NCBI RefSeq assembly: GCF_035084215.1
Contig: NC_090341.1
Span: 15,686,001-15,750,000 of the forward strand
Reading direction: 5' to 3'
Length of the DNA stretch: 64,000 bases
From: Heptranchias perlo
Lineage: Eukaryota
This document shows positions 1 to 64,000 of the stretch, in pieces. The notes below the pieces were generated by a model. That model worked only from the letters and a program-made list of their open reading frames with translations, had not been told where the DNA came from and ran no database searches. The position numbers were made by a program, and so were the translations under genes. Numbering within the stretch: the stretch's first letter is position 1; every line of letters begins with the position of its first letter.

Positions 1-214
1 GAAAGCACAAACAGGCTGCCAACATTCAATTTACAGACAGAAACAGCCACTTGGTCAATGTACTGGAGAGCAGTTAGTGCTTGTGGAACTACACCCCAGC
101 TAGAGTCAGCTCCTTCAGGAGTAGAGAGGATAAAATTATATTGTGTATTCTTGTAGTATAGGATTATTACAGTTATGAAGCTACAGCTGGCATGATTGCT
201 ATAAATTTGATTCT

Positions 215-910
215 GCACTGAGGGATCTGGAGGTGCAGATAGACAAAAATCACAGAGTAGCAACACAGGCCATTAAAAAAGCAAACCAAGCACTGGGGTT
301 TATTTTTAGAGGGATCAAATTGAAAAGCAGAGAAGTTTGTTAAACTTGTATGGAATCTTGGTTAAATCACACTTGGAGTACTGCAAACAGTTCTGGTCTC
401 CATATTATAAAAAGGATATAGAGGCACTGGAGAAGGTGCAAAAAAGATTTATTAAGATGATACCAGAATTTAGAGGTTATACCTATCAGGAAAGATTGAA
501 CAGGCTGGGGCTGTTTTCTCTAGAAAAAAGACTGAGGGGTGACCTGATACAGCTCTTTAAGGTAATGAAAGGGTTTGATGTGGAAACATCTTTATATCTA
601 CCCTTTGCAGGGGAGACCAGAACTAAGGGCCATAAATAAAAGATAAATAAATAGTCACTAATAAATCAAATAGGTAATTCAGGAGAAACTTCTTTACCCA
701 GTAGTTAGAATGTGGAACCTGCTACCACAAGGAGTAGTACAGGAGACTAGCATAGATGCATTTAAAGGGAAGCAAGATAAACACGAGGGAGGAGAAGAAG
801 AAGGAATAGAAAAATATGCTGATAGGGTTAGATGAAGTAAGGAGGGAGCAAACACAGTCATGGACCCGTTGGGCCAAATGGCCTGTTTCTGTGCTGTACG
901 TTCTATGTAA
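215..910 (+). mobile_element. CR1-type LINE 3' fragment
   Basis: ORF 337-639 HLEYCKQFWSPYYKKDIEALEKVQKR...[16 protein letters not shown] is a CR1 ORF2 C-terminus, followed by the GGCCTGTTTCTGTGCTGT..TTCTATG tail. Confidence 0.85.
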
Positions 911-1409
911 TTACAAACTAAAAAACTAACAAGACCAGTTGGCCCAGGGAGATTCATTCCCCTGGGGCTGTCAGGAGTCTAACAGTTAAAGTTTATATAG
1001 CAGGATCAGAAAGGGAATACTAATATTAGCTGTCTATATATATATATATGTACTGTATGTGTATGACATTTGAGTATTGCTGAGGGAGCAAGATAAAGCC
1101 AAGCAGCGAACACTAATCTTCTAAAAACAAATGCCACAATACATTGTATATTTTCTATCTGACCAACTGAAAAATTACAGTAGGGGAAGCTAGATAATTT
1201 ATCATAAGGTTTAAACCTTCATTGCCGTCTACCACCGGCGGAACCAGCTCTTAAATCGCCATGGTGCTTGGAACGAGCTGCACATCTGAGCTCCCATCAA
1301 AAATGTCTTCTCTTCCGAGATGGAACTAGAGCAGAAGTTTAGCATCCAAGGCCCATCTGCTGGGCGAGGAGCCGCACCCCGGGCCTAAAGTGCGTTTACT
1401 CCTCCTTAC

Positions 1410-1445
1410 CATATGGGTAGGAAACGACTTCAGGTAGGAAAGCAT
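1410..1445 (-). CDS. SPCS1: Signal peptidase complex subunit 1, coding exon 1 (gene continues off the left edge)
   Basis: Minus strand reads ATG CTT TCC TAC CTG AAG TCG TTT CCT ACC CAT ATG|GTAAG = MLSYLKSFPTHM, matching the human N-terminus MLEHLSSLPTQM. Lies head-to-head with GLT8D1 as in human. Confidence 0.85.
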
Positions 1446-1850
1446 CTTAACCGCTGCTGCTCGCTGCACCCCTTTCCCAGCTTCGTTCCTCTTTCACTTC
1501 GTTATTCGCTTCTCACTCACAACTTGGGATTCCAGGAGCTTCGCCTCTGCCGCCTTAAGGATACGTAATCACTTACCGCAAGCCCCCTCTCCCTAGCAAC
1601 CAACCAGCCTGCCTGAAAAATGCCGGCACAGAATCGCATTGAGAGGGAGAGGGGATGAAAATATAATAATCAGCAATTCCTCGCCTATCATAAATCTGGA
1701 GTGATACTTCGCCGTAATTGGTGTGTTTTTTAGAAGCTATGAACGATTCAGGCAGTGGGCTGGACGTCTAGAATAGGAAAGGACAGCCTGCTCTGTTGTG
1801 TTGAGTTGGCAGTTGTTAACTTAAACTTCGCGGTTATGGGAGTTATATAG
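1446..1850. promoter_or_regulatory. Putative bidirectional promoter / 5' UTR region of SPCS1 and GLT8D1
   Basis: CpG-enriched segment upstream of the SPCS1 ATG. A + strand donor (ATAG|GTAAAG at 1851) could end a non-coding GLT8D1 first exon. Inferred from gene geometry. Confidence 0.5.
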
Positions 1851-3428
1851 GTAAAGGTTCTCAGCACTTCCTCTTGTTTAAAGTGTTTGCTATTAGTATT
1901 AGACTTTATTGCCGCTGAGTTTGATTTCTGTCTAATCTCGTTCTTTTGCAGCCACTAATTTTCACCTAGTGGACATTTTCCCACTTTAAATTAAGTGTAA
2001 ACGTGTGCAGTCGCGCACTTTACTTAAGGTACTCAGTTTATGTATGTTTTCCTCCCAAAATAACTAGAATTTTAAAATGACTTCTTCCATTGATCTAAAT
2101 TGATTTAAATATTGCCTTTGTGAGGAAAGCATATTTTAAAACCTAGTGCTGCGATAGCAGGCGAGTAAACGCAGTTTGAGCATTGGGTTTGTGCTGTCAC
2201 TAAGAGCGTGTAAATGAAATCTGACCTTTCAACTTGTAATGTGTTTAAAATAATTACATTGGGTTTTCAGTTTGTATCACAAAGGTCTTTATGCAGCCAA
2301 AATGTCACTTTTGGCGATATGCTAATATGAGCTATGCAGGTTAATTTGGCATTCATTGGTATGGGGCAGGAAGGGGTGTGAACATTGAGCGAGTTTCTTT
2401 TGTTATGTCGTGGAGTGCTTGTTTAGTTAAAAAATGACTACTTGCACTCCAGTTCCGCAGGAAAGTTTGAATGTTTTTTCCTGTAAACATGTGGATTATT
2501 GTTGTATCCTACTACAATGTAGCAAATAATATGGGAATAGATTGGCAACATGACATTCAACTGTTCAAAGCATGCTGAGAGCGAGACTGTGTTAGTGTAT
2601 ATGTTTTTATATATATGTTGTCCCGTCCTATTGTTTTTGAATAGATGCGTATATAGCTGTGTATGTGTGTGTGTGTGTGTGTACATATATATTAAAATCG
2701 TCTGTAGTGTGCTATTGTGTACCCACACCATTTCGCTACAGAAAGAGACTATATGCCATTGGTATGGCTTAAAAAACCTTGGTACTTCTCAGGGGCAGCA
2801 TCTCTGTTTTTGCCAATAAGTTTATAAATAGCTGAGGCAGACAGAATTACTGTGATTGTTGCATAAAATGGCATGATGGGATTGCCTAGTAATTTGGGAT
2901 TCTGAATCCAAAATGCTACTCATGGTAGTGTTGAGAGACAATAGGTTCAAAAAAAATTTGATTTTGAAGATAAAACTTACTTGTCTGAACAGTCTGTACT
3001 AGAAAGAAGAACAAGTTATCTGTTCTGTCCATATGAAATGTTTAAGAATTAGCTTTGCTGGGGATTGGCTAATCTCAAAAATATAGTTTGTAAGACCATC
3101 TAGTTGAAGATAGCAGCCAATTAATTCTTATTTCCCATATTTGATTGTTTGTGTCCTACAACATCATAACCTATGAAGGTTCTGGATATGTGCCTAAGAT
3201 GGAATAGCAATTGCAGTAAGTCAAATAACCAGACAAACGAAGGGGGTGAGAGATCAAATTGTAATCTCTGAATGGAAATGAGATTGCTTCAATAGTTGTT
3301 AAGTAGTTTTGTTTTCAAATGAAAATGTGGACTAGGTGCTCAGACTTGCAGATGAAAATTATGAAAAAATATATGCTTCATTCTCCAGATCTGAAGACTC
3401 TGAACTACAGTTGTAGCAAAACATCAAA

Positions 3429-6400
3429 ATGTCAATCAGAAAAGGTAAGCAAGAGTCACTGCTACTAAATATATAAACAAACTTTTATAAAAAGGTGATT
3501 TGGACTCCCCCAGCCTAGTGAGTAAACACATCAAATGGTGCATTAACGTACATCTGTACAGATAGAAAATTCCCATATTCTTATGTTCACTGCCTGGTCT
3601 GTGATGAGTTAGTCATCATACTGCGAGGGTGTTATAATTGAGTTGAACACCCCTCTGCAATGGTGAGGCATTATTGGATAGGGCTCCTACTCCTGGTCAT
3701 TGCCCAGTCATCTTTGCTGGAAAGTCAGCACGTCGGAATGTCAGGGAAAGTCGGATTAAGTTTGGCTACAATTATGTCAGTTTAAAAGCCTGTTCACACT
3801 CACTATCTAGACTCACACATGAAGAATGGTCACTGATGTGAGATGCTGGGGAGCTGCTGGTACCCATGGGACTATACCTCAGCGCGAGTCCTGTAGAAGC
3901 AAAGGGGAAATTGGTGGAGGTGAAAGATGAAATAAGTGAAATTTAGATTTGTTCTTTTAATTCTTTTTTCTTTTCCAGTTCATATCCTGGTAATCCTGCT
4001 TGTTGCAATAGTGTTTTTGATAGTTGTGCACCATAATCTAATTAATGTGCATGACCTTTTGAGCAAGGAAAATTCAGGTATGTAACAACATTTAATGATA
4101 TTCTGTGTTCCAGCTCGTTCACAGCACTAAGTCTTGTATGTGTCAGCATTTCATTTATAACACTACTAGAATAACTATCTTATATCATTGGAGTTGTGCT
4201 TTTTAGAGTTCTGCCACATTGCATTCTTACCTCAAAAATATACGTGCCGTTTATGAAAACAATTTACTAACTCGGGAGGTAATGCTTTAAACTTCTTTCA
4301 TTTCATTCACTTAGTTGTATAAGCACCTAATGTAATCTGATCAGTGTAATTTGACGAGCATATCTAATAATGGTAGAAACATTCTAGAGGTGGTGATGTC
4401 TCTTCTATGATCTTGTAACCACTAAACCACCAGTATCTTCTGCGATCTTGTAACCACCACTCACTTATTTTGTAGGCTTATCATGTGAGAAAGCATTTAT
4501 TTAAACTGTCAATAGTTAAAATACCCATTAGTTAATTTTAACTGTTGTAAAATGGTAGCACATCCTGGTTTTAGATTTTAATATCTTTTACACTGTGACA
4601 AATTGTTAGTGTTCCGTTAATGAGCTTTCGTTCATATTAGATTTTTTTCAACCAATACAAGTACTGGCTGCCCAGCTAATACAACAAAGAGAAAATATGT
4701 TTGTAATGTTTGATTATTACAGGAATATTATTACTTATTTGTCAAACATGATTTGAATGATCAGATCTAACCTACATAAAGTGCTCTGTTTGATTTGATA
4801 ACTTCATTAATAGGTTATTTCATTTTAAATCAACAGAAAATTAAAACCATGAATAAGTACAATCAAATGTACACGGGATATATTATTGAATTCCTGGTTT
4901 TTTTAAAGGGATATAACTGACTGGATTCTGTTTTTTAAATATCCAATTATTGTAGGGGTCACAGTCTAGTCACTGAGAGACTAGGAGAATCCCTTTTTGA
5001 TCCCTGTCAGCTAGCTTTAAAGAAGTTTAAAGCATTACCTCCCCAGTTAGTAAATTGTCCCATCCTATTGTTCATGCTTCACTTCGTAGAATCAAGATAT
5101 GATGGAGTACAGCCAGGTGACTTTCAGAGGATTACAGCAGAGAGAACTGGTGAAGAGATTCCAATTCTAATCCCAGCTGTAGAAGAGCGACTCGGAGGTG
5201 TAATAGCAGCTATGAACAGTATATATAGAAACACCAGGTCAAATGTGGTCTTTTATATAGTTACTACGAATGACACAGTTGGTCATTTAAGGTAAACTTG
5301 TGTTTATTGTTAATCTTTGCAAAAAAATTTCAAACCTTGTTTATGTTCTGTACTTTGTTTAATATGAGACCAGAATTAAACAATTGTAATTAATCTTTCT
5401 ATTTGGTTTAAGACCCTGGCTTCAGAAGCAAGAACTGATGGGTATCAAGTATAAAATTCTTGAATTTGATCCTCATATTTTGAAAGGCAAAGTCCAAGTT
5501 GAGGGTGACTCAACAGATGTAAAGCCAGTGAGTAACTATTTTGTATGTGTGTATGTATATATTAAATATAGAATCAAATAACACAGAAGGAGGTCATTCA
5601 GCCCATAGTGCCTGTGCCGGCTCTTTGAAATTAGTCCCACTCTTTTCCTGTGGCCCTGCAAATGTTTCCTGAAAGTTACTATTGAATCTGCTTCTACCAC
5701 CCTACAGACAGTGCATTCCAGATCATAACAACTCGCTGCGTTTATTTATTAAAAAAATTCTCCTCATCTCCCCTCTGGTTCTTTTTGCTAGTTACCTTAA
5801 ATCTGTGTCCCCCAACCCTCCTGCCAGTGGAAACTATTTCTCCTTATTTACTGTAGCAAAACCCTTCATAATTTTGAACACCTCCATTAAATCTCCCCTT
5901 AAGGAGATTCTAAGGAGAACAATCCCAGCTTCTCTAGTCCCTCCACAAAACTGAAGTCCCTCATCTTCATACCATTCTAGTAAATCTCCTCTGCACCCTC
6001 TCCCAAGGCCTTGACTTCCTTCCTAAAGTGTGGTGCCCAGAACTGGACATAATATTCCATCTCAGAACTAATCAGTGATTTATAAAGGTTTAGCATAACT
6101 TCCTTGCTTTTGTACTCTTCCTCTATTTATAAAGCCCAGGATCCCGTATGCTTTTTGGACAGCCTTATTAACTTGTCCTGCCACCTTCAAAGATTTGTGT
6201 ATGTCAGTTTATCTTTGCTTTTTTAATTCACAATATCAAAATGTAGAATTGCAATTGCTAATGTTTTTAAAAAAAATTGTAAGGAAGACCAAAAATTTAC
6301 AACTTTGAAAGAGGTTACAATATTTGAATTCCATTGTGCCACTTATCTTCATGTTTGGAATTCAAATAACCTCCTTCCAAGTTGTGATGTTTTGATCTGC

Positions 6401-9400
6401 CAGAATTAACACTATAGATTTGATTATTTTTAGGGCCATTGATCTTCACTGTCTTTATCAATGAGCTGGTTTACGACACAGGGAAAGCCGTCTGCAAGTT
6501 TGTGTGGATATTGGGACCTTAGATAAGAAAAATAAATTATAGGCAGATCTAGATGCAATGGGGAAATTGGCCTGCATCTGGCAGATGCTGAATGGGATTT
6601 TGATGAACGTCAGAATGAGAGAAATAATCCTGCAGGGTAACAGCTGTTAAAAGCTGCATATACAGTGTTCTCATAAATTCAGGTTCGTCCCTAATCAAAA
6701 TATTCTATTAATATGAAATAAAAATAAGGATGAAGCATCCTTTACCAACACACTAAACCTTTCTGCTTTGCAGGAAGATTTAACTAATACCTGTACATGC
6801 TGAAGGAAATTTGGCTCCAAATGGCAATTGGATTCAAGCCAGACTGATATACTGCCTCATTCACTTAACTTGCCTCTAGCCCAGCAGTGCACCTGAAAGC
6901 AAGAAGCTTTTTTTAAAATCAGATTTCAACACATGCCTCAGTCTGAGGCAAAGGTGTGTCACAAGAACATCGATTGAATTAAATTGGGGTAAACTAGGAG
7001 TTATAGGAAGCCATTTAAAACCTGTTACTCTGACCTGTCAGTTAGAAAACTGGTAATAAGTAGCTACTATACATGATCAACAGTAATCTGCCATATTTGA
7101 ATGGTGTCACCATCCACTGATCGTGCGCCTCATTAAGGCAGTGAGTAGCTGAGTGGAGATATGAGAATGGATGAATATTATTTGCTTTGCTTGATTGGGG
7201 AATCAGTGAATTTTTATGCAGAACTTTCAGAACTCATCAGTTATCACTGTCAATTTTCTCCTCCCCTCTCCTAAAAGACTTAATTCCTTGCTGAGGTACA
7301 GCTCCACAGGTACTGAGCACCCAACCCAAATGGCCATTATTCTTGTGCTAAGCTAATGGATCGCAGGTGTTATCATAGTTGAGCCTGATCCTGTTCTGAT
7401 CCGATAGCCAAACAAATGCACTTTCTGCAGGAATTGTTCAATAACAGTCAGGAGTGGGAAGTGCAGATATTTTCCCTTCCCTAACCCAAAGGCAGAGCTC
7501 AATAGTAGATCTATACTGCCACGCTGGCTGAGATCAGCCAACTCGGTACAAACCAGGGATCAAACCTGGGACTGACTACATCACCCATTTAATCTTCTAA
7601 AGGAAAGTTTTATACATAAGAATTCACTGATTCACAAAGGCAATCCAGCAAAGCAAACACCATCCATCCATTCTCACTGCTCTACAATTCAACCCTTGTT
7701 TGCACTCTGTCAACCTCTCAACTCCAGTGTGAAACAATGGAGCATTAATGACTGTAGAACGCATCTACAGAATAAGCCACATCGTATGGATATTGAACCC
7801 GATGAGCATCAGGAGCCTCTAAACCTGGCAATGCCTCACTCGCTTACACACTGGTACTAGTCATTCTAAAAAAGGATTGGGGTTATAATGACAGTAACTC
7901 AGTGATGTGTAACTGTGCTGATGAGCTGCAAATGATGGACCCATCTGCTCCGCTGCCAACTCTTATCTGAATCCTGTAATGGTACCGACATTGCCAAATA
8001 CAATGATAATACCCAAGCATATGTAACCTTGTGGAAGGGAAGAGTGTGAAGATATGATACGACGATCCCTTGCTTGCTGTCCTCCAGACAATATTCCCTC
8101 GTCCCCACAGTGCAGGAATCATTGTATTCCTTTGGGTATTTGATTCTCTTGGCCTATACTGATCCCTATAACCACCAGTCCTATTCTCAAATAGCTATTT
8201 GTTCACCCCCTTTTTAAAAGAATTAGTCAGCTTGGCCTGTACTACTTTTGATGAGTGTTGTTTTACATCTGCATTACTCTATGTGGTGGGGGGGGGGCGG
8301 GTGGTTTCTGCCAACCGCTAGTCTCGCTTGATGTTAATTTTAAACCTGTGATGTCTAGTTGTGTACTTACAGTCCAAGTCAAATAGCCTGCAACTGTCGA
8401 GATCATCTATGCCTCAACATTTTGTGGGCCAGTTGTGTTACCACTTTTGTATCAATGTGAAACAGTTTTGCATGCACGTGAACTCGCGACCAGAAGTATG
8501 ACTTGGGAGCCTGATTTTTGAACTGACTACAGACTGCAGAAGGCAAGAGATGTGAGGTGCCTCCAGGTTGATTTTGCGTTTCTCAGGTTTCATGTTAATA
8601 GGGATCGGACTCCTCTCTCCTAACATTTGAATTTAATTGGCATGCAGAAGTAGACATAAACTGGGCAGAGGCAGCACAGCAACCAGCAGTGTAACTCCAG
8701 CATGCTGGCACTGTTGTCACTCCATATGGATACCAGTCTTAGAATGGCACCAGTAATATAACTGGCCCTTTGAAGATCTGGTTCATGTTTCCCCACCCAT
8801 TTTTTTTCCCACATCTTCCACCTCAATATCTTGATGAGCAAGGTAACGAATTCTGCATATAATCAGTACAAACATAAGAAATACGAATTACTAAGATAAG
8901 ATTATCTCTATAATTTCTGACAGAAGATTAACTGTAAAAGATAGCATTTCATCATGTACTCAAAATAAATGCTTGCTGCTACACCATTTTGGTAAACTTA
9001 GATCTTTTTACTAATGGGATTAGAATATTAAAGCTCGCATCTTGATTAGTTATCATTGTTTTTTAGTTGACTTTTGCAAGGTTTTACCTACCTATGTTGA
9101 TTTCTGGGACAGAGAAAGCCATTTACCTGGATGATGATGTGATTGTGCAAGGTAATCTTTTGCTCTGCTTCTATTTTAAACATCTGAACTTAGCTCAAAA
9201 ATGTGAACATACAGAGCATCGAGTAGAGGAATTACATTTTTTTAAATGATTTTAGTGAATTGGCTTATGATGTGCACTGGATTTCTGGTTTTAAAATGTT
9301 GCAAACGGTTTTAATTTTCAGCCATTACATTTACTTATTTAAGGCAGCTGAATTTATACCAGCTGCATTTCCACCAATTTCATCAATTTATGGTGGTAAT

Positions 9401-12400
9401 TAGCAAAAGTTAATTCTTAATAATAAATCATTAGGACAGTCCTATGTCTGTAAATGAAAACATCTATGTTTGCTTATATAGATGACACAGCATTCCACAA
9501 TTAATTCATTGCATGAAGCACTTTGAGACATTTCAACCTAATAAAGCACTATATAAATGTAAGTTTTACTTACTATTTTTCTCTTGCACTGGGTGCATTA
9601 GGAGACATCCGTGAACTTTATGACACTGAACTGAAGCCAGGTCATGCTGCAGCATTTTCTGAAGATTGTGATTCTGTATCTTCCAAGGTGATGGTTAAAG
9701 GTGCTGGAAGTCAGGTATTTATTGTCCAGTACAGATTTTGCTATTGGGAAAATTGACCAGTCAGTTATATGATCTGTGATACATTGAAGACCACTGCAGT
9801 ATATAAAGAATTATGTTCTTTCACTGTTTTGATCTGGTTTTGAATACAACCTGGACAGAAGAAATGAAGGTCAGATATTCACTATGAAAAGGTACAATGA
9901 AATGGTGTGGGACAATGAGCTTGATTGTTCTCAATCCAGTAAATTAGTACCTGCTGGAAAAACACCCTAATATTCTGCCCACTCCCAACCAATCTAAAAG
10001 TGGCCCCATAACTTGAAAAAACAGGGTAGGTTCATGTTAGGCATACAAATGAGGTTCCTTCAAAACTGTAGTTGCTTAAGATAGTGAGAGTGAGTTGCTG
10101 AGCCATAAAAACCAGGAAGCTCGCAGGTTTAATCCTTAGTCTTTAAGTTATTCGCTGTTAGCTAGGACTAAGATAGGGGCAGTACATTGATCTCAGGCTA
10201 CTAAGTTAGGGAGGGGAAAATCAGCCATAGTACTTGCTCCTGACTGCCATCAAGTAATCTCTGCTGGAAGCGTGCAAATGTGCACTTTGGGTGAAGAAAG
10301 GATTGCATGATAGCATGCTGACAGTTGGCATGATTTTTACCTGGAGCCAGGAACTCAGCAGGTGGGTAGATAATCGTGTGGGAAACCAGGACGTAAAGTG
10401 AACATGTCTGAATCTGCAATCGCAACTAAACTGAATTTTGCTTCCGGGTTTCGCATCTCCAAGCTGTACAGCGGGCGTACTGCACACCTGCATGACTCAA
10501 TCAGAAGTCCACTATTTAAAGGGCTAATGCAAAAATCGATTTTTGGAGGAGAAAGGAGGAAGTGAAGCGATTGATGTACATAGAGGAAAGGCAGCACCCA
10601 GGTTCTCTGAGTACTGCTGGGTGCTATGAGAAGCAGGAGGGAGGTCATCTACCCAAGTGATCGGAGGAAGAAACCTGCTTCTGCCACCTAGAAGGCATGG
10701 TAGAGGAGGTCAGCTGCAGGAGCACGGTGCCTAGGTCTTGGCTGACGCACAGGAAGCGTTTTAATGACCTAACCAGGTCAGGAAAAGTGAGTACATTTGC
10801 TGATTCACCCACATCCTATGTTGTGCAAGACCTCCCCCCCCCCCCCCCCCCCCCACACTCATCTATGTTAGCATGCCTACTCCATCACATCACTCCTCAC
10901 ACCCACATAAGTTTCAGCATCAACCATCCTTCACTTTCTGTGAACGTCCTCATTTATGCACCCACCACTGCCACTTACCCCAATCCTGATGCATCTGTCT
11001 GATAGTCACCCTCTGATGCATCTGTTTCATTGTCAGCCTCACCCAAAGCAGGGCATCCATCGGGTGAATACGTCACCTTAAGTCACTCTCAGATCTTTTC
11101 TTTCTCCACTTTGTAGGAGAAGAGAGTGCAAAATCCAAGGGAGAGGACAAGGACTGGAGGTGGTCCCCCACAACTAGACCAGCTCACAGACGCGGAGGTG
11201 GACGCCATGGAGATAAGTCGGACCGTTGCATGCCTATCCATCAAAGCTGGAGAGACTGGTAACCCACAGATGGCTGGTGACAGAACATTAATACCTTTCA
11301 CACATGTGATAAATTGATCTCATCAATGATTGAACCGTTCCAGGCCTCAATATGGTCACTGGAAAGATTGTCACTTTTCCGATAAATAATGAATATTGGC
11401 TTCTGTTGTCCTCCCGGACCTTCACGCCTTTAAGAGGAAAGTGCCGAAATGGAAGAAAGCCATTCCACAGAGGATCTCATTCCTTCTGAGAATGCACCAT
11501 CACAGCACATACAGCCGTGCACCAGCGCAGATACTGACACGCTGGTGGATCATGTTAGACAGCTAATTGGGTTGTCACCTAGTGATTCACCACTCAAGTG
11601 TGCACGAGCAGACACTGGTGGCAGGGGCAGCTGTGGAGAGTCCGCGTCGCGGGGCGCACTCCTCTCCAAACTCTGCTCAGCTGCACACAGATGCTGAACC
11701 CCAGGGGCCATCATTGAGAATGAGAATGATAGAGGTACAGCTGCACCTTTGCGAGGTACTGGAAAACGTGCCATGCACATGCTCCAGTGGATTGTTGCCG
11801 CAGGTAAGTGCGGGAATGTCAGCGATGGAGAGAGTGGCTGCCTCCGTTGAGCTTCAAGCACGGATCTTAAATGAGTTCTTGCAGGCCATGACAATGGCCA
11901 TGCAGTCTCTGGGTGCCCACGTGTTTACCACCTTAAACAGGCTGACGTATCTTATCTGTGGCCTTACAACGCAGCACTTCTGCTCACCAACCTGGTGTCC
12001 AGTAGAGTGGTGGGAGTGATGTTGCGCTGGCCAGGGAGAGGGATGACGGCGAAAGGGGACATGGAAATCCACTCAAAGTGCTTCCATGTCTCTCCCGTTG
12101 CCCCCACCTCAACCTGTACCCGCAATGCTGCTACCTCTCCCAATGGCCCAGTCCGCCCCTGCACAGGTTCAGGTGGAGAGTCTTGGCGGGGCCCTCATGG
12201 GCTCCAAAACCCAGAGATCGTAGGCCAAAAGCATCTCAGCAGTCAGGGCAGGTATCTGAGCACGTGTCACTACCTCTACTGATGCACCACGGAGAAGCAC
12301 TAGAAAGAGAAAGGCTAAGCAATTGTAGTTCATCAAGGGTATGCACAAGGGTGTGTGACGAGATGTCATGTTGTTCATTTATATAATTTGTTTGTTATTA

Positions 12401-13865
12401 AATGTAATCATTATCACCACTTGGCCATTATTGCATCGTGTGTGTGAAATCACCATTTCATTTGCTTGATCATAGATGCCAAGACGAGATGACACCCAAT
12501 GGGACGCTGTGCAATGGGTGTATGCGTGGTTGAAGGACTGTTTTCTGCAAAGGCAGGGAGAGGGCGGTTGGTGATTGTGGTTGTTCCAGGCAGCCTGAGT
12601 AGCTCAAAGTCTTCAATTTACACATCTCATTATGAAAACCTAAACGAGATGAGAGAATCCCTGCCATCACGGGCAGCAATGTGCACCACTGCTCTGGCCA
12701 TGGGTTCCCCATCTTCATTTTCCTCCACCACCACCTCCTCCTCCTCCACCTGTAACCCTCTCTGCTGCACTGTTATGCAGGACGCAGCGCACAACAGTTA
12801 TTCTGCACACCCTCGCTGGCAAGCACTGAAGGGCTCCCCCAGATCTATCCAGCTACCTGAAGCATATCTTCAACATTCCCATGGCTTGCTGAAAGACAGA
12901 CCTAGTGGTGATGTGGCTCTGGTTGTACCGCAGTTGTGTCTCATTGGTGGGGTTTCTCATAGGTGTCATGAGCCACGTCTGCAGGGAAGCCAGCCCTTAA
13001 GTCTTTCATTCTGTGTGAGACCAACATCCCGGACCTCTTTCACACAGAAGAATGAATCATGACAGCTGCCAGGGAATCTGGCACACACCTGCAGAAATCT
13101 CTTCCGATGGTCGCACACCAGCTGTACGTTGATGGAATGATATCCCTTTCGATTTATGATCTGTCCTGGCTCATGTGGAGGTCCTTGGATTGCAATGTGT
13201 GTGCAATCAATTGTGCCCTGCATCCTTCGGAAGCCAGCCAGAGTTGAAACTCACTGCCCTCTCAGTCTGGCTGATGTCATCGCGGGGGAAGTTCACATAG
13301 TCGGATGCCCTGGCAAACAAGCCATCCATCACCTGTCATATACACTTACGTGCAGACGACTGATACACCCTGGAGATGTCACCGGTGGCGCCTTGAAGGA
13401 TCCAGAGGCGAAGAAATTAAGGGCAGTGATGACTTTAACTGTGACAGGCAATGCCTGGCCACCAGATCCAGCTGGGAGCAGCTCTTCCTAAAGGAGACTG
13501 CAGATGTCTGCGACCATCTGCCGACTCAATCTCAGTCCCGCATACACACTGCTCCTCAGAGAGGTCCAGTAAGCTCAGCCTCTGCCTGGAGACCCTCGCG
13601 TGGGAAATGCCTCCTGAGACCTCAGCCTCTCTGTTGGTCCCCTCTCTGCTCTTCTCCAGGTCCTTGTTGAGCGCGCCTCTGTCTTGTATAACTGCAGATC
13701 CCAGAACTGCACGGATGGTGATGTTCCTCCTCCTCAGATGTACACTGGAATACATTCATTGCGCCCCCTCCCACCCCAATCCTGATCTTGTCAGTTTGAG
13801 GGGCTCCAAAATGTAGGTAAATTTGTCTGAACACAAGAATTCAGTGTGTCAACAAAGAAATCTCA

Positions 13866-13913
<48 letters not shown>

Positions 13914-16900
13914 CCAAACATTTGTCTGAGAGAACTGAGTGCCCAGCTGCAATATCGTACGTTTCATTGAAATGTGTCAGTCACAGGTTTAAAGTGCCAA
14001 ATGAGCTTTGGTTGCAACTCACCTCCGTTTCGATGGCATGTTTCAGAAGCTATGGGAGAAGCATTCAGGAGTAGTTAAATCTGTTTCTGTTGCTGAATCC
14101 ACAAAAGGCTAAGTACCTAAAGTGTTTCAACTACCTGAATTGACCCTTTAAATATCGGCCCACCGGCTTTAAGTGGGGACGGGACTTCTGGGTTTTTGTT
14201 GTGCACGCGCATCCAAACGCACCTGGTTAAACCCGGAAGTGGGCACATTGGAGCTGGGATACAGTCCCGCTCCAAAAAGCTGCTACTTTAACCTCCCACC
14301 CGCCCCCAAAATGCCCATTCTTGGGGGTTAAAATTACCCCCCAAGTCTAAGAGCTCATACATGAAGAAAAGCCACTTCTGTGCGACACCCGAGGGTGCCC
14401 AGTGCCTGTGGAGTTGTACCCCAGCAAGGAGTACATTCCATTCAGGATGGAAAGGGACAAAAGTGGCAGAAAAGGGGGGGAAACATAAATAATGTGCTAT
14501 TATAGGTTTATTATGTATTAAATGTGTTCAGAATATATTTTGTATCACACACGATATGAGAACTATTAAGTTATTTCTCCATCTGATCTATTTTTGTTCC
14601 CCTGGCATAAGTCTTCCTTTTCTATACAAGGGAGTTTCCTTCACTACATGGGTCACTGCACAACTCATCCAAGTTCCATCATGGAGATCAGCAATCCTGG
14701 CTCATTTTTCTCTCCTCTCAGGCTTATTGTTCTGTCTCCACATCTCCTTTATCTTCTCAGACTCCACCGCTCCCATATGTACTATGAAGCATGATATTGA
14801 GTATGGTGTAGAACCGCTACTTTACCATACATGAGAAATAAAAAAGACATGGGGGAAAATATTGGATAGGGGCCGTTTTTGGGCGTAGGTAGCGTGATGT
14901 GCCATTATCCCGCGCCTAATGGCCCCTGCGCAGGCAGGACGAGATTTTCGTCAGGCCTGAGGACTCCCCTGCAATCTGCGTTGGAAATCAGCGTTGAGCA
15001 AGGATTCCATGCAATTCACACTTTCCACCAGAAGGGGGTGCTTCAATCTCTTAAAGGCAGACTGTCTATTAGAAATCTCTTAAAGGTAGTTGGTACCTGT
15101 TACTTGCTGAATATAATAGCCTGCTGTCTGAACGGAGATCAGACATCGCACACGTAAAGCACAGGTGCAGGTCCCATCCCTATGTTTACATACTGATGAT
15201 TGTAAACAATTTTACAACACCAAGTTATAGTCCAGCAATTTTATTTTAAATTCACAAGCTTTCGGAGATTTTCTCCTTCCTCAGGCAAATGTTTCAAGAT
15301 CTCCTTGAAGCCTACGCATTTATACATATTGAACAATAATACATGGTGTTTACAGACTGCCCCTGCAACTGCCCGTTGCCAAGGCAATCACCGTGTTCAG
15401 ACAGAGAGGTGTTACCTGCAGAACCTCCGAATACACATTCAACAAAAAAACAAACAGGGAAAAAAAAACAGAGAAAAAAAAACACAGAGAGAGGCAGAAA
15501 CATCCGGAAGGCAGAGAGAGCCAGCAATTGACCCATTATATTAAAAACAGATAACATTTGTTCGCTGGTGGGGTAACGTGTAGCGTGACATGAACCCAAG
15601 ATCCCGGTTGAGGCCGTCCTCATGGGTGCGGAACTTGGCTATCAATTTCTGCTCGACGATTTTGCGTTGTCGTGTGTCTCGAAGGCCGCCTTGGAGTACG
15701 CTTACCCGAAGGTCGGTGGATGAATGTCCATGACTGCTGAAGTGTTCCCCGACTGGGAGGGAACCCTCCTGTTTGGCGATTGTTGCGCGGTGTCCGTTCA
15801 TCCGTTGTCGCAGCGTCTGCATGGTCTCGCCAATGTACCATGCTCTGGGGCATCCTTTCCTGCAACGTATGAGGTAGACAACGTTGGCTGAGTCACAGGA
15901 GTATGAACCATGCACCTGGTGGGTGGTGTCATCTCGTGTGATGGTGGTATCTGTGTCGATGATCTGGCATGTCTTGCAGAGGTTACCGTGGCAGGGTTGT
16001 GTGGCGTCGTGGACGCTGTTCTCTTGAAAGCTAGGTAGTTTGCTGCGAACGATGGTCTGTTTGAGGTTGGGTGGCTGTTTAAAGGCGAGTAGTGGAGGTG
16101 TGGGGATGGCCATAGCGAGGTGTTTGTCCTCATTGATGACATGTTGAAGGCTGCGGAGAACATGGCGTAGTTTCTCCGCTCCGGGGAAGTACTGGACGAC
16201 AAAGGGTACTCTGTTGGTTGCGTCCCGTGTTAGTCTCCTGAGGAGGTCTATGCGATTTTTTGCTGTGGCCCGTCGGAACTGTCGATCGATGAGTCGAGCG
16301 TCATATCCCGTTCTTACTAGGGCGTCTTTCAGCGTCTGTAGGTGTCCATCGCGTTCCTCCTCGTCTGAGCAGACCCTGTGTATTCGCAGGGCCTGTCCAT
16401 AGGGGATGGCCTCTTTGACGTGGTTAGGGTGGAAGCTGGAAAAGTGGAGCATCGTGAGGTTGTCCGTGGGCTTGCGGTAGAGTGAGGTGCTGAGGTGCCC
16501 GTCTTTGATGGAGATTCGTGTGTCCAAGAAAGAAACTGATTCTGAGGAGTAGTCCATGGTGAGCTTGATGGTGGGATGGAACTTGTTGATGTTATCGTGT
16601 AGTCTCTTTAGTGATTCCTTGCCGTGGGTCCATAGAAAGAAAATGTCGTCGATGTATCTGGTGTATAGTGTTGGTTGGAGGTCTTGTGCAGTGAAGAAGT
16701 CCTGCTCGAACTTGTGCATGAAAATGTTGGCGTATTGGGGTGCGAATTTGGTCCCCATGGCTGTTCCGTGTGTTTGGGTAAAGAACTGGTTATCGAAGGT
16801 GAAGACATTGTGATCCAGGATGAAGCGGATGAGTTGTAGGATGGCTTCCGGAGATTGGCTGTTGTTGGTGTTGAGTATTGATGCTGTCGCAGCGATGCCG

Positions 16901-19900
16901 TCATCGTGGGGGATACTGGTGTATAGTGCCGAGACGTCCATCGTGGTGAGAAGTGTTCCTGGTTCAACTGGTCCGTGGGTACTGAGTTTTTGTAGGAAGT
17001 CTGTAGTGTCACGACAGAAGCTGGGGGTTCCCTGTACGATGGGTTTCAGGATGCCCTCGATGTATCCAGAGAGGTTCTCACACACGGTTCCGTTGCCTGA
17101 TACGATGGGACGTCCGGGTGTGTTGGCTTTGTGTATCTTTGGGAGGCAGTAGAAGTCTCCCACGCGGGGATTACGTGGGATGAGAATGCGTAGGATGCTT
17201 TGAAGGTCTGGATCGAAGGTCTTGATCAGTTTGTTGAGCTGGTGGGTGTGTTCTTTGGTCGGATCTGCGGGTAACCGTCTGTAGTGTTCCTGGTTGTCCA
17301 GTTGTCGGTATGCTTCTTTGCAATAGTCTGTTCTGTTCTGTATGACTATGGCTCCTCCTTTGTCCGCTGGTTTGATGACGATGTTGCGGTTGGTCTTGAG
17401 AGCGTTGATGGCGTTGCGTTGTGCTCGGGTGACATTCTGGACTGTCTTCTGAGTGCGGCTGATGAATCTGGCATTGACGCATTTCCTGACAGTGGTGCGC
17501 AACCTTTATTCAAACATAACTCATACATACTGATGAGTTATGTTTGAATAAAGGTTGCGCACCACTAAATCCCACATCCTCCAATCTGCCGATGAGTCTG
17601 TGAACCAAGGTTCTCTGCTGATGCACCAGAGGCCTTGGTGCAAGAGGTGGACAGAAGGAGGGACATCCTATATCCGCAGGGGGGTTGGGGGGGGGGGGAA
17701 GAGCAAGAGGCCCTCCAGACATACATCCAAAAGGCAGTGGGAGGCAGTACAGGATGAAGTCATTGCCAGGCGCACAGCATCATGAACATGGATGCAGTAC
17801 AGGAAGAAGTTCAGTGCTTTGACATGAGTGGTCAAGGTGAGTGAGGTCAAGTGGCATCTCCTACCAACTGCACCACTAGTCGCATCCACTCCTCCATGCA
17901 CTAAACCCCCCAACACCCACCTACCAACAAACTCTTTCCATCAGTACGCAACTCTTCCAATCAGATGCTTCCTCTCACCCTCACACATTACCACTGTTGC
18001 AAGCCGCAGGCCACGCACACTGGCAGCTATTCATACATGACAGGCGCATTACCCAGACACACGTCCCGCTTTCTTGCAGGAGAAGGTAGTGCATACCATT
18101 AGGCAGCAAGTGGCAGTGATATTCAGCCCCTCGAGCCTGTTCCGCCATTCAATGAGATCATGGTGGACCTGTGACCTAACTCCTTAGCCCCCTGTCCCTT
18201 AATACCCTTGGTTCACAGAAATCTATCAATCTCAGATTTAGAATTCACAGTTGAGCTAGCATCAACTGCCGTTTGCAGAAGAACTTCCCAAACTTCTCCC
18301 AACCTTTGCATGTAGAAACATTTCCTAACTTCACTCCTGCATGTCTTGGCTCTAAATGCTAGGCTATACCCCCTAGTCCTAGTATTCAAGTATAGGAGAC
18401 CTCCAAAAACAGTTACAAATGTCTCGGTATAATCCAGCCACTAACCTGTAAATCCTGCATGGTCCCTTTAAATAGAACCAGTGGGGGGTCCTCCAGGCAT
18501 TCTAAGACATGTTCAGATGGTTGGGGTTAAGACTGCGTGAGTTGAGCATTAAGACCTAAAATGGTGTGTATCACTTTAAATCAGCATTGTACACTGATTG
18601 AAGCCATTTTCTCCCTACTTTATATGATTCCAACGTTCATTATCTGCGCCTGCGCTAACTCCTATACTAAGATGGCGTCTGGCGCACGTCACGCTGGAAA
18701 CATGCGTGCACATCCAAGACGTCATCTTGGAGGTCAGAGAGGCCGTTGTTTCGGCGCTACACAGCCCAATTTAGCGTCCATGCTCTCTGTAATCTCTTCT
18801 ATATAAGATTTACATGTTTTTAGCATCCTGCTCATCACATTTCAAATGTTCAGCATGCTTCAGACATAATGCACAGTCTAATACAAATTTCTGTTTCCCA
18901 ATTACCAGATTTGTCGTTCCTCAAAATAAATATCTTCCTATTGATTGGCTTATATGCAAATTTATTAATTCTAATTGGAATTTCAATTGTAATTCAGTTT
19001 TATAAGTAAGAAAAAAAGCACATCATTTATGCAGCACCTTTTACATTGTCCCAAAACACTTCTCAGGAAATGAAGTATTCTTGTAGGCAAACACGGCAGC
19101 CAAGTTGTGCACAGCAAGGTCCTGCAAACAGCAATGAGATAAATAACCAGATGATCTGTTTTAATGGTGTTGGTTGAGGCATAAATGTTGGCCAGGACAC
19201 ATTTTCAACAAGGGAAAGGTGAACCAACCAACATGTTCAGAACATTACTTGAAAATGTTTTTGTTTGCCACTTTGTATCTCAGTAACTGAAATCCCTACA
19301 GTCCAAAATAAGGTTATTAAAATACTAATTTTGGAGAAAAATCACACTTTTCATTAACACACTTTTTTTTGTGTTTTCTAGAACACGTATTTGGGCTTCC
19401 TTGATTATAAAAAGGAAACCATTAGAAAACTTGGTATGAAGGCGGGCACGTGCTCCTTCAATCCTGGTGTTTTTGTAGCTAACCTCACAGAGTGGAAGCA
19501 ACAGAACATCACAGAACAGCTTGAAAAATGGATGGAAGTCAATATGGTGTAAGTTTACAATAGTTACATATTTTCATATGGCAAAATCAGTTATATTTTG
19601 CAGTTATAGTATCCTTCTGACCTTATTCTTGGAGAAACTGAGGTATTTCATGCTGTTATGTTGCATCAATATTAAATGAATAGGGTTTCTTGCATTCAAT
19701 GAGTAGAGGTAACTGGAAACTTTTGCAGACTTAAACATTATGATTTTCATTAATTATAGCAGTTTATAGTCTTCGAATCCTGAAGACTGTATTTTACTCA
19801 AAATATGCAGTTGCATAATTTGTATTTGAAAATTTAACTTTTAGTGCTTAACATTGTAAACCACAATTAGAGGAACTTAAAGGCTTTCCTCATTTATTAG

Positions 19901-22900
19901 TTTTCTCTCAATGAAGAAGGTCTGAAGTTCCAACATCACATTCCTGTGGCCACAGATTAATTTCTTCAGCAAGAAATAATATAAATTCAAACATAAACTG
20001 ACTTTTAAATATGTTCTTTATAGTTGAATATAGAAGAAACACATTGGATCATTTTTATGGTGTGTGAGCTAATTACTTCACTACACTGCTTCCCTCTCCA
20101 CCCACTGCAGTTGGGAATTAATAGATATATATCTCCTTATTCTGACAGGGAGAATTTGTATGGTGGTGCTCTGGCCGGCAGTGTTACAACACCACCTATG
20201 CTCTTGGTGTTCTATAAACAGTACTCTTCCATTGATCCATTATGGCATGTGAGGCATCTTGGTAAGTTTTCAGTTTTAAAAAAATGTAAATATTGTTTAA
20301 CACAGCCAGGGCTACCAGCGATATTACCATATATACTAATATGGCTGTATTCTATGATGCTGTGATTTTCATTCATATTGCGATAACCATCAAAGTGATG
20401 TATTGCAACTGAGCAAAGATTGTGCTCAAAACCTGATGATCTGCAACCAAAGATGACCTGCGGATGATTTTTTAAAAATTACTTTTTAAACAAATAATAA
20501 CTCACTCAGTTCCTCCTAGTTCAGGCATTTTAGCTGAGCACTCATATATGAACCGGTCATTGTGTTTATTTTGTCACATGATTAGAGAAATGAAAGAAAT
20601 CTTGTCCAAGGGGAAACATTCGCAGGTACTGTTGGGAAAGAATAAATTTGGTTTTGCTGACATTTAGCTCAAGGACATTTCAGCTCATTTATAACTTGAT
20701 ACAGAGGGCTAATACAGCATCAGCCTTTGAGTTGAAGATGGAGGCAGAAAAATAGCGTTAGGTATCATTAAGTGTACATGTAAAGGTTGACCCTTTGCTT
20801 GCAGATGATATTGCTTATAGGTAGCATTTGAATGATAAAAAAGGGACCGTGTGGAGATGGGAGGAATAATGGTCATAGATGTCAGAATGCAGTACTTCAA
20901 ATGCGGTCTAATCAGTGCTTTATACAACTGTAGCATAATTTCCACCCATTTGTATTACAGCCCTCTTGAGATGAAAGCTAACATTCCATTAGCCTTTTAA
21001 ATTATTTTTTGTACCTGTCCACTAGTTTTCAGTGATTTCTGTACATGGACCCCTCATTCTATCTGCTTCTCACCATTTAGAAAATACTCTGATCTATCTT
21101 AGGTCCAAAGTGGATGACCATGCACTTCTCCACGTTGAACTCCATCTGCCACAGTTTTGCCCACTCACTTAATCTATCAATGTCCCTTTGCAACTTTCTG
21201 CTCCCATCTACACTACTTACTGTGCCACCAAACTTAGTGTCATCAGCAAACTTGGATATACAGCTCTCTATTCCTTCCTCTAAGTCATTTCTAAATATAG
21301 TGAAAAGCTGAGGCCCCAGTACAGATCCCCAGGGGACACCATTAGTCATATCCTGCCAATTGGAGCACATATCCATTATCCCTACTCTGTATCCTACCTC
21401 CTAACCAATCCCCAACCCATGTCAAAAGGTTGCCTCCAATTCCATGTGCTTCAATTTTTTCTAACCATCTTTTGTGTCATACCAGTATCTTCCAAAGCCA
21501 TAATGTATTTGTCCTTATGTGGTGGTTTGTGGTGTTCAGACTTTGACATTATACAGACTACAGTTCATGAGTTAGCACATCCACAGCACAATTTATTTTG
21601 TAGTCAGTGATGAACAGTAACAATAGTTGCACAGGAAGAGGAAGGTCAAGGAAAAGTAAGTAAATTGCCTGCATTATACAATTTATATAAAATCATCTGA
21701 ATCCATAGTGGATAATTAAATATAAAGACCATTTAGAAGATGATTTGAGGGTGGTAGGAGTAGGGGGTATTTGTGATGGAAAGGAAAGGATATAGGGTTA
21801 GAAACTCAGGTCAAGCTCAAATAGGACAACGAGGTTGCGGACAGCCTGTTTCAACCTAAGACAGTGGCTAGAGAAGGGGATAGAATTAGTGGCAAGGGTA
21901 CGGAGCTTGTGGTAGGGGCCGAAGATGATGGCTTTGGTCTTCCCCATGTTTAACTGGAGGATATTGCAGCTCATCTGAGGCTGGATGTTGGACAGTGACA
22001 ATATAGACAGTGGAGGGGTCGGGAGATAGAGCGGAGTGTTGGCAGCGTACATGTGGAGCCTGACCCCATGTGTTCACATATTGCCGCTAAGGGGCAGCAT
22101 GTAAATGATGAGGACTGATGAATACAGTCCGACAGTTTGTCTGGTACAGGTGTGGTACATCAGGCCCCGTCGCTGCAAGTCTACCTTGGGGGATTTGGTG
22201 CAAGGAGTCAGTTTCATGCTAGCACTTGCATAACAGAGATAATAGGCACATGATGGAATGTTGACCACTCTGGAAAAGCTCCTCTCCAAATACCGATATT
22301 CTTCCACTTCACTCACCTTTGTCTATTGCATCTTTACTCGGTCATGGCATTGTGAATGAATTTTGTTCAGACCTTTACGCCCAAGTGCTGAGCTCCTAAC
22401 TCAACATACTTCCTTGCAATGTCTCTCTTTTTTCACATTTTTTATTAAAACTTGTTACAATGGGCATGCTGCTTTAAAGGTGGAGCTGCAATATATTGTC
22501 AGACTGATGAGATGTAAGTTTATGACTGCAGTTCCCAACTAAGACACTCGTTTGCCAGATCAAGTATGGTATTGAAAAGAGGCCAAGGGTCTGGTGGATG
22601 CATGGTGTAGGGAGATTGTGTAGTGGAAGTGTTTGCGTTCACTGTAGTCCTTTTTTTTTTAAAAACTGATTTTTAAATAAAAGTTGCATAAACAAAGGAT
22701 CAACAGAAAAATCCTTAATTTATGCTCTTAATTAGCTAAGATGCCTTACTTTCATCCTGCAATACCATTCTATCAGAGAATGGTGGTTTGCACAATGCAC
22801 AAACCATACAAGAACTAGTGTTTTTTTGTGTTAATGAAAATAAAATGGTCACTTCCTAATTGTTTTGGGGAACTTTGAGCTTGACCCTAGGAAATTATTT

Positions 22901-23183
22901 TCTACATTCAAATATGGTTTAGAAGTGAATTTGATTACAGTATCACAGAGACTATTATTTTGATTCCACTAATGCTTAATTTTGTTCTGAAGGGTCTAAT
23001 GCCGGTACCAGATATTCATCGCATTTTATTAAAGCTGCCAAGTTGCTGCACTGGAATGGACGATTCAAACCCTGGGGTCGTACCTCATCTTACAGTGACA
23101 TTTGGGATAGATGGTACATTTCTGACCCTACTGGAAAATTCCATCCAGTACGTCGACATGCTGAGGATGAGGATGCTCATTAG
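3429..23183 (+). CDS. GLT8D1: Glycosyltransferase 8 domain-containing protein 1 (complete, 9 coding exons)
   Basis: GT-AG exons 3429-3444, 3979-4077, 5090-5291, 5413-5527, 9067-9151, 9602-9714, 19382-19548, 20149-20261 and 22993-23183 join in frame: MSIRKVHILVILL (signal anchor)...EERLGGVIAAMNSI...LTFARFYLP...AIYLDDDVIVQGDI (GT8 DxD)...SFNPGVFVANLTEW...LLHWNGRFKPWGRT...TAG. Matches human GLT8D1. Confidence 0.96.
3520..3920 (+). mobile_element. Old SINE-like repeat; related copies at ~1-130, ~7255-7590 (-) and ~10080-10326 plus ~14341-14470
   Basis: The copies share CTCACACATGAAGAATGG.CACT...GGAACTGTACCCCAGC..GAGTC-type blocks. The 10-14 kb copy is split by a Harbinger element. Confidence 0.55.
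5568..6205 (-). mobile_element. CR1-type LINE 3' fragment
   Basis: Reverse-complement CR1 3' tail and a decayed ORF2 C-terminus, similar to the other CR1 copies here. Confidence 0.8.
8426..8768. mobile_element. MITE-like non-autonomous DNA transposon
   Basis: GGGCCAGTTGTGTTAC (8426) and GTAATATAACTGGCCC (8753-8768) form a 14/16 terminal inverted repeat. No clean TSD. Confidence 0.55.
10327..14340. mobile_element. Decayed PIF/Harbinger DNA transposon (Myb/SANT-like gene on +, DDE transposase on -)
   Basis: Minus-strand fragments GTIDCTHIAI..NRKGYHSINVQLVCDH..FPGSCHDSF..GWL (HARBI1-type DDE, 12470-13760). Plus-strand RSWLTHRKRFNDLTRSGK Myb/SANT-like exon with splice sites. Right TIR GGTTAAAATTACCCC; degenerate left TIR GGCATGATTTTTACC (11/15). 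Inserted into a SINE. Confidence 0.85.
13870..13911. repeat. (CA)n microsatellite
   Basis: Pure CA run seen directly. Confidence 0.95.
15200..17490 (-). mobile_element. Penelope-like retroelement (probably Neptune clade), 5'-truncated, young
   Basis: Intact RT-GIY-YIG ORF plus a 3' terminal repeat with a hammerhead motif. 13-bp TSD TACATACTGATGA at 15187-15199 and 17524-17536. The empty site is visible in the 63.5 kb homologue. Confidence 0.93.
15250..15290 (-). ncRNA. Minimal type I hammerhead ribozyme in the Penelope terminal repeat
   Basis: AUUUGC-CUGAGGA-A-GGAGA AAA UCUCC-GAAA-GCU-U-GUGAAU: core boxes intact, helix I (two G-U pairs), helix II, palindromic AGCU helix III. Confidence 0.8.
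15541..17502 (-). CDS. Penelope-like reverse transcriptase + GIY-YIG endonuclease (653 codons, no native start)
   Basis: Motifs PADKGG, YCLPKIHK..PGRPIVS, DVSALYTSIP, GTAMG..FAPQYANIFM, RYIDDIF, FLD, YRKPTD; Cys linker PCHGNLCKTC; VVYLIRC..WYIGET..RMNGH endonuclease. Confidence 0.93.
   Translation of the reverse strand: MRTTVRKCVNARFISRTQKTVQNVTRAQRNAINALKTNRNIVIKPADKGGAIVIQNRTDYCKEAYRQLDNQEHYRRLPADPTKEHTHQLNKLIKTFDPDLQSILRILIPRNPRVGDFYCLPKIHKANTPGRPIVSGNGTVCENLSGYIEGILKPIVQGTPSFCRDTTDFLQKLSTHGPVEPGTLLTTMDVSALYTSIPHDDGIAATASILNTNNSQSPEAILQLIRFILDHNVFTFDNQFFTQTHGTAMGTKFAPQYANIFMHKFEQDFFTAQDLQPTLYTRYIDDIFFLWTHGKESLKRLHDNINKFHPTIKLTMDYSSESVSFLDTRISIKDGHLSTSLYRKPTDNLTMLHFSSFHPNHVKEAIPYGQALRIHRVCSDEEERDGHLQTLKDALVRTGYDARLIDRQFRRATAKNRIDLLRRLTRDATNRVPFVVQYFPGAEKLRHVLRSLQHVINEDKHLAMAIPTPPLLAFKQPPNLKQTIVRSKLPSFQENSVHDATQPCHGNLCKTCQIIDTDTTITRDDTTHQVHGSYSCDSANVVYLIRCRKGCPRAWYIGETMQTLRQRMNGHRATIAKQEGSLPVGEHFSSHGHSSTDLRVSVLQGGLRDTRQRKIVEQKLIAKFRTHEDGLNRDLGFMSRYTLPHQRTNVICF
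18118..18385 (-). mobile_element. CR1-type LINE 3' tail fragment nested in the Harbinger element
   Basis: ATTCAGCCCCTCGAGCCTGTTCCGCCATTCAATGAGATCATGG tail, similar to the 49.26 kb copy. Confidence 0.7.
20880..21475 (-). mobile_element. CR1 RT fragment
   Basis: ORF 21077-21376 GVPWGSVLGPQLFTIF..ISKFADDTK..WQMEFNVEKC. Confidence 0.88.
21735..22105 (-). mobile_element. L2-type LINE RT fragment
   Basis: ORF 21798-22052 MYAANTPLYL..LSNIQ..NILQLNMGKTKAIIFG..VRNLVVLF, a decayed form of YADDTQLYL..LQLN..KTE..NLGV. Confidence 0.75.
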
Positions 23184-23944
23184 AAGAAAACAAAAATGTG
23201 ACTTCTAAACCATTAACATAACAGGCTTGTACAAAAATAACACCTCAGGAATTCATGACTCATTTGTTTCTAAGACAATGTGCATTCGTATTATGTTTCA
23301 ATATTTAGACTGCATTTTTTTTAACTTCCAATATTGTGGAAAAATTGAGAATTTTTCCTCCAAGGGTTTTAGTAATTCCTGATAGTAGCAATATAAGCTG
23401 TTCAAATCCTGTGTAAACCTGTACTAAGCACTGCAGGCTAAATGTTTTAACCCAGGTAAGAGAACACTATGTGTGTGTGTGTATATATTGTTAAATATTT
23501 GAAGTTTTCCTTTTGTTCGTAAAACTAATTTTGTTCATATCATCTCTGAACTGAAGTTGAATCTAATTTTAGTTCTAAAAATGTACAACAGAATATCCTG
23601 GATGTTATCACCAGAATAACCAAGATGGCAAGTTCTTCTCATTATAAAAGAGATGTTAGGGCAGAGGCCATTTATGACAATAGTTTTAAAACTAGTTCTT
23701 AGTACACATTTCACAGCACAGTAGAAATTTGCATTCTTGCACTTTAAGGGTACATTCACAATATAACTGCAATATCAGTGCACCAATTCTGCAGTTGTAG
23801 AGAAAATGCAGATTGAGTCAAGGGCTGACATTGCATAACTAAATTTGTGTGAATGCACCATAAGTCACCTTAGCAGTACCAGTTTGTAGCTTTCGTATTG
23901 ATTGTTTCAACAGTCATACCTAATGTACTTAAAATTCAATTCAT

Positions 23945-24140
23945 AAATAAAAACAGAAAATGCTGGAAAAGGTCACCAAGTCAAGCAGCATCTGTGGAGA
24001 AAGAAACAAGAGTTAATGTTTCAGGTTAAAGACCTTTGTCAGAACTCTAAAAGGTTAATTGTTTTTTCCTCCACAGATGCTGTCTACCTTGCTGACCTTT
24101 TCCAGCTATTTCAGATTTCCAGCAGCTGCAGTATTTTGCT
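23945..24140. mobile_element. Short palindromic non-autonomous element with a decayed hammerhead core
   Basis: Arms CAGCATCTGTGGAGA / CTCCACAGATGCTG. Minus strand 24010-24047 reads GAGTT-CTGACAA-AGGTCTTTAACCT-GAAA-CATT-AACTC. Same family as 54041-54248. Confidence 0.7.
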
Positions 24141-24666
24141 TATGTTAAGAATTCTTTGCAACAGTTTTATTTTTGAAAGAGGTCCTGGTAAATAGGCATA
24201 TTCAGTTTTTTTCCCATTTTATTTTGCGCTTAATAGAAACTAAAATTTTAGCTAGGCCAAGGACATTTAAGTACTAATGTGGGTAAAGAGAGCCTACCTT
24301 GTAAAATATATTTTACCTTTCAATTGTGTATTAGTTAACCAAGCAGGTAAAAATAAGGTTTGCACTATACCTTTACCTCGAGAAAACAAAAAAAATGAAT
24401 CCTCATCAGTAACTTTTTGAAAGATTTTTTTTAAACCGTTTTAATTTGATTGGGTAGCATAATGGTTTAGCATCTATCTGGAAAGTGAAGTTGAGTTCAG
24501 TTTTCTCCTAGAATGATACAGCATCGAAACATGCCATTCTGACCATTAGGTTTCTTTTCTATGCATACTATAAAGATATGACATCAATTTGTCCAGTTTC
24601 ACTTCATTCTTAGTGACACACTATCCACCCACAGAACAAATCTATACTAACATTAATCACACCAGC

Positions 24667-25382
24667 TGTAAGGATAGTTGTGGTGGTCAGGGGCTGCAGA
24701 AAGTAACCTGACAATGCTGACACACAGGCAAAAGCAACTTTTGAACTGAAGTACCCTGAGTTCAGTCGCTGGCCTGAACCGGTTTGAATTAGCTAAGTTT
24801 TGTGACAGACTAAGGAGATGTGATAAGATACAAGTCCTTATTTAGAAAAGGAGTAATGAGGAGAAGACACAGACTAGGCGAGCAAGCCTAAACCAAAGGG
24901 AGAAAGACAGCACAGCTTGAAGAGATAAGATTCGGAATAAGAATGAAGAATCTGGGGCGTGAAGCCAGAGCGAAGACTCCGGAGACCAACCAGCGCGGAA
25001 GTGGAAGAACCTACGTCAGGGACATAGAGACGACGTCAAGAGAGAGAACGGAACGCCTGGCCAGCGTCAGCTCTCCTTTTTGGGTAGTATCCTTTATATT
25101 CTGTGACCACTCAGGGAGTGTCAGAGAAACCTGGTAGGTGTGCGTTTAGATCCTAGTTTGGGTATAAAACTGTATAACCTGGTGTAAACTACATGTCTAT
25201 ATCTAACCAGACATACAAGCTATATATATGTGATCTAGCGGCGTGAATAAAGTGAATTGAGAGTTAAGAGAGAATTGACTCTTCTCTTTGTACTAAGCCA
25301 GTAACCGTAACCTCTGGTCAACCATTGGTAAGAAAATTGACAGTGAAGTCTACAGTTGAGGTGCATTTCTGACAGGGTTACA
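24667..25382 (+). mobile_element. Possible solo LTR
   Basis: TGTAA...TTACA ends and an internal AATAAA near 25247; composition differs from the flanks. No matching TSD found. Confidence 0.3.
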
Positions 25383-26189
25383 ATAAATGTTAAGATTCCT
25401 TTGCTCTGAATCTGGCTCTGTTTGATGCTGATGTAGCCATCCCAAAAATGTTTCATTTCCAGCTCTTACATACTTCACCTTGAACACAATTACAGAGAGG
25501 TGATATAGAATACCAAATAATACAGGATGTTTATCTTGCAGTGGCTTAATTCCTTTAATGCATAAAATCACTAAATATGATTATTCTAAAAGAAATGAAT
25601 TCCTTTATTTTTTAAAAATTCCCCCTCCTACACACACATTTCCCTTGCCTGTTACAGCCATGGTTTAGAATCCCTGTTGTAACTTTAAAATCTCTTCTAC
25701 TTAAAGCAATAAGAATTGCAACTTTAACCTGCTGTTCCCTTGTTCAAATTTCCTACAGCAATAAGAGCCAGATTTTAAAGTGAAAGTTTAAATACCATCC
25801 ACAAATATGTCATTTTTACTTATCAGAACCAGTGGTCTCAATTACAATTTTATTACTCCTGGTAATCCAATTTATTTCTAAAATTACAATTCCATAACTG
25901 GGCCCAAACTTTTGAGTATGTACATTTTTAATATGTCTGTGATGGAAGATTGTTCAGCTGCTTTCCAGTTCTTCCATCTCATTTGTATTATTAAATTAAT
26001 AAAGAATAAGCAACACAGCTTGGCAAAGTTATTTAATGTCTCATATCCCATATATTTTACAAGTTATATTACAATTTGCTTTCATTACTTTCTAACATCT
26101 GTTTATGGAAACGATTGCATTTAAATGTAAAGCAATTTTGTGCAGTCCAAATCTTGCATTACAACAGCCACAGACAAACACTAGCCACC

Positions 26190-29100
26190 CTACGATGAAC
26201 TGAGTGGCACTGTTGATAGATCCTCAACATAATCAGTGTTGAAGTCATACGCATCCTCCATTGGGCTTTCACATGTAAGATCTATACTGATATGTTTTTG
26301 GCTAGGGATAGCCATTTTCTCTGAAACACAAAAAACAATTACTATTAAAATTAAAATGTAATAGTCTTTTATTATGCAACTTTGAGAATAATGTGGTAGA
26401 CATCTGACTAAAAGTTTTGTTCACCATACTAATACAACTAAGTCAACCTTAGGTGTGTGAACATATCTTGGACCTAAGGAAAATATACAACAGGGTTAAC
26501 CCCCACAAAATGATATGAAAACCAATAAATATAATGGCATTTTTAAATGATTTGCATCTTTTGGATCATAATAGATGTATTTGTTAGTTTACACTATTCC
26601 TCCAACTTCATTGTCCCTCAAGAGTACAATTCCTATTTCAACATTAAATTTGAAATTGCAATTGCAGAAGTGGAACAAAAGCACTTGTACTGTATACAAT
26701 AATCACAGCTTAGACAAGAAAACTAAAAGTTAAAGATCAGCATTTAACAAGCATTGTAATTACCAACCTGATTCTGGTTGCCTTTTCTTGGAGGGTACTT
26801 CCATTTGCCCTTTGGCTACAGGGCATCTGTCTGCTTTTAACTTTTCATTTGTATCCTGATCTATTTCAGCAGATTCTGCCTAGGAGGAGATAGGTATTGT
26901 TTAGAAACAATTTAAAAAGTCAATCTCTGATAATCAACAGTTTCTCTCATCTTCTAATCTACCCCATCCATATTGCCACCATTGTTAGAAGGATGGGTAG
27001 ATATCGATCGTGAAGCACTCCCCTTAAAAGTATCATGAGGCATTTACAGAACAACTGCCAAAAAGTAGCACCACACACTAGGGGGACATATATTTGATCA
27101 CCTCAGTACTGAGTTCCTAATTTTAGCAATGCTGAGGTGGCAGAGTATACAATTCTGCATTTTCACCAGCTATTCTTGCATGTCATTGCTGTCATTAAAT
27201 TTAGTGCGGTGGATGGTTGTAGTAAGTTTGTTAATCTTTTCCTTAAGTTTTGTGTACATATTTTTGGTAGAAGTACTCGTGCCAAATATTGAAGACACAT
27301 TTTCTGCACGCAAAAGGCTAGCGGTGTTTTTACTGTTAAAAAGAGCTTCCCTTTGGAAATTAAGCAGGCACACCCATCAATAAAATATCTGTTATATTAG
27401 CAGACCCTGCTCTGCCAGTCCATTTTTATAATGGCAACAGCCTTCTGCAATCTCAGCAATTTAATGACCTGGTAAAGAAAGATCTGCACCTTTTCCTCCA
27501 AGCTCTTCAATTTTCCACATGGAGTTTGGTCTACATTAGCTGTTGTTGAACAACAGCATTTCACTACGTCCTAAGTGTTCTTCAAGTTGGTTTAATGAAC
27601 TTTGTTCCATTAATATCAAATCATGATCCAGTGTTCTGTGCAACATTATGATTCCTGTCCTGCTAGGACCACTGAAATGTAAGTTGTGGGTGAAATGGAG
27701 TCAGTCTTGAAGGTGGTAGATTGTTAAATTGGTTTTCCTAAATATGTGTTAAATTACTTTCAAGAGTCAGGAATAAAGGTTGAGTTCTATCTCTGGTTCT
27801 TCATCTCACTCAGTTGGTCAAATAAAATTGGGTAGTGACTGCTTTATCTGTGTAATGTCAGAATAAACAGGCTTGATGAACTGAATGTATGTGGAATAGG
27901 AAACAGCCATTCTTTCAATGTGCTCAAATGATGAGACTGGAGCTAATGACATACAATTAAACTGCAAGACTTAAAAAATAATTTCTAAACCTAATCAGAG
28001 TTTCAAGCAGTTGAATTATATTGTTTTACTTTACAGCCAAAATACTTAAAAAGTTCATAGTAACTGCAAAACTTATTTACAAAATCCCAGAAGGATATTA
28101 AAGATAGAACCATAGAAAAGATACAGCACAGAAGGAGGTCATTCGGCCCATCGTGTACGCGCCGGTTTGAAGAACAACCAGGTGCCCATTCTAATCCCAC
28201 TTTCCAATACCCGGTCCATAGCCCTGCAGCTTACAGCACTTTAGGTGCAGGTCCAGGTACTTTTTAAAAGAGTTGAGGGTCCCTGCCTCTACCACCAATT
28301 CAGGCAGCAAATTCCATACACCCACCACCCTATGGGTAAAGAAGTTTTTCCTCATGTCCCCTCTAATCCTTCCGCCAATCAGCTTAAATCTATATCCTCT
28401 AATTCTTGAACTCTCCGCTAGGGGAAACAGGTACTTCCTGTCTACTCTATCTAGGCCCCTCATAATTTTGTACACCTCAATCAAGTCACCCCTCAGCCTC
28501 CTCTGCTCCAAGGAAAACAACCCCAGCCTATCCAATCTCTCCTCGTAGCTGCAATTTTCAAGCTCTGGCAACATTCTTGTAAATCTTCTCTGCACAATCT
28601 CTACAGCAATTACATCTTTCCTGTAATGTGGTGACCAGAACTGCGCACAATATTCCAGCTGCGGCCATACCAGCGTTTTATACAGTTCCATCATTACATC
28701 CCTGCTTTTGTATTCTGTACCTTGGCTAATAACGGAGAGCATTCCGTACGCCTTCTTCACAAGCTTATCTACCTGTACTGCCACCTTCAGGGACCTGTGC
28801 ACATGCACTCCAAGATCTCTCACTTCCTCTACCCCTCTCAATACATTCCCGTTTACTACGTATTCCGTTTGCCCTCCCTAAGTGCATTACCTTACACTTC
28901 TCCGGGTTGAACTCCATTTGCCACTTTTCCGTCCACTCCACCGAACCATTGATATCTTAGTGGAGTCTACAGCTATCCTCTTCACTGTCAACTACACGGC
29001 CAATTTTTGTGTCGTCTGCAAATTTGCCAATCATGCCCCCTACATTCAAGTCCAAATCATTAATATATACTACAAACAGCAAGGGACCCAACACTGAGCC

Positions 29101-32100
29101 CTGTGGCACATCACTGGAAACGGATTTCCATTCGCAAAGATGTTCCCTTTTGTAGCCTTGCATTCAATGTTCCTACCTTTGGTTTTAATTTTCTAACAAA
29201 GGAATAATGTCAAGTTCGGGTTTACAACTTGTAGTGCATGCTAGAGATATTCAAGTAGTAACTTGGTACCATAACCATTTTTATCACAACTGTACTTTTA
29301 GATAAGTATTTCATAGAGAAGTCTCACTGGTTTGTGTAATTTTATATTTCCAAAAGGCCAAAATGTTATATAATGGATACACTAGAAATAGCAGTCAGGT
29401 TACCTCTGAATTTTCTTGGTCCACTGATTTGTCATCATCCTTTTCCTCCTCATCCATTTCCTGATCCTGCATTTCCTCTACCATATTGCCCTCTTCAATT
29501 AGTCCAGTGGTTGGTCCTGTAGATTGGAATTCTATACTACCAGCCATGTTAGGACATCTAACAGCTAGGAGAGGAAACATTAAATATTTAACTTGTCATA
29601 TGTTTGCTCTCCTACACAGGACACAATATACTTTTGCAAGAATTTACAATCTGCCTCAAAATTCTGTACTAATTTAGAATTCAGAAAGCAAACAGTAAAG
29701 TAAGGTGGTCAAGGAAGGGGAGCAAAGCACAAATTCACAACACACGGTAACCAGTTCCCTTTTATGACCCCAATGTTTTGTAAATAAGTGCACCATTGGT
29801 AGAACACCACAGATTAAGATAGCCAAATATTCCTTTTAAAATAACTGAAAAATTTTCAGCCAAATTAATAAGTCTTTTAAAACAAGCATTATTTCTTTAA
29901 AAAGAAAAAGAAAAGCATTTCATCACAATAAAACTCCACAAACAAATCTGGTCAGTTCCAACTGCCAGGAAAACTAAACTTTGGGGTTTGCCAGCAGAGA
30001 GGAAACAATCTGCCTTTTCTTAGTCCCAGATTGAATACCAAGGGCTGGATTTGTGTGTGATTGTCATTAAATTTATTTAGGGAGATGGGAGTCCTAATTT
30101 TGTATGCAAGGCATGATTTGGGCAAGAATTCCAATCTTAACTGGAAGGGAAGATAATTAGGCCTAGCTGCAGCAATTAAATGGGGCGACGCGGGGGGCGG
30201 GGGGAGAAGAGAAAGAGAGAGATTATATGTTTGAAGGCTAGAAAGCAATGGCAGATGCAGGAGCATCATATATAGAATTACAACGTAGAAACAGTCTGTT
30301 CAGCCACAACAGTCTGTGTTGATGTTTATCCTCTACACGAGCAGTGGTCCTAATCACATGTGCCTGTCCCGTTCCCCCAACTATCTAACCTATTCTTAAA
30401 TGTCAACAAGATCTCTGCTTCAATCACCAACTCCAGTAGTGTATTCCACAGCCTCACAACCCTCTATGTAAATAAGTTTCTCCTGCTCTTTGAAATCCCT
30501 TGCATTTAATCTTTTATCTATGTCCCCTCAATCATTGGAAACTATCTGTTTCTATCTAATCTGTCCCATCCCTCAATAATCATCAAGAGTCTGCAACATC
30601 TCAGGCCCAGTCTTTACAAGATCTATGATTCGGGAGCATAGATCTTGTGCAAGCAGTGGACAGTTTCTTCAGATGTGGTGCAGATGGTAGATAAGTTGGA
30701 GAAGTCCACAACCTGCTTTTGCAATACAATGCAGGAGGTATGGCATGACATGAGAAACAACCTGGTGACTGGCAGTCCAGATCAATGTAGTCATAAGATA
30801 TAAGGAAGAGAACCAGAGTAGTAGCAATGACTGCTTCCATAGATGCCTGAAGAGCACCCTAGCTTTCAGAACTTAGAGGGACTATCTTACCTACTCTCAC
30901 ACAGACCACTAGCCCAACTGAGCCCGTGCCCAGCACTAATGGGCTGCAGGGAATGGGCTCAAATGTCGCTGTTTCTCATGCAGTGAGAATACATCGATAT
31001 CACTGCAGCCCCCTCCAGTGGCAGATGAAGGAGCTTCTAGTTTGGGCCCAGTAAGCATTGTGTGCACATGTGACATGACACTGGAAACAGGTCCTGAAAG
31101 GACAATGGCAATGGCATTAAAGAGATATGCGTTACCTCCATCCTCGAGGCCTTCATCAGTACATTGCCCCATCCCTCAATAAAGCTCACAACCTCCTGAC
31201 ACTGAAGTAAACGGTTAGAGTCACAGTCAAACAGTTTAGGCACAAAGGGTAGTCACAATAAGACATAGCAGTAATTGTAGGGTATAATGATGGGACAAGA
31301 TAGTAGTAAACACCAACAATTTGCATTTATATAGCGCCTTTAACGTAGTAAAACATCCCAAGGCACTTCACAGGAATGATTACCAAACAAAATTTGACAC
31401 CAAGCCACATAAGGAGGTATTAGGACAGGTGACCAAAAGCTTAGTCAAAGAGACAGGTTTTAACGACTGTCTTAAAGGAGGAGAGGTGGAGAGGTTTAAG
31501 GAGGGAATTCCAGAGCTTAGGGCCCAGGCAGCTGAAGGCACAGCCGCCAATAGTGGAGCAAAAAAAATCAGGGATGCATGAGGCCAGAAGTGGAGCAACG
31601 CAGAGTTCTCAGAGGGTTGAAGAGCTGAAGGAGGATACAGAGAGATAGGGAGGGGCGAGACCATGGAGGGATTTGAAAACCAGGATTTTAAAATCGAGGC
31701 GTTCCCGGACCAGGAGCCAATGTAGGTCAGTGAGCATGGGGCTGATGAGTGAACGGGACTTGGTGCGAGTTAGGATGTGAGCAGCAGCGTTTTGGATGAG
31801 CTCAAGTTTAGAGAGGCTGGCCATAGTCGAGTCCAGAGGTAACAAAGTCACGAATGATGATTTCAGCAGCAGATGAGCTGATGCAGGGGCAGAGACGGGC
31901 AATGTTATGGAGGTGGAAGTAGGCGATCTTGGTGAAGATGATATGGGGTCAGCAGCTCAGCTCAGGGTCAAATGGTACATTTCTGGCAGTTCAGTTCGTT
32001 TGTGTTTTCCCTCCCCCAGGTAGGCCTCCTGTCATCCCTTATACAATGATTCACAGTCCCAGAGAGGATATTAGAGTCTTATAGATCTGTTGAATAGCAA

Positions 32101-35100
32101 GGGACCATGTGGGGCTTAATTGGGTCATGCAGAAATGGAAGCCACACTCTTTATAGGAAGAAATTGGTGACAATATCTTGCTTGATGACATGTGCTGCTA
32201 GCAGCAGAGTGCCTGGGCCCACCTTCTCTCACCCACCTTCCCACCCTCCCTCCCCAGGCATCTTGGTCGTGAGGAGGGGATTGGTCTCCAGAACCGTCTT
32301 CCTCTTCATCTTGTGTACTTGGAAGGTCCAACCCTTTTATACTGGCCAAATTATGGCAGCAAGCCACTATAATTCTGGAAACCCTTGATGGACTATACTG
32401 TAGGGTATTCCTGACCTGTCTGGGCATCAGAAATGAGACTTGTAGAGTCACCCCCTTTAACCTGCTTTCAGCCCCTGTTCTCAGATGCTGAAAAGGAATC
32501 AGCCAAGGCTGGTCTCCTGTCACATTGCCCTGGCTGAGCAGTGCAGGTATCCTGGTATTACCTGAGATTAAAGAAATCATGCCAAACCCCAGGCAGCATG
32601 CATTGACATGGATAATGAGGTGCCTGGCATCACTCCCTACTGGACATTCAGGGAATGAAATCCCTTCCTGTTGAAGTTGAGGGGGCTTTCATTGCCATAT
32701 GGGTAGCCTGCACTTGTAGGAATCTAGCCGTTAAGAAGTTGATGGCCCTCATTACGACATTCCAAAGCACGTTACTTTTGAAGTGTAGTCACTGTTGTAA
32801 TGTAGAAAAATGTGGCAGCCAATTTGCACACAGCAAGGTCCCACAAACAGCAATGAGACAATGACCAAATGATTTGTTTTAGTGATGCTGGTTGAGGGAT
32901 AAATACTGGCCAGGACACTGTTGAGAACTCCCCTGTTCTTCTTCGAAATAGTGCCGTGGTACCTTTTACGTCTACCTGAGATGGCAGATGGGGCCTCGGT
33001 TTAACGTCTCATCCGAAAGACGGCACCTCCAACAGTGCATGACTCCCTCAGTACTGCACTGGAGAGTCAGCCCAGATCTTGCGCATAAACCTCTGGAAGT
33101 GGAATGTGAACCCACAACCTTCTAACTCAGAGGCAAGAGTGCTACCCACTGAGTGGGAGGGAAACTGCAGCAGCCAGTGTTAAGTGTGGACTTTCAGGTT
33201 TCAGGAAAACCGGCAGTTTTTTTTTCAAAAAGGAAAATCTAGGCCTAAGTCGCATTTTGCTTTCACACCTCAGTTCTCTTTTTCTTTGCTGCTGTAGTAG
33301 CGCATGCTGTTGCTATGACAACAGAGAGGGGGAAAAATTAATTTAATTTTTCTAGTTAAAATTACACATTAGATCCTTTTATGATGCATTTTAAAACAAA
33401 TTTTGGCTCCAATTCTGCAAAGCAAGAACACATATAGCTCAGAGTGAGAAGATCCTGCATTTCTGTAGCTACTGTGTGAGATTCCAACAGTACCCCAGTA
33501 GTTTTCCTCCCTGCTATGGATGATTGCTAATTTATCTGTACAACGAAGATGAACTATGTTCAAGTAGTTAGGAAATTCATAAAAACGGAAAGCTCAACAT
33601 TCAATTTCAATTATTACACAAATACATGAATTACCTTTAAGTGTATTCACATTGTCTTTGGCTAGTTCTCCAGTATTAAAGCCCCTTTTTGCTTCGTCCA
33701 AAATGTTAGTGGTGATGTATGCAGGTAGCTCGTGTCTCTCTGGTGGATGTGTATGGTAACTTAGCTTAGCCCTTAATAGGAGGAATGGAAAGAAAAATAG
33801 TTATGACAATTTTCTTATATTCCGTACACAGTAATCCTAGGTATCTGTCATTCTACATTTCTTTGGCAAAGTTTTAATAAAAAATGGTTCAATCACTGAC
33901 AAAATTCCCAATTGTTTAGAAACATGTTTGACCATTATATTTGCATTCAATTATTATGCTCACTAGTGTATTAAGGTTCAGAAAGGCAGCTGAATTTTAA
34001 TTACCCAGTCCAATCGTAAAGGATCAGCTTAGCTGCTTTCTCAACATCAGGGATCCCCCCTTTCTTCAACATACTCCTTTTCTGAGCCAGCAACGTTAAA
34101 AATTCCAGTGATGTTCGAAAGTTTGGGACATTATACTGCAACATAACCTGTTGTGGGGAGAAGGTGTGTATATTTCAGCTTAACAGCTAATTTGTACATT
34201 TTAAATATAACAAATGTGTGAAAGTTCCAATTTTTGAGAGCTTGAGCTGAAGATGACAAGCCTTCCAATAACTTTCCCTGCTGTCCTCTTCATAGTGAGT
34301 GTGTCAGAGAATGTTATTACTGCTTGTAGAAATCCCAGCATTACTAAACTGGTCTGTGCTCAGTAAAGGGACATAGCAGGTTCACTGCAGTCAGCCTATG
34401 AGATTAGGTAAGTACAGACCAGGTATAAGCTGTGGGCAATCCCCATGGGTATGGCACACAGCAAGGTGCATTTACCCATTGAGACACCTATGAACTTTTA
34501 CACAAAGTTTGTAATTTCTTCTTCAGGTAGGAAGTGTGGAGGTTGGCATGGCGAGTACATAAGCATTATAGAAAACAGCCCGTAGAAACTCGGAACTTCG
34601 CATTTTACACAGTAAGTATAAACAGAAATGGGTATTTTCTTACAAACAGGCTTAAGAAGCCATAACCGAGTGAGATCAGAGTTGGATCTTTAGCAGTCAC
34701 ACATATACTTTCAGACCATTTCAGTTATCCTCATTTCTCACTTAAAAATATAATTTTGTTTGCCTATTAAAGGACATGAATTTAATTAATTTTGAAAGTT
34801 TGAAAAAATTGTACCAAAGACAACACAGAGGAATAAAGTGGACTCAGTACCTGCTGCTTATTGCAGTGCTTCAGTATAGGTTCCACTACAGCCGTAGGAT
34901 TTTTTAGTGCCTCAATGTCTACAATGTTCCTCAAGGACAAGGCAACAGCTGAATTTGATGGAGAAGCAATAATACTTGGACTGTCCAATACTTTAATCTG
35001 CTTATCAACGTGTACCTCCTGCATGGATCTGTATTCATAAGAGATTGCAGTTATTATAACAGTGCAGAAATCCTTTCTACCATGATAGTCACTAGTTCAA

Positions 35101-38100
35101 TGCCATACAAGAGAAGTTTTATTCAGAGATAATAAAGCAGGCCTTATACCACTGAGTGAAATCAGAGTTGGATCTTTAGCAGTCATGGAACATCAGGCTA
35201 TGCAAGTTGTCCTCATTTTTCACTCATACTACTTCCCTGACCTAAATGAACTTATCCATTAGTTAAATTTACAGTGTTTGAAGTTCAGGAAACAACTTAA
35301 CTAATAGCTAGTATGCACATCAGTTTATTTTTTGCTATTATAATTATATTGAAGTATCAGTATTTTAAGTGAATTGGTTACTGGGGTATATGTTAAAGCA
35401 ACCAAATAAATTAAAGCAGGATAGGTTTGAAGAGGACTACTTTGATTTTACTGTAACCCCTCCCTGTTCAGTGGCCAGGGATTAATTCATAGGATTTCCT
35501 GTAGCACCACTTCCTAACATTCCTGCAACAAAGTCACTGAAATTAAATGCATCTCTCACATGGATTATATTGATGCAAGGAGCACTTTTTGTTAAAAGTA
35601 CTCTCAACCAAAAGCTATCCTCCTCCTTTAAGGATAATACAAAGGAAAGTCCAATAAAAGTTAGTGTGCAAGTTAATGATTGACAATGTACTTCATTAGC
35701 TACTCTGTTATATAAACATGCAAATGTCCTAACTGCAGCTGTCTTACTTTGTGAGACCTCTTACTTGTCCCACGTTGCAAGCTCTCATTTTCTTCAAGCT
35801 GTTAATTATACTGCTTTTCCCTACATTTGGAAAGCCTGAAAAAGGAGAGATTGTTAGTTTACAAAAAACAAAGACAAAATATATGCTTCTAACCAGTATC
35901 AGATGAGATCAGAGTTGAATTATTTGAGTCTGCAGTTTTAGATTCAGTCTGCAGTGGGTCATCACATCCTCACCCAATTTTAAAAACTGCAGCGTACTTA
36001 GGGAAGGTTCGTTACTTTCACCACACCAACTTCTTTTGTAAAATATAAAAACCTACAAGGACAATTTGGTTTTACTAGCATGCTTAGCAGATTACATGAA
36101 TCAATTGGCATATTTTTAATTTTAATTGGATAGGCGAGGGGTGCAAAAGAATATTTTGCAACATGGGTTACTTGTAATTTTGCGAACCTGAATGCAATGG
36201 CATTAGTAAAATACTACATTGGGCCATTTTGAGGGTTTCCCTGTGAAAGTTTCAAATTCACGATTAGGTTACCATTTAATTTATAAGCAGACACGTAAAG
36301 ACAGCACTCACCTACTACACCAACTTTAATGCTTTTTACATCCTGTTTTCTGCAGTAGCTGCCAAGTAGTTTTAAAAGACTGTCACCACCAGCACAGGTA
36401 TTGCTATGTGATATCTCTACACTAGTGTTCCGTTTAGAGTTTTTTTTCTGTTCCTGTTCAAAAAAGAATTAAAAGCTATTAATAAAAATTTAAATTAGAA
36501 AATAGATCTAAAATTGATAAACCAAGTTTCTAATTATGCTGTTATTAATTACTCTTAATGTTCACTGTTTTCATACATTATTAAGCATGAGTCAGTGGCC
36601 CAACACATTAGTATGCTACTGCATTTTGCCAGGAAATGGTAGGACATGAACTGTTCCTCTATAATACCCACATGTTAAATTCCTAATCTCAGCTGGTATC
36701 TCTAGATGACCCAGGGTGCAAGTAAAGCATTTCTCCATGATGATGGTGGGACCCACAATAGTGGGAATTGGAGAAAAAGTTAGCAACACTGTTATTGTGC
36801 ACCCATTGCAGCTAGCTAAAAGGCAGCACTAGTAGCGGGTATCTAATGAACTGTGTCTTGGATTAGTATATGACACGAGAACCTACATAAAATCAGAATA
36901 AAGAAAACAAAATGTATGGGGATGCAGAAGAGGAAATACAAAATGCAATTCGGTCACAAATTCCACACAGCTACGCAATTACTTTTAAGATATTTTGCCT
37001 TCTACAACTTTAGAACACTCTTGCTGCAATATGGTTCTGGATTATCCTGCAATGAACTTTATGTAGAAGCAATGTTTTGTCAATACTGAATTTACTAAAA
37101 ATACTAAGTCTCACAATTGCTTAAAAAAGAACACCCTTGTCTAAAGAAAACTTTTTTAAAAATCAACTGCGTGAAATCAGAGTTGGATCTTACTCTTCAC
37201 AAACATCAGAGTTAAAACAACTTCATCAGGTTTCAAGGCAGTTAGTTAAGACAAGACATTTGATTGGGTTGGATCTCTTCTGGGAAACATACCATTGTTC
37301 TGTCTTGCAGTTGTGTTGATGATTTGAAAACTACAATTGGAAATTCATTTCCCAAGTATTTCAGCCATTTCTCTGCATTCTCCTTTGGCACCAAATCTAA
37401 ACAGTAAAGAACAGTGATTCCTGCTTCATAAAAGGCAAAATTCTAAATACATGTCCCCCTGGTACCCCCAAATTCTATTAAATGTTTGGTTTAATATTTT
37501 TGTTATAAAACTGTACTGCAGTTAAATTGTCCACTTACCAATCTTGTTCAATACAAGGACTAGTTGTTTCTTTCCCTCAGATTGCAAGACTGCCTGCTCC
37601 ACCTGAGGACATCTATAACCAAGAGGGTCTCTGGCATCCACCACTTCTAGAACCACATCTGAGGCATCAATCACCTAACAAAGAATAGGAAACAATCCGA
37701 ATACCAACACCTCAACTATGCAACTAATATGCACTAGTTCCCTCACGTTTCAAGATCAGTTTTGTTAATGTTCTTTCTACAATTCACTTAACAATAACAG
37801 GAAGCAATTAGAACTGACAATACTAGGTGACAGAGGATTTAAAGATTAACTACATAGTAATTGGGAGGCCTCACAGGGATAACAGTGAGTTTCTTAAAAT
37901 TGAGTTTTTCCCCAACGGACTAAAAAAAACATTTTCGACAACTCAAACGGTTTTCCTGTGGTAACCACAATTTACAGCAGTGTTAACACTGCATCTTCTG
38001 ATGTTGAAATTTTTGAAATCATCTTGTTTATTCCATTTCCTTTTCATTTATAACACAGTCATGAACAAGTGCTGAATCTGATTGTCCCCCTAGTCAATTT

Positions 38101-41100
38101 GGAACCTGTTCATGCCTGTAAATAAATAAATAAATAGATAAATGAGATATGAAATTATATCTTCACTCAAAAGCACACACTAACCTTATTCAGCTCACTA
38201 CATAGAGATTTTCTTGGGTTTTTATCTTGCAATTTGACCACTTTTTTCTGTTTCTTTAAAGCGGAATTCTGCCAAGAGATAAAATGTATAGAAATTTCTA
38301 AAGTAGAATGTTAAAATTCATAAAGTTCAGTATACATTTGCCACTACAAGAACTGAAAACATTAAGCCAGACAAATTCGTACCTTATGTTGCTTCTCATT
38401 TATTTCTGGGTCTTTCTTTTTAGCTTCAAGTTTCCTTTTCTTTGCAACTTCCTTCTGTCTGGCAAGCTTCTGTTTCTGCTTCAGCTCTTCAAGCTAAAAG
38501 AAATCAAGTGCAAAAGACTGCTATGGTGCATTTGTAAAATTGTGTATTTTGAGTAACTCCCGTCTAAAACAGCTTGGTTGTCATTCCAACATTTTAGTGC
38601 CTTACCCAAATTTATTGGTTTGATTTCATTTTGTGAATTTATCTTCATTTCTAGAATCATCATTCACATTAGGAATGGCACCTCAAAACACTATAAAATG
38701 TTTAATCTAAATTATATGCAGCATCATATTATTATTCATGAACCTTAAATCAGCATTGGATGTATCTGATTCACAGTAGACTGCCTTCGCTTTTAATGCT
38801 GATTCATAAAATTTTGGCACGCAACTGTCGGTAAGTTATTGGCCCAAAAATTGCTGTCAAAATAATGGCGTGGCTAATGGCGCTTGCCGTTATTCATGTA
38901 AAAAGCCACAGCAACTTCAGGCGAGGGCAAGTGCGCGATTAAACGCGGAAATCAAAAAGCTGCTGTGGGAGACTGTGGATGAGGCTCCATCTGACTCTCA
39001 GGTGGACACAAAAGATCCCATGGCATAATCAAAGAAGAGCAATGACATTCTCCCAGTGTTCTGGACAACATTTATCCATCAACCAACATCCCAATAAAAG
39101 ATTACCTAGTCATTTATCTCATTGCTCTTTGTGGGACCTTGCTGTGCACAAATTGCTGACTGTATTTCTGTACATTATAAGTGGCAAGATTTCAAAAAAA
39201 GTAATTCAATGCAAGGGCTAGTTGCTTCTTTCCCTCAGATTGCAAGACTGCCTGCTCCACCTGAGCGAAATCAGCATCTCATTGTCTGGCTCCCATTCAA
39301 ATACATTGCACGGCGCAAAGTTCCTGTATTTGCGCCGTAGATATGAACTAAACTTGCCACAGAAAGTTAGGGCTTGTCCATTTCAGTCTAAGTACCCTTT
39401 TAATGGCGTGATGAGTGTTAACTACTGCCAGTCAACCTCTCTGGCACTGAAAATTAACTATTACAACTGTTGAGTCTCATTCCTTCAGGTTAATTGTTGT
39501 TGGAGATTTAATTTTAAAAATTTAAATGTAAATTTTTAAAAAACCTTTGTTTTGTCTCTTTTTTTCTCTCAATCAAATCTTTCTTTCCCTCTCTATTTCT
39601 TTCTGTACCTGATTTGTCATTAAATTCACCATTCTAACTTACACTTTCTTGTTCAGTCCTTGCACTGTTCATTTAACAATCCTTCCATCTGATTCTTTAA
39701 GGTGATACAGTTTTTCCTCTGTTCACTTAGATCCAATGCCCTGTAGAGGGTGCCGAGCTGTTTCTATCTCCCACTTCTGGCAACTTGCAGGACAAAATAT
39801 TGTCGATATTAAATGGGCAAGGACAAGTCTAACTAACAGTGGGTGCCGTTTGTTGGCCTGCCACAGCAATTTTTGGGCCAATGTTAAAAAAAAACCTCAA
39901 TTGTCTCTATACCAGTGTCTATAGTTAAATTAAAAGCGCAAAACGTACACATATACCAAGTTCCTCTTTCTCTTCTACCCCCCTCCCACTATCCCAGCTA
40001 TGTCCAGAAGTACCACAATATCCCAGATAACTTTAGGAAGTTGGGTACTGACAGCCACGTTGAGTTTGTAGAATTTATAACATATACTTCAAGCTGTCAG
40101 CCACCTCAAATTATTCTGGGGGAATTTGGAATGCAGAGATCACCAATTTAGGTAATAAAAACAAGAATAAATTCAGACACATACATACATACAATCAATC
40201 ACATGAAATATCATGAAAACTGGAACTGAAGCCTGCCAAGTGCATACAAAGTACTACAGAATATCAAATATTTCTACATAAACAGAGATCTTACTTTTTG
40301 TTTTCTTTGTTCAGCTTCTCGAAGAATAGCCTCTTTAAATGGAGCATCATTAGGAACACCTGGGTCCTTTCTGGATTTTTTACTTTTACTTCCCTGTTTC
40401 TTTGCTTCCTTTCGTACTTTCCGTTTATGTTCACGAACCTGTACACAGTTGAAATATTAGCAATGCTGTTCTAAAAAAAGGTTCATCAAATTAGGTGAGG
40501 CATTCTATACAGAGACTATATAGCCACTCTTGTTGTATATTTGTTTATTTAGCACATTATTCATTACGGTGTTACTTTGGATAAGACATTAAACTGAGGA
40601 CCCATTTGACTCTCGGGTGGACATGTAAGATCCCATGGCATAATCCAAAAGCAACGGCATTCTCCCAGTGTCTGGCCAACATTTATCCTTCGACCAACAC
40701 CCCAACAAAAGATTATCTGGTCATTTATCTCATTGCTCCTTGTGGGACCTTGCTGTGCAGAAATTGGCTACTGTATTTCCATACGTGGTAAGTGACCAGA
40801 TTTTTACAAAAATACTTCAGTGTCTCTGAAGCACTTTGCGATGTCCTAGAGACATGAAACGCACTATATAAATGCAAGTTCTTTCTTACTAATAAAGAGT
40901 GTTCTGCAACAATAGCACTGTTTTCCTTTGGATAGATGGCACTTATTTGGAAGTTATAAAAGGTTTCCAGGAATGTCAACATCTGCAGGGAGTCCCTTAC
41001 ATTAAAAAAAGGCTTGAACGTCACTGATTTAAGTGATCCAAGACAAAATACAGTATGCCAAATAGTTTATACCATTATTGCACCATAATATTGGTTACGG

Positions 41101-43128
41101 CTCAGAACAGTATAAAACACCCTTGGAAGTTATCAGCAAGACTGTAAAATAAAATGATTAAAAAAGGCCATATAGCACATTATGATGCGCAAATTGTCTT
41201 TGAAATATCAACAATGAGACAACTGCACACAAATTCAAGCATAGAAAAGTTAGCATCAGAATTTTTCATGCTAAAGGTACATAGATCAAATACAGAAATT
41301 ACGTAGAAATTGTAACACGAAAACAGGCCAGTCCGTATTGATGCTTAGCCTCAAGATGAGCATTAATCTTAATTCCACATGCCCACCCTGTCCTCGTATT
41401 CTTTTATTCCATGTTCCTTCAATCACCTATCTAACCTATTCTTAAATGAGACATGATCTCTGCTTCAATCACAAACTCAGGTAGTATATTTCACAAACTC
41501 TCAACCTTCTGTGGAAAACAAATGCTTCTCCTGCACTGTCCTAAATCTCATATCTGTTCCTTTTTCTAGACCTCACAATCATTGGATTTACTCCATCCCT
41601 TCTATTCATAATTTTAAACACTCTTTATCAAATCGCCCCATAATCTCTGGTCAAATGAAAACAGCCACAATTTTCCCAAGTCATATTTGTATTCCTCAAA
41701 TCAGGCAGCATTCTAGTGAATTTGCACTGGGCTCCACTGTCGCAACATCCTTCCTATAGTGTGATGTCCAAAACGGCACACTACTCAAATCGTGGTCTAA
41801 GAGTTTATATACGAGCATATACAAAATTGACGGGCAACAAAAGACCAGCTGGTCCATCAAGCCTGCCCTACAACATGATGACCAGACCATCATGGCTAAA
41901 CACTTCTTCCCTCCCCCAACCTCCCACCCGTGTAATATCCTGGGCGAGGCAAGAAACAGAAAATACACTCTGTAAAATTCCTCTCCGACCCCCTCAGCCG
42001 ACCGAAACCAATCCAGATCATCACATGGACCAAGTGTTGTCTATAAAAGACACTTATCTTCTGAGCGATCTGTGCCCCAGTCAGGAACCGGTCCAGCTCC
42101 CTCTTGAAGGCATGCAGTCATCACCCACACCAGCAGGCCATGTATTCCAGAGACTCATAGTTCTCTGGGAAAAGAACCGCCTATCACCCAGTCTATTCCT
42201 ACTCTTCCATAGTTTAAACTCGTGTCACCTGGACCTTCCCAACCTGTTAAACTGGAATAACCTATCAATAGGGATGCTATTATTTTATAGAGCTCTATCA
42301 GGTCACCTCTAAGTCTAAGCTGCTCTAAAGTAAATAGACCAAGGTCCTTGAGCCTATCTGAGTAGCTGAGGTTCTTTAAGCTAGGAATCATTCTTGTAGC
42401 TCTCCTCCAGACCGTTTCCAAAGCCTCTACATCACCATGTCAGAGGACCAAAACTGGGTATTCTAGCTGCAGTCTGACCAGCAAGCTGCATAGTGTCAAA
42501 ATGATGTCCTTTGATTTATACTAAATATAAATTCAGGGTTTCTCCTGACTTTTATATTCCGTAAAACCCAGCAATCCATGAGCTTTTTTACTGACCTTTC
42601 TCTACAACAGTGACTACAATTAAAAAATACTGGGTTAGGATTAGATGAAGTAGGGAGGAGGCTTGTGTGGAGCATAAACGCCAGCATCGATCAGTTGGGC
42701 CGAATGGCCTGTTTGTGTGCTGTAGTTTGGTTGGCTGCGAAGCGCTTTGTGACAACCTGAGGTCGTGAAAGACGCTATATAAATGCAAGTTCTTTCTTTA
42801 TCCACTTTTAATATCGTATGAACATACTTAAAAGACATCTTACACACTTGAAAAAAAAATGAGCAACGCGGCCAATGCTGGGCCCTGCGCCACCAAACTC
42901 ACAGCAGCATCACTCGTGGCCCCTCACCATGGCTCTCACACTCACCTTTTTCTGGATCTTAAACCGCTTGTGGCAAGAGAGGCGCTTGCTGGCCTTTTTT
43001 AACTCTATAAGAAATGCAATAAAAATAGAAGGCGTCAAATAATATTAACTTCCGTGAGCGAAATAACCGAATATACCAAGTTATAAAAGTCGCTGCCCCG
43101 CGCCACGATACTCACTCGGCCGCTTCAT
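26190..43128 (-). CDS. GNL3: Guanine nucleotide-binding protein-like 3 / nucleostemin (complete, 15 coding exons)
   Basis: Exons 43116-43128, 42946-43004, 40295-40438, 38383-38493, 38185-38268, 37539-37674, 37293-37396, 36312-36453, 35748-35835, 34851-35028, 34005-34147, 33635-33771, 29404-29564, 26768-26879 and 26190-26320 join in frame: [52 protein letters not shown] (G4), GFPNVGKSS (G1), DSPS (G3), acidic tail, [10 protein letters not shown]. Circularly permuted GTPase order; synteny and intronic SNORD19 support GNL3. Confidence 0.96.
28103..29140 (-). mobile_element. CR1 LINE 3' portion
   Basis: ORFs 28957-29163 ([19 protein letters not shown]) and 28191-28841 ([30 protein letters not shown]) plus 3' tail. 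Confidence 0.92.
31313..31975 (-). mobile_element. L2-type LINE 3' end
   Basis: ORF 31609-31902 [41 protein letters not shown]; L2 tail TTGCATTTATATAGCGCCTTT on +. Confidence 0.85.
32760..33155 (-). mobile_element. Deu-domain tRNA-derived SINE (SacSINE1-like); fragments also at ~19010-19200, ~38980-39199, ~40575-40885 and ~42600-42800
   Basis: tRNA-like head (CTCAGTGGGTAGCACTCTTGCCTCTGAG..GGTTGTGGGTTCAC), central ATTGCTGTTTGTGGGACCTTGCTGTGTGCAAATTGGCTGCC block, L2-like tail in other copies. Family name from recall. Confidence 0.75.
34669..34742 (-). ncRNA. SNORD19: C/D box snoRNA, SNORD19 family (18S Gm683 guide)
   Basis: Minus strand: AGTGAGA terminal stem, C-like box ATGAGGA, D' CTGA, guide AAAGATCCAACT directly before D box CTGA, closing TCTCACT. 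The guide complements 18S AGUUGGAUCUU. In a GNL3 intron, the known host. Confidence 0.85.
35153..35226 (-). ncRNA. SNORD19: C/D box snoRNA, SNORD19 family
   Basis: TGAGTGAAA/TTTCACTCA terminal stem, C-like box ATGAGGA, D' CTGA, and the same GACTGCTAAAGATCCAACT-CTGA 3' end as the 34.7 kb copy. Confidence 0.87.
35904..35972 (-). ncRNA. C/D box snoRNA, diverged SNORD19-like
   Basis: Perfect C box GTGATGA, D' CTGA, D box CTGA preceded by TAATTCAACT (degenerate SNORD19 guide), TGAG/CTCA stem. About 70 nt upstream of a GNL3 3' splice site. Confidence 0.65.
37165..37243 (-). ncRNA. SNORD19: C/D box snoRNA, SNORD19 family
   Basis: AACTGC..TGAAA/TTTCA..GCAGTT stem, C box CTGATGA, D' CTGA, C' GTGAAGA, guide TAAGATCCAACT before D box CTGA. 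Confidence 0.85.
38841..39879. mobile_element. Harbinger-type MITE with perfect TIRs and an internal captured segment
   Basis: GGCCCAAAAATTGCTGT (38841-38857) and ACAGCAATTTTTGGGCC (39863-39879) form a perfect 17-bp TIR; flanks are ATT and AAT. Confidence 0.8.
41300..42480 (-). mobile_element. Cluster of old CR1-type 3' fragments; related fragment at ~30270-30585
   Basis: ORF 42155-42421 [41 protein letters not shown]; ORF 41696-41968 contains FWTSHYRKD. Confidence 0.7.
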
Positions 43129-43550
43129 GCTGTCTTGCTGGGGGACCACGTGACTCGGCTCCAACCGGCCGAGCGCCTGCCTGCCTGCCTGCCGTAAACG
43201 CACATGCGCCACGTTAGTGTCGCCAATACATTATCGGATCAGCTTTACGGCTGTGGCGCCGGTGGTGGAGATAGGGGAAGGGGAGAGAGAGAGAGAGAGA
43301 GCAGATTGTTGTAGTTATTATTATACATTCTTTCGGGATCCTCCAAGTAGGGTAAGGACGGCTTTGGTTGCTGTGCTTCACTGAGACGCGTAATGTGTAG
43401 AGATTGTGTTTTGGAGAGTTTTTCGTATCCTGTATTGCGCGGCTGCGATGGTGCCTATGACGCGCAGGCCGCTTTTTCTTTTGTTGTGTCAATCAGGTCC
43501 CCGGACCCCAGACTTCAGCGCATCATCCGCGCGGGTGGGCTGTGTCGTTC
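43129..43550. promoter_or_regulatory. CpG-rich bidirectional promoter region of GNL3 and PBRM1, with E-box
   Basis: CpG-rich island around GNL3 exons 1-2; CACGTG at 43147-43152; (GA)n tract. + strand donors near 43352 (GTAAGG) and 43771 (GTAACT) are candidate ends of non-coding PBRM1 exons. Confidence 0.6.
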
Positions 43551-44500
43551 ACTCAAATCATTTCATTCAGTATTTTAATGTTTTTGTTTTGCACATGTGG
43601 AAGGGGTAAAAAAAAAACAAGGGTTTTTAAGTTGGATTTTTTTTTTAGCCAGTTCTTTTTTCCTGTGGTGTGAATGAAATGTATCCGCCCGCAACGTGCA
43701 GATAACATTGCAGAATACGTTTATATCCAGGGATTGAATGTACATTTGACGTGTTTATTCATACAAGAAGGTAACTTGTGAGTCATCTGGCATCGCTTTC
43801 AAGGGGATTTTTAAACAAAAATAATTAGTTGTGTACAATCGATAAATAAAATTTGCTGGTGATAGAAATTAGGACTAGAACACTTCCCGATTGGGGGAAC
43901 AAACTACCTTTTGACGGTTGCTGTCATGGGAACAACTACATAAACATGTTTACATTGCTGAAATGTTACTTCACTAAAGAAATACAAACAGCTGCCCAAT
44001 GAAACCATATGTTTTATTGGCGATTTTGTCGATCTGGAAAACTTTGCTGGAAATGTTATTTCAAATTCGGTCAGACTTAGCAAAGGGTTCTCTTTTTATC
44101 TTGTATTTAATCAAAGTCTACTAAGATTCACAGAGCAAGAATAATGTTTAGCAAAAAATAAACTCAACTAAAGATGGTAATAAACCTGTTGAAAATTTTC
44201 AGACAAGAGTGACCCATTAGGCTATAAGGAAAAGAAAATTGACAGTTAACGTATACTACATCAAAATTGTAGACAAATAATTTCACCAACGATCCTGGAT
44301 ATTTGTCATTTATTTATTGACCCTGCAATAACTTAATAGTTATCAACATTTCTTTTTGATTCCAAACTATAGACATTATACTGCTTCCATCTCTGAATGA
44401 CTTAATTCCTAATGAACTTCTTCACAATTACCTCCAGAGACTATTTCATACGGAGGCAGTTTGCATTTGAGCACTATATAAAATTTGGTCTTTCCCATAA

Positions 44501-44787
44501 TATGGGTGTCCAAACTACAGCCTGTGGGCTAATTGCAGTCTATAAGCTCTAGGCAATTTGTTTTTATTATTTGTTGGTTTTTCCTGTTTGAATTTTGTGG
44601 GTCTGGTAATTGGGAAAGGGCTCTAAACTCTGCTGCTTCAATGGTGGACTAATCCTAAATCAGTATACCAAGATCTGATAGTATCCACAACTTTAGTATA
44701 TACATTAATAGCTGATATAACTTTATATATGAGGCTCCTTGGTACAGATCCATGTGGTCCACAAATCAAAAGGCTTGGCCACTCCTG
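44501..44787. mobile_element. hAT-Charlie-like MITE remnant
   Basis: Ends TATGGGTGTCCAAACT / GGCTTGGCCACTCCTG resemble CAGGGGTGTCCAAAC-type TIRs; CCATAA occurs in both flanks. Confidence 0.5.
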
Positions 44788-47775
44788 CCATAAAACAGCT
44801 AGTTAAGAAAAACAGCCACATGAAAAGTTTGTTGCTAATACAGTTAAGTCAGCAGGCTTGAAACTTTGACTTGACAGTTGCAAAAATTATACACAAGTGG
44901 AAATGACTGTTCTGGTATAGTGTTTGTTTTTTCTCTGTAGTTTAAGCATCACAAGGGGGACATTGCTATCCCCTGCCTACCACAGCAAAACTTTGATTTT
45001 TCTCACGTGAACTGAGACAGGCATGTAAAAGAAATTTGGGGGGAAAACTGGGAAAATCAGCAGAGCAAACCTTTACAAGGAAGCATGAAAACTTTCTTTG
45101 TATGTGGTCAAGCATTATAATATATGAAGGTAGGATGTTGCAGTCTGATTTTTGTTGCCCCCCCCCAAATGTCCTGTGGTCATGGAGCATTCTTGTATCC
45201 AATTTACTGCTTCCAGATATCAAAATTCACATATGAATTTAATTGTAAAAGGAGTAGTTTCATGAATGAGAAAATAAGGGAAAAATATCTGGTCTGCTGT
45301 AACTGTGTCGCTTTCCCATGTATTGTTTCTCCGCCTGACCCCACTACCCTATTTGTTGTACAAGTATTAACTGAAGAAAATCAAAAGAAGAACAAAGAGG
45401 GGAAAAAATTGTGAATGTGCAGTTCTTTTAAAAATTGCTTGGAAGTTGTAGGAGTGAGTATTGTTTTTAAGTGCACAAGATTCAGGCATCATTTCTGTGT
45501 GTCCATTTTCCCCACATGCTTTCAACTTGGTGCAGGCCTCAGAGGTTGGGAGTTTCTCAGTTATTTTACAAAACTGAAGTTGGACTAGACGGACTTTGCA
45601 TATGAATCGGACGTCCTTTTGTCCTAATGTGGTGTTTCCAAGTGAGCACTTTCCCTTCTGTTAAATTATATTTTTACAAGTACCCTATTGTACATTTGCC
45701 TATGAAATAATGTTAAGTAACTTAATACTGGTGTATGGTATTGTTAAATTGAACTTGATGGTTGTTTGTATATTGGGAAAACCTATTGAAGGGCTTCAGG
45801 GTTCTCCCCAGATAAAAAGGAGGAAAAAAGTAAATCCTACTTGCTGTGAGTGACTGGCCAGGGATTTGTGAAATTATTGGTCCCCTTTTAATCATAAATA
45901 ATTGAGAGAAAAAAGCACAACTGTATGAAGTTGCTTGGAACCTATTATTTTAAATGTCAAATCTACACAATAAAGATCCAGCACTCCCAAATTGTTCCTT
46001 TTCCTAACCAAGAAGTAAAAAAGTCTAAAGTAAAAGAGATGATAGCTTGCTTTGCCTTCCCCATTGCTGAAGAGAACCCTTTGTTCTTGAGGACAGTGAT
46101 CTTACTTTACATAAGTTATACTTACAATTTGCTGCTTAATGTTTATATTAGTCTTTTACATGTATGTAAAATTATTCATATAGAAGCTAAAAATTCAGAT
46201 AATCAATGTTCTTTATCATGTTAGATGAAATTCTACCACATGCTACTTATTGCATAAACACAAACATTTTTTTTACTATTTGTTCTCGGGAAGTTAGCTA
46301 TACTGGCATGGCTGCCTTGAACCTCTGATGATGGTACTTCCACAATGGTATAATTAAATCAGATAAAGGAAAGAAACAGTGGAATTACTCACTGAATGCC
46401 TGCTGAAAGTGTGTTTCTATTTGATTCCAATACACTGTTTGAGGAATACAAATGAACATTCTTTATTTTACAATACTCGATATGAACACCTGCATGATTT
46501 CATTGTTTTTGGTTATCGGACTCGCTAGTGCATTATAGTAGGAATGAAGCCATTTCCATTAGGTGGTTTGACACCTCTTCGAGCCACAGTAGAAGTTCTG
46601 CCCGCCTACGTTCAGCTGCAGCTGGATGACTGCACTGCACCCAAAGCACCATGAACAGCACCCAGCAAATGACAGTTGTTTGTTTTTGCTCACAGACTTC
46701 AGTTTATATACTACAAAATAGAGCACAGTGCTTTTGGTGCAACATTTCAATTTTACACTCAGAATGTTGGCATTGTTTGTGCATGAAAGTTCACACATAG
46801 GTGCATCACCATGCTGACATCAATAATATATAACATATCTAGCAAGTCAGCAATGGCTTTCTGAACTTAAAAGAACTTCACAAGAGCAGAGGGAGATAGA
46901 GCCACAGTCTGTCTGGTGTGTACTCAGACCTGAACTGGTCGCAGACCAGTGGGTGTTGTATAACTGACCTAAAATAAGTCTGATTTTTTTGCCTCTATTA
47001 CTTTGCGTGCCAGATTATTCTAAACATTTAGCACTCTTTGAGCAAAGAACTTTCCTGATACCTGTTCCAAATTTACTCTTCAATCATTTCCATTTAATTC
47101 TACTTTCTTGGTAGTAATAATCTGAGTTTGCCTCATCTACACTTTTTAATATTTTATATACTTCAACATGTATGCTGCTAGAATGATTATTATATAGGTT
47201 CAGAAAACTTTTAAGTTGTTGATGAGTGCCAATCTACGGTGTGAATTTCTGGTGTAAGAAGTGTGATTCTGATACAGCCTGAGCTCCATGCCCATAATAA
47301 CATATCAAAACAGGTTCTCTTTTATAATTATGAAATATGCATTGAGGAGACATAATCTGCATGAAGGACCCTAGAGCTTTGTGCTGCTTTGTAGAAAATA
47401 GTGCTCCTTCCAGTATGAATGAAATTGGATGGGGAGACTATCAGCCTGGAAAATTTTAATTGTTTGATAGGCCAAGAGTTCCTGTTATTTGTTGCACTTC
47501 AGGATTTGTAAAAAAAAAAGTGTTCTGATTTTAGCTTTTAATAGTTTGAGTTGGATCCAAAAACAGAAGTTGATGCATGTTGTAAGCTACTAAATAAAGT
47601 TTACCATTAAATGCATTCATGATATTGAGAAGAAGTAGGTATTCAAAATCTAATAAAGTGATTGACAGAATGACTTGTGTTTTATGATACAAAGACTATG
47701 AGTATCCATGTTTGTTTTCCTTTGAGTGAACTCACTGTTGAACACCTTATTTTTAAAGATATTACCAAAGTTCCT

Positions 47776-48916
47776 ATGGGTTCAAAAAGAAAAAGGGCCA
47801 CTTCTCCTTCAAGCAGCATTAGTGGTGGAGACTGTGATGATGGGCATCCTGTTTCTGGAAGCACCTCAGGATCAAGCAGAAAAAGAAGAAAAATTTCCAA
47901 TGTTCCAACTGTAGATCCAGTAAGTTTGACTATAAGGGGTAGAAGTGAATGCTTTCTATATTCCTGTTAATTTCTCTAAGTAAATGTAATTACCTTCTTT
48001 GTCCAGACTGGTTCAGTTTTCTGGACATTTATTTTTTTTGTTACAGAAGACTGGTGGCAAAATTTCAATAATAAAAGAAATGCTGAAGTTTATTTTTGGT
48101 ACTTTCCTCATTCACTGGTCAATTATCAGATGTACTGGTTGAATAATGTCATCTGAATCATTTGGCATTAGATTTTCACCTTATTTTACTTTGCCTGTGT
48201 AAAGAAAGGAGATAAGTGATGTAAACATGTTTACCATTTACTTGGTAAACCAATGCGTTACTTTTGCAAACCTTCTGACTATATAATTATTCTGCTGTAT
48301 TATAGATCTACCTATTACAGATTAAATTTGGTACGTGGGGTGCATGTTTCACTGAAAACTCATTAAGTACGGCAGGTGGCATTGTGATAGGTGTTTTCAA
48401 TATTAAAGGTGTTGCATTTCCCTGTTGCAGCTTGTGTCACTCACAATAGCTGTAACTTTATAGTGAGCAAACATTGCCTTATGATTGTGCAATCTGGCCA
48501 CCATGTTTCCACAAATCACTCAAAATGCTTTCTGATTTTTTTTCTTTCATCTGCCGTTTTTTTCAGTAACTGAAATGTCTAATGAGCAAGGCAAGGATTT
48601 AAACAAAATTAAAATTACTTGTTTCATTATAACATCATTAAATTTATCCACTGAATTGTCTTTTCCCCCTTTTAATGCCTTCATTAAGTTTTTTACTTAA
48701 AAGTCTCAGCCTTTCCCAAAAGCCTAGGCTTTGGCTTGATATCTTTGCTCAGAGCTTTGACTCTGTGAGCTGAATTTGGATTGTGCAGTCTGAGCATGTG
48801 TTGTGTGCTTCATTTCCCAGGATGCACCAATACCAGTCAGTCAGCTGCACTGGTGGATTATTCTAGCAGAAAAGCTAGGGGGCAAATCTCATTTGTTTCT
48901 TTATTTGTTAAACAGA

Positions 48917-48957
<41 letters not shown>

Positions 48958-51900
48958 AAAACGACAGAGTATTGATTACACGCCTGTTGTAGCTTAGGGA
49001 GGTGGGTCTATAAATTCAGAAAATTCATTAAGCTCAGAGAGAGAATGTGCTTTCCTCATTGCAATTAAATTCATTTTTCAAAAAAGATTATTTGAATTTT
49101 GAAGCAAACCTGTCTTACCTGGTATGTTGACAGTTAGGAAGTATAAATATTTTGATTAACAGATTATGTCTTTCCTCATTTAATCCTTAAATTTATCTTT
49201 AAGCTGTAGATTTTTGTTTTACAGTTTACATGTATGTATAATGTACATAAAGACATAAGAACAGGAGTAGGCCATTCAGCCCGCCAATTTGTTCTGCCAT
49301 TCAATCAGATCAAGGCTGATCTTCACCTCAACTCCATTTATCTGCCTTTGCTCCATATTCCTTGATACCATTACCCAACAAAAATCTATCCATCCCAGTC
49401 TTGAAAATTTCAATTGACCCAGCATCCACAGCCTTTTAGGGGAACGTTCCAAATTTCCACTACTCTTTGTGTGGAAAAAGTGCTTCCTGATTCACTCGTG
49501 AATGGTCCAGCTCTAATTTTAAGGTTGTGCCCCCTTGTTCTGGATTCCCCCACCAGACAAAATAGTTTCTCTGTATTTACCCTATTGAACTCCTTTATCA
49601 TTTTAAACACCTCATTTAAATCACCTGTCTATCTTCTTATCTCAAGGACATAAATACAAGCCAAGTTTATGCAAGCTGTCCTCATAATTTAACCTTTTAA
49701 GCCCTGGTTATCATTCTGATGAATCTGCACTGTAGCCCCTCCAAGGCCAGTATGTCCTTCTAGAGGTACGGTGCCCAAAACTGAACACACTACTCCAGAT
49801 GGGGTCTGCCAAGGCTCTGTACAACTAAAGCATTTGCACATATGTAGTATAAAAATTTTTCTTTCAACAGATTGCAGTTTGCCATGAGCTGTACAATACC
49901 ATTAGAGATTACAAGGATGATCACGGAAGACTTCTGTGTGAGCTCTTCATCAGAGCACCAAAACGAAGGTAGCATTTTTGGAATCCTGATCTTGGAAGTT
50001 TTTCAGAATTCATTTAAAAAAAAACACATTCTTGAGAAAAAAGTTTGATTTAACAAGCTAATGTTTTTTATGTCTGGGTCAAAAGACACAAAATGTAAAA
50101 ATATAGCTTTGCTTACTGTTTTGTATAATCTAAAAACTGCCTGAATTAAACAGTTTTATCTCACATTGGTACATAAATGTACTGGCTTTAATACATTCGG
50201 TATAATTAATTGGGTGTGTTTAAACAACCAGTGAAATATTGCAGATCAAGGAAAGTATATTTTAATAGGAATGACCTGTATACTTGAAAAATATCAGATT
50301 CTGTATTCTTTCTTAATTGAGCATCATTGATGACAGTAATTCTCTTTTTTTCTCCTTTCCCAATACTCAACACCATTCTGCAACCAAGCAAGAAGGGAGA
50401 TAACATAGTCAAAGGCTTCTGCCATTGCCACCCTGCAGCCAGGCACAAAAAGGTGGTTCACATCGATTCAGATCAGGGTCTCACAACATGGGAAACTGTA
50501 GATATGATCCCATTGTGGGGAGCACCACGTTGTTACTTTAACCCATTATGAGATATTGGGACTATTTCTACTGGAGCAGAGAGGGCCAAGAGGAGATTTA
50601 ATTGGCGTTTTAAAAATTTATGAAGAGCTTTAATAGGGTGAATGGGGAAACATGAGGGCATCATACACTTAAAATTGTCACTGAGAGTGTGAGGAGAGAG
50701 GCTAGGAGAAATTCCTTTAAACAGAGCTGTAGGAGCATGAAATACTTTGCCACAAAGTAGTTGGGGCAGAGGCCATTGCATCTTTGAAGGGAAAAGTGAA
50801 AAAATATTTGAAGCAGAGAAAGATATAGACATATAGCTATGGGGAGTGAGCAAGGCAGTGGGGTTAGTTTTGAGTTGCTCTAAAGCCATTACAGACATGA
50901 AGAATTGAATGGCCTCCTTCTGTGCTATAAACTTCTATGTTTCTATATCACCAAGGCATCAAAAACCAGCAGTTCTAAAATGTTACTATTATTTGCCTTT
51001 TAATATTAGGTTGTTTAAAAAGGGAGAAAGAGATAGACCAAGTAATTATAGGCCAGTCAGTCTGACCACGGTGGTGGGCAAATTATTGGATTCGATTCTG
51101 AGACAGCATTTAGAAAGGCACGGGTTAATCAAGCACAGTCAGCATGGATTTGTTAAGATGTGGAGATGCCGGTGATGGACTGGGGTTGACAATTGTAAAC
51201 AATTTTACAACACCAAGTTATAGTCCAGCAATTTTATTTTAAATTCACAAGCTTTCGGAGGCTTCCTCCTTCGTCAGGTGAATGATTTTCACATCGTTCA
51301 CCTGACGAAGGAGGAAGCCTCCGAAAGCTTGTGAATTTAAAATAAAATTGCTGGACTATAACTTGGTGTTGTAAAATTGTTTACAATTGGATTTGTTAAG
51401 GGAAGGTTGTGTCTGACTAACTTGATTGAATTTTTTGAGCAGGTAACAAGGAGGGTCGATGAGGGTAATGCGTTTGACGTAGTGTACATGGATTTTAGCA
51501 AGGCTTTTGACAAGGTCCCACATGGCAGACTGGTCAAAAAAGTAAAAGCCCATGGGATCCAAGGGAAAGTGGCTAGTTGGATCCAAAATTGGCTCAGTGG
51601 CAAGAAGCAAAGGGTAATGGTTGACGGGTGTTTTTGCGACTGGAAGGCTGTTTCCATTGGGGTCCCGCAAGGCTCAGTACTAGGTCCCTTGCTTTTCGTG
51701 GTATATATTAATGATCTGGACTTGAATCTGGGGGGCTTGATCAAGAAGTTTGCAGATGATACAAAAATTGGCCCTGTGGTTGATAGTGAGGAGGAAAGCC
51801 ATAGACTGCAGGAATATATCAATGGACTGGTCAGGAGGACAGAAAAGTGGCAAATGGAATTCAACCCAGAAAAGTGTGAGGTAATGCATTTGGGGAGGGT

Positions 51901-54900
51901 AAATAAGGCAAGGGAGTACACAATAAATGGGAGGATACTGAGAGGTGTAGAGGAACAAAGGGAGTGCATGTCCACAGATCCCTGAAGGTAGCAGGACAAG
52001 TAGATAAGGCAGTTAAAAAGGCATACGGGATACTTTCCTTTATTTGCCGAGGCATAGAATATAAGAGCAGGGAGGTTATGCTATAATTGTATAAAACATT
52101 GGTTGGGCCACAGCTTGAGTACTGCGTACAGTTCTGGTCACCACATTACAGGAAAGATGTGATTGCACTAGAGAGGATACAGAGGAGATTTACAAGGATG
52201 TTGCCAGGGTTGGAGAATTTTAGCTATGAGAAAAGATTGGATAGGCTGGGGTTGTTTTCTTTAGAACAAAGGAGGCTGATTTAATTGAGGTATATCAAAT
52301 TATGACAGGACCAGATAGAGTGGATAGGGAGGACCTATTTCCCTTAGCAGAGGGGTCAGTGACCGGGGGCATGGATTTTAAGTAATTGGTAGAAGGATTG
52401 GAGGGGAACTGAGGAGAAATATTTTCACCCAGAGGGTGTTGGGGGTTTGGAACTCACTGCCTAAAAGGGTGGTAGAGGCAGAAACCCTCAACTCATTTAA
52501 AAAGTACTTGGATGTGCACTTGAAGTGCCGTAACCTACAGGGCTACAGACCAATTGCTGGAAAGTGGAATTAAGCTGGATCGTTCTTTTTCGGCCGGAAC
52601 TGGCACGATGGGCCGAATGGCCTCCTTCTGTGCCGTAACATTCTGTGATTCTATGAACAAGTTGCTTGCCCAGAGACTGGATACCATAAATAATAATGTT
52701 TGTGGATTTCTTTCAGTACAGCTGAAAAAACATGGTTTTCTCAAGGTCAACTATATTAAAGGAATGGTTCTCTGCAAAAAAATTGCTCACTGTAGTGTCA
52801 TGGAACCACCAGTTAATTGTAGATTTTGTTATTTTAGCAGGAAGACTGCAGTGTGCAGCTTTGCAACTAGTGCTGCAATTCAGATGACTGAATACTTTGT
52901 GAATGCAATTCAAATGTTATTTTTTAAAGCTTGAACTTAAGCAGAAAATTTGCTAATTACTGTAAAATTGTAATATTGCAATTCAAAAATGAAGTGAACT
53001 CAACAATTAGGTGGATGTAAAGATATTAATTATTCCCAAAAGCAACTGTATGAAGGTTGAGTCTTCACTGTCATTGAGCAATGTGTTTCACTGGCCCACT
53101 TCAGCCAACATGCTAAATTTACCCTGTGTATTGTATCATTTAATCTTCTGAAAAGTATATGAAATAAACATTAAACAGTGTTTAATACAGTAATGATAAG
53201 TCTAGATCAAGTCAATAATCACATAAACTGCACTGAGAAAAGGTTTTTGACCAATAATTGAGATCTTTTGAACGAGTGAAGGGGACCCATTAATGCATTT
53301 CTACCAATACAATGTTCCATTTCTTATGTTAACACCTTGTGTAAAAGATGGTCAGAAACCTTTTTAAAGTTCTAAAAAGATTTTTTTTTATTGAATTTAA
53401 ATATACATACTAATACAAAGTTCCAATGATGATGCATATTCTGCAATATACTTGGTTTTGTGAGCTGACTTAGTCACACTGTGCCTTGAGTAGTGAAGAG
53501 CATGGTCAGGACTGTGAATTCTATTTTCATGAATTTGCACAAGTGTGTAATAATATTACTGAGAATTAAAAGTATAAAATTAATATGCTATATTGGTTAC
53601 TACTAGTTTTGAACTAAAAGTCATACCAGTTATGGGCATTTGAAGAGTGTACATAATTTTTTAAGCATATCTTGCAATGTGCTGTAAAATAGGAACCAAC
53701 CAGATTACTATGACGTGGTCTCCCATCCCATTGATCTTTTGAAGATCCAGCAGAAATTGAAGATGGAGGAATACGATGATGTCGATCAGTTAACTTCTGA
53801 TTTTCAGCTTATGGTCAATAATGCAAAGGCCTACTATAAGGTAATGAGCTTTGAGACTAAACTGGTTTGTATATACGTCTTTTGCCAAGCTTTTGCAATG
53901 CCTTCAAATGCCTCCTTCATTGGCTTGGTGTCCATTTATTTTTGTTTATGCCTCTGTGAAGCATCTCAGGACATTTTTCTACATTAAAGGTGATGTATAA
54001 ATGAAAGTTGTTGTTTTAAATGAGTGGTATATTATTTTATAATAAAAACAGAAAATTTTGGAGATATGCAGCAGATCCATCAGCATCTGAAAAGAGGACA
54101 GATTCTTGTTTGTGGTGTAGACCCTCCGTCAGAACGTTGAGCAGGGTCTTCAGCCAAAATCTCAATCTACCTTTTTCTCTTTTCAGTCGTTGGAATCCCT
54201 AGTATTTTCTGTTTTCATTTCAAGTTTCCAGCGTTTGAAGTTTATTCTCTATCTATAGAATTTTATCACTGAGCAATTTACCTATCATTTTGATTTATTA
54301 CATGGTTAAAATTCTTTTTTTTAAAGTTGCCACCTCTTTCATAGAATTTTTAAAATCTAAAATTTTTGTTACGTGAAATACAATTAAAACATGTGAATGT
54401 TCTGTATGCTATCGCTGTTAAAAAGGACACGTCTGAAAATAAAACAAATGATGGTTGGATTTCGCAATGAGCTGAGGTGGAATGTTAGGTACAGATAGCT
54501 TCAAAAATATATTTTTAATCATATTTGGCCCTGGAGATGAGGACGCTGTAAACATGCTTAGAAGGCTGAGTTTCATGATCTTATATCACTGTATAACTAG
54601 AAACATGACTTCTGGTATATTTCTGGTCAATTCAACTTCCATGCTATTTGATGAATGCTTACGAAGTGGAACACATGTACATGGTTAAGATACTAGCTTA
54701 ATATCTATGTTATGATACAAAAATAACTTTTGGTTGAGACGGTTTAACTCATATGAATTAGTGTTTGTTGATTTGACTGCACGCACCAATTACACATGTT
54801 TATGCAAATTATGATTAGAAAATATATAACTTATAGTGTTTGTGTGTTTAAAGCAAATTTTTTGATCACTTACAGGAAGATTCAGTTGAGTGCAAAGCTG

Positions 54901-57900
54901 CAGGTAAATTGTGGGATTTGTATACTAGAACAAGAAATGAATTTGTTCAAAGGGGAGATTATGAAGATGAAGATGAAGAGGATGATTATGATGGTCAAGA
55001 CAATCCTGGTACAACTGGTGATGAGGAAGTAAGTGCAGCTTTAATTCTCCAGGGAAAGTTCACAACAATCTTATTTATAAGTATTCGGCTAGTATTTAGC
55101 ATTTTCTAATTTCCCTACATTATTCCTTTAGGCAGGATATTTATTGATTGTTCAGATTTGTAATGTATCCAATTAATCAGATATCTAGTAACAAAATTCT
55201 AGTCTTCAGAGTCCCCTCCTCTCTACTATTGTCGTGTAGGCATAGGGGTATTTTGGTGGGAACTATTTATGCATTTCTTCTTCATATTACACAAAATTTT
55301 GGGTGTTGCCCCTTTAAGATTTAGAACATTGCTTTTAAATAAAATGTCAAATCAGAATTAAAATGTTAATTTTGCACTCTTGGTTGATGAGTAGAATCCA
55401 TGTATTTCAAAATTAGACAAATGTGTAGAATTGATGGGATATGAAAGCTGTTGAGTATTGAATTTTATTATTTTTTTGTAGAGTACAACACATTATAATA
55501 ATCTAAAGGAACAACTGGAGCACCTTTTTGAAGCTGTAGCCACTTATGTTGACCCAACAGGTCATCTCATCAGTGAGCTTTTTCAAAAATTGCCTTCTAG
55601 AGTGGTGAGTAAATCTGTTCACAAATAGTAAACTGATAAATTATAGTAATTCAGTTGTGGAAAAAAATTCTGCCTTTGAAAATGCATTATTGAATGTTTA
55701 AGCAGAAAAGAACAGGTATGGACAGATACTTTAACGAAAACCTCTCTTTTTGCAGCTGAAGTCTACTTTCTTCTCAGTAAAATTAAGTAAAACTGTGCAA
55801 TGCCATGGTAGATTGACTATAGATCAAAAGTAGACTTCAGATGAAACCGGGTTGAAGGGTGTAGCACCACCACTGGCAGGAGGATGTATTTACAGTGCTA
55901 CAAGTTTACATAAATATGAAAGTAGGAAATTATAATGGAAACATTGATAGGAAGTCCATGCAGGTGTAAGATTTTTAGTATACTATATAGATAGTTGTAA
56001 AAACTTATCTTTTGACATCTCTTTATCTTCCTGGTCTGTTTTCTCACACTTATTGCCATTATGTGCCCAGGCTTTTACTGTAAAATTGTATGGTTTTAAA
56101 ATAATTCCAGTAGCTTGTTGAGAGGGTACTATAAATTGATCGTCATTGACTTTGTTGCATTTTGATAGAAGAAGCTAGTTCATTTACACAGTTTAATTGA
56201 GTTGACAGAATTTGTTATCCCTTATCATTTTTATAATCTTTCCTGTATCTTTTTATGCAATATAAAAATATACTTTGTTGACGTGTTTAGCCAAACTACT
56301 GTATCAGTAGTATTAAATATTATTATTTAAGCAGGCAATGATTTTAGATAAACAAATGTAGAGCTGCTGTATAAAAAGTTCATTCCATGGTATTCTTTAG
56401 GAGGAAATACATGCCTGTGCCTGGGGGTTTAGAAAAGTAGAATTTAATTTTCAAGCTTGAGATTTATAAATATATATATTTTAGGCCCTGCAAAGTTGGA
56501 ATCTGAAAAAGTTGCTTTTGAGAAACCTCATCTCCAATTATAATTGATGGTTTATTAATTGCTCTAATCTTAAAGAACCTGGATTCAATAGACATTGTTA
56601 GAGATATTGGGCTCGATTTTAGGAGGGAGGTGGGTTGGCAGCGGGGGGTCGACTGGGCGCGTGGGTAACGCAACCAGTGAATTCAGGGTGCTCCGCACGC
56701 GATCGCAGCCTAATTGAAGCCACTTACCTTGGCTTCCGGGTTTCGCGCTGGAAAGCTGCGCAGCGGGCGGACTGCGCAGTCGCATCATAGGCTGTCAGCT
56801 GGAGAAGCCCCATTTAAAGAGGCAGTCCTCCACTGACTGATGCTGCAGAAAGGATCCAAAATTACAGCATGGAGCAGCCCAGGGGAAGGCTGGTTCCAGG
56901 TTTAATGATGCCTCACTCCAGGTCCTACTGGATGGGGTGAGGAGGAGGGGGAGGACAGAGATCTTCTCCCCGGAGGACGGGAGGAAGTGGCCTGCCTCTG
57001 CCACCACGAAGGCCTGGCTCAAGGTGGCAGAGGAGGTCACCAGCACCACTAACATATCACGCACCTGCATACAGTGCAGGAGGCGCTTCAATGACCTAAG
57101 TAGGTCAGCCGAAGTGAGTACACTTACTCATTCCCCTACACTCCGTCTGCCACATCACCGCCCCCACCCCACATCTCCTTCTGCACTGCCAACACTACTC
57201 TATCACATCACTCCTCACACCCACTCAAAGCTCATCCTCATCTTACCTGCACTTACTCACCTCGCCAGTACTCATCCCACCACTACCACTCAACCCAATC
57301 CTCATACAATCTCACGGCTCCGTCTCATACTCACCCTCTCATGCATCTCTTTCACGGTCAGCCTCACCCAACCTGCCACTACCTGTGCTGCAGCCACAGG
57401 ACATGCATCACATATGTGTAGTAGGAAGCATAAGGCAAATGTGTCGTGAGCATGAAGGGGATGCACAAGGGTGTTTGAGGGTTTGTCATGGTTTTTACTT
57501 ATATTTGATTTCTGATCAACTCACATTACATATTATATTGTCACCACTACTGCCACGTCTTTGCAAATCTTCTCTGGTTTGCGCAATAATGCCCTTTCCT
57601 GAGGATCACTATGATGACCCACACCTGATGCTACCCATTGTGTCACTGCAGACTGGGTGTAGGTGTATTTGCAGGGCTCTTTTGTGCAGACGACTGAGAG
57701 ATGTCGGCGATGTCCCTGGTGGCACCCTGGAAGGATGCAGAGGAGAAGTTGTTGAGGGCAGTGGTGACTTTGACAGTGACAGGTAAGAAGATGGTGCTCG
57801 GGCCAGCCGGGAGCAGCTCGGCATGAAGGAGGCTGCAGATGTCCACGACTACATGTCGAGTGACTCTTAGCCTCCGTGTGGACTGCTGCTTAGAGAGGTC

Positions 57901-59568
57901 CAGGAAGCTGAGCCTCGGTCTGTGCACCCTGTGGCGAGGGTAGTGCCTTCTGCGATGCATCTCTCTCTGCGATTGCCCTCCCTCCTGCTGTGCAGGTGGA
58001 TGTGTCACAGCACTGTGTTGTGGAGCTCCACGTGTCAGAGGTGGACGGCGAGGCTGGTGATGCTGTTCGTCCTCCGAGGAGGCCATGACTGCAGCTATGG
58101 CGACCCCCATCTAGAAGATGTACGTTTGAGGGGGTCCGCAAGGTAGGTAAATGTGTCTGCACACCGGGGTTGAGGCTGCAAGTTTGTGAATTTGATTGTT
58201 AGGAAGAGGGTGATGGAGGCCAAACTTTGTCCAAAGTGACAGAGTGGCCTCCTGCAATGAGTGAGGGTTTCCCCCACCTGTCAAATGGACCTTTGCAGCC
58301 GCCACAGGCTGGTGGCTGCAACACGTCCATTTCAACTGGGAGTGTTTCCCCCAGTACGGGAAACACGCTCAGTTGAGTTGAAAATCCCACCCCTCTTAAA
58401 ATATCCTACAAATCAGGTCTGCAAACGACCTGAGCTATCTAATTAATTGGTTTAAGTGGGATCTCGCCGGCTTTAATTGCCGACGGGAGTCCCACATGCG
58501 GGGGCTGCGCATGCATCTAAGCGCGTCACTGGGGAACCCGGAAGTGGGCAGGTTGGAGCCAGGTTCCGGACCTGCCCCGGGAATCCCTGATTTTCGGAGC
58601 CCCCCCGCCATGAACCCGCCGGCTCGGACATCCGAAAATCGAGCCCATTCTATCACAAGTAGCAACACTGAGGTCCACTTTGAATCTGTTTGGTCAAAGC
58701 CTGTTTTGAAAAATTTGATAGATAAGTCAAAGTTTTAATATTTGAACTGTTATTTGCATTTGCAGCAATATCCTGACTACTATGAAATTATTAAGGAACC
58801 AGTAGACCTGAAGACAATTGCCCAAAGGATTCAGGTTTGACTATTCTGCAATTTTGTCTGTTATTTTCCCTTTTTTGACTTTTATTTTTCCTGCCACAAC
58901 ATTGCAGCTAAAATCACGAACTGTATGATGTGAGGAATTATGCTGTACCATTGATGCTGCAACTGACTGTTAAATGTGTAATTTTAACTTGTTTTGTACT
59001 GGAAAACACTTTAGATTACAATGAATGTTTACTCTTTTAAATATGAATATACCAATTTCTTTTGACAGAATGGTGTTTATAAGAGTGTCAATTTGATGGC
59101 GAGAGATATTGAGCTTTTAGTAAGGAACGCAAAAACCTACAATGAGCCAGGGTCACCGATCTTCAAGGTAAGATTGAAAAAAATTGAAGGGTGTGAGTTA
59201 GATTTTAGATCATGCCACCCTACAGCCAAAATTACAAAATAGCCAGACTTTTCAAACTGAACATGAAATCTTTTAATAAAATCATAAGATTTAAGTAACT
59301 ATACTGCTAAAACATTGGATTCTTCTATTGTAGAGTATGACACAGATAAGATTCTTCTTTAATTCAGATGTAAAGGGCTGTACCAGACCGTGACATATCC
59401 AGGTCCACAGCTTGGGGGCTGGCATAGCGATAGTTTATTAATGTTGTTGATGGTGAAAATATCTTTTCCAATCCTATAGGATGCAAATACCATTAAGAAA
59501 ATATTTAATCAGAAGAGAGCTGAACTTGAGCATAATTTGGAGCCTACTAAATCCAGTCTCCGAATCAG
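47776..59568 (+). CDS. PBRM1: Polybromo-1 (BAF180), first 8 coding exons covering bromodomains 1-2; continues beyond the window
   Basis: Exons 47776-47919, 49871-49968, 53693-53840, 54876-55028, 55482-55604, 58766-58834, 59069-59167 and 59480-59568 join in frame: [14 protein letters not shown]...[44 protein letters not shown]...NNAKAYYK...[35 protein letters not shown]...[10 protein letters not shown]. Matches human PBRM1. Confidence 0.96.
48920..48956. repeat. (GT)n microsatellite
   Basis: Pure GT run seen directly. Confidence 0.95.
49250..49830 (-). mobile_element. CR1 LINE 3' fragment
   Basis: ORF 49410-49610 [36 protein letters not shown] plus 3' tail. Confidence 0.85.
50555..50947 (+). 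mobile_element. Old CR1 3' fragment
   Basis: Decayed [14 protein letters not shown] sequence and a GAATGGCCTCCTTCTGTGCT..TTCTATG tail. Confidence 0.65.
51243..51283 (-). ncRNA. Minimal hammerhead ribozyme (left arm)
   Basis: AUUCAC-CUGACGA-A-GGAGG AAG CCUCC-GAAA-GCU-U-GUGAAU; perfect helices I and II. Confidence 0.83.
51296..51336 (+). ncRNA. Minimal hammerhead ribozyme (right arm; sense to PBRM1 pre-mRNA)
   Basis: GUUCAC-CUGACGA-A-GGAGG AAG CCUCC-GAAA-GCU-U-GUGAAU. Confidence 0.83.
54041..54248. mobile_element. Short palindromic element with two heavily decayed hammerhead cores
   Basis: AATAAAAACAGAAAAT...ATTTTCTGTTTTCATTT arms plus a tail; centre AGACCCTCCGTCAGAAC|GTTGAGCAGGGTCT. Same family as 23945-24140. 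Confidence 0.6.
56609..58646. mobile_element. Internally deleted PIF/Harbinger transposon
   Basis: TIRs GGGCTCGATTTTAGG / CCGAAAATCGAGCCC (14/15) and perfect ATT TSD. Plus-strand Myb/SANT exon ([22 protein letters not shown]). Minus-strand transposase N-terminus 57643-58110 lacking the DDE core. Confidence 0.9.
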
Positions 59569-59857
59569 GTACACAGATTTTTGGTCTAGTATTATGGCTT
59601 TTGAAGACTGTGGTAGCCATTCCATACAATGTTTACAAATGATTGCGTTTTTTTTTTGGTATATTTTACTGTAAAATGTCTCTTATGCAAAATGTGACTT
59701 TTGGGAAAACATTTTTTAAAAATATGATTCATAGATGAAATAAAAGCCCTTATAATCTTTTCCTTACAAGCTGGGTGTTTATAATTTCTGGTTTGCGTTC
59801 AATCAAATTAACATCTTGTGTCTAACACACGTCTGTCACACTTCCGGCATCACACCT

Positions 59858-61845
59858 TCATAGAAGTTTACAACATGGAAACAGGCCCTTCGGCCCAACA
59901 TGTCCATGTCGCCCAGTTTATACCACCAAGCTAGTCCCAATTGCCTGCACTTGGCCCATATCCCTCTATACCCATCTTACCCATGTAACTGTCCAAATGC
60001 TTTTTAAAAGACAAAATTGTACCCGCCTCTACTACTGCCTCTGGCAGCTCGTTCCAAACACTCACCACCCTTTGAGTGAAAAAATTGCCCCTCTGGACCC
60101 TTTTGTATCTCTCCCCTCTCACCTTAAATCTATGTCCCCTCGTTATAGACTTCCCTACCTTTGGGAAAAGATTTTGACTATCGACCTTATCTATGCCCCT
60201 CATTATTTTATAGACTTCTATAAGATCACCCCTAAACCTCCTACTCTCCAGGGAAAAAAGTCTCAGCCTATCCAACCTCTCCCTATAAGTCAAACCATCA
60301 AGTCCCGGTAGCATCCTAGTAAATCTTTTCTGCACTCTTTCTAGTTTAATAATATCCTTTCTATAGTAGGGTGACCAGAACTGTACACAGTATTCCAAGT
60401 GTGGCCTTACTAATGTCTTGTACAACTTCAACAAGACATCCCAACTCCTGTATTCAATGTTCTGACCAATGAAACCAAGCATGCTGAATGCCTTCTTCAC
60501 CACCCTATCCACCTGTGACTCCACTTTCAAGGAGCTATGAACCTGTACTCCTAGATCTCTTTGTTCTATAACTCTCCCCAACGCCCTACCATTAACGGAG
60601 TAGGTCCTGGCCCGATTTGATCTACCAAAATGCATCACCTCACATTTATCTAAATTAAACTCCATCTGCCATTCATCGGCCCACTGGCCTAATTTATCAA
60701 GATCCCGTTGCAATCCTAGATAACCTTCTTCACTGTCCACAATGCCACCAATCTTGGTGTCATCTGCAAACTTACTAACCATGCCTCCTAAATTCTCATC
60801 CAAATCATTAATATAAATAACAAATAACAGCGGACCCAGCACCGATCCCTGAGGCACACCGCTGGTCACAGGCCTCCAGTTTGAAAAACAACCCTCTACA
60901 ACCACCCTCTGTCTTCTGCCGTCAATCCAATTTTGTATCCAATTGGCTACCTCACCTTGTATCCCGTGAGATCTAACCTTATGTAACAACCTACCATGCG
61001 GTACCTTGTCAAAGGCTTTGCTAAAGTCCATGTAGACCATGTCGACTGCACAGCCCTCATCTATCTTCTTGGTTACCCCTTCAAAAAACTCAATCAAATT
61101 TGTGAGACATGATTTTCCTCTCACAAAACCATGCTGACTGTTCCTAATTAGTCCCTGCCTCTCCAAATGCCTGTAGATCCTGTCTCTCAGAATACCCTCT
61201 AACAACTTACCCACTACAGATGTCAGGCTCACCGGTCTGTAGTTCCCAGGCTTTTCCCTGCCGCCCTTCTTAAACAAAGGCACAACATTTACTACTTCAG
61301 GCACCTCACCTGTAGCTGTCGATGATTCAAATATCTCTGCTAGGGGACCCGCAATTTCCTCCCTAACCTCCCATAACGTCCTGGGATACATTTCATCAGG
61401 TCCCGGAGATTTATCTACCTTGATGCGCGTTAAGACTTCCAGCACCTCCCTCTCTGTAATATGCACACTCCTCAAGACATCACTATTTATTTCCCCAAGT
61501 TCCCTAACATCCATGCCTTTCTCAACCGTAAATACCGATGCGAAATATTCATTTAGGATCTCACCCATCTCTTGTGGTTCCGCACATAGATGACCTTGTT
61601 GATCCTTAAGTGGCCCTACTCTCTCCCTAGTTACTCTTTTGCCCTTTATGTATTTGTAGAAGCTCTTTGGATTCACCTTTGCCTTATCTGCCAAAGCAAT
61701 CTCATATCCCCTTTTTGCCCTCCTGATTTCTCTCTTAACTCTACTCCGGCAATCTCTATACTCTTCAAGGGATCCACTTGATCCCAGCTGCCTATGCATG
61801 TCATATGCCTCCTTCTTCTTCTTTCTGACTAGGGCCTCAATCTCT
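59858..61845 (-). mobile_element. Young 5'-truncated CR1 LINE
   Basis: Uninterrupted ORF2 segment running to the native stop, followed by the 3' tail. Confidence 0.93.
59931..61799 (-). CDS. CR1 ORF2 reverse transcriptase (622 codons; endonuclease domain absent)
   Basis: Motifs [52 protein letters not shown]. Short in-frame loss of DWR in VPE[DWR]V. Confidence 0.88.
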   Translation of the reverse strand: MHRQLGSSGSLEEYRDCRSRVKREIRRAKRGYEIALADKAKVNPKSFYKYIKGKRVTRERVGPLKDQQGHLCAEPQEMGEILNEYFASVFTVEKGMDVRELGEINSDVLRSVHITEREVLEVLTRIKVDKSPGPDEMYPRTLWEVREEIAGPLAEIFESSTATGEVPEVVNVVPLFKKGGREKPGNYRPVSLTSVVGKLLEGILRDRIYRHLERQGLIRNSQHGFVRGKSCLTNLIEFFEGVTKKIDEGCAVDMVYMDFSKAFDKVPHGRLLHKVRSHGIQGEVANWIQNWIDGRRQRVVVEGCFSNWRPVTSGVPQGSVLGPLLFVIYINDLDENLGGMVSKFADDTKIGGIVDSEEGYLGLQRDLDKLGQWADEWQMEFNLDKCEVMHFGRSNRARTYSVNGRALGRVIEQRDLGVQVHSSLKVESQVDRVVKKAFSMLGFIGQNIEYRSWDVLLKLYKTLVRPHLEYCVQFWSPYYRKDIIKLERVQKRFTRMLPGLDGLTYRERLDRLRLFSLESRRFRGDLIEVYKIMRGIDKVDSQNLFPKVGKSITRGHRFKVRGERYKRVQRGNFFTQRVVSVWNELPEAVVEAGTILSFKKHLDSYMGKMGIEGYGPSAGNWD

Positions 61846-63156
61846 CAAAGTCGGTGTCTCTGATTGGCTCATAAGACGGGAACAATTCACAACTGAACAG
61901 GTTGGGAACGTACCAATGAACAAGTAGCAATTGTATACAAAAAGTACCAATCAAGAATCAGCAAGCTGTTAACTAGTATAACTAGTAAGGAGGAGAAGAG
62001 GAAACCAATTAAATCACTCAAAATACTTCTTGAAAATCCTTTGGCCCCATCTTATTTTATCAGTAATGCAGAAACATGGATCAAAAAATAAAGTTTGCAA
62101 CAAAACAGTATGAAAATTTACATAATTCACAACAAAATCATTATGCTTACCCATAAGCTGCCTTTTCTGTCTTTGACATCTCCAATACCGTTTCCCTTCA
62201 GAAGTCTGCCCATCAGGTATCTGGAACTTGAGGTCATAGGGCTGCCTGCAGCTATCACCGTGTCAGTTATTAACTACCCTAAGGAAGATGTTCAACCGAG
62301 TAATTGGTAGCAACACTCACAAAATACCATTGTCACTATGTACAGTAAAACTTCCAGAATGCAGATATGGCTACCTCCCCTCTGAGTCTAACAAACACCA
62401 CCACATTTTGGAGAGTGGCAGAATGTCGCATAACATACCAGAATTAATGTTTATGATTGATAGTAAGACTGGCCATTCTAAGCGTCTTGGGACTTGTTTG
62501 TAAACCCCACCCACTCTTACGTGTCCAGCCACAGAAAAGGCTTGATGGTACTAAAACCCACGGAAGTCGTTATCTAAGGTAATTTTGATGGGGAAAAGCA
62601 ATGTAACTAACTATAAACAAGGGCTTGTAATATATAATAAGCAATAATAATGTAAACATGTTATATAGTACTGGCCTTGCACTCTAACTGGTATCTGTTC
62701 TGACTTCAGCCTCAATTCCAGGTATTAGCAATGCTCCTGCTGCCTCAGCCCTAGACTTTGCCGTTGGCTAGTGATGGGAAACTAACCACGGTGCTTCAAC
62801 TCCCACTTTGCCCAATTGTTCTGTTCCCTGGCCTGGTGTTGCATTTCCTGCCCCACTGCTCTGTTCCTCTCTCCTTGCTCCCGTTTCCCATCTGAGTGAT
62901 CTGCTCCCCTGCCCATGTCCTGGACTACCAGTGAGCAATGCCACGGGAGATCTAATGTGTATAACTAAAACATGTATGATTAAGACATCAGCAAATAGAA
63001 AATTCTGAATTTCTAAAGGCTTTTTGAAATTCTGTCTTAATAGGAACCGACGGTCAGCTCAAGGAGATCGTTTGTCAGCCATTACCATGGCTTTGCAGTA
63101 TGGATCTGAGAGTGAAGAGGAAAGTGGTTTAGGTGGTAAGGCACTATGACACTATG

Positions 63157-64000
63157 GGGGAAAAATTGGATAGGGGCCGTTTTTGGGCACAGGTAGCGTG
63201 ATGTGCTATTACCCCACGCCCGATGGCCCCTGCACAGGCAGGATGCAAGTTTCAGCCCACCCCAGGACTTACCTGCAATCAGCGTTCCATTCCAGGCCTT
63301 GCACGTGGAATCAATGCAGTTTGCACTTTCCACCACCAGAGGGAGTGCAATCTCTTAAAGGGAGGATGTTTCTTAGAAATCTCTTAAAGGTAGCTGGTAC
63401 CTGTTATTTGCTGAAAATAACAGTCTACTGTCTGCATAGAGTCTGAACAGAGATTAGACATTGCACACGAAAAACACAGATGCAGGTCCCATTCCAATGT
63501 TTACACACTGATGAGTTATGTTAAAACATTGAATAAAGGTTGCGCACTACTAAATCCTACATCCTCCAATCTGCACGCCAGACCTCACCAATCTGCCGAT
63601 CTGAGTTGCTACCAGGCCTGCGAGAGTGCGTGCACCAAGGTTCTCTGCTGATGCACTAGAGACCTTGGTGCAAGAGGCGGTGGGGGGGTTGGGGGGGTGC
63701 GGTGGTAGGGGGGATGGGGGGTTTGGGGGTGGGGGGGGTAGGGGGGACGGGGGTGGGGTGGGGGCAGGGACTGTCGGGGGGGGGGAAACCAAGAGGCCCT
63801 CCAGACATATATCCTAGAGGCAGCGGGGGAATGAAGTCAATGCCAGGCACACAACATCATGAACATGGATGCAGTGCAGGAAGAAGTTCAATACTTTGAC
63901 ATGAGTGGACAAGGTGAGTGAGGTCAACTGTTAAGTGGTGTGTCCCACCAACTGCATCCCCCAATCCCCCACATACCAACAAACTCTTTCCTTCAGTATT
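63157..64000. mobile_element. Harbinger-type element, left part (same family as 14852-18779); runs off the window
   Basis: Starts GGGGAAAAATTGGATAGGGGCCGTTTTTGGGC after ATG. Colinear with 14852-15199 plus 17537-17940. Myb remnant RAPRFSADALETLVQE. Confidence 0.8.

What the first reader, a model, noticed from the sequence alone, without database searches (positions are those of the whole stretch)
51145..51400. Palindromic mini-retroelement with back-to-back hammerhead ribozymes, one per strand
A 230-bp insert with a 13-bp TSD splits a CR1 RT frame. It consists only of two inverted 97-bp copies of a Penelope 3' end plus a 32-nt tail. Each arm holds a complete minimal hammerhead (51243-51283 on -, 51296-51336 on +), so a transcript from either strand contains a ribozyme and its antisense. 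Its 3' end (GTTTACAA) and TSD length match the full element at 15.2 kb. Hammerheads and inverted terminal repeats are known in Penelope-like elements. The inference is a non-coding, ribozyme-bearing hairpin unit mobilised in trans, with the design recurring in an older family (24 and 54 kb). In PBRM1 pre-mRNA the ~97-bp duplex would compete with the ribozyme fold and could be an ADAR or Dicer substrate.
Basis: partly seen in the sequence, partly recalled or inferred. Interest (0 to 1): 0.8.

Follow-up and report, generated by a model that had tools for sequence, protein, structure and literature searches.

The report
Penelope retrotransposon twin-primed mini-palindrome
This 230-base mirror-image insertion is one of over 1,500 small by-products of an active Penelope-like retrotransposon, apparently built anew at each landing from two short DNA copies of the start of its RNA rather than copied as a self-contained ribozyme element, and the set of copies hints at how this poorly understood class of jumping gene inserts.

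Summary
The anatomy is confirmed: 230 bp, 13-bp TSD, split CR1 RT frame, 97-bp arms, 32-nt tail, a minimal hammerhead per arm, in a PBRM1 intron. The genome holds 1,515 such palindromes; 50 unselected ones show 43 different centres. The TTTCAC centre occurs in both polarities relative to the tail (61 versus 49 loci), so it is not inherited. The arms are the first ~100-140 nt of a Penelope-like transcript: they stop at a TATA/Inr start, and the tail ends at the ATG of a 902-aa RT-endonuclease ORF. Best reading: both target strands prime cDNA at the element's two internal start sites, both run to the RNA 5' end, and they are joined head to head. In read-through RNA the antisense arm always comes first, so the ribozyme is predicted masked. 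Head-to-head pLTRs with a tail and opposite-strand hammerheads are published, and this scan met such palindromes in two other genomes. Not found in print: 33 palindromes with arms from different subfamilies (control 2), suggesting two RNAs in some insertions.

The parts
51145..51157 (.). Left target-site duplication (13 bp)
51158..51189 (-). Penelope 'tail': the 32 nt between RT start site 1 and the ORF start codon of the source element
   Evidence: tail is followed by the ATG of a 902-aa ORF in source copies; tail arms end -2..+14 of the ATG
51190..51286 (-). Left arm; with the tail it is the cDNA started at the tail end; it stops 8 nt short of the inferred +1
   Evidence: same join class as L008
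51243..51283 (-). Minimal type I hammerhead, core from 51277, predicted cut after 51249
   Evidence: motif compared by eye with PMC4209133
51285..51292 (+). Junction: 2-nt AT microhomology (51285-51286) plus TTTCAC, which is the first bases of the transcript leader and not a spacer
   Evidence: source leader in L168; both polarities genome-wide
51285..51387 (+). Right arm: transcript +1 to RT start site 1 (GTTTACAA at 51379-51386)
   Evidence: 51287-51388 is 102/102 identical to the pLTR in L168; same end as the 15.2-kb copy
51296..51336 (+). Minimal type I hammerhead, core from 51302, palindromic AAGCTT helix III without loop, predicted cut after 51330
51388..51400 (.). Right target-site duplication (13 bp)
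51002..51970 (+). Older LINE RT frame (CR1-like; label recalled) interrupted by the insert
53697..53840 (+). PBRM1 exon downstream of the host intron (upstream exon near 49886-49970)
15200..17492 (-). 5'-truncated autonomous-type Penelope-like copy of a sister subfamily; 13-bp TSD at 15187-15199 and 17524-17536
   Evidence: 2284 of 2294 columns identical to the tandem unit in L110, starts at codon 253 of 902
23950..24118 (.). Older, decayed palindrome of another family; one degenerate hammerhead on the - strand
54040..54250 (.). More decayed relative of the 24-kb palindrome; no convincing hammerhead

Best explanation
It is a promoter-less by-product of an active endonuclease-bearing Penelope-like element (PLE). 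The element's pLTR carries TATA and an initiator; an RNA started there has the hammerhead at its 5' end, RT start site 1 about 100 nt in, and the tail end/ATG about 139 nt in. The RT-endonuclease cuts both target strands 12-13 nt apart; one 3' end primes cDNA at the tail end, the other at site 1 (twin priming). Both cDNAs run over the uncut hammerhead to the RNA 5' end and are joined head to head by microhomology or short inserts. Each insertion therefore rebuilds the palindrome, with the tail on one arm only. Shown: anatomy, copy numbers, variable and two-polarity centres, arm ends at the Inr-like site and at the ATG, intact ORFs behind the same leader. Inferred: that the Inr-like site is the real start, the enzymology, the repair route. 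In read-through RNA the ribozyme is predicted masked.
For: 1,515 exact palindromic centres, control 0; 43 distinct centres in 50 unselected loci. TTTCAC centre 61 in the window's polarity, 49 in the opposite one (binomial p 0.29). Tail arm longer in 15, short arm longer in 15, equal in 6 of 36 main-subfamily loci; 20 microhomology joins, 13 inserts, 3 blunt. 65 of 69 main-type arms end at or inside the Inr A, 21 at 0/-1; TATA to Inr 29 nt. Tail followed by ATG at 816 sites, 902-aa ORF in 3,083-bp tandem units; same leader in front of ORFs of 902 and 893 aa (L170, L169). Best flanking direct repeat 12-13 nt in 40 of 50. In vitro, a PLE protein cleaves and extends both strands, starts at two internal sites that bound the tail, and uses uncleaved RNA (PMC11167929).
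Against: No RNA data for the start site. One of the 69 arms runs 7 nt past +1 and several rows run further into the promoter, so the 5' end is not absolute. The D. virilis element has a TATA-less internal promoter (PMC2377424). The two polarity patterns differ in length, and the 50-locus sample is the first half of one contig. Arms are usually identical at subfamily sites (328 symmetric vs 33 mixed), which single-cDNA fold-back also predicts. Whether the template was the mRNA in cis or a defective copy's RNA in trans is not resolved.
Confidence: 0.8

Rival explanations
1. One reading: a non-coding hairpin master is transcribed whole and retrotransposed in trans as a unit.
For: All 40 scored hits of the DNA search cover nearly the whole query at 98-100% and 29 of the 30 fetched share the centre; 61 exact copies in the window's polarity. 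pLTRs can mobilise other sequence in trans (PMC3846280).
Against: Those hits were ranked by similarity to the query. Unselected loci have 43 centres in 50; the same centre occurs 49 times with the tail on the other side; the centre also recurs on different arm subfamilies; the insert lacks the TATA box.
Confidence: 0.07
2. One cDNA folds back on itself (self-priming, possibly on an antisense template as proposed for rotifer PLEs) and is copied into the second arm.
For: Explains arm identity (328 symmetric loci) and small palindromes at junctions; proposed in PMC3846280.
Against: Fold-back of the tail-primed cDNA gives only the GTGAAA polarity; the window's polarity needs a second cDNA, and it is at least as common (61 vs 49). 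Either arm is the longer equally often. Zero-spacer joins exist (L039, L044). Mixed-subfamily arms exist.
Confidence: 0.08
3. Independent abortive 5'-truncated, inverted copies of full-length elements with random inversion points.
For: Centres vary; longer inverted and truncated copies exist; 293 shorter palindromes invert near helix III.
Against: Inner ends stop sharply at the Inr-like site: 65 of 69 at or inside it; note that the search pattern itself allowed at most 30 nt of centre.
Confidence: 0.03
4. A single-arm insertion was turned into a palindrome afterwards by DNA repair or gene conversion.
For: Private variants shared by both arms (L046, L161, L163) hint at arm-to-arm conversion.
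Against: One TSD brackets both arms in most loci; the tail is on one arm only; the short arm ends at the same site as ORF-bearing copies.
Confidence: 0.02

Closest known systems
EN+ Penelope-like element insertions with head-to-head inverted pLTR and 30-40-nt tail (PMC3846280; PMC8557442)
   Same: Inverted pLTR pair, tail on one side only, TSD, TATA plus Inr-like motif in the pLTR, tail at the ORF start.
   Different: Here the ORF and the promoter are absent: only transcript +1 to the RT start sites is present, in 1,515 or more copies. The passages read explain the inversion by self-priming on an antisense template or leave it undefined.
Minimal hammerheads of metazoan PLEs (PMC4209133)
   Same: Extra base between positions 9 and 10.1, G10.1-C11.1, palindromic helix III without loop; that paper notes dual motifs 100-700 bp apart on opposite strands.
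   Different: Cores here are about 25 nt apart, back to back; predicted cut at CUU; no activity test.
Poseidon element of Anolis in vitro (PMC11167929)
   Same: Two internal RT start sites bounding the tail, both strands cut and extended, uncleaved RNA as substrate, predicted protein dimer.
   Different: There the start sites lie 111-118 nt inside the ORF; here just before the ATG. The parts read do not treat head-to-head products or two-RNA templating.
Non-LTR retrozymes (bioRxiv 10.64898/2026.07.22.740005)
   Same: Non-coding, hammerhead-bearing, derived from PLE pLTRs.
   Different: Retrozymes are head-to-tail tandem units that can form active dimers and circles; this is head-to-head, one sense ribozyme per transcript.
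L1 twin priming (recalled, not read)
   Same: Both target strands prime on the RNA; microhomology join; one TSD.
   Different: L1 gives an inversion without duplication; here both cDNAs copy the same 5' segment, giving a palindrome.

Membership tests
EN+ Penelope-like element (source) | Single ORF with RT and C-terminal GIY-YIG endonuclease | tested here: met
   902-aa ORF, RVT_1 E 3.3e-10; GIY-YIG-like motifs VVY...YIGET...R...H seen by pattern; Pfam did not report GIY-YIG at E 0.001
EN+ Penelope-like element (source) | Tandem/partial tandem units forming pLTRs | tested here: met
   3,083- and 3,081-bp tandem units in L110-L112
EN+ Penelope-like element (insertion) | Inverted pLTR, 30-40-nt tail on one end, TSD | tested here: met
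Named PLE clade (Penelope/Poseidon, Neptune, Nematis) | RT phylogeny and linker motif | not tested
   no reference sequences fetched, no tree built
Minimal PLE hammerhead | Conserved core, helix II, extra base after A9, palindromic loopless helix III | tested here: met
   against PMC4209133; not detected by Rfam at gathering score
Minimal PLE hammerhead | Self-cleavage as a dimer | not testable with these tools
   needs a cleavage assay; computed fold is masked in both full transcripts
Non-LTR retrozyme | Head-to-tail tandem units each with a type I hammerhead | tested here: not met
   head-to-head, single unit
Non-autonomous element/SINE replicating as a unit | Fixed internal structure inherited from a master | tested here: not met
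   43 centres in 50 loci; 61 vs 49 polarities
Non-autonomous element/SINE replicating as a unit | Own promoter | tested here: inconclusive
   the upstream TATA box of the source pLTR is missing; an internal promoter was not tested

The most novel reading that the evidence does not exclude
The PLE insertion complex routinely carries two RNA molecules, one per protein subunit and possibly held together by the palindromic helix III of the minimal hammerhead, each priming one target strand; the hammerhead would act as a dimer linkage, as in retroviral genomes, rather than as a nuclease at this step. Evidence: 33 palindromes differ between arms at a subfamily site (control site 2 loci, no A>G); 6 of them carry one subfamily marker in one arm and another in the other arm, a class that single mutation cannot give, and 5 of the 6 sit inside one TSD. 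That some insertions used two templates I put at about 0.6; the probability given here is for the general two-RNA, hammerhead-linked form.
Probability: 0.2. Interest if true: 0.75.

Novelty: new member of a known kind. Interest (0 to 1): 0.42.

Why it matters
The single insert is ordinary: one of more than 1,500. The population is useful because the origin of PLE inverted repeats and tails is called undefined in the passages read (PMC8557442). These copies give a genome-scale, testable model (twin priming at the two known internal start sites, stop at the transcription start) that argues against self-priming on an antisense template, and suggest why tandem copies are needed for full-length transposition: an RNA started at its own pLTR meets the RT start sites after about 100-140 nt. 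Mixed-subfamily arms would give the dimer-only hammerhead a candidate role. For the host, each copy is a near-perfect ~100-bp RNA duplex when read through.

Tried and rejected
Similarity-ranked DNA search first looked like proof of unit replication; rejected as ascertainment bias after the unselected pattern search. Cap-copied G at the junction: rows read by eye; every G before the leader can be explained by microhomology with the other arm and C is common, so inconclusive. Hammerhead-cut RNA as template: 293 palindromes invert near helix III; by eye 12 of the first 50 are exact AAGCTT joins and 6 of 50 have one arm ending at the predicted cut, no clear peak against the neighbouring position, so inconclusive. 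Cross-leader chimeras: only 3, one nested (L165 = L136), one complex, one without a TSD; palindromes of the other leader were not counted. Insertion polymorphism, editing, expression: no RNA holder listed; contigs laid were swamped by paralogous repeats, so the joint that skips the insert cannot be assigned to this locus. Rfam gave only two SNORD19 hits. A look-up of earlier findings by sequence found nothing. Two loci (L130, L131) were not parsed; 14 of 50 loci (13 other subfamilies, 1 ambiguous tail) were left out of the join tally.

Full report
Observation. The insert is 51158-51387 (230 bp) between identical 13-mers at 51145-51157 and 51388-51400. Arms 51190-51286 and 51293-51389 are 97 nt with one mismatch, a C-to-T at 51283; the RNA folds at -178.1 kcal/mol, z -26.5. 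The flanks read as one RT frame (RVT_1; 'CR1' is my recalled label). The host is PBRM1 on the + strand: the exon at 53697-53840 matches polybromo-1 residues 81-128 and an upstream exon lies near 49.9 kb. Each arm has CUGACGA, one extra A, a 5-bp helix II, GAAA and a loopless palindromic helix III, the minimal PLE hammerhead of PMC4209133; Rfam does not call it. The 15.2-kb copy has the same 3' end and a 13-bp TSD but is 5'-truncated at codon 253 of 902 and belongs to a sister subfamily. The 24-kb palindrome keeps one decayed hammerhead, the 54-kb one none that convinces.

Copies. A DNA search gave 693 candidates; the 40 scored all match nearly end to end at 98-100% and 29 of 30 fetched share the centre. 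That sample is ranked by likeness to the query. An exact pattern that leaves the centre free (0-30 nt) finds 1,515 palindromes, control 0. The first 50 of these (contig C1, about 0-99 Mb) have 43 distinct centres, 41 ignoring polarity; the TTTCAC centre is 4 of 50, and 3 of those 4 have the tail on the other side. Genome-wide that centre occurs 61 times in the window's polarity and 49 times in the opposite one (the second pattern is 6 letters longer; p 0.29 against 1:1). An inherited centre would keep its polarity. In 36 main-subfamily loci the tail arm reaches further inward in 15, the short arm in 15, neither in 6; joins are microhomology in 20, inserts in 13, blunt in 3 (a few rows are distorted by point mutations; 14 loci left out).

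What the arms are. The tail runs into an ATG at 816 exact sites. Behind it lies a 902-aa RT plus GIY-YIG-like ORF in tandem units of about 3,083 bp. Copies with this insert's leader (L086, L089, L090, L108) have a TATA box 29 nt upstream of an initiator-like TCATTTT, whose A is the first base of the leader; two have open ORFs of 902 and 893 aa (L170, L169). The window's short arm is 102 of 102 identical to such a pLTR. Of 69 main-type arms, 65 end at or inside that A, 21 at 0 or -1; a few rows run further upstream. Tail arms end between -2 and +14 of the ATG and most short arms within a few bases of GTTTACAA. The best flanking direct repeat is 12-13 nt in 40 of 50 loci. So the 'centre' is the first bases of the transcript, joined by a 2-nt AT overlap.

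Mechanism. PMC11167929 shows in vitro that a PLE protein cuts and extends both target strands, starts reverse transcription at two internal sites that bound the tail, and uses uncleaved RNA. With that, the simplest route is twin priming: one strand primes at the tail end, the other at site 1, both cDNAs run to the RNA 5' end about 100-140 nt away, and their ends are joined. This explains the one-sided tail, the stop at the start site, the variable joins, the equal polarities and the single TSD. Fold-back of a tail-primed cDNA gives only one polarity. I infer that RNAs started at their own pLTR yield these palindromes, while full-length copies need read-through from an upstream tandem copy. The start site, the repair route and cis versus trans templating are inferred or open.

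One RNA or two. At the subfamily site equivalent to 51312, 328 loci have G in both arms and 33 differ between arms; any change at the neighbouring site 51309 in one arm is seen at 2 loci, neither A>G. Of the 33, 6 have G plus the common base at 51315 in one arm and A plus the second subfamily's T in the other; 1 has both markers in one arm; none has T in both arms, the class that a new A>G mutation on that subfamily would give. Five of the 6 lie in one TSD. Against a general rule: random pairing would give about 530 mixed loci, so 33 is about 6% (rough, the totals come from different patterns); L161 and L163 share a rare variant in both arms, pointing to template switching or conversion; ectopic gene conversion is not excluded; only 3 cross-leader chimeras exist; one control site only.

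Ribozyme. On either strand the antisense arm is made first; computed probability of helix II is 0.0 at every length tested in both transcripts and 0.99 in an isolated arm (equilibrium folding, not kinetics). PMC4209133 found no cleavage for a single minimal motif. All 1,515 palindromes span the predicted cut on both arms, so their templates were uncut; the 293 shorter ones show no clear peak at the cut (first 50 read by eye). A 97-bp intronic duplex is a plausible ADAR substrate from general knowledge; could not test it.

Known work. Head-to-head inverted pLTRs with a one-sided tail, TSD and TATA/Inr motifs are in PMC3846280, which proposes self-priming on an antisense template; PMC8557442 calls the cause undefined; PMC4209133 notes paired minimal hammerheads on opposite strands. 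Seen: PMC11167929 parts 1-2 of 4; PMC4209133 parts 1-2 of 4; PMC3846280 passages and Discussion; PMC8557442 passages; PMC2377424 passages; bioRxiv 10.64898/2026.07.22.740005 part 1 of 5 and passages. L1 twin priming and Lünse et al. 2017 are recalled, not read. Eight searches (listings only) showed no paper on twin-primed PLE mini-palindromes or two-RNA templating; the library lacks most subscription papers and Repbase, and no supplements were read (Fig. S2 of PMC11167929 may bear on this). Two earlier notes of this scan report such palindromes in other genomes with the mirror half built anew; I had reached that reading before the look-up and tested it here independently.

Verdict. Real, young and ordinary as an object; a new member of a known kind of PLE insertion and not a unit-replicating ribozyme element. 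The copy population gives a concrete model for an open step of PLE transposition and a lead on two-RNA templating. Interest 0.42.

Noticed in passing
L113 (G000:C2:21273027-21276288): Head-to-tail array of a 404-bp internally deleted PLE unit with TATA, hammerhead, tail and ORF start; 10 hammerheads in tandem, a retrozyme-like non-autonomous array that could form active dimers.
   Followed up: partly
window 17493-17553: The 5' junction of the 15.2-kb PLE holds an inverted copy of about 30 nt of the flank beyond the TSD, a templated insertion made during integration.
   Followed up: partly
L110-L112: Tandem full-length PLE units with open 902-aa ORFs; the family looks recently active, and subfamilies differ mainly in promoter/leader and helix II.
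   Followed up: partly
L065, L107 and window 15.2 kb: Flanks look alike by eye, suggesting repeated PLE insertion into the same host repeat at nearly the same position; L043 and L140 share a 13-bp TSD sequence.
   Followed up: no
window 34663-34739 and 35149-35221 (-): Two SNORD19 snoRNAs (Rfam); a third similar stretch near 37166-37200. Host gene probably GNL3, head to head with PBRM1 (recalled).
   Followed up: no
G000:C4:58495618 and C4:58668892 (L029, L028): Two palindromes with identical flanks, so a segmental duplication or assembly duplicate; copy counts include a few such pairs.
   Followed up: no
window 4259-4298 / 5019-5058: 40-nt inverted repeats 720 nt apart, 98% complementary; possibly a non-autonomous DNA transposon.
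   Followed up: no
L082/L083, L114: Head-to-head PLE insertions in which both arms run on into the ORF, so priming can also start far downstream of the tail.
   Followed up: no
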